Assembly (NCBI GenBank): GCA_036676985.1
Contig: JAKFBU010000073.1
Span: 118,521-182,520 of the forward strand
Origin: Candidatus Sericytochromatia bacterium
Lineage (GTDB): Bacteria > Cyanobacteriota > Sericytochromatia > S15B-MN24 > UBA4093
Direction of reading: 5' to 3'
DNA length: 64,000 nt
Shown: one piece after another, positions 1 to 64,000 of the stretch
Layout of the letters: every line of letters begins with the position of its first letter
How positions within the stretch are numbered: position 1 is the stretch's first letter
Made by a program: the position numbers and the translations under genes
The notes under the pieces: generated by a model
Told to the model about the DNA's origin: nothing
Seen by the model: only the letters and a program-made list of their open reading frames with translations
Database searches by the model: none

Positions 1-2
1 CG

Positions 3-224
3 CGGCTGGCCTCCGCTCAGGCGGGCCAGACGGCGGCCGAGGAGGCCTATCGGATTGCGGTCAAGCGCTACGAGCTGGGTCTGGCCACCCAGTACGAGCT
101 GACGGACGTGCAGAACACGCGCATCCAGGCGCAGACCAACGCCGTGCAGGCCAACTACGACCTGGCGATCGCCGAGATCCGGCTCACCCGGGCCTTGCAC
201 CACGACCTGTCGACCTTGCCCTGA
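3..224 (+). CDS. TolC family outer membrane efflux protein, C-terminal fragment (5' end outside window)
   Basis: Frame 3 reads RLASAQAGQTAAEEAYRIAVKRYELGLATQYELTDVQ...NYDLAIAEIRL, the typical OEP/TolC C-terminal repeat (A.E.Y...RYE.G....EL.D); stop TGA at 222-224. Confidence 0.8.
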   Translation, partial: RLASAQAGQTAAEEAYRIAVKRYELGLATQYELTDVQNTRIQAQTNAVQANYDLAIAEIRLTRALHHDLSTLP

Positions 225-306
225 TCTTGCAGTCGAGCTAGGATTCGCTAGAATAGGACCCGGTGCCGCTTTGGCGCCGGGTTTCCGACTTTCGAGAGGG
301 CAAACG

Positions 307-1071
307 ATGAGACCGCTACGTCGCTTCCTGGTGGCTTCGGTTCTGGCCATGACGCTCCTGCCCATGACGGGCTGCGCGCGCCTCTACAAGCTCTCCCCCG
401 AGCGGGACGCCAACACGGACCGCATCTTCATCGCCGGCGACGAGTGGGCGGTGGTGGAGGATGCCGACGCGCGGGTGGCGATCAGCGGTGAGAAGGTGAC
501 GGGCAGCGAGATCTACCTCAAGCTGTCGGTGACCAACAAGGGCGAGCAGCGGGTCGACATGCTGCCCGAGGAGATCCGGGTCTGGGCCCACGAGGACTCG
601 GGCAAGCGTCCCCTGAAGGTATGGTCGCCGGATCGCTACATGTCCGAGCTGCGGCACAACCAGGCCATGTCGATGTTCGTCTCGGCGTTCGCGAACGGCC
701 TGGCCTCGGCGGACGAGGGCCGCAAGACGGTGACCACCAAGACCAGCGGCAGCGCCCAGAGCGTGACCTACGGCAGCGACACCAAGTACTCGCGCGAGCG
801 TTACGCCGAGAAGTCGGTGACGGTCATCGACGATCCGGCCGCCCGCGCGGCCGCCCAGGAGCGCGATCGCAAGCGCCTCGAGGAGCAGAGCGACCGGAAC
901 GCGGAGCACAACGCGCGGCTGGACGCGTCGCTCCTGAAGGCGACGACGCTCTTCAAGGGCGACAAGATCGAGGGCATCGCCATCGTGGACGCGGCGGACG
1001 CCAACCTATACACGGTGTCGGTGGTGCTGGGCGAGAAGGTGTACCGGGTGCGGTTTCGGCCGAAGGAGTAG
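307..1071 (+). CDS. Hypothetical lipoprotein
   Basis: ATG at 307; signal peptide ending in lipobox-like MTGC; coding-like codon usage; no recognised domain. Confidence 0.75.
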   Translation: MRPLRRFLVASVLAMTLLPMTGCARLYKLSPERDANTDRIFIAGDEWAVVEDADARVAISGEKVTGSEIYLKLSVTNKGEQRVDMLPEEIRVWAHEDSGKRPLKVWSPDRYMSELRHNQAMSMFVSAFANGLASADEGRKTVTTKTSGSAQSVTYGSDTKYSRERYAEKSVTVIDDPAARAAAQERDRKRLEEQSDRNAEHNARLDASLLKATTLFKGDKIEGIAIVDAADANLYTVSVVLGEKVYRVRFRPKE

Positions 1072-1084
1072 CCGACCAAGTACC

Positions 1085-1235
1085 ACCCCCCCTTCCCCCC
1101 TGCTTCGCAAGGGGGGCTTTTTTCTGAGGACGGCCCCCTGGCGGGGGCAGATTCCTCGTGAGCAACACACGCCGAAAATCCTGCGCAGCAGGACGCCCTA
1201 TGCCCCCCTTGCGAAGCAGGGGGGGAAGGGGGGGT
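1085..1235. repeat. REP-like inverted pair (C7-TT-C6-TGCTTCGCAA-G6 and its reverse complement)
   Basis: 1085-1117 is the near-exact reverse complement of 1202-1235; lies between convergent genes; same architecture as 46032-46177. Confidence 0.8.
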
Positions 1236-1259
1236 CAAAGGAATCGTTAAGTTGGGGGC

Positions 1260-2465
1260 TTACTTCACCCACACCGGGCTCGTCCACGCCCACGCCGTGC
1301 GATCGCCGTACACCGCCTTGGCGAAGTAGTAGGACTTCTTTCCATTCGACGGCAGCTTGAACGCCCACTTGGCACTCTTCTTGCCGACCGCCACCTTCGC
1401 GACCAGGGCCGCCGGGCGGCCGCCGACGCCGTCGGTGTCCCCGTACAGCTCCAGCCGCTGAATGGTCGTGTCGGGATCCGACACCGCCACCTCGACCGAC
1501 AGCTCCTTGCCGCCCGCGATCTCGCCGCCCATGGGCTCGCCGTTCAGGGTGAAGTACAGCTTGAGGTTGTGGTCGAAGGTCGCGAACGTCCGCCGGGCGC
1601 GGAAAGCTTCCACGATCCCCGCCTTGCTGAGCGACTTGGCCCACACGCCGGTGCGCGTCTCGGCCGCCGTCCCCCAGTTCTTCACGTGGTTGTCCTGGTC
1701 GCCGATGGCGCCCACGCGCCAGCCGCGGTTGAGGAAATCCTTGAACTCCTCTTCGTAGTTCAGGCCGTTGACGCCGCGATCCCACTCGTCGGGAACGCCC
1801 TTCATGTCCTCGCCCTCGTACTTGCCGGGACCATTGAGGAGCGCCATGCCCGCGACCTTGTCGAGGGCCACCTTGGAGGCGGGAATGGGAGCAACCGGCG
1901 AGAAGCCCGTCCCACCGAACTCGAGCACGTTGGACGGGTGCGGGTGGTTGAACTGCACCCACGCGATCTCCGGGTGGGAGGGCAGCCACTTTTGGTAGAA
2001 GCCGTTCCAGTCGCCATTGTCGACCGGGCAGCGCTCGTTGGCCTCGAAGATGTTGATGTGCCCACCCTTGGAGATGGAGCTCCACTCCTGAGCGACCAGC
2101 GCCACGAACTTGCCGTTCTGGGTGAACTGGGAAGAGGCGCGCTTGAGGCTCTCGTAGCCCTCGTCGGTGATCATGTGGGCATGCGAGGACACGCCCAGAA
2201 AGTCGAGGTTCGCCTTGTCGCGGGCGTAGGTGTAGGCCTCGGCGAGCGTGCCCTGGCCGTCGTCGCCGTTCTCGGCCACGTGGGTGTGCTGGATGCCATA
2301 GAACGCCTTGAAGCCGCTCTTGGCCCCGGCCTCATCGGCGTCGAGCGCCTGCAGGGCCTGCTCGGGGGGGACGACGCCCGTGGTGAACGAGGAGCTGCCG
2401 CAGCCGACCACCAGGATGGCCACGAGGGCGACGGTGTGTGCCTTGAGACGCGAACCCAACGTCAT
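1260..2465 (-). CDS. Lipoprotein, PHP-domain metallohydrolase (CehA/McbA-like) with C-terminal Ig-like domain
   Basis: Lipobox VVGC; PHP motifs QHTH, DFLGVSSH, QEW..GHINIF, FNHP, DQDNH. Confidence 0.75.
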   Translation of the reverse strand: MTLGSRLKAHTVALVAILVVGCGSSSFTTGVVPPEQALQALDADEAGAKSGFKAFYGIQHTHVAENGDDGQGTLAEAYTYARDKANLDFLGVSSHAHMITDEGYESLKRASSQFTQNGKFVALVAQEWSSISKGGHINIFEANERCPVDNGDWNGFYQKWLPSHPEIAWVQFNHPHPSNVLEFGGTGFSPVAPIPASKVALDKVAGMALLNGPGKYEGEDMKGVPDEWDRGVNGLNYEEEFKDFLNRGWRVGAIGDQDNHVKNWGTAAETRTGVWAKSLSKAGIVEAFRARRTFATFDHNLKLYFTLNGEPMGGEIAGGKELSVEVAVSDPDTTIQRLELYGDTDGVGGRPAALVAKVAVGKKSAKWAFKLPSNGKKSYYFAKAVYGDRTAWAWTSPVWVK

Positions 2466-2496
2466 GCCGTTCCTCCTCTCGATCCCCTACGAGGAG

Positions 2497-2540
2497 GTTA
2501 TCCGGCCGGTGAGGCAAAAATGACGTTAAGTCGGTGTTAA
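2497..2540 (-). promoter_or_regulatory. Shared upstream motif TTAAC-N6-TTAAC-N22-GATAAC (site A)
   Basis: Minus strand reads TTAAC accgac TTAAC gtca N18 GATAAC; near-identical layout at 4415-4458. Confidence 0.55.
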
Positions 2541-2556
2541 TTTATAGGGAAACGCC

Positions 2557-2754
2557 CTAGCGAATCCGCTTGCGGCCAGCCACCCAGAACGCCGTGGTGA
2601 AGACCGCGAGCTCGATGACGACCAGGGCGATCATGGTGCCCACGGGGTTGCCCCGGGTGACGTAGGGGGCCATGAGCCAGAACAGGAGCAGCGTCCCGCC
2701 GATGGACAGGGCGGCGATGGTCAGGACGGTTCGTTGTGCGCGCTTGATGGCCAT
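2557..2754 (-). CDS. Small two-helix membrane protein (65 aa)
   Basis: MAIKRAQRTVLTIAALSIGGTLLLFWLM...; two hydrophobic segments; starts 4 nt after the upstream gene stop. Confidence 0.65.
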   Translation of the reverse strand: MAIKRAQRTVLTIAALSIGGTLLLFWLMAPYVTRGNPVGTMIALVVIELAVFTTAFWVAGRKRIR

Positions 2755-2758
2755 GCGT

Positions 2759-3346
2759 TTACTTCGCGTCCAGCTCGTAGGCGGCCTTGAGCCAGCGCTC
2801 GACCTCGGCATCCACGTCGGCCAGGGATTCGAGCCCGATGCGGTGGGTGATCTTGTCCGAGCCGAGCCCCTTGGCCGCGACGAGCCTTCCCCCGGGTTCC
2901 AGACCGGGAAGGGCGAACCCCACGTCGATCCGGGTACGGGTCGTGGGCTTGATGACCACGAACTGGCGCTTGCGCATGAGGGGCACGTAGGTCGAGCAAG
3001 GAGCGGCGACGACGTCCTTTGCGACGGCGAGGCCCATCTCGAGCACGCGTTCGTAGATCGGCAGGAGGTCACGCTTGGGGCCCGCGTACATGGCGGCGAC
3101 CAGGGCCTCGGCGTCGTACGGCTCCCGGCCGTCCACGTGCAGGGCGATGACCATGGCCGTGTCCCGCCCGAGCCCGTGCTCGCTCTTGAGCCACGCCATC
3201 CGATCCTTCTCGGTCCCGAGGCCGGTAGCCTTCACCAGCTCGATCCAGGCCTCGAGGGACCGGCCCGTCTTCTTCTCCAAGTTGGAGGCGATCGCCTGGA
3301 TGTGGCTCTCGGAGGGATGGACACCGTACTTGGACTGGGTCGTCAT
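2759..3346 (-). CDS. DUF4287/DUF5655 domain protein
   Basis: N-terminal NLEKKTGRSLEAW...WLKSEHGLG (DUF4287) and C-terminal THRI.L....DVDAEVERWLKAAY (DUF5655). Confidence 0.8.
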   Translation of the reverse strand: MTTQSKYGVHPSESHIQAIASNLEKKTGRSLEAWIELVKATGLGTEKDRMAWLKSEHGLGRDTAMVIALHVDGREPYDAEALVAAMYAGPKRDLLPIYERVLEMGLAVAKDVVAAPCSTYVPLMRKRQFVVIKPTTRTRIDVGFALPGLEPGGRLVAAKGLGSDKITHRIGLESLADVDAEVERWLKAAYELDAK

Positions 3347-3421
3347 GAACTCGGAACTCCTCGCAAGGGGTGGGCAGGGCTTCTATACCACGATCGCCAC
3401 AACCCTCACCTGCTCGGATGA

Positions 3422-4318
3422 TTACGAGAAGACGATCGTGTCCTCCTCGGCGTAGTGATCCGACACGGTCTGGGCGTTGGGCGAGCCCGGAAGCGACAGG
3501 CTGTCGCCCGTGTACCACTTCGAGTCGAGGCCCTGGAAGCCCTTGACGAGCACGTAGTCGATGTTGGTCTTGCCGGGCGGCTTGCCCTTGGGGCCCACGT
3601 CCAGGTAGTCCCGGTACAGGGCGCGCACGGCGTCGAAGCGGGGATCCGAGTTGGTGTCCGCCGTCGGGACGTTGAGGTCGCCCGCCACGATGACCCCGCC
3701 CTGCTTGGCGGCCTCGTTCGCAGCCGCGAAGACCCGCCGGGCCTGCGGCTCCTGCATGCCCTGCTGGTAGCTGACGTGCGTGTTGATGACCGTGAAGGAC
3801 TTGCCCGTGAGCGTGTCCTTGAGACGCAGCTCCTGGAAGCCGCGCGGCTCGACGAGCTGGCCGACGTTCGGCTTCACGCCGCCCTTGAACCAGTCCCACA
3901 CGCTCTTCACGGCCGCCGTGACCTGCGCCATGCCGAAGCGATCGGCATCGTAGTCCAGGACCTCGAAGCGCTTGGGTACGAGCACCATGTTCCCCTGGTC
4001 CACCCCGGTGCGCATGTAGACGGCGCGGAACTGACCGTTTCCGGCGAGCTTCTCGACGGCGTCCTTCTGCGCGTTGCCGACCTCCTGCAGGCAGAGGATG
4101 GGAGCGTCGGGCGCCCCCTGGAGGACCTTCTGGTAGAAGGGCAGCTTCGGAAAGTCGGCCTGATCGGTGGTGATCTTGGAGTTGCCGCAGGCCGTGTTGA
4201 AGGTGATGACCCTGAAGGCCTCGGCCGCAGCGGAGCTCGTCGGGCGCGGAGCGACGCCCGTGCCGGCCGGACGCACCGGACGCTGGAGCGATGGGCGGGA
4301 CGAAACGCCGTCGAGCAT
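3422..4318 (-). CDS. Endonuclease/exonuclease/phosphatase (EEP) family protein with disordered N-terminal extension
   Basis: Motifs TFN, LQEV, NTH, GDLN, IDY, SDH; ATG at 4318 preceded by AGGAGG. Confidence 0.85.
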   Translation of the reverse strand: MLDGVSSRPSLQRPVRPAGTGVAPRPTSSAAAEAFRVITFNTACGNSKITTDQADFPKLPFYQKVLQGAPDAPILCLQEVGNAQKDAVEKLAGNGQFRAVYMRTGVDQGNMVLVPKRFEVLDYDADRFGMAQVTAAVKSVWDWFKGGVKPNVGQLVEPRGFQELRLKDTLTGKSFTVINTHVSYQQGMQEPQARRVFAAANEAAKQGGVIVAGDLNVPTADTNSDPRFDAVRALYRDYLDVGPKGKPPGKTNIDYVLVKGFQGLDSKWYTGDSLSLPGSPNAQTVSDHYAEEDTIVFS

Positions 4319-4339
4319 GGGACACCTCCTCTTGGGGTC

Positions 4340-4382
4340 CTTATCGGACGCTCCACCGAAATCCCGTTTAACCCGGCGTAAA
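4340..4382 (-). promoter_or_regulatory. Shared upstream motif TTTAC-N6-TTAAA-N21-GATAAG (site B)
   Basis: Minus strand; same spacing as sites A, C and D. Confidence 0.45.
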
Positions 4383-4414
4383 CCTTGGATGAAAAAGCGA
4401 CGAACCAACCATGA

Positions 4415-4458
4415 TTAACGCAAATTTAACGTCAAGCCGGGCGGCGGGGCGCGATAAC
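4415..4458 (+). promoter_or_regulatory. Shared upstream motif TTAAC-N6-TTAAC-N22-GATAAC (site C)
   Basis: TTAAC gcaaat TTAAC gtca N18 GATAAC, upstream of the CDS at 4500. Confidence 0.55.
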
Positions 4459-4499
4459 TCCCGAAGCAATGGCGTGCGGGCACGCGCGAGGAGGGATTC

Positions 4500-6053
4500 A
4501 TGGGGATGGGACAACCGATCCAGGGGTACCCCTACGTTCCGGCGGTCCCCTACATGCCACCCGTGGGCATGCCGCCCGTCATACCGTACATGCCGCCGGT
4601 TCCGGTGGCCCAGCCGGTCCCCATGATGCCGACCGTGCCAATGGCGCCCCCGGCCCCGCCCATCACGGTCGTGCCCATCGGCCAGATTCCGCCAGCCGTT
4701 CCAGGCGATCAGTGGGTCCCCAGCCAGCCCACCGCCGGCCCCACCGTGCCGCCGGCCCCCCCGGCTCCCCCGATGACCCCGGCACCGCTCAATCCGCCGG
4801 CCGACCACTATGTTCCCAGTCAGCCGACCCCGGGCCCCAAGGCGCCTCCCGCGCCCCCTGCGCCTCCGGTCCACGAGCCGAAGAAGGTGAAGCCCACGAG
4901 CGACCGGGCAGAGTTCAATCGCATGGACTCCAACCATTCCGGCAAGGTCTCGGCCAAGGAGTTCAAGGCCCGCGGTGGCGACAACTTCAAGCAGGCCGAC
5001 CGCAACCGCGATCGCCACGTGACCTGGCGCGAGTACCGTGCCACCGAACTCACGCGCCAGTCCTTCCAGCACCTGGACCGCAACCATGACGGCATGCTCA
5101 AGGCCGGCGAGATCTCCCGGATCGAGACCCCTTCGGGCGCGACCTTCGACGCCAACCATGACGGCAAGGTGACCAAGAAGGAGTTCCTGGCGGCGCGCAC
5201 CAAGGATGCCAAGGCCGTCGGGCGCCCCGATGCCAAGGACGTGCGGGCCCGGGCGGACAAGGTCTTCAAGCAGGCCGACCTGGACCGCAACGGGCGCCTC
5301 ACGGGCGACGAGCGGAGCCGCCACCGCGCCTACGATCGCAACAAGAACGGCATGATCTCGCGCTCCGAGTTCATGGCGGGCCAGGCCGACGACCGCCAGG
5401 CGGCCGACCAGCAGCTGCAGCTCAAGGGGCGCTTGCCCGATGCCCTGGCGCGCCGGCTCTGGAAGGACGCCCTGGGCGAGTCCCGGAAGGTGCCCAAGCC
5501 CGGCATGTGGCTCGACGCGACCAAGATCGCCGCCCTGCTCGGCTCGCCCGTCGCGAACGTCCGCAAGAGCCTGCCCGGCATCCTCAAGGCCCTCAACGAG
5601 GCCGGCCTCAAGGACCGCAACTCCGTCATCGCCGTGCTCGCGACCATCCGCACCGAGGTGGGCAGCTTCATGCCCATCCACGAGTACGGGGGCCCGTCAT
5701 ACTGGGCCCGGTACAACGGTCGCTCGGATCTCGGCAACGTGCGGCCCGGCGACGGCGTGCGCTACCACGGCCGCGGTTTCATCCAGCTGACGGGGCGTCA
5801 CAACTACCGTACCTATGGCCAGGCCGTGGGCGTGGACCTCGAGAAGCACCCGGACAAGGCCCTCAACCCCAAGGTGGCGGCCGAGGTGCTCATCGCCTAC
5901 TTCAAGTCCCACGGCATCCCGGACAAGGCGCGCCGGGGTGACTGGTACGGCGTGCGCACCGCCGTCAACGGCGGCGACAACGGCTGGGACACCTTCAGAT
6001 GGGCCGTCAGCAGGCTCCAGAGCTCCTCGAGCTGGCTCAAGCGAGACGGATGA
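4500..6053 (+). CDS. Pro-rich region + six EF-hand motifs + glycoside hydrolase family 19 (chitinase/lysozyme-like) domain
   Basis: EF loops DSNHSGKVSAKE, DRNRDRHVTWRE, DRNHDGMLKAGE, DANHDGKVTKKE, DLDRNGRLTGDE, DRNKNGMISRSE; GH19 signature LATIRTE...E...YHGRGFIQLTGRHNY...VNGG. Confidence 0.85.
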   Translation: MGMGQPIQGYPYVPAVPYMPPVGMPPVIPYMPPVPVAQPVPMMPTVPMAPPAPPITVVPIGQIPPAVPGDQWVPSQPTAGPTVPPAPPAPPMTPAPLNPPADHYVPSQPTPGPKAPPAPPAPPVHEPKKVKPTSDRAEFNRMDSNHSGKVSAKEFKARGGDNFKQADRNRDRHVTWREYRATELTRQSFQHLDRNHDGMLKAGEISRIETPSGATFDANHDGKVTKKEFLAARTKDAKAVGRPDAKDVRARADKVFKQADLDRNGRLTGDERSRHRAYDRNKNGMISRSEFMAGQADDRQAADQQLQLKGRLPDALARRLWKDALGESRKVPKPGMWLDATKIAALLGSPVANVRKSLPGILKALNEAGLKDRNSVIAVLATIRTEVGSFMPIHEYGGPSYWARYNGRSDLGNVRPGDGVRYHGRGFIQLTGRHNYRTYGQAVGVDLEKHPDKALNPKVAAEVLIAYFKSHGIPDKARRGDWYGVRTAVNGGDNGWDTFRWAVSRLQSSSSWLKRDG

Positions 6054-6064
6054 GCTCGAACGCA

Positions 6065-6099
6065 AACGACCCGGGAAGCCGTCGGCCTCCCGGGTCGTT
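6065..6099. terminator. Hairpin between convergent genes (probable bidirectional terminator)
   Basis: AACGACCCGGGA ... TCCCGGGTCGTT inverted repeat. Confidence 0.6.
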
Positions 6100-6110
6100 C
6101 GCGTCGTGAG

Positions 6111-7106
6111 CTAGACCCAGCGCTTGTGGCGGAAGGCCGCGAGCATGCCCATGGCCACGCCGACCATCAGGCAGAGGATGCCGATGAAGGCGAAGGCCGA
6201 GCGCTCGAAGGGAAGCGGGACGTTCATGCCGTAGATGCCCGAAACGAGGGTCAGGGGCAGCATCACGACCGACATGACCGTGAGCGCGCGGATGACCTCG
6301 TTGGTCCGGTGGGTGGTCAGGGAGTTGTAGGTGTCGTTGAGGGCCTCGATGATGCCCTTCTGGTCCTCGAGCGTGTCCCAGATCCGGGCGAGGGCGTCGC
6401 CGATGTCCGAGAAGTAGACCTCGAGCTCCTCGCCGGTGAGACGGCTCTTCAGGTACTCGAGCCGGGAGATGACGGGGATCATGGGCTTGATGATCCGGCG
6501 GCAGGCGATGATGTCCCGGCGCAACAGCGAGATCTCCTGGACCGTCTCGCGGCCCGCCCCGTTGAAGATCTGGTCCTCGACCTCCTGCACGTTTCGCTCG
6601 ATCTTGTAGGCGAGCGGCATGCAATTGTCCACGAGCTTGTCGATGATGCGGTAGAGGAGGTAGCCCGTCCCCTGGGACATGGTCTCGGTCTTCAGCTTCT
6701 CGGAGCCCTCGCAGGCCTCGAAAAAGCGCTCGATGGGCCACACCTTGCCCTTGCAGATGGTGATGAGGAAGTCCCGGCCGACAAAAAGGTTGACCTCGTT
6801 CGGCTGCGTGACCCGCAGACGCTTATCGAAGACCGGGAAGTGCAGCACCATGAAGAGGTAATCGTCGTACTCGTCGAGCTTGGGGCGCTGGACCTTGGAC
6901 AGGAGGTCCTCGAAATCCAGCGGGTGGAACTCGAAGTGGTCCTGGAGGTACTCCAGATCGTCGCGGGTCGGCTGGGAGACGTTGATCCAGCTGAGGCCCC
7001 CGTACTCGACGCTGCGCAGGCCGGGCGCGAACAGCCTGGCCTCGGCGAGGTCAGCCGTGGAGAGCGGGGCCGGGCCCGGGCCCAGCGGGTTGAGGGAGCG
7101 TAGCAT
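6111..7106 (-). CDS. corA: Magnesium transporter CorA family
   Basis: HPLDFED..QRPKLDEY, GIYGMN signature, two C-terminal TM helices; AAGGAGG before ATG 7106. Confidence 0.95.
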   Translation of the reverse strand: MLRSLNPLGPGPAPLSTADLAEARLFAPGLRSVEYGGLSWINVSQPTRDDLEYLQDHFEFHPLDFEDLLSKVQRPKLDEYDDYLFMVLHFPVFDKRLRVTQPNEVNLFVGRDFLITICKGKVWPIERFFEACEGSEKLKTETMSQGTGYLLYRIIDKLVDNCMPLAYKIERNVQEVEDQIFNGAGRETVQEISLLRRDIIACRRIIKPMIPVISRLEYLKSRLTGEELEVYFSDIGDALARIWDTLEDQKGIIEALNDTYNSLTTHRTNEVIRALTVMSVVMLPLTLVSGIYGMNVPLPFERSAFAFIGILCLMVGVAMGMLAAFRHKRWV

Positions 7107-7189
7107 GGTCACCTCCTTGCCGGATCATGAATGAGGGTCTCGACGGGCACCAACTGCCAGGGTCCATGCGTGCTCACCTCCTTTCCGCC

Positions 7190-7223
7190 AACAAAAAGCC
7201 CCCCGCCCGAGGGCATGGGGGAC
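7190..7223 (-). terminator. Intrinsic terminator of the M-box expression platform
   Basis: Minus strand GTCCCCCATGCCCTCGGGCGGGGGGC followed by TTTTTGTT. Confidence 0.7.
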
Positions 7224-7261
7224 AAGCCGGCACGACGCCGGAAGGACCCGAGGTCCGCTCA

Positions 7262-7422
7262 TCCCCATTCGTCGGAGCTTCGGCACTGGAGATCGTAGAG
7301 GCTCGCCCTCAGCCACCTTAGGTAACGCCTTAATTCGGCGGAACCTGGTCTACCCATTGGGGTCTTTGGACCTTTCCGGGCAGTGGCCTGTGTCTCTCCA
7401 GACGCCTCGCCTAACGAGGACT
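7262..7422 (-). ncRNA. M-box (ykoK) Mg2+ riboswitch
   Basis: Minus strand CCTCGTTAGGCGAGGC...CTGCCCGGAAAGGTCCAAAGACCCCAATGGGT...TAAGG...CAGTGCCGAAGCTCCGACGA matches the M-box conserved blocks; upstream of corA. Confidence 0.92.
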
Positions 7423-7450
7423 TTCTTCGTCGCGACGCGACGCTAACCCT

Positions 7451-7479
7451 ACGTTAAAGAGCCGCCCGGGCCGTGTCAA
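7451..7479 (-). promoter_or_regulatory. Sigma70-type promoter for M-box/corA
   Basis: TTGACA-17 nt-TAACGT on the minus strand, just upstream of the riboswitch. Confidence 0.7.
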
Positions 7480-7561
7480 CGGCCCGGGCATTAAGTTTCG
7501 TTTCCCCGCCGAACCGCGCGCGGCGCGCAGGTTCTGCCCCTGTTCGCCCACCGGGGACCGG

Positions 7562-8356
7562 CTACTGCACCTGGGTGCCGACATGCTCCCGGAGGAGGGT
7601 GCGAGCGCGATCGAAGGGCTCCGGACCGAGGCCCGCTCGCCCCCACAGCGGATGATCGAGGGCGATGATCAGGAAGACCACCAGCCCGAGCATGCCGGCG
7701 AGACTCGTGATCATGGCGGCGTGGACGCGCCGGTTGTCGGTCCAGAAGCAGTAGGTGAACCCGACGGTCAGGGTCGCCCCCGCGAACAGCACAAACCACA
7801 GCTCTCCCGGCAGTCCCGCGGTGCCGGCGAGGATCCGCTGGCGACGGTAGCCGATCAGGTCGTCGAGGTTGCGGAGGGCTTCGGCGTGCATGAGGCCCTG
7901 CCCCGTGCCGACGGGCTCGAAGCGGGCCCACTCCCGCACCAGGCCCTCGATTGCCCGACCGCTCGCATGGGGCTCCTCCCGGCGCGCGAGGCGCGGCCAG
8001 TCGTCCGAGACCACGAGGCTCGCGTAGTCGACGAGCATGGCCTCGAGCCGCTGACGGACGGCCGGCGGGTAGGCCTCCAGGTCCAGGGCGAGCTCGGTGA
8101 GGGTCGCGGCCTCGTGGGCGATCGCCCGCTCGGCCGCCGTGTAATTCTCCCAGGCCCCCACGGCCACCAGCCCCAGCAGCACCGCGTAGATGACGGAGAT
8201 CCCCTCGAAGACGAAGCGCGCGAGCTCGTTGTGGGTGAGGCTGAAGCGCTGGATCCAAGGGTGCGCGAGGCGGAAGCCCAGGAGCGACAGCCCCACGAAG
8301 CCCCCGATCACCCCCACGGCCAGCAGCGAATTGGGGACCCACTCCCACCAGCGCAT
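7562..8356 (-). CDS. DUF4239 (bestrophin-like) membrane protein
   Basis: Four TM segments; YAVLLGLVAVGAWE...EA, YA..VV.D.WP, R.QR, LD.P..G family pattern. Confidence 0.8.
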   Translation of the reverse strand: MRWWEWVPNSLLAVGVIGGFVGLSLLGFRLAHPWIQRFSLTHNELARFVFEGISVIYAVLLGLVAVGAWENYTAAERAIAHEAATLTELALDLEAYPPAVRQRLEAMLVDYASLVVSDDWPRLARREEPHASGRAIEGLVREWARFEPVGTGQGLMHAEALRNLDDLIGYRRQRILAGTAGLPGELWFVLFAGATLTVGFTYCFWTDNRRVHAAMITSLAGMLGLVVFLIIALDHPLWGRAGLGPEPFDRARTLLREHVGTQVQ

Positions 8357-8626
8357 GGCCCGTCCTCCCGCGCCATCAGGCGCTTGCCGGCCTCTTGAGC
8401 CCGATCGCGCGCATTAAATCCTCGTTGCGGTTCCGTGAGAAGTGTTTGGAATTAAAAAAATCTCAGACAAGTGTGACAGATTTGGGTGCCCGCCGGGTGA
8501 AATACGGGAGGAAGCCGAAACGATCCCCCGGCAAGAATGAGTCCAGCAAGCCGTCGGGGTATAGAACTCGCAGCCGAATGCGAGTCGCAACGTCCAGGCA
8601 CTCGCATTCGAATCGGGAGGGTTTGC

Positions 8627-9913
8627 ATGTCAGGCATTTCATCAGTCACCAACACACCGGCCTACACGCCGCCGGCCCAGACCGCGGGGGCCGGAGCTCC
8701 TGCCGCTGCCGGCGGTGCCGCGCCCGCTTCCGCTCCGGCCGCGGCCGGCGACTCCGTCAGCACGGGTGGCGGTCAAGCAGCCTCGGGCAACCTCGAGATG
8801 TTCCAGGCCTCGGGCGTCGTCAAGGACGTCTCGCCCCCCCTGCCCCCGGTCGAGCAGCCCAAGGCGACGGCCGCACCCGACATCAAGCCGTACGAGGCCC
8901 CGCCGGTCCACGACGACACGATCAAACCGCCTTCGCCCATCAAGAACACCCATTTTTCGATCATCGAGGGCCCGGCGAGCCCCGACCCCTGAGTGGAGTT
9001 CTGCGGCCGCGATGGTATCGCGGCAACGGTGAGCGGCCCCCACGGGTCCATGCAGATGCCCATCCAGCAGCGCAACGGCACCTACGAGATCCTGCGCGAC
9101 GCCTACAACCCGGGCGACCTCAACGTCAAGGGCGAGTTCGTCGACGGCGACCTCAAGAAGGTCTCCATGACCGTCAGCATGGATAAGGCCAAGGGCACGG
9201 CCGACCTGATCGAGTACGACGGCACGACGCTCATGGTCAACGGCAAGCCGGCCAACCCGCCCCTGACCACCGAGAACGGCACCAAGATCACGATGGAGGG
9301 CGGCAAGTTCCACATCGAGACCAAGGGCGGCGACACGTTCAACATGGAGCCGACCATCTGCCCGGCCATCAACCTGGAAGGCGACGTCAACCCCAACCGC
9401 GGCACGGATAGCGTGCGCTCGGAGCTGCTGGGCGACTTCGACGACGATCCCAACAGCACCTGGGTCACCAACGCGGATGCCCAGAACATCTTCGGTGCGG
9501 GCGGCGCCACCGGCGCTCCGGCCGGCGGTGCGGGCGCTGCGGGTGGCGGTACCTCGTTCCTGGACAGCATCTTCGAGAGCCTGCGCAAGCTCTTCTCGTC
9601 GCTCGCAGGCTCCAGCGACGCCGGCTCCGTGCCCCCTGGCCCCGGCCAGGACCTGCTCAACAAGGTCAAGACGCCCGAGCTCAAGCAGGCGATCTTCGAC
9701 AAGGCCAAGTCGGGCGGCGGCATCGACGTCGACAAGCTGCTCGCGACCATCAAGGATCCGGCCGAGCGCGAGAAGATCGGCATGGCCCTCACGCACGGCT
9801 CGACGTCTGTCGAGGACGTGATCAAGATGATCTCGAAGCCGGAGGAGCGCCTGGCGTTCCTGACCGAGCTGGTCGGTCCCACCAAGGCCGCCGAGCTCAA
9901 CGCCAAGCTCTAG
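8627..9913 (+). CDS. Secreted-type protein with VWD-like domain, interrupted by in-frame TGA at 8990-8992 (candidate selenoprotein, otherwise nonsense pseudogene)
   Basis: GGGAGG + ATG 8627; ORFs 8537..8992 and 8993..9913 share one frame; no SD before 8993 or 9050; DP*VEFCGRDG resembles VWD GDPH..TFDG and ELLGDFDDDP resembles VWD GLLGNFDGDP. Confidence 0.65.
8990..9027 (+). promoter_or_regulatory. Candidate bacterial SECIS element
   Basis: UGA, 13 nt, then stem GCCGCGAT/ATCGCGGC (9006-9013/9017-9024) with GGU apical loop 21 nt after the UGA. Confidence 0.5.
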
Positions 9914-9924
9914 TCTGACCCAGG

Positions 9925-9950
9925 GAGGGCGGGGGACTTCCCCCGCCCTC
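9925..9950 (+). terminator. Stem-loop downstream of 8627-9913
   Basis: GAGGGCGGGGG-ACTT-CCCCCGCCCTC, 11-bp perfect stem. Confidence 0.55.
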
Positions 9951-9975
9951 GCTTCCCGTCTCAAGAGGAGTCTCC

Positions 9976-10815
9976 ATGGCCACCGCGAGCCCCGCCCCCG
10001 TCCGCACCGGCAACGAGAAGGTCGTCTACGACTGCTGCACCGCCATGCGGGGAATCCTGGACCGCTTCAAACCGAACGGCGCCCTCGACTGGCCGGGTGC
10101 CGAGGCCATCGTCAACAAATTAGCCAAGATCTTGCCCCCCTCGCCCGAGCTGGTGCCCGGCCTCCGGGTCACGGGCGGCTACGACGAGGCCCACGCCATC
10201 AACGTGGCCGTCTACGCCATGACCATGGCGCGCGGCATGGGCATGCCCCAGGGCCGCCTCATCGAGATCGGCCTCGCGGCCCTCTTCCACGACATCGGCA
10301 AGATCATGCCCCAGTCCCACCCGAAGAAGGCCGAGCTCACCCGCTTCGAGGAGCACGGCTCCATCGGCCGGGTGATGCTCTCCGAGCACTTCGAGGTGCT
10401 GCCGCGCATCACCGAGTGGGTGGCCGACCACCACGAACGGGTGGACGGCAGCGGCCCGCGCGGCCACAAGACCCCGTCCATCGAGGCCCAGATCATCGGC
10501 CTGGTCGACATCTACGACGCCAACCTCACGCCCCACCCGCGCCGGGCCACCCTGACGCCGCACTCGGCGTGGAACGTGGCCCTCACGGTGGCCCCCAAGA
10601 AGTTCGCGCCCGAGGTGGTCGCGGCCTTCAAGGCGCACATCCTGCCCTACCCGCCCGAGACCCGGGTGGTGCTCACGGGCGGCACGCCCGCGGTGATCGT
10701 GACGCCCGCCGCCTCGGAGCACCCCTTGGCTCCGGTGGTGCGCTGCGGCGACGGCAACGTGTACGACCTCTCGGAGTACGCCTCGCCGCGGGTCGTGGGC
10801 CTGGCGCGCGACTGA
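9976..10815 (+). CDS. HD-GYP domain protein (degenerate GYP motif)
   Basis: HAINV, FHDIGK, HHERVDGSGPRG, D.YDA; C-terminal YPP.T.V.L..G subdomain. Confidence 0.8.
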   Translation: MATASPAPVRTGNEKVVYDCCTAMRGILDRFKPNGALDWPGAEAIVNKLAKILPPSPELVPGLRVTGGYDEAHAINVAVYAMTMARGMGMPQGRLIEIGLAALFHDIGKIMPQSHPKKAELTRFEEHGSIGRVMLSEHFEVLPRITEWVADHHERVDGSGPRGHKTPSIEAQIIGLVDIYDANLTPHPRRATLTPHSAWNVALTVAPKKFAPEVVAAFKAHILPYPPETRVVLTGGTPAVIVTPAASEHPLAPVVRCGDGNVYDLSEYASPRVVGLARD

Positions 10816-10945
10816 CCCCACGGCGGCCCCTAGGTCGCCATGCCCAAAACCGTTTGCGAGGGCCGGATGGACAAGTCCGGCCCTCGCGGCTTACGATTGG
10901 AGGGGCGGGAGGGCCCCGCCGAGGGAGAAAAGAGGCTTCGAGACG

Positions 10946-11476
10946 ATGATGACCGCCGACAACGCGCACCTGGCCGCCAAGATCCGGGAGATCCCGGACT
11001 ACCCCAAGCCGGGCGTGAGCTTCAAGGACATCACCCCCCTGATGCAGGACGCCGCGGCCCTGCGCGACGCCATCGACCAGGTGGCGCGCCACTTCGCCGC
11101 GGCCGACATCGCGCACGTGGTGGGCATCGAGTCGCGCGGCTTCATCTTCGGCGCGGCCATCGCCTACGCCCTCAAGGCGGGCTTCATCCCCGTCCGCAAG
11201 CCGGGCAAGCTGCCCCATGAGACCCACCGCTGCGAGTACGAGCTCGAGTACGGCACCGACGCCCTCGAGATCCACACGGACGCCGTCCGGCCGGGCGAGC
11301 GGGTGCTCATCATCGACGACGTGCTCGCCACCGGCGGCACCGCCTCGGCCGCCGTCGAGCTCGTCAACAAGCTGGGCGGCGAGGTCGCGGGCCTCGGCTT
11401 CCTCATCGAGCTGGGCTTCCTGAACGGGCGCGATCGCCTCAAGGGCCACGACGTCTTCAGCCTCGTGACCTACTAG
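10946..11476 (+). CDS. apt: Adenine phosphoribosyltransferase
   Basis: IPDYPKPGVSFKDIT, ESRGF, RKPGKLP, LEYG, IIDDVLATGGT. Confidence 0.97.
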   Translation: MMTADNAHLAAKIREIPDYPKPGVSFKDITPLMQDAAALRDAIDQVARHFAAADIAHVVGIESRGFIFGAAIAYALKAGFIPVRKPGKLPHETHRCEYELEYGTDALEIHTDAVRPGERVLIIDDVLATGGTASAAVELVNKLGGEVAGLGFLIELGFLNGRDRLKGHDVFSLVTY

Positions 11477-11490
11477 CGTTCACGCTCGGC

Positions 11491-11516
11491 GGCCGGAGTC
11501 CCGCGGGACTCCGGCC
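11491..11516. terminator. Hairpin between convergent genes
   Basis: GGCCGGAGTCC-CGCG-GGACTCCGGCC. Confidence 0.6.
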
Positions 11517-11526
11517 TGGTCTTTGG

Positions 11527-12351
11527 CTACCGGCCCCGCTGGTGGGCCAGGCGATGGGCCTTCTTGAGGCTCTTGGGCGCCGGGTGCGCCCGATCGTAGA
11601 CGACAACGGCGTTGGTGAGCCCCCAGTGAGGCTTGGCCACGATCTTGCCCCGGTAGGCCATGCCCACCGAGGGGCCGCCATCCAAGTTGAGGGCGTCGTG
11701 CACGCCGAGCCTCCGCATGGCCTCGGCCTCTTCTTGAAGCGTGATGCGCTCCGGGAAGGTCACGAACATCAGGCGCCGGCGATCCCGGCTCAGGCCCACG
11801 GCCGTCCGCGGGGCGCGCCCGAACACGGAGGGATCGCGGAAGCCCTCGAACCACGGCCGGAGCCAGACCTGGCCGTCCTTGACCAGGCGCGGCCCCGCGG
11901 CGAAGGACAGCCAGGCGGTGCGGTAATCGGGCAGCCCTTCGGTCCGGATGGTCTGGATCCTAGCCTTGCCGCTCCGGTCGATGGTCAAGGACGTGCCGCG
12001 GGTGTCCCAGTCCCGGTACTGGACGAGCCGGCCGTCCACTACCGTGTTGCCGAGGGTGTCGAAGGTCGAGACGCTGAAGAAGGTGCCGTTGACCACGGCT
12101 GCCGCCCGCGAGGCCTGCGTGAAGGCCTGGAAGCCCTCGTGGCAGCGGTGCTGGGGGACCCCGCCGTGCGCGAAGCGCATGGACACGAGCGTCTGGGCAT
12201 CCTTGAGGTCCGCCGAGACCACGATCGCCTTGACCGGTCGGCGGTTGATCGTGACCGCTTTGCGGGCAATCGCCACCGGTTGGGCGAGGGCCGGCGCGGG
12301 CCAGAGGGACAGGGCCAGGACGAGGGCTACTAGCGGGCGATGAGCGGTCAT
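11527..12351 (-). CDS. Phosphodiester glycosidase (NAGPA/DUF2233) family secreted protein
   Basis: Signal peptide; NGTFF, AGPRLV, PRTAVG, ALNLDGG.S. Confidence 0.85.
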   Translation of the reverse strand: MTAHRPLVALVLALSLWPAPALAQPVAIARKAVTINRRPVKAIVVSADLKDAQTLVSMRFAHGGVPQHRCHEGFQAFTQASRAAAVVNGTFFSVSTFDTLGNTVVDGRLVQYRDWDTRGTSLTIDRSGKARIQTIRTEGLPDYRTAWLSFAAGPRLVKDGQVWLRPWFEGFRDPSVFGRAPRTAVGLSRDRRRLMFVTFPERITLQEEAEAMRRLGVHDALNLDGGPSVGMAYRGKIVAKPHWGLTNAVVVYDRAHPAPKSLKKAHRLAHQRGR

Positions 12352-12508
12352 GGGTCCCTCCGGCGTTGCAGCGACGTTTCTCCCAGTGTCCGCAATCGGG
12401 GCGCCGGGCGCCACGGCGGGGGCGCCGAGCTTCGTTGGCCACCTTGGCGGGACCGTGCAACGCTTGCTCGCTCGCGGTAAGATGGGGCCGTACCGTCCGG
12501 AGGAACTC

Positions 12509-13591
12509 ATGATCGGCAACCTCTCCTCGCGCACCTTCCTGTGGGCCGTCTGCTACACGGGACTCTTCATCGTCACCTTCGCCCTCCTCAGGCCCTTCTG
12601 GGAGGCGATCGCCTGGTCCTTCATCCTGGCGGCCGTGACGTGGCCCCTGTACCGCCGGCTCCGCGACCTCTGCAAGGGCAACGCCACGGTCTCGGCCGTC
12701 CTCATGTGCCTGGTGGTCGTGGCGGCCATCGCCGTCCCGTTCTCGTTCATCGTGGCCTCGCTCTTGAAAGAGGTGGGCCCCGCCTTCAACTCGCTGATGC
12801 ACATCCTGTCCTCGCCCCCCTCGCCGCCGGGCTGGCTCAACCGCTTCCCGGCCGTGGTCAACGCCTACGAGGAGGCGATCGCAGCCGCGCGCAGCGGCTC
12901 GGGCCCCGGCCGGGACTGGCTGGTCTCCCTGGCCCGGCCCGGCACCCGGGTGCTCGCGGCGGCGGGCGACACCCTCTTGCAGGGGGCCATCGCCCTCTTC
13001 ACGCTCTTCTTCCTGTACCGGAACGGCGATCGCTACCGGGTCCAGGCGCGGGCGGTCTTCACCTACCTCTTGGGCCCGTCGGTGGGGCGCCTCGTGCAGC
13101 CGACCAAGGACGCCATGCGGGCGGTGTTCGCAGGCGTCATCCTGGCGGCCGCCGCTCAGGGCGTGACGGCAGGCATCGGCTTTGCCATCGTCGGGCTGCA
13201 TGCCCCCATCCTCTTGGGCGTGGCCACCGCCGTCACGGCCCTCATCCCCTTTGGCGCGGTGCTCATCTGGGGCACGTCGGCCGTGTGGCTCATCGCCACG
13301 GGCTCCCTGGTCAAGGGGCTCGTCCTGGTCGCGTGGGGGGCGCTCGCCGTCAGCAGCGTCGACAACCTGGTGCGCCCCCTGGTCATCAGCGGCGCCACCC
13401 GCTTGCCCTACCTGCAGGTCTTCTTCGCCTTCCTGGGGGGCCTGGCGACCTTCGGGCTCATCGGCCTCTTCATCGGTCCGGCCGTGCTCGCCATCTGGAT
13501 GGTGCTCTGGAACGAGTGGGCCGCCGCCGGCGCCCCGCCGTCGACCGAGAGCCCGCCCGTCAGCCTTGACGCGCCGCCCGCCGGGGGCTAG
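12509..13591 (+). CDS. AI-2E family transporter
   Basis: Multi-TM; P.YRRL, DNLVRP.VIS, GGLATFGLIGLFIGP. Confidence 0.9.
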   Translation: MIGNLSSRTFLWAVCYTGLFIVTFALLRPFWEAIAWSFILAAVTWPLYRRLRDLCKGNATVSAVLMCLVVVAAIAVPFSFIVASLLKEVGPAFNSLMHILSSPPSPPGWLNRFPAVVNAYEEAIAAARSGSGPGRDWLVSLARPGTRVLAAAGDTLLQGAIALFTLFFLYRNGDRYRVQARAVFTYLLGPSVGRLVQPTKDAMRAVFAGVILAAAAQGVTAGIGFAIVGLHAPILLGVATAVTALIPFGAVLIWGTSAVWLIATGSLVKGLVLVAWGALAVSSVDNLVRPLVISGATRLPYLQVFFAFLGGLATFGLIGLFIGPAVLAIWMVLWNEWAAAGAPPSTESPPVSLDAPPAGG

Positions 13592-13594
13592 AAT
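13566..13594 (+). promoter_or_regulatory. Sigma70-type promoter for fluoride riboswitch/crcB
   Basis: TTGACG-17 nt-TAGAAT, 6 nt before the riboswitch. Confidence 0.75.
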
Positions 13595-13600
13595 CGCCCT

Positions 13601-13659
13601 GGCGATGAAGCTCGCCTGGCCGCTTGCGGCCGAACCGTCGTGAGACTGATGGCTTCTGT
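13601..13659 (+). ncRNA. Fluoride (crcB) riboswitch
   Basis: GGCGATGAAGCTCGCC...AACCGTC...GACTGATGGCTTCTG; directly upstream of crcB and overlapping a terminator. Confidence 0.92.
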
Positions 13660-13689
13660 GGCCCGTTCGGGCTGCAGGGGCCTTTTTTG
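13651..13689 (+). terminator. Riboswitch-controlled intrinsic terminator
   Basis: GGCTTCTGTGGCCCG-TT-CGGGCTGCAGGGGCC followed by TTTTTTGTT. Confidence 0.8.
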
Positions 13690-13700
13690 TTGGGGGAGAG

Positions 13701-14084
13701 ATGCGCGACTTCGTCATGATCGGCCTCGGCGGGTGGCTCGGCGCCTTCACCCGCTACGTCACGGACCGCTGGGTGATCCAGGCGACGGGCGGCCAGTTCC
13801 CGTACGGGACGCTCGTCATCAACCTGGTGGGCTGCCTCCTCCTCGGCTTCCTCGCCACGCTCGCCCGCGACCGGGTGGTCGCGATCCCGCGGGGGGTCTG
13901 GCTGTTCGCGACCTACGGCTTCCTCGGGGCCTTCACGACGTTCTCGACCTTCGGGTTCGAGACGCTGCGCCTCATGGAGGCCGCGCGCTGGTCCGCGGTC
14001 CTCTTCAACGTGGTCGCGAGCGTGGGCGGCGGGCTTCTGGCCTGCTACCTGGGGTCCGTCATGGCCCGGAGCCTCGCCGGCTAG
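13701..14084 (+). CDS. crcB: Fluoride efflux channel CrcB/FluC
   Basis: GG.LGA..RY, FPYGTLVIN..GC, GFLGAFTTFSTF. Confidence 0.95.
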   Translation: MRDFVMIGLGGWLGAFTRYVTDRWVIQATGGQFPYGTLVINLVGCLLLGFLATLARDRVVAIPRGVWLFATYGFLGAFTTFSTFGFETLRLMEAARWSAVLFNVVASVGGGLLACYLGSVMARSLAG

Positions 14085-14153
14085 CCTCCGCCCCGACCCA
14101 CGGGATGCGATACAATAGGGAATTTGGCGAGCGTGTCGCGGAAGGAAGATCGG

Positions 14154-16094
14154 ATGCCCCGTTACGCGGACTACCTCGAATCGGGCGGGTCGTGGCTCCA
14201 GGAGCTCGTCTGCCACAAGCTGGGCGTGCCCCCCATGCGGAGCGCGGACCATGCCGCGTGGCAGGCCCTCGCGGATCGCTTCCTCGCCCTGCCGCACCTG
14301 CAGACCCTCCTGGCGGACCTCAGCGACCTCGAGGGGGACCTGCTCTGGATGGCGCTCTTCTCGGGCAACGGCGCGAGCGATCGCGAGCTCCTGGACTTCG
14401 CCCGGCGTCAGGGCATCGAGCGCCATGACGCGCAGGAGGCCCTCTACACCCTGTCGCACTCCGGGCTCGTCTTCTGCTCGCGCGGCTGGAGCAACGACAT
14501 CACCCTGTTTGTCCCCACCGACCTCGCCGAGCGCCTCGTGGCGCTGCGCGGCCTGACGCGGCCGGCCCTCCTGACGCCGAGCGCGGAGGCGCCCCGGACC
14601 TACCGTTCCGAGGAGATGGCGCTGCATCGGGACCTCTACACGCTGCTCACGGCCATCGAGAAGGATCCGCCGCCGCTCACGCAGCAGACGCGCCTCATCT
14701 ACAAGCGTCAGCTCGAGAAGGTCCTCCTGCCCAAGCTGGAGATCCAGGAGCGGGCCCCGGCCGACGGGAGCTACCCTCCGCGCTTCGCCTTCCTGTTCGA
14801 TTTCTGCACCGCCAGCCAGCTCGTGCTCCGGAGCCGCGACGGCAAGGTCGTCGTCTCGACGGGCGTGCCACGCTGGTTCGCCCTGGGCCCCCTCGACCAG
14901 GCCCGCGCGATCTTCAACTTCTGGGAGCACCGTTGCCTCAGGGCGGGCTGGCGCTACGAGCAGCGCGTGCTGGTGCGGGTGCTCGCCACCTGTGAGCCGG
15001 GCGTCTGGTACGACGTCGCGGGCCTCGTCCCGCTCGTCCAGGCGTGGTACGGCAAGGCTCCAACAGCCATGGCGGACGCCTTCAAGGCCCTCGCCTATCA
15101 GAGCCTCATCGACCTCTCCCTGGACGCTCACCTCCAGCCCGTGAGCTTCCGGCTCACGGACCTGGGGGCGACCCTCCTGGGGATCCCCCAGGAGGTGGAC
15201 CCGACCCGCCCGGACCCGGTCGCGCGGGACTACCAGCCGCCCGTGACGAGCACCTTCCTGCTGCAGCCCAACTACGAGGTGCTCGTGCCGCGCACGCTCG
15301 ACCTGTCGGTGCGGCACCGGCTCGACCAGGTGGCGGAGCTCTTGCGGGCGGACGTCGTCTCGCGGTACCGGCTCACGGACGCCTCGGTGCAGCGCGCCAT
15401 GGAGCACGGCTGGGAGGTCCAGGCGCTCCTGGACTTCCTCAGGAGCCACTCGGAGGCCGAGCTGCCCCAGAACGTGCAGATGACGCTCTCGGACTGGGCC
15501 GAGCGTTACGGCCGGATCACCTTCTGGGAGGTCTTCCTCATGCGGGTGGCCGACAAGGCGCTCGCCAAGGAGCTCAAGGCCCACCCCAAGCTCGCGACCT
15601 TCTTCCACGGGGAGGTCGCTCCCACCGCCCTCATCGTCGCCCGCAAGGATTACTCGCGGCTGGTCGCGGCCCTCAAGGAGTACGGCTACTGGCCGCGCGT
15701 CGGGGTGATCAACCCGGAGCCCGACGAGGCGCAGGGGCCAAAGAGCGCCGCCAAGGACCTGCTCATCCTGGACTTCGGAGCAGGCCAGCGCCTGCCCATG
15801 GCCATCAACCAGCAGATCCCCAAGCCGACGGGCAAGAAGACGGGCCCCCTGCGCCGTCGGGAGCGCGGCGGCCGTGACCTGCCGAGCGCGACGGTCGCGG
15901 ATCTGGTGCAGGCCGCCATCAAGGAGCGCAAGCAGCTGGAGATCGAGTACCTGGCCCCGACCACCGGTCGCACCCGGCGCACCATCGATCCCCGCCAGCT
16001 CGCCGGCGACCAGGTGGAGGCCTTTTGCCACCTGCGTTCCGAGGATCGACGCTTCATGCTGGACAAGATCCGGGAGATCTGGGTATTGGACTAG
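14154..16094 (+). CDS. XPB/Ssl2-type helicase-associated (Helicase_C_3) domain + WYL domain protein
   Basis: LQPNYEV.VP...YRLT..SV.RA...G....L..L..HS..ELPQNV...L.DW..RYG; C-terminal IEY...R.IDP...EAFCHLRSEDRRF.LDKI. Confidence 0.85.
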   Translation: MPRYADYLESGGSWLQELVCHKLGVPPMRSADHAAWQALADRFLALPHLQTLLADLSDLEGDLLWMALFSGNGASDRELLDFARRQGIERHDAQEALYTLSHSGLVFCSRGWSNDITLFVPTDLAERLVALRGLTRPALLTPSAEAPRTYRSEEMALHRDLYTLLTAIEKDPPPLTQQTRLIYKRQLEKVLLPKLEIQERAPADGSYPPRFAFLFDFCTASQLVLRSRDGKVVVSTGVPRWFALGPLDQARAIFNFWEHRCLRAGWRYEQRVLVRVLATCEPGVWYDVAGLVPLVQAWYGKAPTAMADAFKALAYQSLIDLSLDAHLQPVSFRLTDLGATLLGIPQEVDPTRPDPVARDYQPPVTSTFLLQPNYEVLVPRTLDLSVRHRLDQVAELLRADVVSRYRLTDASVQRAMEHGWEVQALLDFLRSHSEAELPQNVQMTLSDWAERYGRITFWEVFLMRVADKALAKELKAHPKLATFFHGEVAPTALIVARKDYSRLVAALKEYGYWPRVGVINPEPDEAQGPKSAAKDLLILDFGAGQRLPMAINQQIPKPTGKKTGPLRRRERGGRDLPSATVADLVQAAIKERKQLEIEYLAPTTGRTRRTIDPRQLAGDQVEAFCHLRSEDRRFMLDKIREIWVLD

Positions 16095-16142
16095 GAGTTC
16101 GCCCGGGATCCCTCGTTCGCTAGATGACGCAAGGAGTTGCAA

Positions 16143-16954
16143 ATGGTCCTCGTGCTGCGCCTTGGCCTCCTGCTCGCCCTCCTCTTGCCCCTGATGGCAC
16201 CCGCGTCGGCCCAGACGCCTGCCCCCAAGCTCACGTTCGTCGCAGCCTCCCACAACCGGGCCAAGGGGCCGGACGCGGTGGACGGCGATCGCAGCACCAC
16301 CTGGCTCGGCCTCGCCCGCCGCGAGCCCGCCTGGATCACCTTCCGGCTGGATGCCGCCACCCCGATCATGGGCGTGGTCGTCACCATGGCCCCCATGCCG
16401 GCCAGCACCTACTACCACGTGGACGTCTCCAAGGACGGCGAGACCTTCGAGACCGTCCTCAAGGACCTCCAGAACCGCACGGACAAGCCGGCCGTCCGGG
16501 CCTTCGGCTCCCTGCGCGAGGTCAAGGCCCTGCGCCTGCGCTTCGAGAACGGCTCGCGCCAGCCCGTGATCCCCTTCTCCCTGAGCGAGGTCACGGTGCT
16601 GCCCGCAGGGGCCGTGCCCGACGCGGCGGAGCTCTCCTACGACGCCCTGCCCGTGGTGCTCGCCCAGACGCCGTCGCCTGCCCCCGGCCCGCGCATCCTG
16701 GGGACGGTCATGGGGCGCCACGAGGGCGATCGCGTGCTCGTGGTGGTGGGCGACGGCTTCCCCGAGCAGGTGGAGGCCGTCATGGTCAATGACCGCAAGG
16801 TCCAGGTCCTCGAGTCGACGAGCACCCAGATCCTCTGCCGCTACCCCTTCTCCAAGCAGGCCAAAGTGACGGTGGTCCTAAAGGCCGGCGGCCGCACCGT
16901 CACCCGCAAGGTGCCCATGGTCCAGCGCGAGGTGCGCTGGCAGCCCGCCGAGCG

Positions 16955-16958
<4 letters not shown>
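16143..16958 (+). CDS. Secreted discoidin (F5/8 type C) domain protein
   Basis: Signal peptide; AVDGDRSTTW, WITF.L, Y.VDVSKDGETF; C-terminal IPT/TIG-like segment. Confidence 0.75.
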
Positions 16959-19606
<2,648 letters not shown>

Positions 19607-19756
19607 GAAGGCCCCCTTTGACGGAAACACAGGGCCATTGTGGCCGCCCGCGCACCGGAATCCAAGCGGGAAGCGGGCCTTAAGCCCTCCGGTAGGCCCG
19701 GTCGCCAGTGTGGTAGCATTTCATGGACCCCACCCGGAAAGGACCCAAGCACCCGC

Positions 19757-20374
19757 ATGAACGTCAAGCTCGATCTCTCGCATCTCACCGTCGACCTCCT
19801 GGAGCTCGACCTGGTGGAGCTCAGCATCCTCCACGACGCCCTGGCGGCCTACGTCGAGACCCAGTTCCCCGAGGTCGCCGAGGCCCTCGCCAACGGCACG
19901 CCCCTGGACGACGCCATCGAGGGCCTGGACGAGAACGACGCCTTCCGGATCCACACCATCGTCGAGCGCCTCTACGACAAGATCGAGCGGCCCCTGACCA
20001 TCCTCGAAGAGGAGGCGGACCTCCAGGCCGCGGAGGGCGAGGACGGCGTGCGCGTGCGGATCATCCTCGAGAGCGAGGCCGAGGCGGGCGTCATCCACGA
20101 GGCCGCCAAGGCCCTGGGCGACCAGGTGGGCCGGGCGCTCGACGCGAGCAGCCTGCCCTATCCGGACGCCGAGCGGCTGGTGCGGGAGTTCGCGAGCTGG
20201 TTCGACCCGGACGACATCCCCGAGTACCCCTACTACATCGAGATGGAGGTCGCCGACGCGCGGATCATCGCGCAGCTGGCCGAGCGGGTCCAGGCCCACG
20301 CGCCGACCGAGCAGATGGCCCAGCTCCTCAAGGTCATGTCCGCGGCGGCCGCCGTCGAGACCGACGAGGAGTAG
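19757..20374 (+). CDS. Hypothetical acidic protein
   Basis: Coding-like codon usage; very D/E-rich; abuts the next gene. Confidence 0.7.
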   Translation: MNVKLDLSHLTVDLLELDLVELSILHDALAAYVETQFPEVAEALANGTPLDDAIEGLDENDAFRIHTIVERLYDKIERPLTILEEEADLQAAEGEDGVRVRIILESEAEAGVIHEAAKALGDQVGRALDASSLPYPDAERLVREFASWFDPDDIPEYPYYIEMEVADARIIAQLAERVQAHAPTEQMAQLLKVMSAAAAVETDEE

Positions 20375-21157
20375 GTGCGCCGCCTCTTCGACCGACATGC
20401 CGGGCCGGGCGAGGTGGACCTCGCCCGGCTCGCGGCGTCCTGGGACTTCCCGGCGGGGGCGGGCGATCGCCCCTACACCTGGGTGAACATGATCGTCTCG
20501 CTGGACGGCAAGGCGGTCTTCGGGGCCCCGGGCACCACCTGGACGGTCGGCTCGGAGTGGGATCACGCCCTCTTCAAGGAGCTGCGCCGCCACGCGGACG
20601 CCGTCCTCGCCGGCGCGGGCGTCATGGTCGCCGACGACATCCCCTATCCCCGGATCGACCCGGACGAGGCGGCCCGGCGCCGGGAAGCGGACCTGCGTCC
20701 GAAGCCGCTCTGGATCATCGTGAGCGGGCGGGGAGGACTGCCCGAGTCGCTGCGGGTGTTCCGGGGCGGGCGCGAAAACGTGCTCGTGGTGGTCTCCGAG
20801 GGATCCGACCCCGCCGATCGCGCCCGGCTCGAGGCCCATGCCCAGGTCCTGGTCATGCCGGGGGCGACCCTCGACATGGGCGAGCTCGCCCGCACGCTCT
20901 ATGCGCAGTACGGCATCCGGCGTTGCTACTCGATCGGGGGCCCCACGCTCAACGGGGCCATGGTCGCGGCCGGCACGCTGGACGAGATCTTCTTCACGCT
21001 CGCACCGAAGATCCACGGGGGCAAGGGCATGGCCACCATGATCGAGGGCCCGAGCCCGGAAAGCCTCGTGGAGGCCCGGCTCTTGTCCATCCACCAGGAA
21101 GGCGACGAGCTCTTCATGCGCTACGCCGTCTCCCCCGAGGCGCGGGAGCGGGCATGA
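20375..21157 (+). CDS. RibD C-terminal / dihydrofolate reductase family protein
   Basis: NMIVSLDGK, LRRHADAVLAGAG, GGPTLN, DEIFFTLAPKI.GG. Confidence 0.88.
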   Translation: MRRLFDRHAGPGEVDLARLAASWDFPAGAGDRPYTWVNMIVSLDGKAVFGAPGTTWTVGSEWDHALFKELRRHADAVLAGAGVMVADDIPYPRIDPDEAARRREADLRPKPLWIIVSGRGGLPESLRVFRGGRENVLVVVSEGSDPADRARLEAHAQVLVMPGATLDMGELARTLYAQYGIRRCYSIGGPTLNGAMVAAGTLDEIFFTLAPKIHGGKGMATMIEGPSPESLVEARLLSIHQEGDELFMRYAVSPEARERA

Positions 21158-21186
21158 AACAGCGCCCCCCTTGCGGAGGGCGCCAG

Positions 21187-21273
21187 CGGAGGCGGTGGGA
21201 TTCGAACCCACGGTGGCTGTGACACCACGCTTGTTTTCAAGACAAGAGCCTTAAACCACTCGGCCACACCTCC
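21187..21273 (-). tRNA. tRNA-Ser (anticodon TGA)
   Basis: Minus strand GGAGGTGTGGCCGAGTGGTTTAAGGC-TCTTGTCT-TGA-AAACAAG, long variable arm, GGTTCGAATCCC; discriminator G; CCA not encoded. Confidence 0.95.
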
Positions 21274-21318
21274 CGAGGCCTTCCAGTGTAGCAAGGCGGG
21301 CCGGGTTGGCGCAATTCC

Positions 21319-21738
21319 CTACAGCACGTCGGGCAAGATGGGGTGGCCGACGATGTGGACGTGCACCCTGCGGCTGCGCGGCCCGTCGAATTCGGCTAGG
21401 TAGATGGCCTGCCAGGTGCCGAGCACCAGCTTGCCCTCGTGAACGGGCAAGACCTGGCTCACGCCCACGAAGCTCGTCTTGAGGTGGGCGTCCGCGTTGC
21501 CCTCGGCATGGTGGAACTCCCCGTCCTGCGGGATCCGGGTCCGGAGCCAGTGCAGCATGTCGCGCGGCACGTCGGGATCCGAGTTCTCGTTGACCGTGAT
21601 GCCCGCCGTCGTGTGCGGGCTCATGACCAGCACGAGCCCCTCCTGGACCGCGGACTCGTCCACCTGCTGCCGCACCCAGGCCGTGACGTCCACGAAGGTC
21701 TCCCGGGCTCGGGTGTCCACCGTCAGGGTATGAAACAT
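21319..21738 (-). CDS. YjbQ/UPF0047 family protein
   Basis: PHTTAGITVNEN.DPDV, H.EGNADAHLK, LGTWQ.IY.AEFDGPR. Confidence 0.93.
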   Translation of the reverse strand: MFHTLTVDTRARETFVDVTAWVRQQVDESAVQEGLVLVMSPHTTAGITVNENSDPDVPRDMLHWLRTRIPQDGEFHHAEGNADAHLKTSFVGVSQVLPVHEGKLVLGTWQAIYLAEFDGPRSRRVHVHIVGHPILPDVL

Positions 21739-21795
21739 GAGCGCATCCTCCAAGCAAGGGATAGCTCCAGTCTACCATCACGAGCAGGAGGCCCC

Positions 21796-22620
21796 ATGCC
21801 CCCATCGGTCGCCTTTCAAGGAGAGCCCGGAGCCTACAGCGAGGCGGCCCTCCGCTTCCACTTCGGGCCCGCGGCACGGGCGGTCCCGTGCGGCTCCTTC
21901 GAGGAGGTCTTCCGGGCCGTCGCCACCGGGGAGGTCGAGACCGGCGTCGTGCCCATCGAGAACTCGCTGGCGAGCAGCATCCTCGAGAACTACGATCTGC
22001 TCCTGGAGCACGACCTGCAAATCGTCGGCGAGGTCATGCTCAACATCCGCCACTGCCTGATGGCTCAACCCGGCACCCGGCTGGAGGACGTTCGCTGGTG
22101 CTACTCGCACCCGCAGGCCCTCGCGCAGTGCGCCCCCTTCCTCAAGGAGCACGGCATCGAGGCCCGGGTGGCGCACGACACCGCAGGAGCCGCCCGCCTG
22201 CTCGCCGAACGCCGCGCGCCCGCCGAAGGCGCCATCGCGAGCGCCCATGCCGCCTTACTCTACGGCCTTTCGGTCGTGGCGGAGGACATCCAGACCCGGC
22301 CGGACAACACCACGCGCTTCTTCGTCATCTCCCGCGATCGCCCGGACGATCTGCCCAGCCAGAAGTCGTCCCTGGTCTTCGCCACGGCCAACCGCCCCGG
22401 CGCCCTCCACGGCTGCCTCGGGGCCTTCGCCGCAGCAGGCCTCAACCTGACCAAGCTCGAGAGCCGTCCCACCCGGGCCACGCCGTGGGAATACCACTTC
22501 TACCTCGACTTCGAGGGGGACGCCTTCGGCCCTGAGGGCATGGCGGCCCTGGAGGGCCTTGCGGAGCACGTGCGCTTCGTGCGGCTGCTCGGCGCCTATC
22601 CGCAGGCAGCCCGGGGCTAA
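21796..22620 (+). CDS. pheA: Prephenate dehydratase
   Basis: FQGEPGAYSE, PIENS, SHPQALAQC, NTTRF, ACT domain with LTKLESRP. Confidence 0.95.
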   Translation: MPPSVAFQGEPGAYSEAALRFHFGPAARAVPCGSFEEVFRAVATGEVETGVVPIENSLASSILENYDLLLEHDLQIVGEVMLNIRHCLMAQPGTRLEDVRWCYSHPQALAQCAPFLKEHGIEARVAHDTAGAARLLAERRAPAEGAIASAHAALLYGLSVVAEDIQTRPDNTTRFFVISRDRPDDLPSQKSSLVFATANRPGALHGCLGAFAAAGLNLTKLESRPTRATPWEYHFYLDFEGDAFGPEGMAALEGLAEHVRFVRLLGAYPQAARG

Positions 22621-22675
22621 CGCCGGGCCCGAATCTTCTCCGATCCACCCGTAGGAACCACCCCGTCCTTGCGCC

Positions 22676-24736
22676 ATGCTGGACTGGCGCAAGACGTGCC
22701 GAGCGAGGATCCAACGGGTGAGCGACGCGCTGCACGAGATCGAGGGCGAGCTCGACGACCTGCTGGTCCAGGTGGACCCGGCAGGTCGAATGCTGTACGT
22801 CTCTCCCTCGGCCGCGTCCTCCCTGGGCCTCTCCCCCGAGGAGTGCCTGGGTCGGAGCCTCTGGGAGTTCGTCTCACCAGAGGACCGCCAGAGCCTCCAG
22901 GCGACCATGACCCGGGAGGTCGCCCGGCATGCGGAGCACTGGGAGCAAGAAGGCGAGCTCGTGAGCCTCAAAGGGCCCACGACCAGCGTCAAGTGGGTCG
23001 TCTGGGCCCACTACGAGCCCGCCGGCAAGCTCGATCACCTCAACGTCATCGGGCACGACATCACCGAGCAACGGCGCGCCGAGCGCAGCCTGGCGGATCG
23101 CCTCACGCTCGAGGCCCTCATCATGCGCCTGTCGACGCACTTCAACCGGCTCTCCCCCCCTGAGGTCGACGCGGGGGTGCTGCAGGCGCTCCAGGAGATC
23201 GGGGAGTTCGCGGGGGTGGACCGCGCCTACGTCTTCCGCTTCTCGGAAGAGGGCCGCTACCTGAACAACACCCATGAGTGGTGCCGGCCGGGCATCGAGC
23301 CCCAGATGACCAAGCTGCAGCACCTGCCCAGCGCGAAGTTCCCGTGGTGGCTGGAGCGCCTGCGGCGCCACGAGGCCATTCACCTCCCGGACGTCACGGC
23401 CATCCCGGAGGAGGCGGCGCGGGCCCAGGAGGTGCTCTTGATGCAGGGCATCCAGTCGCTCCTCGCCGTCCCACTGGTCTATGAGCGCCAGGTCATCGGC
23501 TTTCTGGGGTTCGATGCCGTCCGGAGCCCCAAGACCTGGTCGGACGAGACGCGCGCCTTGCTGTCCATCGTGGCCGACATGCTGGCCAACGTCTTCCACC
23601 GCCAAGAGGCCGAAGAGGCCCTGCGTCGCACCACAGCAAGCCTGGCCGCGGCCCAGCGCATCGCCCACATCGGCCACTGGGAAGAGGACCTCCTGACCGG
23701 CCGGACGACCTGGTCCGACGAGATCTATCGGCTCCTCGGGTACGAGCCCCACTCCGTCGAGCCGGGCCTCAAGACCTTCGAGGTCTCCCTGCACCCGGAC
23801 GATCGCTCGCGCGTGATCGAGACCCTGCGCCGGGCCATCGACGCCCAGGCGCCCCTGAACCTGGACTGCCGCATCACGCGGCCCGACGGCACGGTGCGCA
23901 TGCTGCACATCCAGGGAGAGGTGGGCCACGACGAAATGGGCTGGCCGCTCTATACGCGCGGCACGATCCAGGACACCACCGAGCTGCGGCAGGCCGAGGC
24001 CGAGCTCGCCCGTCGGGAGGCCGAGCTGCAGCAGAGCCGAGAGCTCGATCGCATCAAGACCGAGTTCGTCAGCGCCGTCTCCCATGAGCTGCGCACGCCC
24101 CTCTCATCCATCAAGGGCTATGCGGAGTTCCTGGCAGACGAGCTCTCCGGTCCTCTCAACGACGATCAGCACGGCTACGTCTGCCAGATCGAGGAAGGGG
24201 CCGCGCGCCTCGAGCGCATCATCAACGACCTCTTGGACTTCGCCCGGCTCGAGGCCGGCACCTTCACGCTCAACATGCGCACGGCGGACCTGGCGGAGAC
24301 CATCGGCGAGATCGTCTCGGGCCTCGGGCCCCAGGCCGCCAGCCGTCAGCTGGAGGTCGAGACCGAGCTCACGGGGCCCCTCCCCGTGCGCATGGATCCC
24401 GAACGGATCGGCCAAGTGCTCATGAACCTGCTCGGCAACGCCCTCAAGTTCACGCGTCCGGGCGGCCGGATCAGCGTCGCGGCCGCCCGGATCCCGGGCG
24501 AGATCCGGGTGGAGATCCGCGACACGGGTATCGGCATCCCCGCAGAGCGCCTGACGCACGTGTTCCAGAAGTTCTACCAGGTCGACACCAGCCTGACGCG
24601 CGAGGTGGGCGGCGCCGGTCTCGGCCTCTCCATCGCCCAGGCCCTCGTCGAGGCCCACGGTGGCCGCATCGGGGTCGTGAGCACGCCGGAGGTGGGGACG
24701 ACGTTCTGGTTTACGCTGCCCCTCAACGGGGCTTAG
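22676..24736 (+). CDS. PAS/GAF/PAS sensor histidine kinase
   Basis: PAS and GAF segments; H-box SHELRTPL, N-box NLLGNALKF, G boxes DTGIGI and GAGLGL. Confidence 0.93.
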   Translation: MLDWRKTCRARIQRVSDALHEIEGELDDLLVQVDPAGRMLYVSPSAASSLGLSPEECLGRSLWEFVSPEDRQSLQATMTREVARHAEHWEQEGELVSLKGPTTSVKWVVWAHYEPAGKLDHLNVIGHDITEQRRAERSLADRLTLEALIMRLSTHFNRLSPPEVDAGVLQALQEIGEFAGVDRAYVFRFSEEGRYLNNTHEWCRPGIEPQMTKLQHLPSAKFPWWLERLRRHEAIHLPDVTAIPEEAARAQEVLLMQGIQSLLAVPLVYERQVIGFLGFDAVRSPKTWSDETRALLSIVADMLANVFHRQEAEEALRRTTASLAAAQRIAHIGHWEEDLLTGRTTWSDEIYRLLGYEPHSVEPGLKTFEVSLHPDDRSRVIETLRRAIDAQAPLNLDCRITRPDGTVRMLHIQGEVGHDEMGWPLYTRGTIQDTTELRQAEAELARREAELQQSRELDRIKTEFVSAVSHELRTPLSSIKGYAEFLADELSGPLNDDQHGYVCQIEEGAARLERIINDLLDFARLEAGTFTLNMRTADLAETIGEIVSGLGPQAASRQLEVETELTGPLPVRMDPERIGQVLMNLLGNALKFTRPGGRISVAAARIPGEIRVEIRDTGIGIPAERLTHVFQKFYQVDTSLTREVGGAGLGLSIAQALVEAHGGRIGVVSTPEVGTTFWFTLPLNGA

Positions 24737-24744
24737 GGGTGACG

Positions 24745-24821
24745 GATCCGCAGATTTCGCAGATGACGCAGATTGGGTGAGAAAGACCCTCAATCCCCAA
24801 AATCTGCGAAATCTGCGGATC
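24745..24821. repeat. CGCAGAT-repeat palindromic element (REP-like)
   Basis: GATCCGCAGATTTCGCAGAT / ATCTGCGAAATCTGCGGATC 20-bp perfect inverted repeat built from 9-nt CGCAGAT units; between convergent genes. Confidence 0.75.
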
Positions 24822-24830
24822 GTTTCCCCA

Positions 24831-26432
24831 TCAGGCGAATGATGGACCGGTGGATCCGTCCCATGCCTTGCCCAGCGCGGGCAGAGGCAGCTCCGGCAGC
24901 GTAACGGGCAAGCGGCCAGGAAACTCCCCGGCACGCAACCCCGCAAGCGCGGCCTCGATCTGGACCGGTCGGCTTCCGTAGGCGAGCACCCAGCGGGCGG
25001 CCTCGGGCACCTGCGCCACCAGAAAGGGGCTCGAGAAGGACACGAGCGTCATGGGGTGGGCGGCCGCGAGGCGCCGCAGGGGCTCGACGAGCTCCGGGGG
25101 CATGAGGCTGCGCTCCTTGCTCACGCGGATGGGCGAGAACACCCCGGCGAGCACCGCCGGGGCCCGTCCGGCCTCGGCCAAGAGCTCGGCCCAGATGGCG
25201 GGGCTCGTGCCTGCCGTCACCACCGCGCTGGCGCGCAGGCCCAGCGCCTCGAGGGCATGGCGCCAGACATCCAGGCGCTCGGACTCCACCCCGTCGTCGA
25301 TTGCCAGGCAGAACGTGCCTTCGGGCAGGGCCCGGCCGGCGTCGCCCTTGGCGAGGGTGATGGCCTGGGCCGCCACGTGACGGGCGAGGGCCTCCGGCGT
25401 GGGCTTCAGGGGCTCGTGCGGGGGGCGCCTCAAGCGGGCCTTGGCCGCGAGCACGCGGCCCGCGGCCTCGTACACGCGACGCTCGTCGAGGCGCCCGGAT
25501 CGCGCGGCCTCGTACAGGGCCTCGAAGGTCAAAGCCGGGTCCGGGGGCATGAGCAGCATGTCGCAGCCCGCCCGGACGGCCAGCACGGCGGCATCCACGG
25601 GATCGAGCGTCCGGGTGATGCCGCCCATGACCAGGGCATCGGTGACGACGAGCCCCGAAAAGCCGAGCTCCCGGCGCAGGAGGTCCGTGAGGATGGCCGG
25701 GCTCAGGGTGGCGGGCACGTCCGGAGCGTCGAGCGCCGGCACGGCCAGGTGGGCCGTCATGACGCTCGCGACCCCCGCCCCGATGGCCGCCTGGAAGGGG
25801 GGCAGCTCGACCTGGGCGAGGCGGGCGCGCTCGGCCGTGACCACCCCGAGCTTGGCATGCGAGTCGGTCGAGGTGTCGCCGTGGCCGGGGAAGTGCTTGG
25901 CGCAGGCGAGCGCCCCCTGGGACTGGCAGCCCAAGACGAAGGCCTCGACCAGCCGGGCGACCAGCGCCGGATCCCCTCCGAAGCTGCGGATGTTGATGAT
26001 GGGGTTGAGGGGGTTGTTGGTCACGTCCGCCACCGGCGCGAGCACCCAGTTGATGCCCACCGAGAGGGCCTCGCGCGCGGTCCAGGCCCCCAGCTCGTAG
26101 GCATGCGCGGGCTCGCGGGCGGCCCCGAAGGCCATGGCCGTCGGGAACACGGAAAGGCCCGCGACCTGTTGGCCCGCGCCGTGCTCCAGATCGGCCGCGA
26201 CAAGCAGGGGGATCCGGGCGGCCTCCTGGAGGTCCGAGACGCGCTCGGAGACCTCCGCCTTGCTGCCATGGAAGAGGATGTAGCCGCCCCAGCCGTAGCG
26301 CTCGAGGTCGTTGCGGGCGGCCACCGGGTCGTAGACGCGGCCCTGGCGATCGCCCCCGAAGAGCGTCGGGCAGATGAGCTGGCCGACGGCCTCGTGCAGG
26401 CTGAGGGAGTCGACGGGGGGCAGGTGGTCCAT
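24831..26432 (-). CDS. nagZ: Glycoside hydrolase family 3, beta-N-acetylhexosaminidase
   Basis: ADLEHG, APVADV, RSFG, KHFPGHGDT..DSH, MTAH, TDALVM. Confidence 0.88.
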   Translation of the reverse strand: MDHLPPVDSLSLHEAVGQLICPTLFGGDRQGRVYDPVAARNDLERYGWGGYILFHGSKAEVSERVSDLQEAARIPLLVAADLEHGAGQQVAGLSVFPTAMAFGAAREPAHAYELGAWTAREALSVGINWVLAPVADVTNNPLNPIINIRSFGGDPALVARLVEAFVLGCQSQGALACAKHFPGHGDTSTDSHAKLGVVTAERARLAQVELPPFQAAIGAGVASVMTAHLAVPALDAPDVPATLSPAILTDLLRRELGFSGLVVTDALVMGGITRTLDPVDAAVLAVRAGCDMLLMPPDPALTFEALYEAARSGRLDERRVYEAAGRVLAAKARLRRPPHEPLKPTPEALARHVAAQAITLAKGDAGRALPEGTFCLAIDDGVESERLDVWRHALEALGLRASAVVTAGTSPAIWAELLAEAGRAPAVLAGVFSPIRVSKERSLMPPELVEPLRRLAAAHPMTLVSFSSPFLVAQVPEAARWVLAYGSRPVQIEAALAGLRAGEFPGRLPVTLPELPLPALGKAWDGSTGPSFA

Positions 26433-26558
26433 GGCTCCTCCTCTTTCCGACACCCTACCCGATTCCACGCGGGATGCCAACCACTCTTCCCGACCATCCC
26501 AGCATCCCTTGTGAGCCGCCCCCCGACTTGCCTAAGATGCTGAGAAGGGGGGAGAGCA

Positions 26559-28184
26559 TTGCTGAAACTCTCGTTCGGACGTTACCGCCAGATGCTCCGG
26601 GTCCTGGCGAAGTACGGCATGGCCGACCTCCTGGAGGAGCGCGGCAGCCGGCTCGTGCCCAAGGGCGTGGAGCGGCCGCATCCGGACGCCCTGCCCGAGG
26701 AGACGCGGGCCCTCAACCTGCGCCTGGCCCTTCAGGAGCTGGGGCCGACCTTCATCAAGTTCGGGCAGGTGCTCTCCACGCGTCCGGACATCCTGCCGCC
26801 CGCCTACATCCGCGAGCTGGTGAAGCTGCAGGACAAGGTCCCCCCGTTCGGCTTCGACGCGGCCAAGGTCATCCTCGAGACCGAGCTGGATCGGCCCGTC
26901 CACGAGGTCTTCGCCATCATCTACGAGACGCCCCTCGCCTCGGCCTCGCTCTCGCAGGTCCACGAGGCCCTCCTGCCCTCCGGCGAGCAGGTGATCGTCA
27001 AGATCCAGCGCCCCGAGGCCCGGGCCATCATCCGGCGCGACATCCCGATCCTGCGCACCTTCGCCCAGGTGCTCTGCTCGCGCTTCGAGTGGGGCCGGCT
27101 CTACGACGTGGCGGGCATCGTCGAGGAGCTGGAGCGATCGCTCAAGGCCGAGCTCGATTTCGTGCAGGAGCGCGAGAACATGCAGGTGATGGCGTGCCAC
27201 CTGGCGGACTTCCCGCGCATCAAGGTCCCCCGGGTCTTTTCCGAGCTCTCGACCGAGCGAGTGCTCACCATGGAGCGGGTCTTCGGCCAGAAGCCAAACG
27301 GCGGGATCGACGACCCGGAGCTTGCCGAGGAGTTCTTGCGCGCCTGCCTCGAGCAGTTCGCGGTGGACGGCTTCTTCCACGCGGACCCGCACCCCGGCAA
27401 CGTGCTCGTCACCAAGGACCGCGACCTCTACCTCCTGGACTGGGGCATGGTGGGCTACGTGGACAGCCGGAGCCGCCGGGGCTTCACCAAGATCCTGCTC
27501 TCGATGGTGGGCGGCCAGGGCGACATGACCGCCGAGCTCTTCCTCGAGATGAGCGAGCCCGGGCGCGACTTCCGCTTCCACGACTACCGGCTCGACATCG
27601 GTCGCCTGGTGGCGCGCTTCAACAACAGCGGCTTCGAGATCGGCGAGGCCCTCATGGAGCTCGTCCGGATCGGCAACAAGCACAACCTGCGGGCCCAGCC
27701 CCAGCTCACCCTGATGTTCAAGGCCTTGTCCCAGATTGACGGGATCGTGGCCGCGATCGCTCCATGCGTGGACCCCCTGGAGCTCATGCAGCCCTACCTG
27801 CCCCAGATCCTCGCGCGTCAGACCGGCCAGCTCTACGCCCCCATGAACGCCCTCAACTCGACCATGGAGGCCGCCGAGACGGCCATGGAGCTGCCCCGTC
27901 GGCTCAACACCATCCTCGACCGGCTGAGCTCGGACAACCGGATCCGGATCCAGTTCGAGCACATCGGGCTCGCGGACTCCCTGCAGCCCATCGGGCGTTA
28001 TGTCAACCGACTGGCGCTGGCGGCCATGTTCCTGGGGCTCTCCATGTCCTCGGCCATCATCCTCGCGACCAAGGTCGGGCCCGCATGGTACGGCTTCTCC
28101 CTCCTGGGCCTCCTGGGATTCCTGGCGGCCTTCGTCCTGGGCGTCTACCTGACCTTCACCATCCTGCGCACCAAGCTCTACTGA
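26559..28184 (+). CDS. AarF/UbiB/ABC1 kinase family protein
   Basis: LGPTFIKFGQVLSTRPD, ASASLSQVH, VKIQRP, HADPHPGN, DWGMVG; two C-terminal TMs. Confidence 0.92.
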   Translation: MLKLSFGRYRQMLRVLAKYGMADLLEERGSRLVPKGVERPHPDALPEETRALNLRLALQELGPTFIKFGQVLSTRPDILPPAYIRELVKLQDKVPPFGFDAAKVILETELDRPVHEVFAIIYETPLASASLSQVHEALLPSGEQVIVKIQRPEARAIIRRDIPILRTFAQVLCSRFEWGRLYDVAGIVEELERSLKAELDFVQERENMQVMACHLADFPRIKVPRVFSELSTERVLTMERVFGQKPNGGIDDPELAEEFLRACLEQFAVDGFFHADPHPGNVLVTKDRDLYLLDWGMVGYVDSRSRRGFTKILLSMVGGQGDMTAELFLEMSEPGRDFRFHDYRLDIGRLVARFNNSGFEIGEALMELVRIGNKHNLRAQPQLTLMFKALSQIDGIVAAIAPCVDPLELMQPYLPQILARQTGQLYAPMNALNSTMEAAETAMELPRRLNTILDRLSSDNRIRIQFEHIGLADSLQPIGRYVNRLALAAMFLGLSMSSAIILATKVGPAWYGFSLLGLLGFLAAFVLGVYLTFTILRTKLY

Positions 28185-28861
28185 CGCACGACGTCGCGCG
28201 CCACCGCCCGGTAGTCATGGGCCGATTGGCGCCCGTAGGACCAGTCCGCCGGGTAGTAGGCCGGGCGACCGAGAGAATGAGCGAAGGCATTGAGAGCGGG
28301 CAGGTGATCCTCGGCCTGGGCGTAGGTCAGGCCCATGGCGAACATCTCCTGGGCGGCATCGCGGGCGCTCCAGCCCTGCGTGAGGCGGAGCATGGCCGCG
28401 AGCACGCCCGTGCGCCCGATGCCGCCCGCGCAGTGCCAGAGGGCCACCTCGCCCCGGTCCTGGGCCGTCCGGACGAAGCGGAAGAAGCGCGCGACCTGCT
28501 CGGGAGTGGGCGCCGCGCCGTCCGTGATGGGCATGTGCTCGTAGCGCATGCCGCAGGCCCGGGCCGCCGCCCTATCCTCGGCCGACTCCGAGCGCAGGTT
28601 CATGACGGCCGCGACCCGGTACTTGCGCTTCAGGGCCAGGTAGACCCTTTCCACCGCCGCTTGATCGGACGGAGCGTCGTCCGCGAGCTTCCGGCCGTCC
28701 ACGATGACCGCCCCCGAGCGCAACAGCACCCCGGGCACCACCCATGCGAGCCGGTAGACGACCCGGGAGTCGCCGGGGATGGGCTGCGAGTACGGGGGGG
28801 CCGCCAACAGCGGGGTCTGCAGGAGCAGGCTCAGCACCAGGAACAGCGACAGGATGCGCAA
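28178..28861 (-). CDS. Secreted protein-tyrosine/dual-specificity phosphatase family protein
   Basis: Signal peptide; P-loop HCAGGIGRTG; PITDG.APT. Confidence 0.85.
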   Translation of the reverse strand: MRILSLFLVLSLLLQTPLLAAPPYSQPIPGDSRVVYRLAWVVPGVLLRSGAVIVDGRKLADDAPSDQAAVERVYLALKRKYRVAAVMNLRSESAEDRAAARACGMRYEHMPITDGAAPTPEQVARFFRFVRTAQDRGEVALWHCAGGIGRTGVLAAMLRLTQGWSARDAAQEMFAMGLTYAQAEDHLPALNAFAHSLGRPAYYPADWSYGRQSAHDYRAVARDVVRQ

Positions 28862-28870
28862 AACGTCCTC

Positions 28871-29671
28871 CTAACGGCTCAAGGCGTCCAATCCGGCTGG
28901 CAAGGGTTCGCCCTTGAGCCAGGCGCGCACGGTGCCCGTGAAGCGATCGGGGTCCTCCAGGCTCCAGCCATGCCCGAGCCCCCGGGCCACCGCCCCCTGC
29001 GCGTTCGGCAACGCCCGGACCAGATCCTCGGCCGACCGGCGGATGACCTCCCGCTCGTGCTCGCCGACGACGACGAGCGTGGGCACGGGCGATCGCCCGA
29101 TCCCCTCGGGCAGGCCAAAGCGCATGTTCTCCTCGAACACCACCCGGCGCAGGAGGCCCACCGTCAGGCGGCGGGTGTCGGCCGCGAACTCGGTGCGGAA
29201 CTCCTCGGGCACCCCCTGGGCGCGCATGTTCGCCCGCACCAGGAAAGCCATGTTCCGAACGGGCATGTAGGCCCGCAGGGCGAGCTCGGTCAGGAGGCGG
29301 GACGCCCCTCCGCTCAGCCCGGGGACGGGGCGCACGAGGGTGCCCGAGAGGATCGCCCGCCCCACGCGCTCGGGATGGCGCACGAGGAGCTCGGCCGCGA
29401 TCTGGGCGCCCAGGGAGTGACCCACGACATGGGCCCGGCTGTAATGGGCATGCTGCTCGATGAGCCGCGCGAGCTGCTCCGCGGTTTTGGCGATCGAGAA
29501 GGGGCGCTCCCGGAGGCTCTTGCCATGCTCGGGCAGGTCCGGCACCAGGTGGTGATAGTCGTCCATGCGGTCGATCTGCGGACGCCAGACCCACCCGCTC
29601 ACACCGCCGCCGTGCAGCCACAGGATCGTCTCCCGGGCCCCGGTGTGCCATTCCTCGTAGAAAAGCGCCAT
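28871..29671 (-). CDS. Alpha/beta hydrolase
   Basis: LHGGG, DLPEHG, GHSLG, catalytic His in LGHGW. Confidence 0.9.
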   Translation of the reverse strand: MALFYEEWHTGARETILWLHGGGVSGWVWRPQIDRMDDYHHLVPDLPEHGKSLRERPFSIAKTAEQLARLIEQHAHYSRAHVVGHSLGAQIAAELLVRHPERVGRAILSGTLVRPVPGLSGGASRLLTELALRAYMPVRNMAFLVRANMRAQGVPEEFRTEFAADTRRLTVGLLRRVVFEENMRFGLPEGIGRSPVPTLVVVGEHEREVIRRSAEDLVRALPNAQGAVARGLGHGWSLEDPDRFTGTVRAWLKGEPLPAGLDALSR

Positions 29672-29742
29672 GCCCCTCTCCTGCCTACCTCACCTTCGCC
29701 AGTATGCCAGAAAATGGTCCCCACCGTCGGCCCCGCGGCCGA

Positions 29743-31101
29743 TTACCCGACCAACAGAGGCTCTTCGGCATAGCGTAGCGTCGTCTTGCGGCGGGTCGTG
29801 AAGATGGCGAGCAGCACCGACAGCACGCCTACCCGGCCGATGATCATGCCCACGACCAAAACGACCTTGCTCACAGGTGACAGCTCGGCGGTGATGCCCA
29901 TCGAGAGGCCGACGTTCGCAAAGGCCGACACCGTCTCGAAGACGATGGCGAGGAAGGCGTGCGGCTCGATGGTCGTGAGGAAGCCCGTGATGAGCACGAT
30001 CGCGGCCGTCGTGAGGACGAGGACCGTGACGGCCCGAAAGACCAGGCGATGACCGATGCGGCGCCGGAAGTAGTAGAGGTTGATGTCGTCCTGCCCTCGG
30101 AGCGAGGCCAGGATGGCCGCCCACACCACGGCGATGGTCGTCACCTTGACGCCGCTCGCCGTGCTGCCCGGCCCCCCGCCGACGAACATGAGCAGGATGG
30201 TGATCAGCAGGCTCGCCTCGCTCATGGCCCCGACGTCGATGCTGTTGAGGCCGCCCGAGCGCGGCTGGGCCGCCATGAAGAGCGAGTTGACGAGCTGCAG
30301 GTCCCAGGACAGCGGACCAAGCGTCCGGGGATTGAAGGCCTCGCTCACCCAGTAGAGCAAGGTCGCCAGGACCAGCAGCACCGCCGTCCAGCTCACGACG
30401 ATCCCGATGAGCAGGTTCCAGCGGGGGTTCGGCGGCCGCCGCAGGAGGTGGCGGTTGACCAGCTCGCGGTTGACGTTGAAGCCGAGCCCCGCCACGACCA
30501 CCAAGAGGGTCAGCACCAGGAGCATGTAGGCATGGGACTGCCAGCGCACGGCCCCTTCAGGAAACAGGGCGAATCCGCCGTTGGTGAAGGCCGCCACCGA
30601 CTGGAACAGGGCGACGTAGGCGCCTTGTCGCCAGCCGAACTCGGGGACGGTCACCGGCAGCATCAGGACGAACCCGATGGCCTGCATGGCCAACGAGAAG
30701 CGCACGATGCTCTTCACGAAGCTGACGAGCCCCGACATGCCGGGCTGATCGAGCGCCTCTTGCAGGTTGAGGCGATCGCGCAGGGCCATGCGCCGGCCGA
30801 TGGCCACCATGCCGAGGGTGAAGACCGTCATGTAGCCCAGTCCCCCCACCTCCATGAGCGCCATGAGCATGACCTGGCCGAGGGCCGAGTAGCGCGTGGA
30901 CGGATCGAGCGTAGCCAGCCCCGTGGTCGTGAGCGCCGAGGCCGCCATGAACAGGTCGTCGTACCACGCATGCGGCCCGCCCCGGTGCGCGGCCGGCAAG
31001 CCGAGCAGGAAGGAGCCCACGAGCGTGAGGACCGTGTAGCCAATGATGACGATCTGAAAGGCGTTCAGGGAGCGCGCCGGATGGCCTGGGGCGAGGCTCA
31101 T
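29743..31101 (-). CDS. ktrB: Ktr/Trk potassium uptake membrane subunit
   Basis: Four P-loop repeats (SALTTTGL, AAFTNGGF, PRSGGLN, SAFANVGLS); GGGPGSTASGVK. Confidence 0.88.
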   Translation of the reverse strand: MSLAPGHPARSLNAFQIVIIGYTVLTLVGSFLLGLPAAHRGGPHAWYDDLFMAASALTTTGLATLDPSTRYSALGQVMLMALMEVGGLGYMTVFTLGMVAIGRRMALRDRLNLQEALDQPGMSGLVSFVKSIVRFSLAMQAIGFVLMLPVTVPEFGWRQGAYVALFQSVAAFTNGGFALFPEGAVRWQSHAYMLLVLTLLVVVAGLGFNVNRELVNRHLLRRPPNPRWNLLIGIVVSWTAVLLVLATLLYWVSEAFNPRTLGPLSWDLQLVNSLFMAAQPRSGGLNSIDVGAMSEASLLITILLMFVGGGPGSTASGVKVTTIAVVWAAILASLRGQDDINLYYFRRRIGHRLVFRAVTVLVLTTAAIVLITGFLTTIEPHAFLAIVFETVSAFANVGLSMGITAELSPVSKVVLVVGMIIGRVGVLSVLLAIFTTRRKTTLRYAEEPLLVG

Positions 31102-31104
31102 GGG

Positions 31105-31767
31105 CTACCGCTGGAGGGCCCGCAGGCGCTCGTTGGTCCCGATCACGGCGAGCAAGTCGCCGGGCTGGATGCGATCGTTTCGCAAGGGGGCGATGTTCAC
31201 GCCCCCCTTGCCCTTGATGGCGATCACCGTGACGCCGAAGCGACCACGGATGTCCGCCTCGCCGAGCGACATGCCGTAGACCTCGGGCGGGGCGGGCACC
31301 TCCGCGATGCTGTACTCGGGATCAAGCTCGATGGCCTCGAGGATGGCCGTTCCTCCCAGGGCGTTCGCCACCCGCTCACCCATCATCGCCTCGGGGTAGA
31401 CCACCTGTAGGCTCTCCCCGCCGACCCGCTTCAGCACCTTCCCGTAATTCTCATAGGCGGCCTTGGCCACGATCCGCGGGATCCCGAGCTCGATGAGGTT
31501 CAGGACCGTCAGGACGCTCGCCTCCAGGTTGGTGCCGATGGCGAGCACCACCGCGTCCATGCCGCGGAGGCCCGCCTCCTCCAAGGAGCGCATGTCCGTC
31601 GAGTCCGCCTGCATGACGTGCGTGGCGATGCCCTCGGCATGGGCCGTGCGGACCTCGTCCTCGCTTGCGTCCATGCCGAGCACCTCATGGCCCTGGAGGG
31701 CCAGCGTGCGGCATACGGCCCGGCCGAAGCGTCCCAAGCCAATCACGGCGAATTGCTTGCGTTGCAT
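31105..31767 (-). CDS. ktrA: Ktr/Trk potassium uptake RCK subunit
   Basis: AVIGLGRFG, VVYPE..MG.RVA, TrkA-C domain. Confidence 0.9.
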   Translation of the reverse strand: MQRKQFAVIGLGRFGRAVCRTLALQGHEVLGMDASEDEVRTAHAEGIATHVMQADSTDMRSLEEAGLRGMDAVVLAIGTNLEASVLTVLNLIELGIPRIVAKAAYENYGKVLKRVGGESLQVVYPEAMMGERVANALGGTAILEAIELDPEYSIAEVPAPPEVYGMSLGEADIRGRFGVTVIAIKGKGGVNIAPLRNDRIQPGDLLAVIGTNERLRALQR

Positions 31768-31954
31768 GCGTCCCTCGAAGTATCTGCTCGCCAGGCCCCA
31801 ATGGTATCAGACGGCCGACGGGTCGGCGAGTAAGAGACAAGAGCGGCCGCGCATCACAGAAGCTTCACACGAAACCTGGCAGCAGGGCCACTCGACCAGA
31901 AGGCGGGCGGGAATATAAAGGAGCAAGGGTCATGACATCATGCGAAGGGGAACC

Positions 31955-33160
31955 ATGCGGGACGAGGACATGACGCGCGAGGAACTGCTCGCCGAGCTCG
32001 CCGCGACCCGGGCCGAGCTGCACCGGGCGCACGACGAGAGCGCGCGGATCATGCGGCTGGTGCCGGCCGCCATGATCTACGTGGATCGCCAGAGCATCGT
32101 GCGCTGGGCCAACGCCGAGTATGGCCACCTCCTGAGGCTGCCCCAGGAGCAGGTGGTGGGCAGGTCCATCTACGACGTCCTGACCACGGTCGAGCGGCCC
32201 AGCCCACGCCTCGAGGGCGTCTTCCAGACCGGGCAACCCTTCCTCGCCAAGGGGCTGCTCATCCCGGACGACCAGGATGGCGTGCGGACCGATCGCTACT
32301 ACGACGTGACCTACCTGCCCACCAAGGGGCCCGACGACGAGGTGCAGGGCGTCTTCCTCTTCGGCACCGAGGTGACGGACCGCGTCCAGGACGAGCACGA
32401 GCAGGCCGAGCGCATCGCCCAGCTCCAGGAGCTCGACCGGCTCAAGGGCGACTTCATCAACACCGCCTCCCACGAGCTGCGCACCCCCCTCACCTCCATC
32501 ATGGGCTACGCCGAGTTCCTCGAGGACGAGCTGGGCGGCCCCTTGACCCCCGAGCAGTCGGCCTTCGTCCACCAGATCCAGCTCGGCGTCCGGCGGCTGG
32601 GACGCATCGTGGACGACCTCTTGGACTTCGCGCGCATGGAGGCCGGCACCTTCGGACTCGCCAAGGTCGAGGCGGATCTCGGCCAGCTCATGCGCGACGA
32701 AGTCGAGAGCCTCCGCCCCCAGGCCAGCATCGCGGGCGTCGGGCTGGAGTGCGCGGACGACGGCGAACCGAAGGTCATGATGGACCCCAAGCGGATCGGC
32801 CAGGTGCTCCTGAACCTCCTGGGCAACGCCATCAAGTTCACGCCCTGCGGCGGCAAGGTGCAAGCCCGCCTGCTCGCCGAGGACGAGTGGGTCCGCATCG
32901 AGGTCGTGGACACCGGCATCGGCCTGTCGCCCGAGCACCAGGAGCGGGTCTTCGAGAAGTTCTTCCAGGTGGATCCGAGCACCACCCGCACCCACGGCGG
33001 GGCGGGGCTGGGGCTTGCGATCGCCCGTGCCCTCGTCGAGGCCCATGGCGGCCAGATCGGCGTCGATAGCCTGCCAGGCGAGGGCAGCACCTTCTGGTTC
33101 CGGCTCCCCGCCCGGCGCGTTCCCACCGCGCCCCCGCCCATGGCGCTGCAGCAGGGCTAG
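31955..33160 (+). CDS. PAS domain sensor histidine kinase
   Basis: PAS_4-like N-terminus; SHELRTPL, NAIKF, DTGIG, GAGLGL. Confidence 0.92.
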   Translation: MRDEDMTREELLAELAATRAELHRAHDESARIMRLVPAAMIYVDRQSIVRWANAEYGHLLRLPQEQVVGRSIYDVLTTVERPSPRLEGVFQTGQPFLAKGLLIPDDQDGVRTDRYYDVTYLPTKGPDDEVQGVFLFGTEVTDRVQDEHEQAERIAQLQELDRLKGDFINTASHELRTPLTSIMGYAEFLEDELGGPLTPEQSAFVHQIQLGVRRLGRIVDDLLDFARMEAGTFGLAKVEADLGQLMRDEVESLRPQASIAGVGLECADDGEPKVMMDPKRIGQVLLNLLGNAIKFTPCGGKVQARLLAEDEWVRIEVVDTGIGLSPEHQERVFEKFFQVDPSTTRTHGGAGLGLAIARALVEAHGGQIGVDSLPGEGSTFWFRLPARRVPTAPPPMALQQG

Positions 33161-34134
33161 AAGGTGTAGCGCACCCCGAGGCCGCTCAGGCCGTCGCCGC
33201 GCGGGTGCCAGTTGGCCACGGCGAAGTCCAACACGTCGTAGTAGACATGGGCCGCGATGGGCTTGGTCATGTCGTAGCCGCTCGCCTGGTACAGGTAGCC
33301 CAGGAGCAGCTCCGCGATGAGCGGCGTGCCCACCTGACGGACATCCGTGCGCCAGCCGGCGTTGCGGTAGTGCAGGAGGCCCACGAAGACCGACGTGACG
33401 CCGAGGCTGCCCCAGGGTCCCATGTGACGCTCCAGCTCGTCCTGGACCAGGCCGCGGAACAGCACCTCCTCGCCCACCCCGGGCTGCAGGGAGAGAAGGG
33501 AGGTCCCGAGCGTGTCCACGGCGTAGCCCACCATGGGGGAGATGGGCTGAGAGCCGAGGGACGTCGCGCGCGCCGCGAGCACGGAGGGGACCCGCAGCGT
33601 CTCGGGCTCGAAGAGGGCGCGCATGAGCCAGGTCTCGACGAGGCCGAGCCCCACCACCGCCCAGACCCGCCAGTCGCTCCAGCTCTCCGCCAGAAAGGGG
33701 GCTGCCACGAGCTCCTCGGCCGTGCGGACCTTGAGGGGCTGCGGAAAGCCGCGGTTGTCCGTGAGCCGCCGGGCCTCCTGGTAGCTCGTGTACATCTGCA
33801 GCCACCAGAGCTTGACGGCTGTTGTCGCGAAAGCCGACTGCCGGTTCTCGAGGTCGAACAGCCCCATGCGCGGGTCGGGGGCGTAGTAGCCGCGCAGGTC
33901 GGGGGGCAGGATGGGCGGCACGCGCAAGACCGCGAGCGTGGTCGGCACGGCCATGGCCCCGAGGGTGCGCGCGGCCGCCTCGGGCTGACCGAGCAGCACG
34001 TAGCCCATGCCTGGCAAGAGGGCGGCTCCTGCCGCCTGCAGGGGCAGCCAGTTGGGATCGGCGGCCTCCGCGGCCCGCACAGGGGCGCTTCCGAGCATGA
34101 GCGCCGCCAGCAGCGCGGCCGTCCCGCGTCTCAT
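33157..34134 (-). CDS. CPBP family intramembrane glutamic endopeptidase with signal peptide
   Basis: EEVLFRG, F...LH, AAHVYYD motifs; C-terminus GLGVRYTF. Confidence 0.75.
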   Translation of the reverse strand: MRRGTAALLAALMLGSAPVRAAEAADPNWLPLQAAGAALLPGMGYVLLGQPEAAARTLGAMAVPTTLAVLRVPPILPPDLRGYYAPDPRMGLFDLENRQSAFATTAVKLWWLQMYTSYQEARRLTDNRGFPQPLKVRTAEELVAAPFLAESWSDWRVWAVVGLGLVETWLMRALFEPETLRVPSVLAARATSLGSQPISPMVGYAVDTLGTSLLSLQPGVGEEVLFRGLVQDELERHMGPWGSLGVTSVFVGLLHYRNAGWRTDVRQVGTPLIAELLLGYLYQASGYDMTKPIAAHVYYDVLDFAVANWHPRGDGLSGLGVRYTF

Positions 34135-34347
34135 TTGCCTGAAACCGAGGCGTGACAAGGCCTGCTCCTCTCCCCTGACAGCCATCCATTGGCTACTTAC
34201 CCGCTGGACCATGCTTCATGTCGTTTGGGCGTCTTGCCCCATGGCCATAGGCCATTTCGGAGGGCTGAAATGGCGTAAAGAAGCCTATTTTAGGGTATAA
34301 GACCTACCGCCGTCGCTCCTTCGACGGAAGGCAAGAAAGGACCTCGT

Positions 34348-35274
34348 TTGATTCGTTTTCGGATTTTCGGCCCCCTCGCCCTCGCCCTGGGGCTCACGTC
34401 CCTGGCGGCCGCGCCCTCCACGGCGGGCAACCAGCACTCCTTCGCCCTGCGCGGCCTGGCCCGCAACGTGACCATGCTGACGGTGGCCCCGGGCGCCGTC
34501 GTGCCCCTCGCGGCCCTGGACCCGGCCACCGGCCGGAGCGTCGCCATCGACTGGACGGCCGCGGACGGCGACCTCGTCCGCTCCGGCCGCGACACGTCCT
34601 GGCGGGCCCCGGCGAAGACCGGCGTCTATCGGCTGGTCGGAGCGGCGCAGGTGGGCGATCGCCGCTACCAAGAGACGTTCACGGCCTTCGTGACCGTCCC
34701 GGTCGAGCAGGCCAAGAGCGGCTACATCAACGGGTACCGCGTCGGCCGCTACCCGGCCCTGACGGCGGGCGTGAGCCGCGGCGCCCGCGCGGCGGCCCTC
34801 ATGCCCGCGGGCTTCATCAAGCTCGACGCCCGCAGCGCCAAGATGCCCGTGAGCCGCTCCTTTACGCTCGGCCAGTTCGCCGTCAAGGACGGCCCGCGCT
34901 CCGAAAAGTTCATGCTGCTCAGCCCGACCTTGATCGAGAAGCTCGAGACCCTCGTCGACGAGCTGAACGCGGCGGGCTACCCCGCGGACGGCCTGCGGAT
35001 CATGAGCGGCTATCGGACGCCCGCCTACAACTCCGGCATCGGCAACAAGACGAGCCTGAGCCGCCACACGTACGGCGACGCCGCCGACGTGCTCGCGGAC
35101 GACTGGGACCGGGACGGGCGCATCACCAAGAAGGACGCCCAGATCCTGTACCGGATCGCCGACAAGCTGGATCGCAAGACCCACCTGAAGGGCGGACTCT
35201 CGCTCTATGCGCCCACCTCCGCCCACAGCTGGTTCGTGCACGTCGACACGCGCGGCAAACTCGCTCGTTGGTAG
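34348..35274 (+). CDS. Secreted peptidase M15A (D-Ala-D-Ala carboxypeptidase-like)
   Basis: Signal peptide; SGYRTP.YN, SRH.YGDAAD, FVHVD.RG. Confidence 0.85.
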   Translation: MIRFRIFGPLALALGLTSLAAAPSTAGNQHSFALRGLARNVTMLTVAPGAVVPLAALDPATGRSVAIDWTAADGDLVRSGRDTSWRAPAKTGVYRLVGAAQVGDRRYQETFTAFVTVPVEQAKSGYINGYRVGRYPALTAGVSRGARAAALMPAGFIKLDARSAKMPVSRSFTLGQFAVKDGPRSEKFMLLSPTLIEKLETLVDELNAAGYPADGLRIMSGYRTPAYNSGIGNKTSLSRHTYGDAADVLADDWDRDGRITKKDAQILYRIADKLDRKTHLKGGLSLYAPTSAHSWFVHVDTRGKLARW

Positions 35275-35337
35275 CCCCAAGACGGCGTTGTATCATAGGG
35301 CCATCCGCTCCCCGTTTGGGTGAACAAGGATGGTCCT

Positions 35338-36297
35338 ATGTTCGGATGGATCGCCGGCCTCGCCGTGGCCGGCCTGACCTTGGCGGCGGCACCGGCCGTC
35401 GGTGCCCAGGGGCTTCCGACCATGGTGGGGCAGGAATGGATCTACCAGGTCCGAGCCGAGGACACGCTTAGCCGGATCGCAGGCCGTCACAACCTGTCTC
35501 CCCGCGTGGTCCGGGGCCTGAACGGCCTCAAACCCGGGACCCGGCTGAAGCCGGGCCAGTCCCTCCGGCTGAGCACGCGCCGGATCGTGCCGCCTGCCGC
35601 CAGCGCCGCCATCGTCATCAACATCCCCGACCTGCACCTCTACCACTTCCGGGATGGCCGGCTCGCCGGCTGGTACCCGGTCGCGCTCGGGCAGCCCTTC
35701 GACACCAAGTACGAGCCCGATCCCAAGCGCTGGCAGACGCCCACCGGCAGCTTCAAGATCGCCGAGAAGCGCGAGAATCCCGTCTGGCGGGTGCCCAAGT
35801 CGATCCAGGAAGAGATGGCGGCCGAGGGCAAGACGGTCTACGAGCGCATGCCGCCCGGCCCCGAGAATCCGCTCGGTAAATTCTGGATCGGCCTCTCCAA
35901 GTGGGGCTACGGCATCCACGGCACGATCGCCCCCTCGAGCGTCGGCCGCTACAAGACGCACGGGTGCGTGCGCATGAAGCCCGAGCACATCGACCGGGTC
36001 TTCGGCGGCGTCCAGGTGGGGCAGGCGGTCCGGATCGTCTACGAGCCCGTCATGGTGCTCACGCGGGGGGACGAAGTCTGGTTGCAGGTCTCTCCCGACA
36101 GCTACCGAAAGGTCTCGGACCTGCGCACCCTTACCCGCCGGAAGCTCCAGAGCGCCGGCCTGACGGGCCGCGTCGACCTCAAGCGGGTGGACCAGGTGGC
36201 CAAGGATCGCTGGGGCATCGCCATCCGGGTGGATCCGCAGGCGCTGCCTCCCCTTCCGCCCGCGACCCCGTCGGCCGCTCCCCCCGAACGGCTCTAG
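35338..36297 (+). CDS. LysM domain L,D-transpeptidase (ErfK/YkuD family)
   Basis: Signal peptide; LysM YQV..EDTL..IA; PPGPENPLG, GIHGT, THGCVRM. Confidence 0.92.
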   Translation: MFGWIAGLAVAGLTLAAAPAVGAQGLPTMVGQEWIYQVRAEDTLSRIAGRHNLSPRVVRGLNGLKPGTRLKPGQSLRLSTRRIVPPAASAAIVINIPDLHLYHFRDGRLAGWYPVALGQPFDTKYEPDPKRWQTPTGSFKIAEKRENPVWRVPKSIQEEMAAEGKTVYERMPPGPENPLGKFWIGLSKWGYGIHGTIAPSSVGRYKTHGCVRMKPEHIDRVFGGVQVGQAVRIVYEPVMVLTRGDEVWLQVSPDSYRKVSDLRTLTRRKLQSAGLTGRVDLKRVDQVAKDRWGIAIRVDPQALPPLPPATPSAAPPERL

Positions 36298-36451
36298 CCT
36301 GGCGGAGCGGCGCCCCGGCGTACCCGCCCAGACGCCGTCGGGGCTCGCGTTGCGACGGCCCGGGCAACATGCCGGTGACGTCGACGCAACATGCGCGCAA
36401 TCTTTCTCCGCCACAATACCTGCTTGTATGCTCATGCAACGAGGTGCCCCC

Positions 36452-36631
36452 ATGGTGGAGGCAAATGCGCCCGTATGCCCTGATTGCCAGGGACCGCTCC
36501 TGGTGGTCTTCCGTGCCGGCTACTTCTGCCGGCACTGCGAGATCGCCATCTCGGTCTCCGACGGGTGGGCCCACATCCTCGGACCGTCGCTCATGGAGCG
36601 CCGTATCCCAGTCCGACCGCCCGCCCCCTGA
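36452..36631 (+). CDS. Small zinc-ribbon protein (59 aa)
   Basis: GAGGTG + ATG; CPDC...CRHC. Confidence 0.55.
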   Translation: MVEANAPVCPDCQGPLLVVFRAGYFCRHCEIAISVSDGWAHILGPSLMERRIPVRPPAP

Positions 36632-36779
36632 GGATCCGGGCCCCTTGGGACGTTCCGTAAAACCTACGCTCGTATGCTCGAGCGGCGCTGCGTATCATGT
36701 TGTGAATGACATCACAGCACCGTCGTCGTCGGCGCTCTACGATGCAGAGGTTCATCACGAAACGTTACAGGAGGTCGCC

Positions 36780-36914
36780 ATGGGATGTGACAAGTGCGGA
36801 AGGCAGATGCCCCTGATCTCGACCATCGAGGACACCCCAGCCCAGCCGCTCCGGGTCTTCGAGTGCAGCCCCTGCGCCCGCGGCATCATCGTCGAGGCGG
36901 CCGCGGCGGCCTAG
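36780..36914 (+). CDS. Small zinc-ribbon protein (44 aa)
   Basis: AGGAGGT + ATG; MGCDKC...FECSPC; ends AAAAA. Confidence 0.65.
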   Translation: MGCDKCGRQMPLISTIEDTPAQPLRVFECSPCARGIIVEAAAAA

Positions 36915-36948
36915 GGTGCCCACTATTTGGTCGTTTCTTTCGGAAAAC

Positions 36949-36991
36949 TTTACCTCACGTTTACCTTTCCGGCGCCCGAGTCCGCGATAAC
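36949..36991 (+). promoter_or_regulatory. Shared upstream motif TTTAC-N6-TTTAC-N21-GATAAC (site D)
   Basis: Same layout as sites A-C; shares CGCGATAACTCCC with site C. Confidence 0.5.
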
Positions 36992-37031
36992 TCCCTGAGA
37001 GGCCCCGCCACCTCCACGAAGGGAAAAGCCC

Positions 37032-38378
37032 GTGGCTCGACCGTCGCCCGCCATCCGGCTCCTCGCCGGCACCCTGCTCCTTGCTAGCCTGCTTACGGGC
37101 TGCGGCGCTCCGGGCGCCCCGGTCTCCCCGGGTCCCGACGGTGGGCTGGAGGCCACGGCGGACACGCCGCATGTGGCGGACGACATCGCCAAGCACCGGC
37201 TCCAGGAGACGCCCGAGGGCGTCCTGGTCCGTCAGCTGCCCGATCCGAGGCGCGAGAAGAAGGCCACCATCCTCTCCTACCGCGCCATGGACAACGACCT
37301 CTCGGGAGCCCTGAAGCCCCACCTCAACGACCTCGAGGCCGCCGGATCCTCCACCTACGCCAACGTCCTCTCCCTGTCGGACTCGAGCGCGCAGGACGAC
37401 TCGTACCTGCACTACCTCGTCCAGGACCGGAGCAGCAAACTGGTGTCGCCCTACATGTGGGCCCCGGACGCGCTCGGCATGTCGACCAAGACCCAGCCGC
37501 TCAAGGAAGTGAACACCGCCGATCCGCGCACGCTCGAGACCTTCGTCGGCTGGGGCTTCCGCTCTTATCCCGGACGCTTCAAGGTGCTCGACGTGGCGAG
37601 CCACGGCAGCGGCTACCAGGGCATGTGCATGGACTACACGTCCAACTACGAGCAGATGGCCCTGCCCGCCTTCGCGCAGGCCGTCAAGAGCGGACTCAAG
37701 GGCCGCAAGCTGGACGTCCTCAACCTGCTCGCCTGCCTCATGGCCACCGTCGAGGTCGGCTACGAGTTCCGGGACGCGGCCGAGGTCATGGTCGCGAGCG
37801 AGGACCTGCTCATGGGCGGCCGGGTGATGGTCTACGGCAGCTCCTTCGGCAAGCTCGCCGCACGCACCGACTGGGATCGAGCCGATGCCAGGGTCGTGGC
37901 CAAGCAACTGGTCGCCGACGCCCAACCCCAGGTGCCGAGCTCCGGGGCGTACACGCTCTCGGCCATCGACCTGGCCCGGATTGCCGAGGTCAAGCGCGGG
38001 CTCAACGTCCTCTCCAACGCCCTCTTGACCCACTTCGAGCCCCACCGGGGCGAAATCCTCGCGGCCTACGACGCCGTACCGGTGCTGCGCAAGGACAAGG
38101 GCCAGAGCAGCCACCGGGACCTGGTGCGCTTTTGCCGCAACCTGCAGGACATGGTCACCCACCCCGAGGTCCGGCAAGCCGCCAAGGAACTGGAGGCGGT
38201 CTGCGGCGAGGCGATCCTCGTCTCGCGCGCCAAGAAGATGGAGCAGGGCGCGGCCTTCGGGCTCTCCGTGTACCTGCCCGATCCGCACGAGGAGTTCAAC
38301 CAGGCCTATCGGCAGACGCGCCTGGCGCGCGAGTCCGCCTGGGACGAGTTCCTGCTCGCGGTGAAGGCGAGCCGCTGA
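37032..38378 (+). CDS. Clostripain-related (C11) cysteine peptidase, lipoprotein
   Basis: Lipobox LTGC; DNDL, catalytic SHGSG and ACLMA..EV.YE, ASE, TLSAIDL, GLSVYLP. Confidence 0.88.
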   Translation: MARPSPAIRLLAGTLLLASLLTGCGAPGAPVSPGPDGGLEATADTPHVADDIAKHRLQETPEGVLVRQLPDPRREKKATILSYRAMDNDLSGALKPHLNDLEAAGSSTYANVLSLSDSSAQDDSYLHYLVQDRSSKLVSPYMWAPDALGMSTKTQPLKEVNTADPRTLETFVGWGFRSYPGRFKVLDVASHGSGYQGMCMDYTSNYEQMALPAFAQAVKSGLKGRKLDVLNLLACLMATVEVGYEFRDAAEVMVASEDLLMGGRVMVYGSSFGKLAARTDWDRADARVVAKQLVADAQPQVPSSGAYTLSAIDLARIAEVKRGLNVLSNALLTHFEPHRGEILAAYDAVPVLRKDKGQSSHRDLVRFCRNLQDMVTHPEVRQAAKELEAVCGEAILVSRAKKMEQGAAFGLSVYLPDPHEEFNQAYRQTRLARESAWDEFLLAVKASR

Positions 38379-38441
38379 CGACAAAGCAAGCTTGCCCGGG
38401 TATAAGATGAAGGCCTCATCGTTCGCCCCTAGGAGTGCTCC

Positions 38442-39395
38442 TTGCGGTACGCGCTCATTTCCACGCCCCTGCCTGGCTACAAGAAGCGGCGGTTCCGCCT
38501 CATGCGGATCGCCTCGCGGGTGATCGCCGCCGGCATCGTGGCAGCCCTGGGGCTCACGGCCTACGTCGACTGGCAGGTCTCATCGGCGCTCATGCACCCG
38601 AGTCCCTTCGCCAACCCCGACTCACCGGACCGCTACGGTCTCTCCTACCGCTCGATCGACATCCGCTCCCCGCGTCTGACCGCTCCCCTCAAGGGCTGGC
38701 TGTTCGAGAACCCGCAGGCCGGGGGGCGCGCGGTGTTGTTCCTGCATGGCTGGCGCAGCCACAAGGAGCACATGCTCAAGGACTACGTGAGCTGGCTGGC
38801 ACGCCGCTACACGGTCCTTGCCTTCGACCACCCGAACCATGGCCAGAGCCCGGCGGGCCCGACCACGCTGGGGGATCTCGAGCAGGTGGATGCCGCGGCG
38901 GCGCTCGCGGAGCTGCGGCGACGCGGCTACGGGCGCCTCGGGGTCATGGGCGTCTCCATGGGCGGGACGACGGCCATCGGGCTCGCGGCGTCAGCCAAGG
39001 ACCTCAAGGCCATTGTGAGCGAGGGGACGTACGCGTCACCCCCGGGTGCTTCGCTCGGCTATTTCAAGAATCACGGGTTCGTGATGCCCGAGTGGCTGGC
39101 GTTTACGACCGCGAGCATGCTCTCGGCCCGGACGGGCCGTAACCTGTGGGACGCCAGTGCCGAGCGCCACATCGCCGCGCTGGCTCCTCGGCCGGTGCTG
39201 CTCATCCACGGCACCCGGGACTCGGTGGTCCTGCCGGGCAATGCCCATCGGTTGCATGCGCTCGCCAAGGAGCCGCGCGAGCTCTGGATGGTGCCGGAGG
39301 CGGACCACGTCTCCGATCCGGTCAAGGGGCCCCATGCGCTGCGTCCGGCCGAGTACGAGCGCAAGGTTCTGGGGTTCTTCGACCGGACGCTCTAG
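38442..39395 (+). CDS. Membrane-anchored alpha/beta hydrolase
   Basis: N-terminal TM; LHGW, GVSMGG, IHGTRD, ADH. Confidence 0.88.
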   Translation: MRYALISTPLPGYKKRRFRLMRIASRVIAAGIVAALGLTAYVDWQVSSALMHPSPFANPDSPDRYGLSYRSIDIRSPRLTAPLKGWLFENPQAGGRAVLFLHGWRSHKEHMLKDYVSWLARRYTVLAFDHPNHGQSPAGPTTLGDLEQVDAAAALAELRRRGYGRLGVMGVSMGGTTAIGLAASAKDLKAIVSEGTYASPPGASLGYFKNHGFVMPEWLAFTTASMLSARTGRNLWDASAERHIAALAPRPVLLIHGTRDSVVLPGNAHRLHALAKEPRELWMVPEADHVSDPVKGPHALRPAEYERKVLGFFDRTL

Positions 39396-39428
39396 CGCTT
39401 TGAGCATGCCACCTGAGGCCTCATGCAC

Positions 39429-39592
39429 TAAAGGAACCGTTCATCTTTCGACCAGGCTCAAGACGAACGGATGTGTTGTCGGTACAGCGTTGGCTATGCT
39501 TGTAACTGGCCTTTAACCAGAGCCAACGCTCACTCGAGCCCCACGACAATCCGTTCACATTGAGCCTGGTCGAAATGCGAACGGTTCCTTTA
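39429..39592. repeat. Long nested palindromic element (REPIN/MITE-like)
   Basis: Arms TAAAGGAACCGTTC..TTTCGACCAGGCTCAA..GAACGGAT pair with 39549-39592; inner AGCGTTGGCT/AGCCAACGCT; one arm recurs at 57597-57640. Confidence 0.75.
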
Positions 39593-39613
39593 AGAAACAG
39601 GTCCCACAGCCGC

Positions 39614-40780
39614 TCACTTACCCGGCTTGAGCACCACCTTCCGGCACTGCTCGCGCTTCCGATCGAACACGTCGTATCCCTGCGCCGCGTCCTCCAGGGA
39701 CATGCGGTGGGTGATGATCTCCTGGGGCCGCAGGTGCCCCAGCTCGATCAACGACAGCACCCCCGGCAGGTACTTCTGGACATGCGTCTGCCCCATGCGC
39801 AAGGTCAGCCCCTTGTCGAACGCGTCTCCCAGCAGGAACGCGTGCATGAACCCCACGTACACGCCCGGGATGCTCACGATCCCGCCGCGCCGGGTCACTG
39901 CGATGCACTGCCGGATGGCCGTGCCCGTGCTCGTCTCCAGCTTCAGCTCCAAGAGGGCGCTCTCGATGCGGCTACCCTTGGCCTCGAAGCCCACCGCGTC
40001 GATGGCCGCATCCACCCCCCGGTAATCCGTATCCTCCACGATGAAGCCCGCGGGATCCCGGTCCCGGTAGTTGAGGGGAGTCACCCCGTACTGGGCGGCG
40101 GCGAACTCCGTCCGGTAATCCTCCTCGTCCACCAGGTAGATCTTGCGCGCCCCCTTGTGCCGCGCCACCTCGGCGCACAGGAGCCCGACCGGACCTGCCC
40201 CGTAGATGGCGACCGTCGAGCCCGGCCCGACCTCCGCCTGAGCCACCGCCTGGTAAGCGGTCGTCAGGATGTCGCCCAAAAAGAGCACCTGCTCATCCTC
40301 CAGGCCGTCCGGGACCTTGAAAGGGTTCACGTTGGCGTGGGGCACCCGCACGAACTCCGCCTGGCCCCCGGACACGCCGCCGTACAGGTGCGAGTAGCCG
40401 AAGAAGGCGGCCGCCGGACGCAGCTGCTTCTTGTTGATGGCCCCGCCCGGGCCGGGATTGGTGCGCTCGCAGCCCGAATAGAGGCCCTTCTGGCAGAAGT
40501 AGCACTGGCCGCAGGCGATGACGAACGGCACGACGACGCGATCGCCCTTCTTGACCCGCGTGACCTCCCGGCCGACCTCCTCGACCACGCCCATGAACTC
40601 GTGCCCCAGGATGTCGCCCGGCTTCAGGCCCAACACCTTGCCGTGGTACATGTGCAGGTCCGAGCCGCAGATGGCGCACGTCGTCACCCGCACGATGGCG
40701 TCATCCGCGGCCTCGAGGGCCGGATCGGCCACGGTCTCGACCCGGAAGTCGCGCTCGGCGTGGTACACGACAGCCCGCAT
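39614..40780 (-). CDS. Zinc-dependent alcohol dehydrogenase (glutathione-dependent formaldehyde dehydrogenase-like, YbdR type)
   Basis: ICGSDLH, GHEFMG, CGQCYFC...[21 protein letters not shown]. Confidence 0.92.
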
Positions 40781-40872
40781 GGGACCTCCCTTCCGATAGC
40801 GGTGAAGCGGACGCTATTCGTCTCGCCCCGTTCTAAGGGAGGTGTCCAGCGGCGCGCAAGAATCAGGCGCGC

Positions 40873-41148
40873 TCAGCCGGCGAGCTGATTCTGCCAGCGA
40901 TCGTGATCCGTGCGGATCTCGACTTCCTGCTGCTCGAGATCCCCGAGCACCTGTCGGATCTCCTGCACCATGGGCGCCAGATCCCGGATCAGCGCCTCGT
41001 ACTCGGCGATGATCTTCTGGGTGCCCTCGATTTCATTGAGTAGCGCCTTGAGCTTGGCATTCAAGCGGGCGCGCTCGGCGCTCAACCCGCGCAGCAGCAC
41101 CTCGTCCAGCTCGGCCTGCCGCTGCGCCCGCAACCGTCGGAAGTCCAC
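40873..41148 (-). CDS. Small coiled-coil hypothetical protein
   Basis: GGGAGAGGG SD-like sequence before GTG; heptad-rich helical sequence. Confidence 0.55.
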   Translation of the reverse strand: MDFRRLRAQRQAELDEVLLRGLSAERARLNAKLKALLNEIEGTQKIIAEYEALIRDLAPMVQEIRQVLGDLEQQEVEIRTDHDRWQNQLAG

Positions 41149-41439
41149 GGTCTCACCCTCTCCCTTCGTCCCGGGCATGGCCCGGCTGTTCGATCAGGGA
41201 CCCCTTGTTCGTGAACCCGGCATCCGTCCAGGAACCAGGCGCCGCCGGGCGACGCCTCGCCAATGCGTGTTATACCCCAAGCAACCACCCGAAACCCAGA
41301 CAAACAGGGATTCACGGGCAAAGGAAGACGCTCAAAGGCCCATCACGAGGGCTCCGCGACACAAAACTTGATTCGCTCCCATCGAAAAAGCGAGCGAGGG
41401 TCAGGGTACAATCCGATCCCCGATCCGAGTGAGGCCCGC

Positions 41440-42801
41440 ATGGAATTCGACCTGAGATTTTTCGCCAACCTCTTCAACGTCACGGGTATCGGCATCGTCA
41501 TGCTCGTGTCGTTGCTCGTCGGCACCTCTTACTCCCATCGGTTCTTCCAGGCCTGGAAGTACGCCTACCTCTGCAACTTCGGCCTCATCTCCCTGGAGCT
41601 GTTCGCTCCCGCCCTGGGGCGCCCCTTCGCGCTGACGGTCTTCGAGGCCGCCATCATCGCCAGCAGCGCCTGGCTCTTCACCCAGACCGGCCGCCTCATG
41701 AAGGCGCGGCCGCTTCCCCTCTGGACCTACGGCGTGACGTGCGCGGGCTTCGCCGGGTGGGCGGCCGCAATGCTCATGCTGGGCCAGCCCTTCGCGATGG
41801 TCGCGGCGCCCCCCCTGCTCTGCCTGACGATCGCCTACTTCTACCTGGGCGGCATGCTCGTGGCTCGGAGCATTCGCCGTGCAAACGAGCGCTATCTCGC
41901 CTTTGGCTGGTTCGTCATCCTCAACGGCCTCCTGCCCATCTCGTTTCCCGTCCTGGAGCCCACGCCCTACTTCTGGGCCGGGTACTGGGCCGCGGGCGTC
42001 ACGCACCTCCTGGTGGGCATCGGGATGATCGTCACGCTGCTCGAGACCTCCAAACGGGAGATCCAGCTGAAGAACGACGAGCTGCGGCAGCTGGACCGCA
42101 TGAAGGACGAGTTCGTCAGCACCGTGACCCACGAGCTGCGCACCCCGCTCACGGCCATCAAGGGGGCCACCTGGATCCTGGATCAGGAGCCCCTGTCCGC
42201 CCAGCAGTCGCAGATGGTGCGGATGGTGGCGAGCCATACCGACCGGCTCACTCGCCTCATCGGTGACGTCCTGGACTACTCGAAGCTCGAGGCGGGCCAC
42301 ATGCGCTTCACGCTGGCCGCGGGCGACCTGCGCCACCTGGTCCAGGACGCCGTGGCGGGCTATGCCCCCATCTTCGCGGCCCGCGGCCTGACATGGCGCC
42401 TGGAGCTCGCCACCGAGCCCATGCCCGCCATGTTCGACGCGGACAAGCTGACGCAGGTCATCGTGAACCTGCTGGCCAACGCGCTCAAGTTCACGCCCGA
42501 AGGGGGGACCGTCACCTTCCGGACCGTCCGGGAAGCGGATCAGGTCCGGTTCGAGGTCTCCGACACGGGGCCGGGCCTGCCGCCCGAGGAGCTCGCGCGC
42601 GTCTTCACCCACTTCTATCAGGTGAACGGCGGGAACGCCCGCCCAGCCAAGGGGAGCGGCCTGGGCCTCGCCATCTGCCGCGCCATCGTGGAAGAAGGGC
42701 ACCTGGGCCGCATCTGGGCCGAGAGCGAGCCCGGGGAGGGCAGCACCTTCTACGTGTCGCTGCCCGTGATCCCTGCCATCGCTCCGGTCGTCGGGGTCTA
42801 G
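41440..42801 (+). CDS. Membrane (7TM) sensor histidine kinase
   Basis: Hydrophobic N-terminal half; THELRTPL, NALKF, DTGPG, GSGLGL. Confidence 0.92.
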   Translation: MEFDLRFFANLFNVTGIGIVMLVSLLVGTSYSHRFFQAWKYAYLCNFGLISLELFAPALGRPFALTVFEAAIIASSAWLFTQTGRLMKARPLPLWTYGVTCAGFAGWAAAMLMLGQPFAMVAAPPLLCLTIAYFYLGGMLVARSIRRANERYLAFGWFVILNGLLPISFPVLEPTPYFWAGYWAAGVTHLLVGIGMIVTLLETSKREIQLKNDELRQLDRMKDEFVSTVTHELRTPLTAIKGATWILDQEPLSAQQSQMVRMVASHTDRLTRLIGDVLDYSKLEAGHMRFTLAAGDLRHLVQDAVAGYAPIFAARGLTWRLELATEPMPAMFDADKLTQVIVNLLANALKFTPEGGTVTFRTVREADQVRFEVSDTGPGLPPEELARVFTHFYQVNGGNARPAKGSGLGLAICRAIVEEGHLGRIWAESEPGEGSTFYVSLPVIPAIAPVVGV

Positions 42802-43172
42802 CTCCAGCCCAAGTAGCTGCGGATTTGCCGGCCCAGGATCTCGGGATCGAAGGGCTTGGCGATGACGCCCTTGGCCCCGAGCCGCAAGAGACGGGCGAAC
42901 TCCTCTTCCGCCTTGGCCGTGAAGAAGAGGACGGGGATGTCCGCCGTGGCCTCATCCGAGCGCAGCCGCCGCAGGGTCTCGATCCCGTCCATGCCGGGCA
43001 TCATCACGTCGAGCAGGATGACGTCCGGACGCTCCGCGCCGGCCGCATGGAGCCCGGCGGGGCCCGAGCTCGCGCCCAGGACCTGCCAGCCCTCGGTGGC
43101 CTCGAGGATGACCTCGAGCAGGGAGCGGATGTCGTCGTCGTCGTCGATGACCAAGAGGCGTCGGGGCGTCAT
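42798..43172 (-). CDS. Single-domain response regulator (receiver)
   Basis: LLVIDDDD, LLDVMMPGMDG, FFTAK, KPFDP. Confidence 0.92.
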   Translation of the reverse strand: MTPRRLLVIDDDDDIRSLLEVILEATEGWQVLGASSGPAGLHAAGAERPDVILLDVMMPGMDGIETLRRLRSDEATADIPVLFFTAKAEEEFARLLRLGAKGVIAKPFDPEILGRQIRSYLGWS

Positions 43173-43256
43173 GCAGTGTCTCGCGGGGGGGGCCCTGCTA
43201 TCATAGGGGAAGCCGCACGACCTGGCCAGCGGGCCTCGGGGCGGCGGGGAGGGACG

Positions 43257-44027
43257 ATGCCCTTCACCATGACCTTTCTCGGCGTGGGCAGCGGCGTCAC
43301 GCCCGAGCTCGGGAACACCAACGTGCTGGTCGAAGGCGCCGATCCGCGGTCGGCTCTGCTCATCGACTGCGGCTACACCACGCCCACCAAGCTCCTGGAG
43401 CTCGGCCGCCTCACGGACGTCCGGCACCTCGTCCTGACCCACGTCCACGCGGACCATGCGGGCGGCATCGAGCCCCTGGCCGTCCTGTGCCGATACGTCC
43501 ACCGGCACCGCCCGACGCTCTACGTGCCGGAGCCCCTCTGGGAAGAGCTCTGGCACGGGTCCCTGCGGGGCGGCCTCGAGAAGACCCAGACCGCCGCGGG
43601 CGAGCCCGCCTCCGTCGGCCTGGACGAGTACCTGGACGTGCGCGTGCTCTCGGACGAGGAGCCCACCGTTCGGCTGCAGGGGCTGCCGGACGTGACCTAC
43701 GTGCCCACGCGCCACGTGGCGGGCAAGGCGGCCTACAGCTTGTTTCTGGGCGATCGCCTCTACTACTCCGGCGACACGCAGCTCCTGCCGCCGGCCGAAG
43801 GTCCGACGGGACTGCCCCTCGCGGCCATCTTCCAGGACTGCCAGCTCTTCAGCACGCCCTCGAACGTCCACACGCCCCTCGAGCAGCTCGCGCGCGAGCT
43901 GCCCCCGGAGCTGAAGGCCATCACCTACCTGATGCACTACGGTCGCGGCCACGAGGCCATCGATCCCCTGGCGCTCGGCTTCCGGGGGTTCGTCCGCCCC
44001 ATGCAACCCCTCTCGTTCGGGCTTTAG
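43257..44027 (+). CDS. MBL-fold metallo-hydrolase
   Basis: FLGVGS, LIDCG, THVHADHAGG, YSGDT, VHT, MHY. Confidence 0.9.
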   Translation: MPFTMTFLGVGSGVTPELGNTNVLVEGADPRSALLIDCGYTTPTKLLELGRLTDVRHLVLTHVHADHAGGIEPLAVLCRYVHRHRPTLYVPEPLWEELWHGSLRGGLEKTQTAAGEPASVGLDEYLDVRVLSDEEPTVRLQGLPDVTYVPTRHVAGKAAYSLFLGDRLYYSGDTQLLPPAEGPTGLPLAAIFQDCQLFSTPSNVHTPLEQLARELPPELKAITYLMHYGRGHEAIDPLALGFRGFVRPMQPLSFGL

Positions 44028-44167
44028 GCGGCGGCGGGCCGCGAGGCGAGCAACGCTGTCCCAAGCTGGGATTTACTCCGGGCCGGGGCGGAGTATCCTA
44101 GTCACCCGGGGGCGGTGCGGGGCCGCCGAACCGAGCAGCGGTCGCGCAGGGGCGCCAGGAGGTCACC

Positions 44168-44653
44168 ATGCCCACCGAATGGGAACAGGCCCGGGCTCAG
44201 AAGTCGCTGGCGTACTTTGACGAGCTGTCTCAGTCGTTCGACCCGATCATCGGCAACTTCAACACCAACTACGTGGATGACCTCGAGCGCATCCACCGCA
44301 TCGACCCCAGGCCGATCCTGGGGGAGGCGGAGCTGCCCGACGACGGACGGGTGCGGCTCTTCCAGCGCAAGACCTGTTTTCTCAAGGTGCTCCTGGAGGG
44401 CCCCGGCAGCATCCTGCTCGGCTGGGGCTACTGGATCCCCGGCACCGGGGACGTGGTCTTCCCCGAGGTCAACCGCCTGCTGCTCGACACCCGGAACTGC
44501 TGGCAGCTGTATCGGTACCACGAGCAAATCGCGCGGAAGGATCACGTCGTGGGCGCCGACACGCTGCCCTACCACATGGCCAAGACGCTCGTGGCGCGGC
44601 TCGCCGAGGTGTCCTCGGTGGAGCCGGAGCTCGTCAGCCCGCTTGCCTTGTAG
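44168..44653 (+). CDS. Hypothetical protein
   Basis: AGGAGG + ATG; coding-like codon usage; apparent operon with the next gene. Confidence 0.7.
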   Translation: MPTEWEQARAQKSLAYFDELSQSFDPIIGNFNTNYVDDLERIHRIDPRPILGEAELPDDGRVRLFQRKTCFLKVLLEGPGSILLGWGYWIPGTGDVVFPEVNRLLLDTRNCWQLYRYHEQIARKDHVVGADTLPYHMAKTLVARLAEVSSVEPELVSPLAL

Positions 44654-44671
44654 CGCGTCGAGGAGGCTCCC

Positions 44672-46009
44672 ATGCCCAGCCGTCGTCTCTGGTCGCCCGA
44701 GGTCACGCTCCGCCGTTCGGACTGGGTGCGGCGACGCGCGTTGCCGCTCACGGGCGGCCGCAGCGACTTCGACGACGCCATGGACCTGGTCGGCGACGCC
44801 CGGATCGTGATGCTCGGCGAGGCCTCCCATGGCACGGCCGACTTCTACTCGGCGCGCGCGCGCCTCACGCAGCGCCTCATCGCGGAGCAGGGCTTCAACC
44901 TGGTCGCCATCGAGGGCGACTGGCCGGACTCCCTGTATGTGAACCGCTACGTGAAGGGCGGTCCCGGCACGGCTCTCGACTCCCTGCGCGGCTTCAGGCG
45001 CTACCCGACCTGGATGTGGCGCAACACCGTGGTGCTCGGCTTCATCGAGTGGCTCCGGGGCTTCAACGAGGGGCTCGATGACGCCCAGCCGAAGGTCGGC
45101 TTCTACGGGCTCGACGTGTACAGCCTGCATGCGTCCATGGAGGCCGTCCTGCGCTACCTGCGCCGGGTGGACCCGCCCGCGGCCGAGATCGCGCGGCAGC
45201 GCTACGCCTGTTTCGGGCCCTTCGGCGACGACACGCAGCGCTATGCCCTCCATGCCCACTTCATGGACCAGTCGTGCGAGGACGAGGTGGTGCAGACGCT
45301 CAAGGACCTGCAGGCGCGCCGCTGGCGCTACGTGGGCGCCAGCTCGTCGGAGGCGCTGTTCGAGGCGGAGCTCAACGCGCTCGCGGTGCTCGACGCGGAG
45401 CGTTACTACCGGGCGATGATCCAGAGCGACGCTACGAGCTGGAACCTGCGCGACGAGCACATGGCCACGGTGCTCGAGCGGCTGCTCGCGCACAGCGGAC
45501 CCACGAGCAAGGCAATCCTGTGGGAGCACAACACGCACATCGGGGACTTCCGGGCGACGAGCGAGGCCCGGGACGGCTACCTGAACATCGGGCAGCTCGT
45601 GCGCGAGCGTTACGGGGAAGACGCGGTGGCCGTGGGCTTCGGGACGCACCGGGGCACGGTGACGTGCTCGTCGGAGTGGGACGGTCCGGCGGAGTTCAAG
45701 CCGGTGCCGCCGGCGCGGCCGGGCAGCGTCGAAGACGTCTTCCATCAGGCGGGGGTGCCGAGCTGGTATATGCGCTTCAAGGGGCTGGAGCGCGAGGCCA
45801 TGCCGGACGGCTGGCTCTTCGAGGCCCAGGACGAGCGGGCCATCGGGGTGGTGTACCACCCGGAGCGCGAGGACTTCGGGAACTACCTGTCGTCGCGGCT
45901 CGCCGAGCGGTACGACGCGTACTTTTTCTTCGACGAGACCTTCGCCGTGGAGCCCCTGGACCAGGGGCCGGTGCCTCCGGGGTTGGAGACGTATCCGCTG
46001 GGACAGTAG
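44672..46009 (+). CDS. Erythromycin esterase family protein
   Basis: LGEASHGT, IEGDWPD, GLDVYS, WNLRDEHM, WEHNTHIGD, RAIGVVY. Confidence 0.92.
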   Translation: MPSRRLWSPEVTLRRSDWVRRRALPLTGGRSDFDDAMDLVGDARIVMLGEASHGTADFYSARARLTQRLIAEQGFNLVAIEGDWPDSLYVNRYVKGGPGTALDSLRGFRRYPTWMWRNTVVLGFIEWLRGFNEGLDDAQPKVGFYGLDVYSLHASMEAVLRYLRRVDPPAAEIARQRYACFGPFGDDTQRYALHAHFMDQSCEDEVVQTLKDLQARRWRYVGASSSEALFEAELNALAVLDAERYYRAMIQSDATSWNLRDEHMATVLERLLAHSGPTSKAILWEHNTHIGDFRATSEARDGYLNIGQLVRERYGEDAVAVGFGTHRGTVTCSSEWDGPAEFKPVPPARPGSVEDVFHQAGVPSWYMRFKGLEREAMPDGWLFEAQDERAIGVVYHPEREDFGNYLSSRLAERYDAYFFFDETFAVEPLDQGPVPPGLETYPLGQ

Positions 46010-46031
46010 CTCAGGGGGTGGTCATGCACGT

Positions 46032-46177
46032 AAGGAGGCCCCCCCCGGCCCCCCCTCTAGAGGGGGGAGGGATCATGGGTGGGTGGAAAGCCACGCTACT
46101 CCTTTGAATCTTGGGTGTAGCTACCCCTCCCGATGGCTTCCCCCCCTCTAGAGGGGGGGTTAGGGGGGGTCCTCCTT
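46032..46177. repeat. REP-like inverted pair (C8-GG-C7-TCTAGA-G6 and reverse counterpart)
   Basis: Arms 46032-46068 and 46138-46177; between convergent genes; same architecture as 1085-1235. Confidence 0.75.
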
Positions 46178-46188
46178 GTTCATCGTCC

Positions 46189-46821
46189 TCACCGTCGCGG
46201 CGCCTCGTACAGCTGACGCGTGGTCGCGCTGGTCGCGACCTCGTCCACCCGCCGGTAGGTCCCCACGAGCAGGTCCACCAGCGGCGTCGTCACCCCGTAC
46301 CAGTAGCGCTCGTTCTTGTAGTGGTGCCACCGGTGGTACTTCTTCATCCACCGCCCCCAGGCCGTCCGCGGCACGCCCGGCAGATGGGCCACGTAGTGGA
46401 CCCACTCGTAGTACAGGTAGCCGCAGAGGCTCCCGGCCATGAGTGCCAGCGTGACGCCCAGGCTCCGGCTCACGGCGAGGTAGACGAGCGCATGGAACGT
46501 CACGAGCGGCAGATACAGATACAGCGGCGTGAACAGCAGCTCCACCCGGTCCGGATCCTGGTGGTGGTCGTAATGCGTCCGCCGCTGCAACCGGTAGAAC
46601 CAGCCGCTGCCCACCGGACGCGCATGCAGGAGCCAGCGGTGCACCCCGTACTCGTGCAGCGGAAACAGCAAGAGCCCAAGAACCACGAACGGCCACAGGC
46701 TCGAGACGTCGAAGGAGCGGCACCAGAGGCCCACGCACCCCAACAGCGTGGCCAGGATGGCGAGGTTGCTGCCGTGCCGGAAGAAAACGGCGACCCGGCG
46801 CCAGGGAGAGAGCGATCGCAT
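46189..46821 (-). CDS. Sterol desaturase / fatty acid hydroxylase family protein
   Basis: His boxes EY.VHRWLLH, HYDHH, YEWVHYVAH, HRWHH, YGVT. Confidence 0.9.
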   Translation of the reverse strand: MRSLSPWRRVAVFFRHGSNLAILATLLGCVGLWCRSFDVSSLWPFVVLGLLLFPLHEYGVHRWLLHARPVGSGWFYRLQRRTHYDHHQDPDRVELLFTPLYLYLPLVTFHALVYLAVSRSLGVTLALMAGSLCGYLYYEWVHYVAHLPGVPRTAWGRWMKKYHRWHHYKNERYWYGVTTPLVDLLVGTYRRVDEVATSATTRQLYEAPRR

Positions 46822-46901
46822 GGCACTACCTCCATCCCGGGATCGTAAGCCCCCCGCGGGCCCGGCCACATCGCCGCACCCGCCGAAGGCCGTGGGAGGT
46901 T

Positions 46902-48614
46902 CTAGCTTGCCTGCTCGGGCCGGCGGGCGACGATCGCCAGCAAGTCGTCGAGAAAGGAGTCCGCGGCCACCGGGGCCGTGCCGTCGATGGCCTCCGCCAC
47001 CACACCGAGCTTCTGGGCGAGCAGGCGCTCGATCTCCTCGTCCAGCGTCTCGACTGCCGAGAGGTAGGTGACGGTGACGGCGTTCGTCTGGCCGATGCGG
47101 TACGGCCGGTCCTCGGCCTGCAGATGCTCGGCCGGCACGAAGGAGTAGTCCACGAACACCACCTGGGTCGCGGCCGTCAGCGAGAGCCCCGTGCCCGCCG
47201 CCTGCAGGTTGCCGACGAAGACCCCGACCGCCGGATCCGTCTGGAAGGCCTCCACCGCCGCCTGGCGCTCCGGGCCGGAATGGCTCCCCGTCACGGCCAC
47301 CGCCTCCGCCCCGAAATGGGCCACCAAGGCATCAACTACAACTTGGTGACAGGTAAACACGATGACCTTCTCGCCGGCCTCCCGGATCTCGGCGGCCAGG
47401 GCGATCGCCGCGGGGATCTTCGCGATCGCCGCCGCATGCCGCAGCTTCGCCACCTCGGCGAGGAGCATGTGGCGGGGCACCCGCTTGCGGGTGGCGAGCT
47501 TCGCCACGTAGTCCGTCCACACGCGGCGGTAGGCCGAGAGGTCCACCGCCACGGGCATGTAGGTCCTGAGCTTGGGCGGCAGGTCCAGGACCTCCGACTT
47601 GCGCCGACGCAGGAGTACGCCCGAAAGCCGGTCGTGCAGCTCGTCCAGGTGCGAGGCCCCGTTCATGTCCCAGCCGTGCTCGGTCTGAAAGGCCGCGCAG
47701 TAGCGCAGGGCGAAGGGCAGGAGGTCGTCGCCCAGAGGATGCCTGAGTGCCTTGAGAAGGGCGAAGAGATCGAGCGGCCGGTTGGTGAGCGGCGTGCCCG
47801 TGAGCAGGTAGACGCGCTCGGCCCTGTCCGCGAGGCCCCGGATCCGGCCTCCGGGCAGCCGGCCGAGACGCTTGCCCTTGCGCTCGCCGCCGACCACGAG
47901 CTGCGAACGCTGCGATCGCCGGTTCTTGAGGTAGTGGGCCTCGTCGAGGATGAGGCAGGCCCATTCCTCGGCAAGCAGCGCCGCATGGTGGCGGCGCAAG
48001 AGGTCGTAGTTCACCACCGTCCAGCGCGCGAGCCGCGCCTGGCCACCGGTCACCACCGAGACGTCCGGCGCACCGCCCAGGGCCAGGCGGATCTCGCGCT
48101 CCCAGTTGAGCTTCAAGGAGGCCGGGCAGACCACGAGGATTCGGCCCTCGGGCGAGCCCTCGTGCGCCGCGATGATGGCCTGGCGCGTCTTGCCGAGGCC
48201 CATGTCGTCCGCGAGCAGAGCCCCGCGCTCGGGCCGCGGGCGCAAGAGGAACTCGACGCCCGTGTACTGGTGCGGGAAGAGCCCCGGATAGGCCGCCTTC
48301 AGCCCCGGCACCGCGCGCTCGTAGGCGGCAAGCGCGCGCGCGTTGCGGGCGGCCTCGGCGCCGAGGGCCTCCTGGGCGGCCGCATGCAAGGGAGCCAGGG
48401 CCTCGGGTGATAGTCCAATCGCCTCGAAGGTCCGCGCGAGCTCGGGAGCGAGCCAGCGCGGCACGTGCCAGGCGCGGGTCTCCGGGTCGAAGTGGCGCTG
48501 GCGCAGCTGCTTGAGGGCGTTCACCCACTGGGGGCGGTACGTGAAGGTGAGGACGATCTCGTCCGGCGCGAGCGCGACCGCGAGCTCACCGTCCTGTGGC
48601 GCGGGCCCGGTCAT
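46902..48614 (-). CDS. SNF2-family helicase (HARP/SMARCAL1-like)
   Basis: N-terminal FDPETRAWHVP; LADDMGLGKT, DEAH, TGTP..NRP, QAEDR.YRIGQ. Confidence 0.9.
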   Translation of the reverse strand: MTGPAPQDGELAVALAPDEIVLTFTYRPQWVNALKQLRQRHFDPETRAWHVPRWLAPELARTFEAIGLSPEALAPLHAAAQEALGAEAARNARALAAYERAVPGLKAAYPGLFPHQYTGVEFLLRPRPERGALLADDMGLGKTRQAIIAAHEGSPEGRILVVCPASLKLNWEREIRLALGGAPDVSVVTGGQARLARWTVVNYDLLRRHHAALLAEEWACLILDEAHYLKNRRSQRSQLVVGGERKGKRLGRLPGGRIRGLADRAERVYLLTGTPLTNRPLDLFALLKALRHPLGDDLLPFALRYCAAFQTEHGWDMNGASHLDELHDRLSGVLLRRRKSEVLDLPPKLRTYMPVAVDLSAYRRVWTDYVAKLATRKRVPRHMLLAEVAKLRHAAAIAKIPAAIALAAEIREAGEKVIVFTCHQVVVDALVAHFGAEAVAVTGSHSGPERQAAVEAFQTDPAVGVFVGNLQAAGTGLSLTAATQVVFVDYSFVPAEHLQAEDRPYRIGQTNAVTVTYLSAVETLDEEIERLLAQKLGVVAEAIDGTAPVAADSFLDDLLAIVARRPEQAS

Positions 48615-48616
48615 GG

Positions 48617-49246
48617 CTAGATGAGGACGCGCGTGCTCGAGGTGGCGATCCGCGCTTCGGGCAGGCGGTTCAGGTAGACGAGCGTCGGGCCCTGGGCCGT
48701 CAGGTGGATCTCGCTGTAGGAGGCGTTGTGCAGCTCGAAGAAGACGCCGCTCGGAAACGGCAGGTTCAGCAGGGCGTGGATCAGGCGGCGCAGGATGGCC
48801 CCGTGGGCGACCACGGCCACCCGCCCGGTGTGGGCGGACCGGACCTTCGCGACGAAGCCCTCCACCCGTTCGCGCTGGGCGTCCTCGCTCTCGGCGCCCG
48901 GCACCACCGACCAGCGGCCCGTCTCCTTGAAGCGGCGGTAGTCCTCCGGGTGGTGCTCGGCGATGTGGGCCCAGGTGCGGCCCGAGAACAGGCCGATGTC
49001 GATCTCCCGGATCATGGGATCGATGAGCGGGGTGATCCCCAGCCGCGCCGCGATCGCCTCGCCGGTCTCCTTGGCGCGCAACAGGTCGCTCGCGTACAGG
49101 GCCTCGAAGCGCTCGTGCGCGAGCGCTGCTGCCAGCGCGCGGGCCTGCTCGCGCCCGGCCTCGCTCAACGGCGAGTCGAAGTGGCCCTGGACGATACCCT
49201 GGCGGTTCGCCTCGGATTCCCCGTGGCGGATGAGGACGAGTTCCAA
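48617..49246 (-). CDS. Histidine phosphatase family protein
   Basis: LIRHGES, SDL.RA.ET, E...G, VAHG. Confidence 0.92.
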   Translation of the reverse strand: MELVLIRHGESEANRQGIVQGHFDSPLSEAGREQARALAAALAHERFEALYASDLLRAKETGEAIAARLGITPLIDPMIREIDIGLFSGRTWAHIAEHHPEDYRRFKETGRWSVVPGAESEDAQRERVEGFVAKVRSAHTGRVAVVAHGAILRRLIHALLNLPFPSGVFFELHNASYSEIHLTAQGPTLVYLNRLPEARIATSSTRVLI

Positions 49247-49288
49247 GTCAGGCTTCCTTTCCGGCGGTCTAGACCCCCGGATCGAAGC

Positions 49289-49495
49289 TTACCACAGGCG
49301 CCACCAGGGGCGCGCGAGCTCCTGCTTGAAGGAGGAGAATTTCTGGTTGGAACGGGCGAACTCGCGCAGGAGCCACTCGCCGGATCCCTCGCGGGCCACG
49401 TCGGTAGGCTTCAGGGGAGCCGTCATGTTGAGCGGGGTCGCTGCCCCCTGCGGGCGCTTGGTCATGCGTCCCTGGCTTGCCGTCAATCCTGCCAT
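49289..49495 (-). CDS. Small protein with C-terminal RPWWRLW motif
   Basis: ATG 1 nt after the upstream stop; Trp-rich amphipathic tail. Confidence 0.5.
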   Translation of the reverse strand: MAGLTASQGRMTKRPQGAATPLNMTAPLKPTDVAREGSGEWLLREFARSNQKFSSFKQELARPWWRLW

Positions 49496-49496
49496 G

Positions 49497-49706
49497 TCAC
49501 CACCACCACTTCATCCAGGCACGCTTGGCCGGGTCTCCCTGAGGGCCGCTCGTGAGGAGCTTGACCTGCTCGGCCAGCGTCCGGGCTCGCTCCCGGTGAT
49601 ACGCCAAATCGGCCTGCGCGTCGGCGAGCGCCTCCTGGAGGCGCGCGATCTCTTCGGCCTGGGCCAAGAGGCGCCGGCGAACCTCGATCTCGTCCTGGAC
49701 CATCAT
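49497..49706 (-). CDS. Small coiled-coil protein with C-terminal KRAWMKWWW motif
   Basis: AAGAGGG SD; heptad pattern; Trp-rich tail. Confidence 0.6.
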   Translation of the reverse strand: MMVQDEIEVRRRLLAQAEEIARLQEALADAQADLAYHRERARTLAEQVKLLTSGPQGDPAKRAWMKWWW

Positions 49707-49858
49707 CGTTCCCTCTTCTTACGGACTAGGAGGCCCATGGTCGCAGGCATGGGGCCGGATGTCGGTGATCCCCCTTACGCTCCGGCACGATGGGAGCATG
49801 GGCCGGGTGGTAGAATCGCTCCGATGACTCGCGCAGGAGTCGAGAAGAGGATCGAAAC

Positions 49859-51904
49859 ATGCCTAACCGCCTGGCCCACGAGACGAGCCCCTACCTGGTG
49901 CAGCACCAGGACAACCCGGTGGACTGGTATCCGTGGGGCCCCGAGGCGCTCGAGCGCGCCAAGAACGAGGACAAGCCGATCCTCCTGTCGATCGGCTACT
50001 CGGCCTGCCACTGGTGCCACGTGATGGCCCACGAGAGCTTCGAGAACCCGGACATCGCCGCGCTCATGAACGAGCACTTCATCAACGTCAAGGTCGATCG
50101 CGAGGAGCGCCCCGACCTCGACAGCCTGTACATGGCGGCCGTCACGGCCATGACGGGGCAGGGCGGCTGGCCCATGACGGTCTTCCTCACGCCCGACGGC
50201 CGTCCCTTCTTCGGCGGCACCTACTTCCCACCGGCTCCCCGCTACGGGCACCCCGGCTTCCCGACGGTCCTCACGCAGGTCGCACGCACCTATCGCGAGC
50301 GCCGACAGGAGGTCGAGGAAGGGGCGAACCGCATCTTCGACCACCTGCGCGCGCACCTGGGCCCCAAGGCGCACGTGGACACCCTCGACACGGCGCTCTT
50401 GGACGAGGCTGCCCAGAACCTGAGACGGCAGTACGACCCGGTCAACGGCGGCTTCGGCCATGCGCCCAAGTTCCCGCCGTCCATGAGCCTGGAGTTCCTG
50501 TTGCGCAACTTCCGCCGGACGGACAACCAGGAGGATCGCCGCATCGTCGAGCATACGCTCGATCGCATGGCCGCAGGGGGCATGTACGACCACGTCGGGG
50601 GCGGCTTCCACCGCTACTCGGTCGACGCCGAGTGGCTCGTGCCCCACTTCGAGAAGATGCTCTACGACAACGCCCTCCTGAGCCGCCTCTACGTGCTCGC
50701 GCACCAGGCCTTCAAGAAGCCCGAGCTCCGGGGAGTGGCCGAGGAGACCTACGACTGGGTGATCCGCGAGATGACCTCGCCCGAGGGCGGCTTCTACTCG
50801 ACGCTCGATGCGGACTCCGAGGGCGAAGAAGGCAAGTTCTACGTCTGGACGCCCGACGAGGTCGCTGAGGCCCTCGGCAACCCGGCCGCCGCCAAGGTCT
50901 TCGACACCGCCTACGGCGTCACGCCCGAGGGCAACTTCGAGGGCAAGAGCATCCCCAACCTCCTCGAGCCCGTCGAGCAGCGCGCGGATGAGCTCGGCAT
51001 GTCCCAGGGCCGCCTCTTGCAGGAGCTCGCCCTCATGCGGCCCAAGCTCTTCGCGCACCGCGAGCAACGCGTCCGACCCGGCCGGGACGAGAAGATTCTC
51101 ACGGCCTGGAACGGCCTGATGCTGCGCTCCTTCGCCGAGGCCGCCCGCATCCTGGATCGGGACGACTACCGCCAGGTGGCCGTGCGCAACGCGGAGTTCG
51201 TTTTGACCATGTTGCGCCGGGACGGCAAGCTCCTGCGCAGCTTCAAGGACGGCGAGGCCAAGTTCAACGCCTACCTCGAGGACTACGCGAACCTCATCGA
51301 CGGCCTCTTGTCCCTCTACGAGGCGACCTTCGACAGCCGCTGGATGGAGGAGGCCCGCGCCCTCTCCACGGTGATGATCGACGAGTTCTGGGACGACGCC
51401 AGGCAGGAATTCTACGACACGGGCAAGAGCCACGAGGCGCTCATCGCCAGGCCCCAGGAGCGCTTCGACAACGCCACGCCCGCCGGCAACTCGGTGGCCT
51501 GCGACGTGCTCTTGCGCCTGTCGCTGTACCTCGGTGACGAGCGCATGCGGGGCATGGCCGAGACGGCCCTCAAGAACCTGGGGGCCCTCATGCGCAAGTA
51601 CCCCAAAGGCTTCGGGCGCATGCTCTGCGCCCTGGACTTCGCGCTCGCAGACGCCAAGGAGGTGGCCATCATCGGCCACTGGCACGACCCCCAGGCCAAG
51701 GCCATGGTCCATGCGGCCTTTGCCGAGTACGCCCCGCACAAGGTAGTGGCGGGCACCGAGCCCGGGGCCGGCCCGGGGCCGGTGGTCTTTTTGCGCGATC
51801 GCCCGGCCCTGAACGAGCAGCCCACGGCCTACATCTGCACGGGCCAGACCTGCGGCCTGCCCCTGACGGACCCGCAGGAGCTGGCCAAGGAGATCGCGGA
51901 GTAA
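49859..51904 (+). CDS. Thioredoxin-domain protein YyaL/SSP411 (DUF255) family
   Basis: [43 protein letters not shown]. Confidence 0.95.
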
Positions 51905-52060
51905 GTCGTGGCGGCCGATCGCGCCGCCGGCGCCCGGCAAGGACCCGTCTCGGTTGGCCGACCCGCGACCCTATGACCGTCAGCGGCAGCGGTATCGGAT
52001 CGCCTAAAATCGGCCCGCGGAGCGCGTGACGGTCGGCCCGGAAGCGGGCAAAATACCTCC

Positions 52061-55000
52061 ATGAGCAACCATGTGCCGTTCCGCTTGGCGGAGCGATTCG
52101 GAAACGAGCCGCCGGGACTCCCGGCGCAACCCCGCCGCGGGCTCGAGGCGTGGCTCCAGGAGCCCATGCCGCGCGCCTGGATCCTGGTGGGCGGAGCCGG
52201 CGCGGGCAAGACGTGTGCCGCCCGGCTCATGGCCGAGCGGCTAGGCGGACCGCTCATCTGGCTCGACCGCCCGACACCCAAGTCGCTCGGGACGTTACTG
52301 GGCATGCCCGAGGACTCCTCCGACGAGGCCGTCGGAAGTGCACTGTGCACCGCCCTTGGCGACCGGTACCCCGGCGGTGCCACCTTCGTGCTCGATGCAG
52401 CCGAGCAGCTCTCGGGCCCCTGCCTCGCCGCCATTGTCCGTGCCCCCAGCCCGCTGGCCGTCATCGTGACCCGGAGGCCGGACGTGCCGCGCGGTCTGGC
52501 TCGTCTGGTGGCCGAGGGCAGTGTCCGCCTCCTCTATCCCTCGGATCTCTACCTGCGGCCCGAGGAACGGGCCGAGTGGGTGGGCGGCGATCCGACCCCT
52601 GCCGCCGAGCTCGGCGGTTGGCCCCTCGGCACCCAGGTGCTCGCGACCCATGGGCCGAAGCCCGGCCGCATGGCCCTGCTCATGGAGCTCGTTCAGACCG
52701 AGCTCCTGGATCCCTTACCCGTGGAGCTCAGGACGCAGGCCATCCGGTATGCGCCCTTGCCGACCTTGACACCGGAGGCGTTCGCCAAGCTCGGAGCGAC
52801 CGGGGACTCCCGCGCCCTGGTGGACGCATGGCAACGCTGGGGCCTGGTTTCGACCTCCGATGGCGCGTTGACCTGGATCCCCATGGTCCGAATCGTCCTG
52901 CTCTCCGCCTGGCTGTCGATCACCTCCCTCGAGGATCAGGACCGGACCATCCAGGTGCTCCTCGGCACCATGACCGCGGGCGAGCGGGCCCGTGCCATCC
53001 GCTGGCTCCTGGACCATGGACACCAGCGGCATGCCCTGGGCATCCTGCGAGACCTGCAGGCCGAGGCCACCCGCCGCCCCGGTCTCAAGGACCGGCTCGC
53101 CGAGTGTCTGGCACTCTTTCCGGAGCAGGCTCGGACGACCCTGCCCGAGCTCCTCCTGGTGGCGGGCGACCTGCTGCGCGCCCGGGGGGCCCATGCGGAT
53201 GCGGCGGCCCGCTACGCGGAGGCCGAGCGGATATGGCAGCAGCAGGGAGACGAGGCCCATGCGTTCGAGGCCCTCGTCTCGCGACTGAACCTGGCCGCCG
53301 TGCGCCAGGAGACCGCCGAGACCGCGCGCCTGGAGGCCGAGGCACGCGCCCGCGAGGCCTTTGCGTCGCCCTTCCAGCGCCACCGGTTCTACAACCTGAG
53401 GGCCGGCTGGCATGCCGACCAGGGACGCGAGGAGGAGGCCGTCGCCGACCTCCGGCGCATCCTCGCCCATCCCCACTTCGACGACCCGGACTACCTGACC
53501 CTGCACATGGTGGCCTCCCTCAACCTCGGCTGGATCTACGAGGAGCACGGAGACTTTCTCGAGGCGCCGCGCCTCTTCGAGCGGGTGATCGCGATCGCCG
53601 AGTCCTTTCCCGACCGGCCGAGCGCCGCCAGGGCCGCCCGCCTCTTCCTCGCGCTCATCTGCTGTTGGCAGGGCGACGTGGCCGGCGCCCGGGAGCACCT
53701 GAGCCGACTGGGCCAGGCTCCCCTCGAAGACCGCCTGCGCGAGGCCGCCAGCTACCGGCTCGAGGGTGACTGCCACCTGTGGATGGGCGAGCTCGCAGCC
53801 GCTTCGGACTGCTTCCAGAAGGCCTTGAGCCTGTTCGGGAGCCTCGGACACAGCGAGCAGGTCGATGCCGGGGCGACCCTCGGCAAGCTCGCCGTGATCG
53901 CGCGGTGGCGAGGCGAGTTCGCAAGCGCGCTCGAGCTGCACCACAAGGCCCTGCCCAAGGTCAAGGACATTCCCCGCGTCAAGGCGGACGTGCTCCTGGA
54001 ATGGGGGCTCACGCACCTGGCGGCAGGGGCCGCCGGCGAGGCCCGGCGGGTCCTCGAGGAGGCGCTCGCGTGTCTGAAGGGCATCCGGACCCCCTTCCTG
54101 GAAGCTCGCGCGCTCCTCGCCCTCGCGGCGGCCGCGGACCGATCGGGCGACGACCGGGCAGCCGCCCGCCACCTGGCGGCTGCGCTCGAGATCGTCGCGC
54201 GGGGTGGCTACTACCACGTGCTGGTGCTGCAGCGAGAGATCCGGCCGGACCTTTGGCGGCTCCTCAACCGTCACGGGCATCAGGCGCAGCTCGCCAAGGT
54301 GGAGGCAAGCTTTCCTCAAGAGGCGGCCGAGATCCGCGCCCAGCTCGCCGCGGATGGTCCGGCCTTGCCGCCGGCACCGCCCGCTGCCCTGGTGATCCGG
54401 ACCTTCGGGCCCATGATCGTCAAGGTGGCCGGCACTCCTGCGGAATGGCCGCGCAAGAAGGCCAAGGTCCTGCTCGCGAACCTGCTCTTGTCGCCCCACG
54501 GCTTGAGCCGGGCCGAACTGTGCGAGACGCTCTTCCCGGAGCTCGCGGAGAAGGTCGCCCAAGGGCGCCTCGACCAGCTGGTCTTCAGCCTGCGCAAGGT
54601 CCTCGGGGGCGGCCTTACGTTCAAGGAAGGGCGCTACGAGCTCGCCCGGCAGGGCCTATGGGTGGATCACCGGGCCTTCGACGAGGCCTACGCCCGGGGT
54701 CACCGCGCGCGCCAGCAGGGAGCGGACGCCGAGGCGATCGCGTGTTTCGAGACGGCCGTCGAGCTCTACCGGGGCCCCCTGTTCACCGAGCTGGCGGACG
54801 GCTTCGAGGCGGAGCGGCACCACTACCTGACGCGGGCCCTGGAGCTATTGGGGCTGCTCGCCGAGGCCCATCTGAAGGCCAGCCACGCCGAGCGGGCGCG
54901 CGCCTGCCTGGATCGGCTCCTGGAGCTCGACCCGTGCAACGAGGCCGCCCACCGGCAGCTCATGGCGCTCTACCTGCAGTTCGAGCGTCCCGACCTGGCC

Positions 55001-55114
55001 CGCCGCCAGTACCAGCTGTGCGAGCGCCACTTGAGGCAAGAGCTGGACGTGGAGCCGTCCGACGAGACGCGCGCCCTCGCCGGCCGCTTACAGCCGCTTG
55101 CCGAGGGCGCGTAA
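52061..55114 (+). CDS. MalT-like ATPase/TPR protein with C-terminal SARP-type wHTH-BTAD activator domain
   Basis: GGAGAGKT, GGWP, TPR-like helices; RTFGP..V, KAK.LL..L, LYRGP, LDPCNEAAHRQLM...Y..C...L..EL.VEPS.ET. Confidence 0.85.
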   Translation: MSNHVPFRLAERFGNEPPGLPAQPRRGLEAWLQEPMPRAWILVGGAGAGKTCAARLMAERLGGPLIWLDRPTPKSLGTLLGMPEDSSDEAVGSALCTALGDRYPGGATFVLDAAEQLSGPCLAAIVRAPSPLAVIVTRRPDVPRGLARLVAEGSVRLLYPSDLYLRPEERAEWVGGDPTPAAELGGWPLGTQVLATHGPKPGRMALLMELVQTELLDPLPVELRTQAIRYAPLPTLTPEAFAKLGATGDSRALVDAWQRWGLVSTSDGALTWIPMVRIVLLSAWLSITSLEDQDRTIQVLLGTMTAGERARAIRWLLDHGHQRHALGILRDLQAEATRRPGLKDRLAECLALFPEQARTTLPELLLVAGDLLRARGAHADAAARYAEAERIWQQQGDEAHAFEALVSRLNLAAVRQETAETARLEAEARAREAFASPFQRHRFYNLRAGWHADQGREEEAVADLRRILAHPHFDDPDYLTLHMVASLNLGWIYEEHGDFLEAPRLFERVIAIAESFPDRPSAARAARLFLALICCWQGDVAGAREHLSRLGQAPLEDRLREAASYRLEGDCHLWMGELAAASDCFQKALSLFGSLGHSEQVDAGATLGKLAVIARWRGEFASALELHHKALPKVKDIPRVKADVLLEWGLTHLAAGAAGEARRVLEEALACLKGIRTPFLEARALLALAAAADRSGDDRAAARHLAAALEIVARGGYYHVLVLQREIRPDLWRLLNRHGHQAQLAKVEASFPQEAAEIRAQLAADGPALPPAPPAALVIRTFGPMIVKVAGTPAEWPRKKAKVLLANLLLSPHGLSRAELCETLFPELAEKVAQGRLDQLVFSLRKVLGGGLTFKEGRYELARQGLWVDHRAFDEAYARGHRARQQGADAEAIACFETAVELYRGPLFTELADGFEAERHHYLTRALELLGLLAEAHLKASHAERARACLDRLLELDPCNEAAHRQLMALYLQFERPDLARRQYQLCERHLRQELDVEPSDETRALAGRLQPLAEGA

Positions 55115-55162
55115 GGGCGTGCAAGGGCGAGCAAGGGCTTGTAAGTCCCTTGTAAGTCCCGT
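55111..55162 (+). repeat. Five phased direct repeats G(T/C)AAG(G/T)(G/C)C with 10-11 bp period (probable SARP/BTAD operator)
   Basis: gtaagggcgt gcaagggcga gcaagggctt gtaagtccctt gtaagtcccgt. Confidence 0.65.
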
Positions 55163-55177
55163 CGGCACCATGGAGGC

Positions 55178-55375
55178 ATGAGCCTTTCCTACCGTGACCT
55201 GTGCCGGCTGCGCGACAGCGGTTACAGCCTTTCGACCATCATCGTCCACGCCTTCGTCCACGAAGAGGGCATGCTGCCGGCGCCCGACATCGCCCGCCGG
55301 TGCGGCCTCTCCGAGCGCGCGGTCTACCTGGCCCTGCGCGCCATCAAGGACCGCCAGCACCTGCCGCGCGCCTGA
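55178..55375 (+). CDS. Small helix-turn-helix protein (65 aa)
   Basis: GGAGG + ATG; APDIARRCGLSERAVYLALR HTH pattern. Confidence 0.7.
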   Translation: MSLSYRDLCRLRDSGYSLSTIIVHAFVHEEGMLPAPDIARRCGLSERAVYLALRAIKDRQHLPRA

Positions 55376-55387
55376 GGCCGCAGGGCA

Positions 55388-55435
55388 CCCATGGGTCGAG
55401 GCCCGCCGCTACCGCGGCGGGCCTCGACCCATGGG
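55388..55435. terminator. 22-bp perfect hairpin between convergent genes
   Basis: CCCATGGGTCGAGGCCCGCCGC-TACC-GCGGCGGGCCTCGACCCATGGG. Confidence 0.65.
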
Positions 55436-55437
55436 AG

Positions 55438-56382
55438 CTAAACCGTGAAGGTTGCGGCGATGAGCTCGACCGCCAGGCGGGCGCTCTCGTTGCGCGTGTC
55501 GAGCAAGGGGTCCACCTCGACCATGTCGATGGACCGCAGGTGGCCGGAGCGGCCGATCAGCTTGAAGGCCTGGCGCGCCTCGCGGGCGGTCATGCCGTCG
55601 TGCACCGGGCTGCCCACGCCGGGCGCCTCGCGCGGGTCCAGAACGTCCATGTCGAAGCTCAGGTGGATGCCCGCCGTGCCGTCGGAGGCAAGGGCAATCG
55701 CCTCTTCGACGATGGTCCGGATGCCCCGCTCCTCCACGTCGGCCATGGTGAAGACCTTGACGCCCGTCGCGTCGATGAGGGCCTGCTCGTCCGGATCCAG
55801 GTCGCGCGCGCCGATGAGCACCGCGTTCTCGGGACGGATCTTGGGCATGAGGCCGCCCAGCTGCGTCAGCTCGGGCGCGCCGTGGCCGAGGGCCACCGCG
55901 AAGGGCATGCCGTGGATGTGACCCGAGAGGGTGGTCTGGGCGGTGTTGAAGTCGCCGTGGGCGTCGAACCAGATGAGGCCGAGGGACTCGCCGCGCTCGG
56001 CCAGGGCCGAGGCCACGCCCGCCACCGTCCCGATGGCGACCGAGTGGTCACCGCCGAGGAACACGCCCACCTGGCCGACGCGCACGGCGTCGCGGGCGGC
56101 CTCGCAGGCGGCCTGACCCATCTCGATGACCGACGGCAGGTTGCGCAGCCGGTCCGAATGCGGGATGGCGTCCGCCGGGACCCGCACGTCGCCGGCATCG
56201 AGGATGTTGAGCCCCAGCTGCGTGAGCCGGTCCGAGAGGCCGGCGTAGCGGATGGCCCGGGTCGCGAGGCCCGATCCGCGCCGCGGGGCGCCGAGGTCGA
56301 ACGGGATGCCGACGATCACGGCGTCGTGCGTCGGTCGAAAAGTCCTGGTACGTTCCAATTCGCTCGTTTGCGTGCTCGTCAT
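55438..56382 (-). CDS. rocF: Arginase
   Basis: GGDHSVAIG, WFDAHGDFNT, SG.IHGMP, SFDMDVLDP..APGVG. Confidence 0.9.
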   Translation of the reverse strand: MTSTQTSELERTRTFRPTHDAVIVGIPFDLGAPRRGSGLATRAIRYAGLSDRLTQLGLNILDAGDVRVPADAIPHSDRLRNLPSVIEMGQAACEAARDAVRVGQVGVFLGGDHSVAIGTVAGVASALAERGESLGLIWFDAHGDFNTAQTTLSGHIHGMPFAVALGHGAPELTQLGGLMPKIRPENAVLIGARDLDPDEQALIDATGVKVFTMADVEERGIRTIVEEAIALASDGTAGIHLSFDMDVLDPREAPGVGSPVHDGMTAREARQAFKLIGRSGHLRSIDMVEVDPLLDTRNESARLAVELIAATFTV

Positions 56383-56590
56383 AACCTCTCCTTCGAGGAA
56401 ACGGTCGCTAAATAGCTGAAATGGGGCCCGCGCAAGGTCATCGTAGCCCATAACGCGGGTTTTGGCCCACCGTCCCTCCTATGATACCCGAAAGCAAGGC
56501 TTTTTGTCTCGGCCGATCGGTCCAAAAGGGCGTTCACAAGCCGTCAGCTCCATGCCAACCGCCACCAAATGCGGTAAAATATTGGCCATT

Positions 56591-57559
<969 letters not shown>

Positions 57560-57562
57560 TCG

Positions 57563-57595
57563 AAAGGCCCTTCCTGAGCGGGAAGGGCCTTTTTC
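57563..57595 (+). terminator. Intrinsic terminator after nadA
   Basis: AAAGGCCCTTCC...GGAAGGGCCTTTTT. Confidence 0.8.
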
Positions 57596-57596
57596 A

Positions 57597-57640
57597 TAAA
57601 GGAACCGTTCGCCCCTGCGACCTGGCTCAAGCCGAACGGG
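57597..57640 (+). repeat. Single-arm copy of the 39429-39592 element
   Basis: TAAAGGAACCGTTC...CGACCTGGCTCAAGCCGAACGG. Confidence 0.7.
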
Positions 57641-57678
57641 ATTTATGGTGGGACCGTCTGCGGAGCGGATCCCCGGGG

Positions 57679-58170
57679 CTACCGCGTGGTCGGAATCCGG
57701 TGCTCCGCGATGATCTGCTCCAGGAGTCCCGCACACGCCTCGTCCACCAGGTCGTAGACCAGGTCGAAGCCCTCGGGGCCACCGAAGTAGGGATCCGGCA
57801 CGTCCGGCGTGCCGCGGTGCGGCGCGAACTCCATCATGCGTACCAGGCGGGCCGTGGCCTCCCCGGCGGGGTCCAGCGAGCGGATGTCCGCGAGGTTCTG
57901 CGCGTCCATGGCCACGACGTAGTCGTAGGCTTTCAGGTCCTCCGGGCGGATCTGACGGGCCCGCTGGCCCGAGATGTCCACGCCGCGCTCGCTCGCCACC
58001 CGCTGGGAGCCGTGGTGGGGCTCGGAGCCCACATGCCAGTTCCCGGTGCCGGCCGAATCGATGTCGAAATAGGCCTCGAGCCCCGCCTGCGTCACGCGGT
58101 GGCGGAAGATGCCCTCGCCGAGCGGCGAGCGGCAGATGTTGCCCAGGCAAACGAACAGTACTTTGATCAT
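57679..58170 (-). CDS. Low molecular weight protein-tyrosine phosphatase
   Basis: FVCLGNICRS, DSAGT, VPDPYFG. Confidence 0.95.
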   Translation of the reverse strand: MIKVLFVCLGNICRSPLGEGIFRHRVTQAGLEAYFDIDSAGTGNWHVGSEPHHGSQRVASERGVDISGQRARQIRPEDLKAYDYVVAMDAQNLADIRSLDPAGEATARLVRMMEFAPHRGTPDVPDPYFGGPEGFDLVYDLVDEACAGLLEQIIAEHRIPTTR

Positions 58171-58249
58171 GGGGTCCTCCGCCCCCATGATAGCAGGCTC
58201 GGCCGCTCTGCGCGTGACGCGCGGGGCCGGGATTTGGTAGACTCGGGGC

Positions 58250-58681
58250 ATGACGAGTTCATTTCAAGGGCTGACTCCGCCCTCCGACAATCCCCAGGAG
58301 CCCCTCTACAACGCCATCGGGCCCGAGGTGATCGACCGGCTGGTCCGGGCCTTTTACCCCCGGGTGGCCGCCGATCCCGAGCTGAGCCCGATCTTCCCGG
58401 CGGACCTCACGGAGGTCGCCGAAAAGCAGCGGCTCTTCCTGACGCAGTTCCTGGGCGGCCCGCCGCTCTACAGCGAGGTGCACGGCCACCCGCGGATGCG
58501 GGCGCGCCACATGCCCTTCCCCATCACGCCCGCCCGGGCGCGGGCCTGGCTGCGCAACATGGCCGCCGCCATGGACGAGGTCGGCCTCGAGGGGCCCGTC
58601 CGCGCGGAGTTCTTCCACCGCCTGGAGCTGACGGCCCAGCACATGGTCAACCAGGTCGACGAGCTGGAGACGCTGCGCTAG
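58250..58681 (+). CDS. Group II truncated hemoglobin (YjbI/GlbO-like)
   Basis: FY.RV..D, FLTQFLGGP.LY...GHPRMRARH..F, W...M. Confidence 0.92.
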   Translation: MTSSFQGLTPPSDNPQEPLYNAIGPEVIDRLVRAFYPRVAADPELSPIFPADLTEVAEKQRLFLTQFLGGPPLYSEVHGHPRMRARHMPFPITPARARAWLRNMAAAMDEVGLEGPVRAEFFHRLELTAQHMVNQVDELETLR

Positions 58682-58697
58682 CAGACGCGCTCGACCC

Positions 58698-60659
58698 TCA
58701 CGCCCTCGGGGCGGACCCGTCGCCATCGACCGGCAGCACGACGTAGAAGGTGCTGCCCTCGCCGAGCACGCTCTCGGCCCAGATGCGCCCCCCGTGCAGC
58801 TGCACGATGTTACGACAGATGGTCAGCCCCAGCCCCGTACCGCCCTTCTGGCGGGAGTCGGAGGCATCCACCTGCCCGAACCGCTCGAAGATGGCCTCGA
58901 GCCGGTCGGGCGGTATCCCGCGCCCGTCGTCGGAGACCTGGAAGCGCACCTCGGATCCGAGCTTCCGGGCCGCGAGGCGTACCCGCGAGCCGCCGGAGGA
59001 GAATTTGACGGCGTTGTCGATCAGGTTGGTGAGCACCTGGTGCAGCCGATCGGCGTCCGCCGTGAGCTCCCACGAGCCGGGCTCCAGCTCGAGGGTCACG
59101 TTCGCCCGTTGGGCGACGGTCGCCATGGCCTCGACGGCCGCATGCAAAAGCTCGTCCGTGCGACAGGTGCGCGGTTGGAGGACCAGGGACCCCGAGGCCA
59201 TGCGCTCGACGTCCAGGATGTCGTTGATGAGGCGCACCAGGCGATCGCTGTTGCGGGCGGCCACCTCGAGCATGTCCTGACCCCGGGAGTCCAGCTGGCC
59301 GAGCCGTCCGCTGGCCAACAGGCCGAGGGATCCCCGGATGGCCGTCAGGGGCGTGCGCAGCTCGTGGCTCACCACCGAGACGAACTCGTCCTTCATGCGC
59401 TCGATGGCCCGCTGCTCGGTGACGTCCTGCGCCACGCCGATGGCGCGCCCGGCCGGGCGCAGGGGGTCCGGGACGACCTCGTAGCGCAGGGCCAGGATCC
59501 GGCACTGGCCGTCGGGTCGGATGATGCGCACCTGAGCCGTGAAGGGCTCGCCGCGCTCCAAGCGCCCTCTCAGCTCGTCCCGGTCCTCGGGATGGACCTG
59601 CTCCAGCAGCGCGGACCGGCTCGGGACCACGGCCCGCGGCGGCCATCCGAGCAGGCGGAACATCTCGTCGGACCAAGTCATGGCCCCGGCGGACGGACCC
59701 TGCTCCCAGCTGCCCATGTGGGCGATGGTCTGGGCCTCCATGAGGAGGGCCTCATTCTGCTTGAGCTGGATCTGGACCTGCTCGCGCGCCTGCGCCGTGC
59801 GGCTCATGGAGAAGGCCAGGGCCCAGATGAGGGCCACCGACGTGGCGACCAGGCAGGCGATCAGGAGGGCCGCCCCCACGGTGGGGTCGAACCACCCCAG
59901 CTGCTCACCGCGTAAGCGCGCCACGCCGAGGCCGACCGGCAGGAGGACGAAGGGCGGAATGAGGCGACGAGCGAGCTTGCCGCCCGGATCCTGGCGGAAC
60001 AAGACGCTCGTCAGGGCCTGGCCCGGCTGCATGAAGAGCACGCCGACCGAGAGGCCCACCAGCGTGAAGCCCGAATTGAGGGCCATGGGCAGGTAGGCGC
60101 CATAGGGGGAGTGGTGGCTGATCCGGTGGGCGTATCCGATGAGGGCGACCAGCGCGATCCAGGCGGCGGTCAGGGCGAGGCCCTGCGATATGAGCACCCG
60201 GCCCTTGTCGGCCCGGCGCCCCAGCAGGTAGGCCGCAGCGAGCAAAAAGAAGCAGATGGCCGTGTTCCGGCCCATGTAGCTGGGCACGGGAGCCGCCACG
60301 GAATGCAGCCGCTCGGCGAACAGCGTCTGGTCGAGGCCCGACTCGTAGGGGAAGAGCTGTTCGCCAAGCTCGAGGCCCGAGGCCACCAGGACCACGACCG
60401 CCAGGGCGTTTGCGACGCGGCGAGCAGCGGGCGAGTCGACGGCGAAGAGGGCGAGTGCCGACCCCAGCAAGACGAAGAGCACGGCCGAGGCCGGGTTCAT
60501 GGCCGTGCCCGTCGGCAGCACCTGACGCAGCACGTCGAGCTCCAGCCACCAGCCGACCAGCGCGAGCAGCCCGACGAGAATCGCCGCTCCGCCGAACGCG
60601 CCGACCAGGCGGGTCATGGAGGAGCGCAGGAGGCTCGTGGGCTGCGGGGCGCTGGACAT
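58698..60659 (-). CDS. Membrane PAS sensor histidine kinase
   Basis: Multi-TM N-terminus; PAS_3; SHELRTPL, NAVKFS, GTGLGL. Confidence 0.92.
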   Translation of the reverse strand: MSSAPQPTSLLRSSMTRLVGAFGGAAILVGLLALVGWWLELDVLRQVLPTGTAMNPASAVLFVLLGSALALFAVDSPAARRVANALAVVVLVASGLELGEQLFPYESGLDQTLFAERLHSVAAPVPSYMGRNTAICFFLLAAAYLLGRRADKGRVLISQGLALTAAWIALVALIGYAHRISHHSPYGAYLPMALNSGFTLVGLSVGVLFMQPGQALTSVLFRQDPGGKLARRLIPPFVLLPVGLGVARLRGEQLGWFDPTVGAALLIACLVATSVALIWALAFSMSRTAQAREQVQIQLKQNEALLMEAQTIAHMGSWEQGPSAGAMTWSDEMFRLLGWPPRAVVPSRSALLEQVHPEDRDELRGRLERGEPFTAQVRIIRPDGQCRILALRYEVVPDPLRPAGRAIGVAQDVTEQRAIERMKDEFVSVVSHELRTPLTAIRGSLGLLASGRLGQLDSRGQDMLEVAARNSDRLVRLINDILDVERMASGSLVLQPRTCRTDELLHAAVEAMATVAQRANVTLELEPGSWELTADADRLHQVLTNLIDNAVKFSSGGSRVRLAARKLGSEVRFQVSDDGRGIPPDRLEAIFERFGQVDASDSRQKGGTGLGLTICRNIVQLHGGRIWAESVLGEGSTFYVVLPVDGDGSAPRA

Positions 60660-60742
60660 GGCGTTCCCCTTTCCGGTGGGCGGTCGCGTGCGACGTCCCT
60701 ACCGTATCCGAGGATCCTGAAGGAAGCCTGAATGGGTTTGCG

Positions 60743-61564
60743 CTAGAGCAGGTCGCCCCACAGGAAGCGCATGGCGGCTGGGAAGCGGTTGGCCCAGCAG
60801 AGCTCGCTATGCGCGCCGCGGGCGTCGTAGAGCCAGAAGTAATCCTGCCGCTGGCGCCAGCCCTGGGTGCGCAGGATCTGGTCCATGCGCCGCGCATGCT
60901 CGGCGAAGGGGCGGCTGCGCTCCTTGCGCCCGACCTCCATGCCGCCCACGTCCAGGTAGAGGCGGGCGTTCTCGGGGCGCTCCTGCTCGCGGATGTAGTC
61001 GAAGACCGCCCCCTTGGCGAAGTGCAACGACGGGCTGAAGACGGCGGCGCGCCCGAAGGTCTCGCGCGCATGGTAGAGGGCGTAGAGCGAGGTCAGGCCG
61101 CCCATGGAGGACCCGGCCACCGCCGTGTGGGCGGGATCCGGCTTGGTGCGCAGCACCCGGTCGATGGTGGGCTTGAGGTCGTGGGTGACCCACTTGAGGA
61201 AGTCGTCACCCTCGCCCTTGGCCTTGAAGCGCTCGTCCGGCCAGGGGCTCTGCTCGCTGAGGCGATCGGCCCCGCCGTTGTCGATGCCCACCACGATGAG
61301 CGGGGGCAACTCGCCAGCGGCGGTCAGAAGGTCGAGCGAGGCTCCCACCCGCCATGCGCCGCAGAAGGAGCGCTGGTGCTCGAAGAGGTTCTGGCCGTCC
61401 CACATGTAGAGGACCGGATAGCGCAGGTGCCAGGAACGCTCGTAGCCGAGGGGCAGGTAGACGTCTACCCGGCGCTTTCGCTTGAGCTTGGGGATGTCGA
61501 AGACCCCCAGCGTGTAGAGCCGGGACGTCGAAGGAATACGCGCCAGTTGAGCCGCGTAAGGCAT
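60743..61564 (-). CDS. Putative esterase (alpha/beta hydrolase, Fes/IroE-like)
   Basis: VYLP.GY, YPVLYMWDGQNLF, GSSMGG, AHSE..WA.R. Confidence 0.9.
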   Translation of the reverse strand: MPYAAQLARIPSTSRLYTLGVFDIPKLKRKRRVDVYLPLGYERSWHLRYPVLYMWDGQNLFEHQRSFCGAWRVGASLDLLTAAGELPPLIVVGIDNGGADRLSEQSPWPDERFKAKGEGDDFLKWVTHDLKPTIDRVLRTKPDPAHTAVAGSSMGGLTSLYALYHARETFGRAAVFSPSLHFAKGAVFDYIREQERPENARLYLDVGGMEVGRKERSRPFAEHARRMDQILRTQGWRQRQDYFWLYDARGAHSELCWANRFPAAMRFLWGDLL

Positions 61565-61739
61565 GTCAACCGCCTCTCCAGATGTTAGGGCGCCGATGAG
61601 GCCTTCGATTATACCCAGCCCTATGGGGGGGTGCATGTGCGAAACGCACCGATCCCCCCGTTGGCCTTGGCGTACGCACATGCGCTCCCGGCCGCTCCCG
61701 CTTTGGACTATGATGGAAGGGCAAGACGAGGAGGCAAGG

Positions 61740-63011
61740 ATGGCGGAAGGCCAACGGATCGTGGTGGTGGGCGGCGGGGCCGCGGGCATGATGGCGGCGA
61801 TCGCAGCCGCCCAGGCCGGTGCTCCGGTCGTGCTCCTGGAAAAAACGGGCAGGCTGGGCTTCAAGATCCGGATCTCGGGCGGCGGCCGCTGCAACATCAC
61901 CAACGACCTGGACGACCCGCGCGAGCTGGTCAAGATGTATCCCGGCAACGGCAAGTTCCTGTTCGACGCCTTTAGGCGCTACTCAAAGGCCGACGTGCTG
62001 GAGCTGCTGCGGCGGCACGGCGTCCGGACCAAGGTCGAGGCCCCCTACAGCAAGGTCTTTCCGGTGAGCGATCGCTCCAAGGACGTCATCATGGCCTTCG
62101 AGACCGAGATGCGGGAGCGGGGCGTGGACGTCCGCCTGGAGACCCCCGTCCAGGGCCTGCGGACCGAGGGAGGCCGGGTCACGGGGGTGGTCGCCGCCAA
62201 CGGCCAGGTCATCGCGGCCTCTGCCGTCATCGTCTGCGTGGGCGGCCAGTCGCTGCCCCGCTCAGGCTCGACGGGCGACGGTTTCAGGCTGGCCGCGGAG
62301 GTCGGGCACCACGTGGTACCGACCTACCCGTCCCTGGTGCCCCTGCGGGTGCCGGGCACCAAGGAGCTCGCGGGCGTCTCCTTGCGGGACGTGGAGGGGA
62401 CGGTCCTGGTGGACGGGGCCGTCGCGGACCGCCGGTGGCGGGGGGACATGCTCTTCACGCACTTCGGGCTCTCGGGGCCCATCATCCTGCAGCTGAGCCG
62501 GGCGGCGGCCGAGGGGCTGCATCACGGCAAGGCGGTCGAGCTCCGGATCAACCTCAAGCCGGACCTGAGCGCCCCGGAGCTGGACGCCCTTGTGCTCGAG
62601 CGCATCCAGGAAGCCCCCAAGGCCCAGCTCTCCACCCTGCTCAAGGACGACCTGCCCCGGTCGGTGGTGGCTCCGTTCCTCGCCGCTGCCGGGCTCGACG
62701 GCCAGAAGCGGGCCTCGGAGGTGTCGCGGGGCGATCGCCAACGCCTGATCGAGGCCATGCGCGCCTGGCGCTTCCCGGTGACGGGCTGGCACTCGTTCGA
62801 CGTCGCCGAGGTCACGGCCGGGGGCGTGGACATCAAGGAGGTGGACCCCCGGACCTTCGAGTCGAAGCTGGTCAAGGGGCTCTACTGGGCGGGTGAGGTG
62901 CTGGACGTGGATGGCTACGTGGGCGGCTTCAACTTCCAGGCCGCATGGAGTACGGGGCACGCGGCGGGCGTGGCCGCGGCCCAGGCACTCAGCTCGGTCG
63001 CGTCGCGATGA
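61740..63011 (+). CDS. HI0933/BaiN family NAD(P)/FAD-dependent oxidoreductase
   Basis: GGGAAGMMAA, KIRISGGGRCNITN, FTHFGLSGP, VTAGGV, GEVLDVDG..GGFNFQ. Confidence 0.93.
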   Translation: MAEGQRIVVVGGGAAGMMAAIAAAQAGAPVVLLEKTGRLGFKIRISGGGRCNITNDLDDPRELVKMYPGNGKFLFDAFRRYSKADVLELLRRHGVRTKVEAPYSKVFPVSDRSKDVIMAFETEMRERGVDVRLETPVQGLRTEGGRVTGVVAANGQVIAASAVIVCVGGQSLPRSGSTGDGFRLAAEVGHHVVPTYPSLVPLRVPGTKELAGVSLRDVEGTVLVDGAVADRRWRGDMLFTHFGLSGPIILQLSRAAAEGLHHGKAVELRINLKPDLSAPELDALVLERIQEAPKAQLSTLLKDDLPRSVVAPFLAAAGLDGQKRASEVSRGDRQRLIEAMRAWRFPVTGWHSFDVAEVTAGGVDIKEVDPRTFESKLVKGLYWAGEVLDVDGYVGGFNFQAAWSTGHAAGVAAAQALSSVASR

Positions 63012-63609
63012 GGCCGTAGACGGGCCGGCCCTCTTCCAGGTAGCGCATCTCGAAGTCGGACTGGATCCGCTCGACGGGGATGGCCTCGACGATATCGAAG
63101 CCCTGGCGCCGGAAGCGCTCGCGCGAGTAGTGGTAGAGCCACTCGTGGTCGGTGCGGAAGGTCATGCGGCCGCCCGGCTTGAGCCACTCGAAGTAGCGCT
63201 CCATCAGCGCGGGGTTGGTGAGGCGGAAGCGCTCGCCCTTGGCGCGGGGCCAGGGATCCGGGAAGAGCATGGTGATGGCGTCCAGCGAGCCCGGCTGGAA
63301 GAGGTCGCGCATGCGGAAGAAGTCTCCGACCACGAAGCGGACGTTGTCCCGCTGCAGGGCGTTGACCCAGCGGATGCCCTTGTGGACGCGGTAGTACTTC
63401 TCCTCGATGCCCACGTGGCGCGTCTCGGGGTGGGCCTTGGCCTGGTAGGCCAGGTGACGCCCGGCGCCCATGCCGATCTCGAGGTGGATCGGGCCGGTGC
63501 GGCCGAAGAAGGCGTCCCAGTCGAGGGCGACGGACTCGGGGTCGAAGACGTGGGCCAGGTCGTCTCCGAGGACGACCTCCTTGGCGAGGGTTTTGCTTTT
63601 CGGTCTCAT
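62989..63609 (-). CDS. trmB: tRNA (guanine-N7)-methyltransferase
   Basis: LEIGMGAG, GIE, FPDPWP, FRTD, SDFE. Confidence 0.85.
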   Translation of the reverse strand: MRPKSKTLAKEVVLGDDLAHVFDPESVALDWDAFFGRTGPIHLEIGMGAGRHLAYQAKAHPETRHVGIEEKYYRVHKGIRWVNALQRDNVRFVVGDFFRMRDLFQPGSLDAITMLFPDPWPRAKGERFRLTNPALMERYFEWLKPGGRMTFRTDHEWLYHYSRERFRRQGFDIVEAIPVERIQSDFEMRYLEEGRPVYGLIATRPS

Positions 63610-63694
63610 AGGGACAGGATACCAAGTCCAGGGCCCGATCGTAAACGCCCGGACCGCTTGGCCCGGGCGTTTCAGGTCTCCTGACAGGGCGAGG

Positions 63695-63928
63695 TTAGCG
63701 GTTATGCTCTTCCTTGCCCTTCTCGATGAGGTCGCGAACCTTCTCGCCGCCCTTGTGGCCGATATCGGAGTAGAAATCGTGCCCGTGGGTCTCGGCGGTC
63801 TTCTCGCCACCCTTGTGTCCGATCTCGGAGTAGAAGTCATGCCCGTGGGTCTCGGCGGTCTTCTCGCCGCCCTTCTTGCCGGCCTCACGGACGGTCATGT
63901 CGGGCTTGTTTTGCTTTTTCTCAGCCAT
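63695..63928 (-). CDS. KGG-repeat general stress protein (GsiB/Em-like)
   Basis: MTVREAGKKGG and 20-aa tandem repeats GGEKTAETHGHDFYS(E/D)IGHK. Confidence 0.9.
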   Translation of the reverse strand: MAEKKQNKPDMTVREAGKKGGEKTAETHGHDFYSEIGHKGGEKTAETHGHDFYSDIGHKGGEKVRDLIEKGKEEHNR

Positions 63929-64000
63929 CTCACCCTCCTCCACGCGGTCACCAGACAGGGGAGGCAATGCTCTCCCTAGCCGGGACTCTAAAGCTTTCGG

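Follow-up and report, generated by a model that had tools for sequence, protein, structure and literature searches.

A probable selenoprotein family with a VWD-like domain in Sericytochromatia

Known GDPH-type VWD proteins and selenoproteins

GDPH-type VWD proteins, including FCGBP, MUC2, MUC5AC and the RGM proteins, contain a beta-sandwich with an Asp-Pro pair after the first strand and a G-x-F-D-D motif at the domain end; such domains are characteristic of extracellular proteins. As described in PMC10880436, cleavage at GDPH leaves the first beta-strand of FCGBP on a separate, still-bound fragment, and a His-to-Asn exchange in FCGBP D10 blocks the Asp-Pro cleavage. Catalogued bacterial selenoproteins depend on SelA, SelB, SelD and tRNA-Sec, and combine selenocysteine (Sec, U) with a nearby Cys. 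Their UGA codon is followed by a hairpin, for which the bSECIS model specifies a loop of 3-9 nt with a G in the first two bases, a stem of 4-16 bp, a spacing of 16-37 nt from the UGA and an MFE <= -7.5 kcal/mol (PMC13188914). Homologs with Cys in place of Sec are usual for selenoproteins and their absence is atypical, according to PMC12013277; such a homolog is a customary supporting criterion, not a mechanistic requirement.

The window analysed here is a stretch of 64,000 nucleotides from a Candidatus Sericytochromatia bacterium. Judged by its sequence, the segment 8627-9913 very probably constitutes one gene for a 428-residue selenoprotein, most likely a member of a genuine family of selenoproteins in Sericytochromatia that seems not to have been described before, and for which we infer a biochemical role below. 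The predicted protein shares the beta-sandwich, the Asp-Pro after the first strand and the G-x-F-D-D end with GDPH-type VWD proteins. Unlike them, it has its His replaced by Sec or displaced by a Sec-headed loop of 11 residues, possesses only two Cys in addition to Sec, and contains no C8, TIL or E module recognised by Pfam. Because the His-to-Asn exchange blocks cleavage in FCGBP, self-cleavage of the window protein is uncertain.

Closer relatives are the uninterrupted GDPH paralogs of the same order (P0016-P0032; G000:C56; G018, 7 matches). They share with the window protein a Met-x-x-Ile/Val-type N-terminus without signal peptide, a Pro-rich linker, an (I)KNTxFS strand, the DP pair and a VWD-like sandwich. 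The paralogs carry (G/A)DPH in 20 of 23 motif rows and lack the in-frame stop, the 11-residue insertion and equivalents of Cys126 and Cys245; many instead have EF-hand or coiled C-terminal regions. Like catalogued bSECIS selenoproteins, including SelD of the same genome, the window gene has a small-loop hairpin downstream of its UGA at a spacing of 16-37 nt, and it is predicted to depend on the same machinery and to combine Sec with a nearby Cys. It differs from them in its VWD fold, which is neither thioredoxin-like nor that of a metabolic enzyme, in its UxxxC motif, which is neither UxxC nor CxxU, and in that no Cys-form homologs were found.

The earlier note on this DNA knew of no Sec-containing VWD family, which is in line with our searches. 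The 119 families and subfamilies in Table 1 of the 2026 catalogue PMC13188914 include no VWD entry, and none of the models of NCBIfam release 20.0 matches the window protein. The words "Willebrand" and "VWD" do not occur in PMC13188914, PMC13326102 and PMC12013277, and literature searches combining selenocysteine with GDPH, or selenoprotein with VWD or Sericytochromatia, found nothing relevant.

The reading frame, its conserved TGA and the hairpin

A single frame on the + strand runs from ATG 8627 to TAG 9911-9913, interrupted solely by the TGA at codon 122 (...SPDP*VEFCGRDG in the read-through translation). Re-reading the sequence returned the same frame, start, Shine-Dalgarno element and TGA that the earlier note had described. 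Its view that both halves are coding agrees with GC3 values of 0.83 before and 0.94 after the TGA, against 0.51 in the upstream spacer. The start position (MSGI...) is retained in homologs L004 and L015. No hydrophobic signal peptide was seen in the translated window protein, whose N-terminal region shares 38% identity with that of L009, an uninterrupted paralog in the same genome. The C-terminal helical domain is common to the window protein, L015 and P0002-P0010, and is absent from the L003/L005 subgroup. A GTG at 8993, overlooked in the earlier note, adjoins the TGA on its 3' side and makes a 306-aa downstream ORF formally possible. A scan of 8300-10100 for terminators and promoters found nothing.

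Table 1 Features of the candidate selenoprotein locus (positions in the window).
Feature	Position	Strand	Basis or remark
Shine-Dalgarno-like GGGAGG	8615..8620	+	6 bases before ATG 8627
Full CDS of the predicted selenoprotein	8627..9913	+	428 codons including UGA-122, TAG end
N-terminal Pro/Ala/Gly/Thr-rich region, residues 1-102, without Cys	8627..8932	+	Translation
VWD-like beta-sandwich, residues about 103-287	8933..9487	+	AF2, VIA-align, hhalign
Asp120-Pro121 codons, DP retained from GDPH motif	8984..8989	+	Invariant, 15/15
UGA codon 122, predicted to be read as selenocysteine	8990..8992	+	Same column in 7 distinct loci
11-codon insertion U-V-E-F-C-G-R-D-G-I-A relative to GDPH paralogs	8990..9022	+	MAFFT alignment
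Possible lower stem, GUU 8998-9000 with AAC 9025-9027	8998..9027	+	Register not conserved
Cys126 codon, UxxxC partner	9002..9004	+	Invariant column
Putative SECIS upper hairpin, 8-bp stem, GGU loop	9006..9024	+	Fold and covariation
Cys245 codon, second Sec-clade-specific Cys	9359..9361	+	Invariant in Sec-clade alignments
C-terminal helical domain, residues about 310-427	9554..9910	+	AF2 helices (model 219-336) and alignments
HD-domain gene (HD-GYP-like, HHERVDGSGPRG), conserved downstream neighbour	9976..10815	+	Pfam HD, HD_5; NCBIfam HDIG

Seven of the 61 genomes searched contain a match, and in five of these the match carries one TGA. Together with metagenome and GTDB loci, 13 loci representing 7 distinct sequences were collected, all with the TGA in the same column. 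The counts given for the TGA and the hairpin refer to these 7 distinct loci, P0002-P0014 being left out as protein sequences; five of the seven belong to one family (f4), so that they represent only about four independent lineages. The TGA is flanked by ...(G/P)DP on one side and x-E-x-C-G on the other. Protein conservation runs on either side of it, and the frame between the two halves never shifts among the homologs. The read-through homolog L015 spans window residues 1-428 at 51% full-length identity, and four aligned f4 sequences show 28-33%. Among the 48 likely genes in the window, 12 end in TGA and 29 in TAG; TGA is thus a minority stop, and an ordinary stop would not be expected to be TGA at this column throughout all lineages. 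The TGA and the hairpin are also present in contigs from four runs of four other studies. Contigs of runs X5 and X7 are identical to the window across the TGA, and none of the 40 differences listed for the other-study contigs falls in 8927-9061. With these contigs and the 7 distinct loci agreeing on the codon, the TGA is genuine.

Database relatives of the window protein are, in two sets (10/10 and 9/9), downstream products of 284-306 aa, and all six close matches among 1.84 billion representatives start at or after the Sec column. The only representative match that spans this column, P0029, is a repeat protein (GPSHGS...DGSFTY units) and was dismissed as spurious. Another sequence, P0022, is 4685 aa long and has six matching stretches at profile positions 23-63. 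The databases searched yielded neither an uninterrupted ortholog nor a homolog with Cys at the Sec position; distant paralogs have His after DP.

The hairpin reported by the earlier note was found again in every detail, including the possible GTT/AAC pairing below it, for which homologs use differing pairings. Its 5' arm GCCGCGAT (9006-9013) lies 13 bases 3' of the TGA and pairs perfectly with the 3' arm ATCGCGGC (9017-9024), and the loop GGT (9014-9016) begins 21 nt after the TGA. The hairpin is built with the codons GAT, GGT and GCA, which are indeed as unusual as the earlier note suggested, accounting in the 48 likely genes for 18.1% of 966 Asp, 6.6% of 1509 Gly and 3.8% of 2120 Ala codons, respectively. 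The hairpin alone has an MFE of -12.5 kcal/mol, and the loop, stem length, spacing and energy all lie within the published bSECIS constraints. An Rfam scan of 8350-10000 (E <= 10) matched no SECIS family, and no score came close to a gathering threshold. The 46-nt fold reaches -18.3 kcal/mol, which is not significantly better than shuffled sequences (z = -1.76), 11 of 200 of which fold equally well. Among 39,946 randomly sampled TGAs of the genome, 0.55% are followed by a Watson-Crick stem of at least 8 bp in bacterial SECIS geometry, and 4.6% qualify when G-U pairs are allowed. The hairpin of the single sequence is therefore suggestive rather than decisive, and the weight rests on comparative data.

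In all 7 sequences the stem and a 3-nt loop (GGU, GUC or GUG) are present in the same register. Of 56 cells 96.4% are paired, compared with 35.7-67.9% when the partners are slid, and the mismatches comprise one G-G in L015 and one in L006. Compensatory changes are observed in four of the eight stem pairs, a number that none of 500 shuffles reaches, although related sequences may beat shuffles in this tool without any structure. Codon 122 thus aligns in the homologs to a conserved TGA with a covarying hairpin, which agrees with the bacterial SECIS model as the earlier note had proposed.

The genome also contains the complete selenocysteine machinery. SelA (543 bits), the SelB wing domain, a tRNA-SeC with anticodon tca and SelD (387 bits) were all identified, and the selD gene is itself interrupted by an in-frame TGA and has a 7-bp hairpin with a GUC loop. 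SelA and SelB are present in all five carrier genomes. SelA is common in the group (23 of 61 genomes) and the genomes are kin, so the association between the gene and SelA is weak.

Alternative readings of codon 122

In the selenoprotein reading, the ribosome would reach UGA-122, and SelB carrying Sec-tRNA(Sec) would bind the hairpin 9006-9024, with its loop start 21 nt downstream, and selenocysteine would be inserted where translation would otherwise end. The same DNA might be read as two genes, the first stopping at TGA 8990 and the second restarting at the adjacent GTG (ATG or TTG at +3 in the homologs), giving pieces of 121 and 306 aa. The VWD domain would then be naturally divided at the site of self-cleavage, mimicking the cleaved GDPH proteins, and since the first-strand fragment of cleaved FCGBP stays bound (PMC10880436), a split at this point appears structurally tolerable. 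A possible start lies no more than three codons after the TGA in all seven sequences (GTG +1 in the window, ATG or TTG +3 in the others), and gene callers yield products of 284-306 aa, some of which begin there (P0010, MEFCGRDG; P0012 and P0013, MCG). However, the start position is not conserved, the +3 codon of the window being TTC, and the codon after the TGA in L015 is AAC, which is no start codon. No usable Shine-Dalgarno element was seen, in agreement with the earlier note: CCCGACCCC precedes the GTG of the window, and the ATG of the homologs directly adjoins a GGAG. Moreover, a hairpin of -12.5 kcal/mol a few bases inside the ORF would be an obstacle to initiation; nevertheless, the homologs retain it, with compensatory changes. 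TGA occupies the position in every lineage though TAG is the commonest stop here, no frame shift separates the halves, and all carriers have the Sec machinery. We consider two genes unlikely.

Hairpins 3' of stop codons are able to promote read-through, and the case for selenium is comparative; UGA-122 might accordingly be decoded by a near-cognate tRNA for Trp, Cys or Arg, stimulated by the hairpin and without selenocysteine. Against such leakage, the hairpin has bSECIS geometry and the same triloop design as the SECIS of SelD in the same genome, and the Sec pathway is complete in five of five carriers. A sense codon would be simpler for inserting Trp, Cys or Arg, yet no ortholog of this kind was found in the databases searched. 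This possibility is even less probable than two genes. If the gene were a pseudogene, or 8990-8992 an error of sequencing or assembly, this would account for a bare in-frame stop and nothing more. The same TGA occurs in 7 distinct loci of independent assemblies and in the contigs of four runs from four studies, with conservation on both sides and the high GC3 of both halves, so that this explanation retains a negligible probability and is already refuted as far as sequence data can do so. The selenoprotein reading is therefore preferred.

The VWD-like domain and the selenocysteine site

The predicted product is composed of a Pro/Ala-rich N-terminus without classical signal peptide, a VWD-type beta-sandwich and a helical C-terminal domain. 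The VWD-like domain straddles the UGA, with its first strand (HFSII) encoded upstream. In the AF2 model the sandwich has pLDDT values of 85-97. VIA-align superposes model range 12-198 on VWF with an rmsd of 2.3 A over 152 residues; Z is 18.6 for VWF and mucin D assemblies, 15.7 for FCGBP and 13.1 for RGMB, and the next listed non-VWD row has Z 4.4. Foldseek matches MUC5AC at E 1.3e-7 and gives 39 matches at E <= 0.001, of which those listed are nearly all VWD proteins, and hhalign pairs the Sec clade with the GDPH paralog profile at a probability of 99%. The VWD-like fold proposed in the earlier note is thus well supported by structure comparison. A Pfam search of the window protein returned no family at E <= 1, so its score lies below the gathering score of PF00094 (VWD). 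Among 17 distant relatives, 11 match Pfam VWD at E <= 0.01, nine of them above the cut-off.

The segment before the TGA (PIKNTxFS...DP) aligns with the segment before GDPH in the uninterrupted paralogs, and the Asp and Pro (D17 and P18 of the alignment) are invariant in all 15 aligned Sec-clade and GDPH sequences. The window motif is P-D-P-U and thus departs from GDPH; five of the seven homologs have G-D-P-U, and Pro takes the place of the Gly in the window and L015. The Asp-Pro is kept and the His is absent. Sec would directly follow this conserved Asp-Pro, where His follows in the GDPH relatives, and would head the 11-residue loop whose own codons form the SECIS; of the 19 hairpin bases, 17 lie within the insertion, as does the UxxxC motif. 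In the model the Sec loop (residues 31-36, where the insertion begins) has pLDDT < 50. The earlier note equated the UGA with the His of GDPH. Sec does directly follow the invariant Asp-Pro, but U and H need not be strictly equivalent in position, because the insertion starts exactly there and the structural alignment to cleaved RGMB begins only at model residue 42. The hhalign comparison of the Sec clade with the GDPH paralogs covers only columns 44-170, stops short of the motif and therefore cannot place U against H. The Cys four residues after the UGA, also pointed out earlier, is invariant in all 7 read-through sequences and is present in P0010, P0012 and P0013. In the column of Cys245, the GDPH paralogs have no Cys.

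Sec122, Cys126 and Cys245 are each peculiar to the Sec clade. Together they probably make up a redox centre with a selenylsulfide, or else a site that binds metal, on a protein that is exported or sits at the surface. Canonical VWD domains cleave themselves at Asp-Pro with the help of His, and the Sec loop would either modify this reaction or take its place. More speculatively, Sec could have replaced the catalytic His of the self-cleavage motif in a secreted VWD protein. Maturation, whether as cleavage at Asp-Pro or as trapping of the reactive Asp that it yields, would then be selenium- or redox-dependent, and the insertion would have been fixed because it supplied both the SECIS and a catalytic loop; we regard this as rather doubtful. 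If true, it would be the first case of a selenoprotein family with His, not Cys, in its non-Sec relatives.

The HD gene lies directly downstream in nine loci by tblastn, which are all five distinct loci that hold downstream DNA, and the selenoprotein gene probably works together with this HD-GYP-like neighbour. Other neighbours (CorA, bestrophin-like, phosphoribosyltransferase and AI-2E transporter genes) give no functional clue. The earlier note raised a non-Sec, possibly flagellar T3SS, export route for the protein. Each carrier genome has two FlhA-family genes, and nothing links them to the window protein.

The family would extend selenoproteins beyond thioredoxin-like and metabolic-enzyme folds to a mucin-type, probably extracellular VWD domain, in Sericytochromatia, the non-photosynthetic relatives of cyanobacteria; the latter are not mentioned in a 2026 review of prokaryotic selenoproteomes. 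Genome annotations shorten the gene to its downstream 284-306 residues. Since no Cys form was found, pipelines based on homologous Cys/Sec pairs would miss the family by design, which makes it a concrete case of what such screens overlook. The placement of Sec at a well-studied self-cleavage site would offer a direct handle on the effect of a selenol beside an Asp-Pro bond, and an insertion that encodes the Sec loop together with its own SECIS would illustrate a route by which selenoproteins evolve from ancestors without Cys.

Reading frame and conservation of the TGA

The sequence bears out the gene as described in the earlier note, with its GGGAGG, ATG, single in-frame TGA, TAG and downstream hairpin. 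The GC content at the third codon position is 0.83 before the TGA and 0.94 after it, and the translation contains no cysteine in the N-terminal 121 residues.

Features of the probable selenoprotein gene and other features of the window
Feature	Position	Strand	Remarks
Gene with Glyco_hydro_19-like segment	4500-6053	+	517 aa; Pro-rich N-terminus without signal peptide, several EF-hands; C-terminal segment, E 5.3e-6
GGGAGG	8615-8620	+	upstream of ATG 8627
Coding frame	ATG 8627 to TAG 9911-9913	+	sole interruption TGA 8990-8992
TGA codon 122	8990-8992	+	context ...SPDP*VEFCGRDG
11-residue insertion	8990-9022	+	U-V-E-F-C-G-R-D-G-I-A; Sec clade, ahead of next strand
SECIS-like stem	GCCGCGAT 9006-9013 with ATCGCGGC 9017-9024	+	perfect pairing, GGT loop
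Spacer	9914-9975		62 nt, after TAG; strong GC hairpin GAGGGCGGGGGA CTT CCCCCGCCCTC, without T-run
HD-domain gene	9976-10815	+	Pfam HD and HD_5; directly 3' of selenoprotein gene

When 61 related genomes were searched in six frames, seven had matches, and in five of them (the source genome G000 and the carriers G012, G018, G020 and G024) the matches span the stop, each reported as "1 TGA". With the loci added from GTDB contigs and JGI metagenomes, which come from Candidatus Sericytochromatia and Tanganyikabacteria MAGs, the set comprises 13 loci representing seven distinct sequences. All of them carry TGA in one shared column, flanked by F-[SA]-I-x-x-G-P-x-x-[GP]-D-P before and x-E-x-C-G after, at full-length identities to the window protein of 51% (homolog L015) and 28-33% (sequences of family f4). 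The site is covered by contigs of four sequencing runs from four studies; X5 record 2 and X7 record 10 match the window exactly across it, and none of the 40 differences listed, of 54 in the run contigs, falls within 8927-9061. The TGA is thus confirmed by contigs of independent studies and by the seven distinct loci, which rule out both a sequencing error and a nonsense mutation of recent date.

The hairpin and the selenocysteine machinery

The stem begins 13 bases 3' of the TGA and its loop 21 nt after it. The codons building stem and loop account for 18.1% (GAT), 6.6% (GGT) and 3.8% (GCA) of their synonymous sets in the 48 likely window genes. Watson-Crick stems of at least 8 bp with bacterial SECIS geometry follow 0.55% of 39,946 sampled genome TGAs (4.6% with G-U pairs permitted), and the 46-nt fold gives z = -1.76 against shuffles; the hairpin of the window sequence alone is only suggestive. 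In the gapless alignment of seven sequences, the register of the eight pairs is constant and the loop reads GGU, GUC or GUG. Paired cells make up 96.4% of 56, versus 35.7-67.9% with the partners slid, and four of the eight stem pairs show changes on both sides (window U-A and A-U versus C-G; C-G versus G-U; G-U, C-G and G-C). Of 500 shuffles, none equalled these pairing and covariation values. L015 and another homologous locus, L006, each have one stem mismatch. Because five of the seven sequences belong to one family, about four independent lineages stand behind the covariation.

The published bSECIS model has a loop of 3-9 nt, a stem of 4-16 bp, a G in loop positions 1-2, a spacing of 16-37 nt and an MFE of -7.5 kcal/mol or lower (PMC13188914 Fig. 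2 legend); the window hairpin, which alone folds at -12.5 kcal/mol, satisfies all these constraints. The SelD gene of the source genome (L021, G000:C26:280471-281394) contains a single in-frame TGA (...LVRKSG*ASKVNP), after which comes a stem of 7 bp capped by a GUC triloop. It is itself a selenoprotein gene and provides an internal positive control. By sequence comparison, the hairpin at 9006-9024 behaves as a SECIS.

The Sec machinery that the earlier note proposed to search for is all present in the source genome, with SelA (543 bits), the SelB wing domain, SelD (387 bits) and one tRNA-SeC with anticodon tca. SelA and SelB occur in all five carrier genomes, a co-occurrence that is supportive but weak since SelA is over cut-off in 23 of the 61 related genomes. 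All 23 belong to the five families f1, f3, f4, f5 and f7 of the window's class, and SelA was found in 0/13 genomes of family f6 and in 0/14 from the phylum's other classes; on this distribution, only part of this non-photosynthetic cyanobacterial class seems to use Sec. The 48 likely window genes end in TAG (29), TGA (12) or TAA (7). TGA is therefore a genuine but minority stop, which speaks against code reassignment and equally against TGA having become fixed by chance at the shared column in all lineages. TAG is the main stop despite a genome GC of 68.7%; high-GC bacteria usually favour TGA.

The main alternative is that translation stops at the TGA and restarts just after it, yielding a protein split at the cleavage site. 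A point absent from the earlier note, GTG 8993 immediately 3' of the TGA, makes a separate 306-aa ORF formally possible, but the start position varies among homologs, and in L015 the codon following the TGA is AAC, leaving no start that abuts the stop. Moreover, the conserved hairpin sits where initiation would happen, the stop is exclusively TGA and the frame between the halves is always maintained, so that this alternative is disfavoured. The comparative evidence supports the view that UGA and hairpin resemble a Sec codon and its SECIS, in an organism equipped for Sec use, and that the two flanking halves make up one VWD protein. SelB-dependent Sec insertion would take place at codon 122.

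The VWD-like domain, its relatives and neighbouring genes

The window protein has no Pfam or NCBIfam matches, and a domain profile run against 1.84 billion representatives retrieved 25 proteins. All six close matches start at or after the Sec column, indicating that gene callers cut them at the stop; the distant matches are uninterrupted proteins. Pfam VWD is matched at E <=0.01 by 11 of 17 distant relatives tested, nine of these over the cut-off, and GDPH is invariant in all 15 aligned. As only nine of the 17 exceed that cut-off, this GDPH family is little annotated. Stop-free paralogs occur in 21 of 47 genomes of the class, several copies each, and the motif reads (G/A)DPH in 20 of 23 paralog motif rows. 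The family is expanded in this order (L028-L052; seven matches in G018), and the source genome has copies at G000:C56:145678-146100 and 123551-123817. Its members lack an N-terminal signal peptide, have linkers rich in Pro and differ in their C-terminal parts, which include EF-hands and coiled regions.

The AlphaFold2 model (residues 92-428, 32 aligned sequences, mean pLDDT 79.6) predicts a beta-sandwich with confidence, its first strand (HFSII) being encoded 5' of the UGA. Foldseek matched it to the D assemblies of MUC5AC, MUC2, MUC5B, VWF and FCGBP (best E 1.3e-7). In VIA-align the model scored Z 18.6 against VWF (152 residues, rmsd 2.3 A) and 13.1 against RGMB; the next non-VWD protein among the rows listed has Z 4.4. 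These matches confirm the VWD fold postulated earlier, with the modelled domain spanning the stop codon.

An HD gene follows the selenoprotein gene immediately and with the same orientation, both in the window and in 5/5 distinct loci with downstream DNA (34-58% identity). Its motif HHERVDGSGPRG suggests an HD-GYP-like protein with GYP replaced, the position reading GPR; the highest-scoring NCBIfam model, for a c-di-GMP phosphodiesterase response-regulator family, gives 55 bits, far short of its cut-off of 400. The terminator scan did not call the hairpin in the spacer between the two genes. The selenoprotein N-terminus is 38% identical to that of L009, a locus elsewhere in the source genome (G000:C77:12552-12917). 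L009 and L010 (G001:C119) match the selenoprotein over its first 120 residues at 38-41% identity and encode an uninterrupted protein of ~400 residues, with two repeats containing EF-hand-like D-T-N-G-N/S-G loops after the shared part. The GDPH paralogs have a similar type of N-terminus, without signal peptide, and the product of 4500-6053 may belong to the same putative exported-protein class. Two full-length FlhA/FHIPEP genes are found in the source genome (G000:C26:70652-72616 and G000:C6:61109-63100) and in each of the four other carriers, implying two type III export gates; the selenoprotein may therefore be exported by a T3SS-type route.

The proposed Sec site at the Asp-Pro motif

MAFFT aligned the Asp-Pro of the Sec clade (the window protein and its TGA-containing homologs) with that of GDPH, invariant in 15/15 sequences, together with the (I)KNTxFS strand ahead of it. 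Sec comes straight after Pro, like His in the GDPH paralogs. Cleaved RGMB chains beginning at the Pro of GDPH align only from model residue 42 in VIA-align. Of the earlier proposal that the UGA occupies the His position, the placement directly after the invariant Asp-Pro stands, and strict U/His equivalence is less certain, given the 11-residue insertion. On one reading, U corresponds to the His and ten inserted residues come after it; on the other, equally compatible with the data, U itself begins the 11-residue insertion. The UGA and 17 of the 19 hairpin bases lie within the inserted codons, so that Sec loop and SECIS both come from the insertion. Cys126 (UxxxC), already pointed out four residues after the UGA, and Cys245 occupy invariant columns of the Sec clade, and the GDPH paralogs lack both. 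In FCGBP D10, a passage of PMC10880436 reports, Asp-Pro cleavage is blocked by His-to-Asn, which suggests that the Sec clade has lost self-cleavage or uses the selenol. With lower confidence, U122, C126 and C245 might together make a redox-active or metal-binding centre, in a flexible loop next to the Asp-Pro bond.

No uninterrupted ortholog was found with the downstream half against 5.8 billion clusters (10 matches, all 284-306 aa) or with the read-through query among candidates of 235-749 aa (nine matches of similar sizes, 65-71% query coverage), and the Cys that the earlier note suggested looking for at the codon 122 column appeared in neither search. This absence of a Cys form is unusual. 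Current selenoprotein pipelines, as stated in PMC12013277, depend on Cys/Sec pairs. Table 1 of a 2026 review (PMC13188914), with 119 families and subfamilies, has no VWD entry, consistent with the earlier remark that no Sec-containing VWD family was known. Willebrand/VWD is absent from that review and from the BSepDB and deep-Sep papers, whose supplementary family lists (Table S2 of each) may contain the family by another name. Full-text literature searches turned up nothing relevant on selenocysteine with GDPH, or on selenoprotein with VWD or Sericytochromatia. The gene appears to combine the standard bacterial Sec-decoding mechanism with a new protein family, whose unusual points are the VWD fold, the lineage, the lack of a Cys form and the overlap of the SECIS with a loop inserted at a self-cleavage motif. 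If Asp-Pro cleavage occurs, Sec would be the second residue of the C-terminal fragment.
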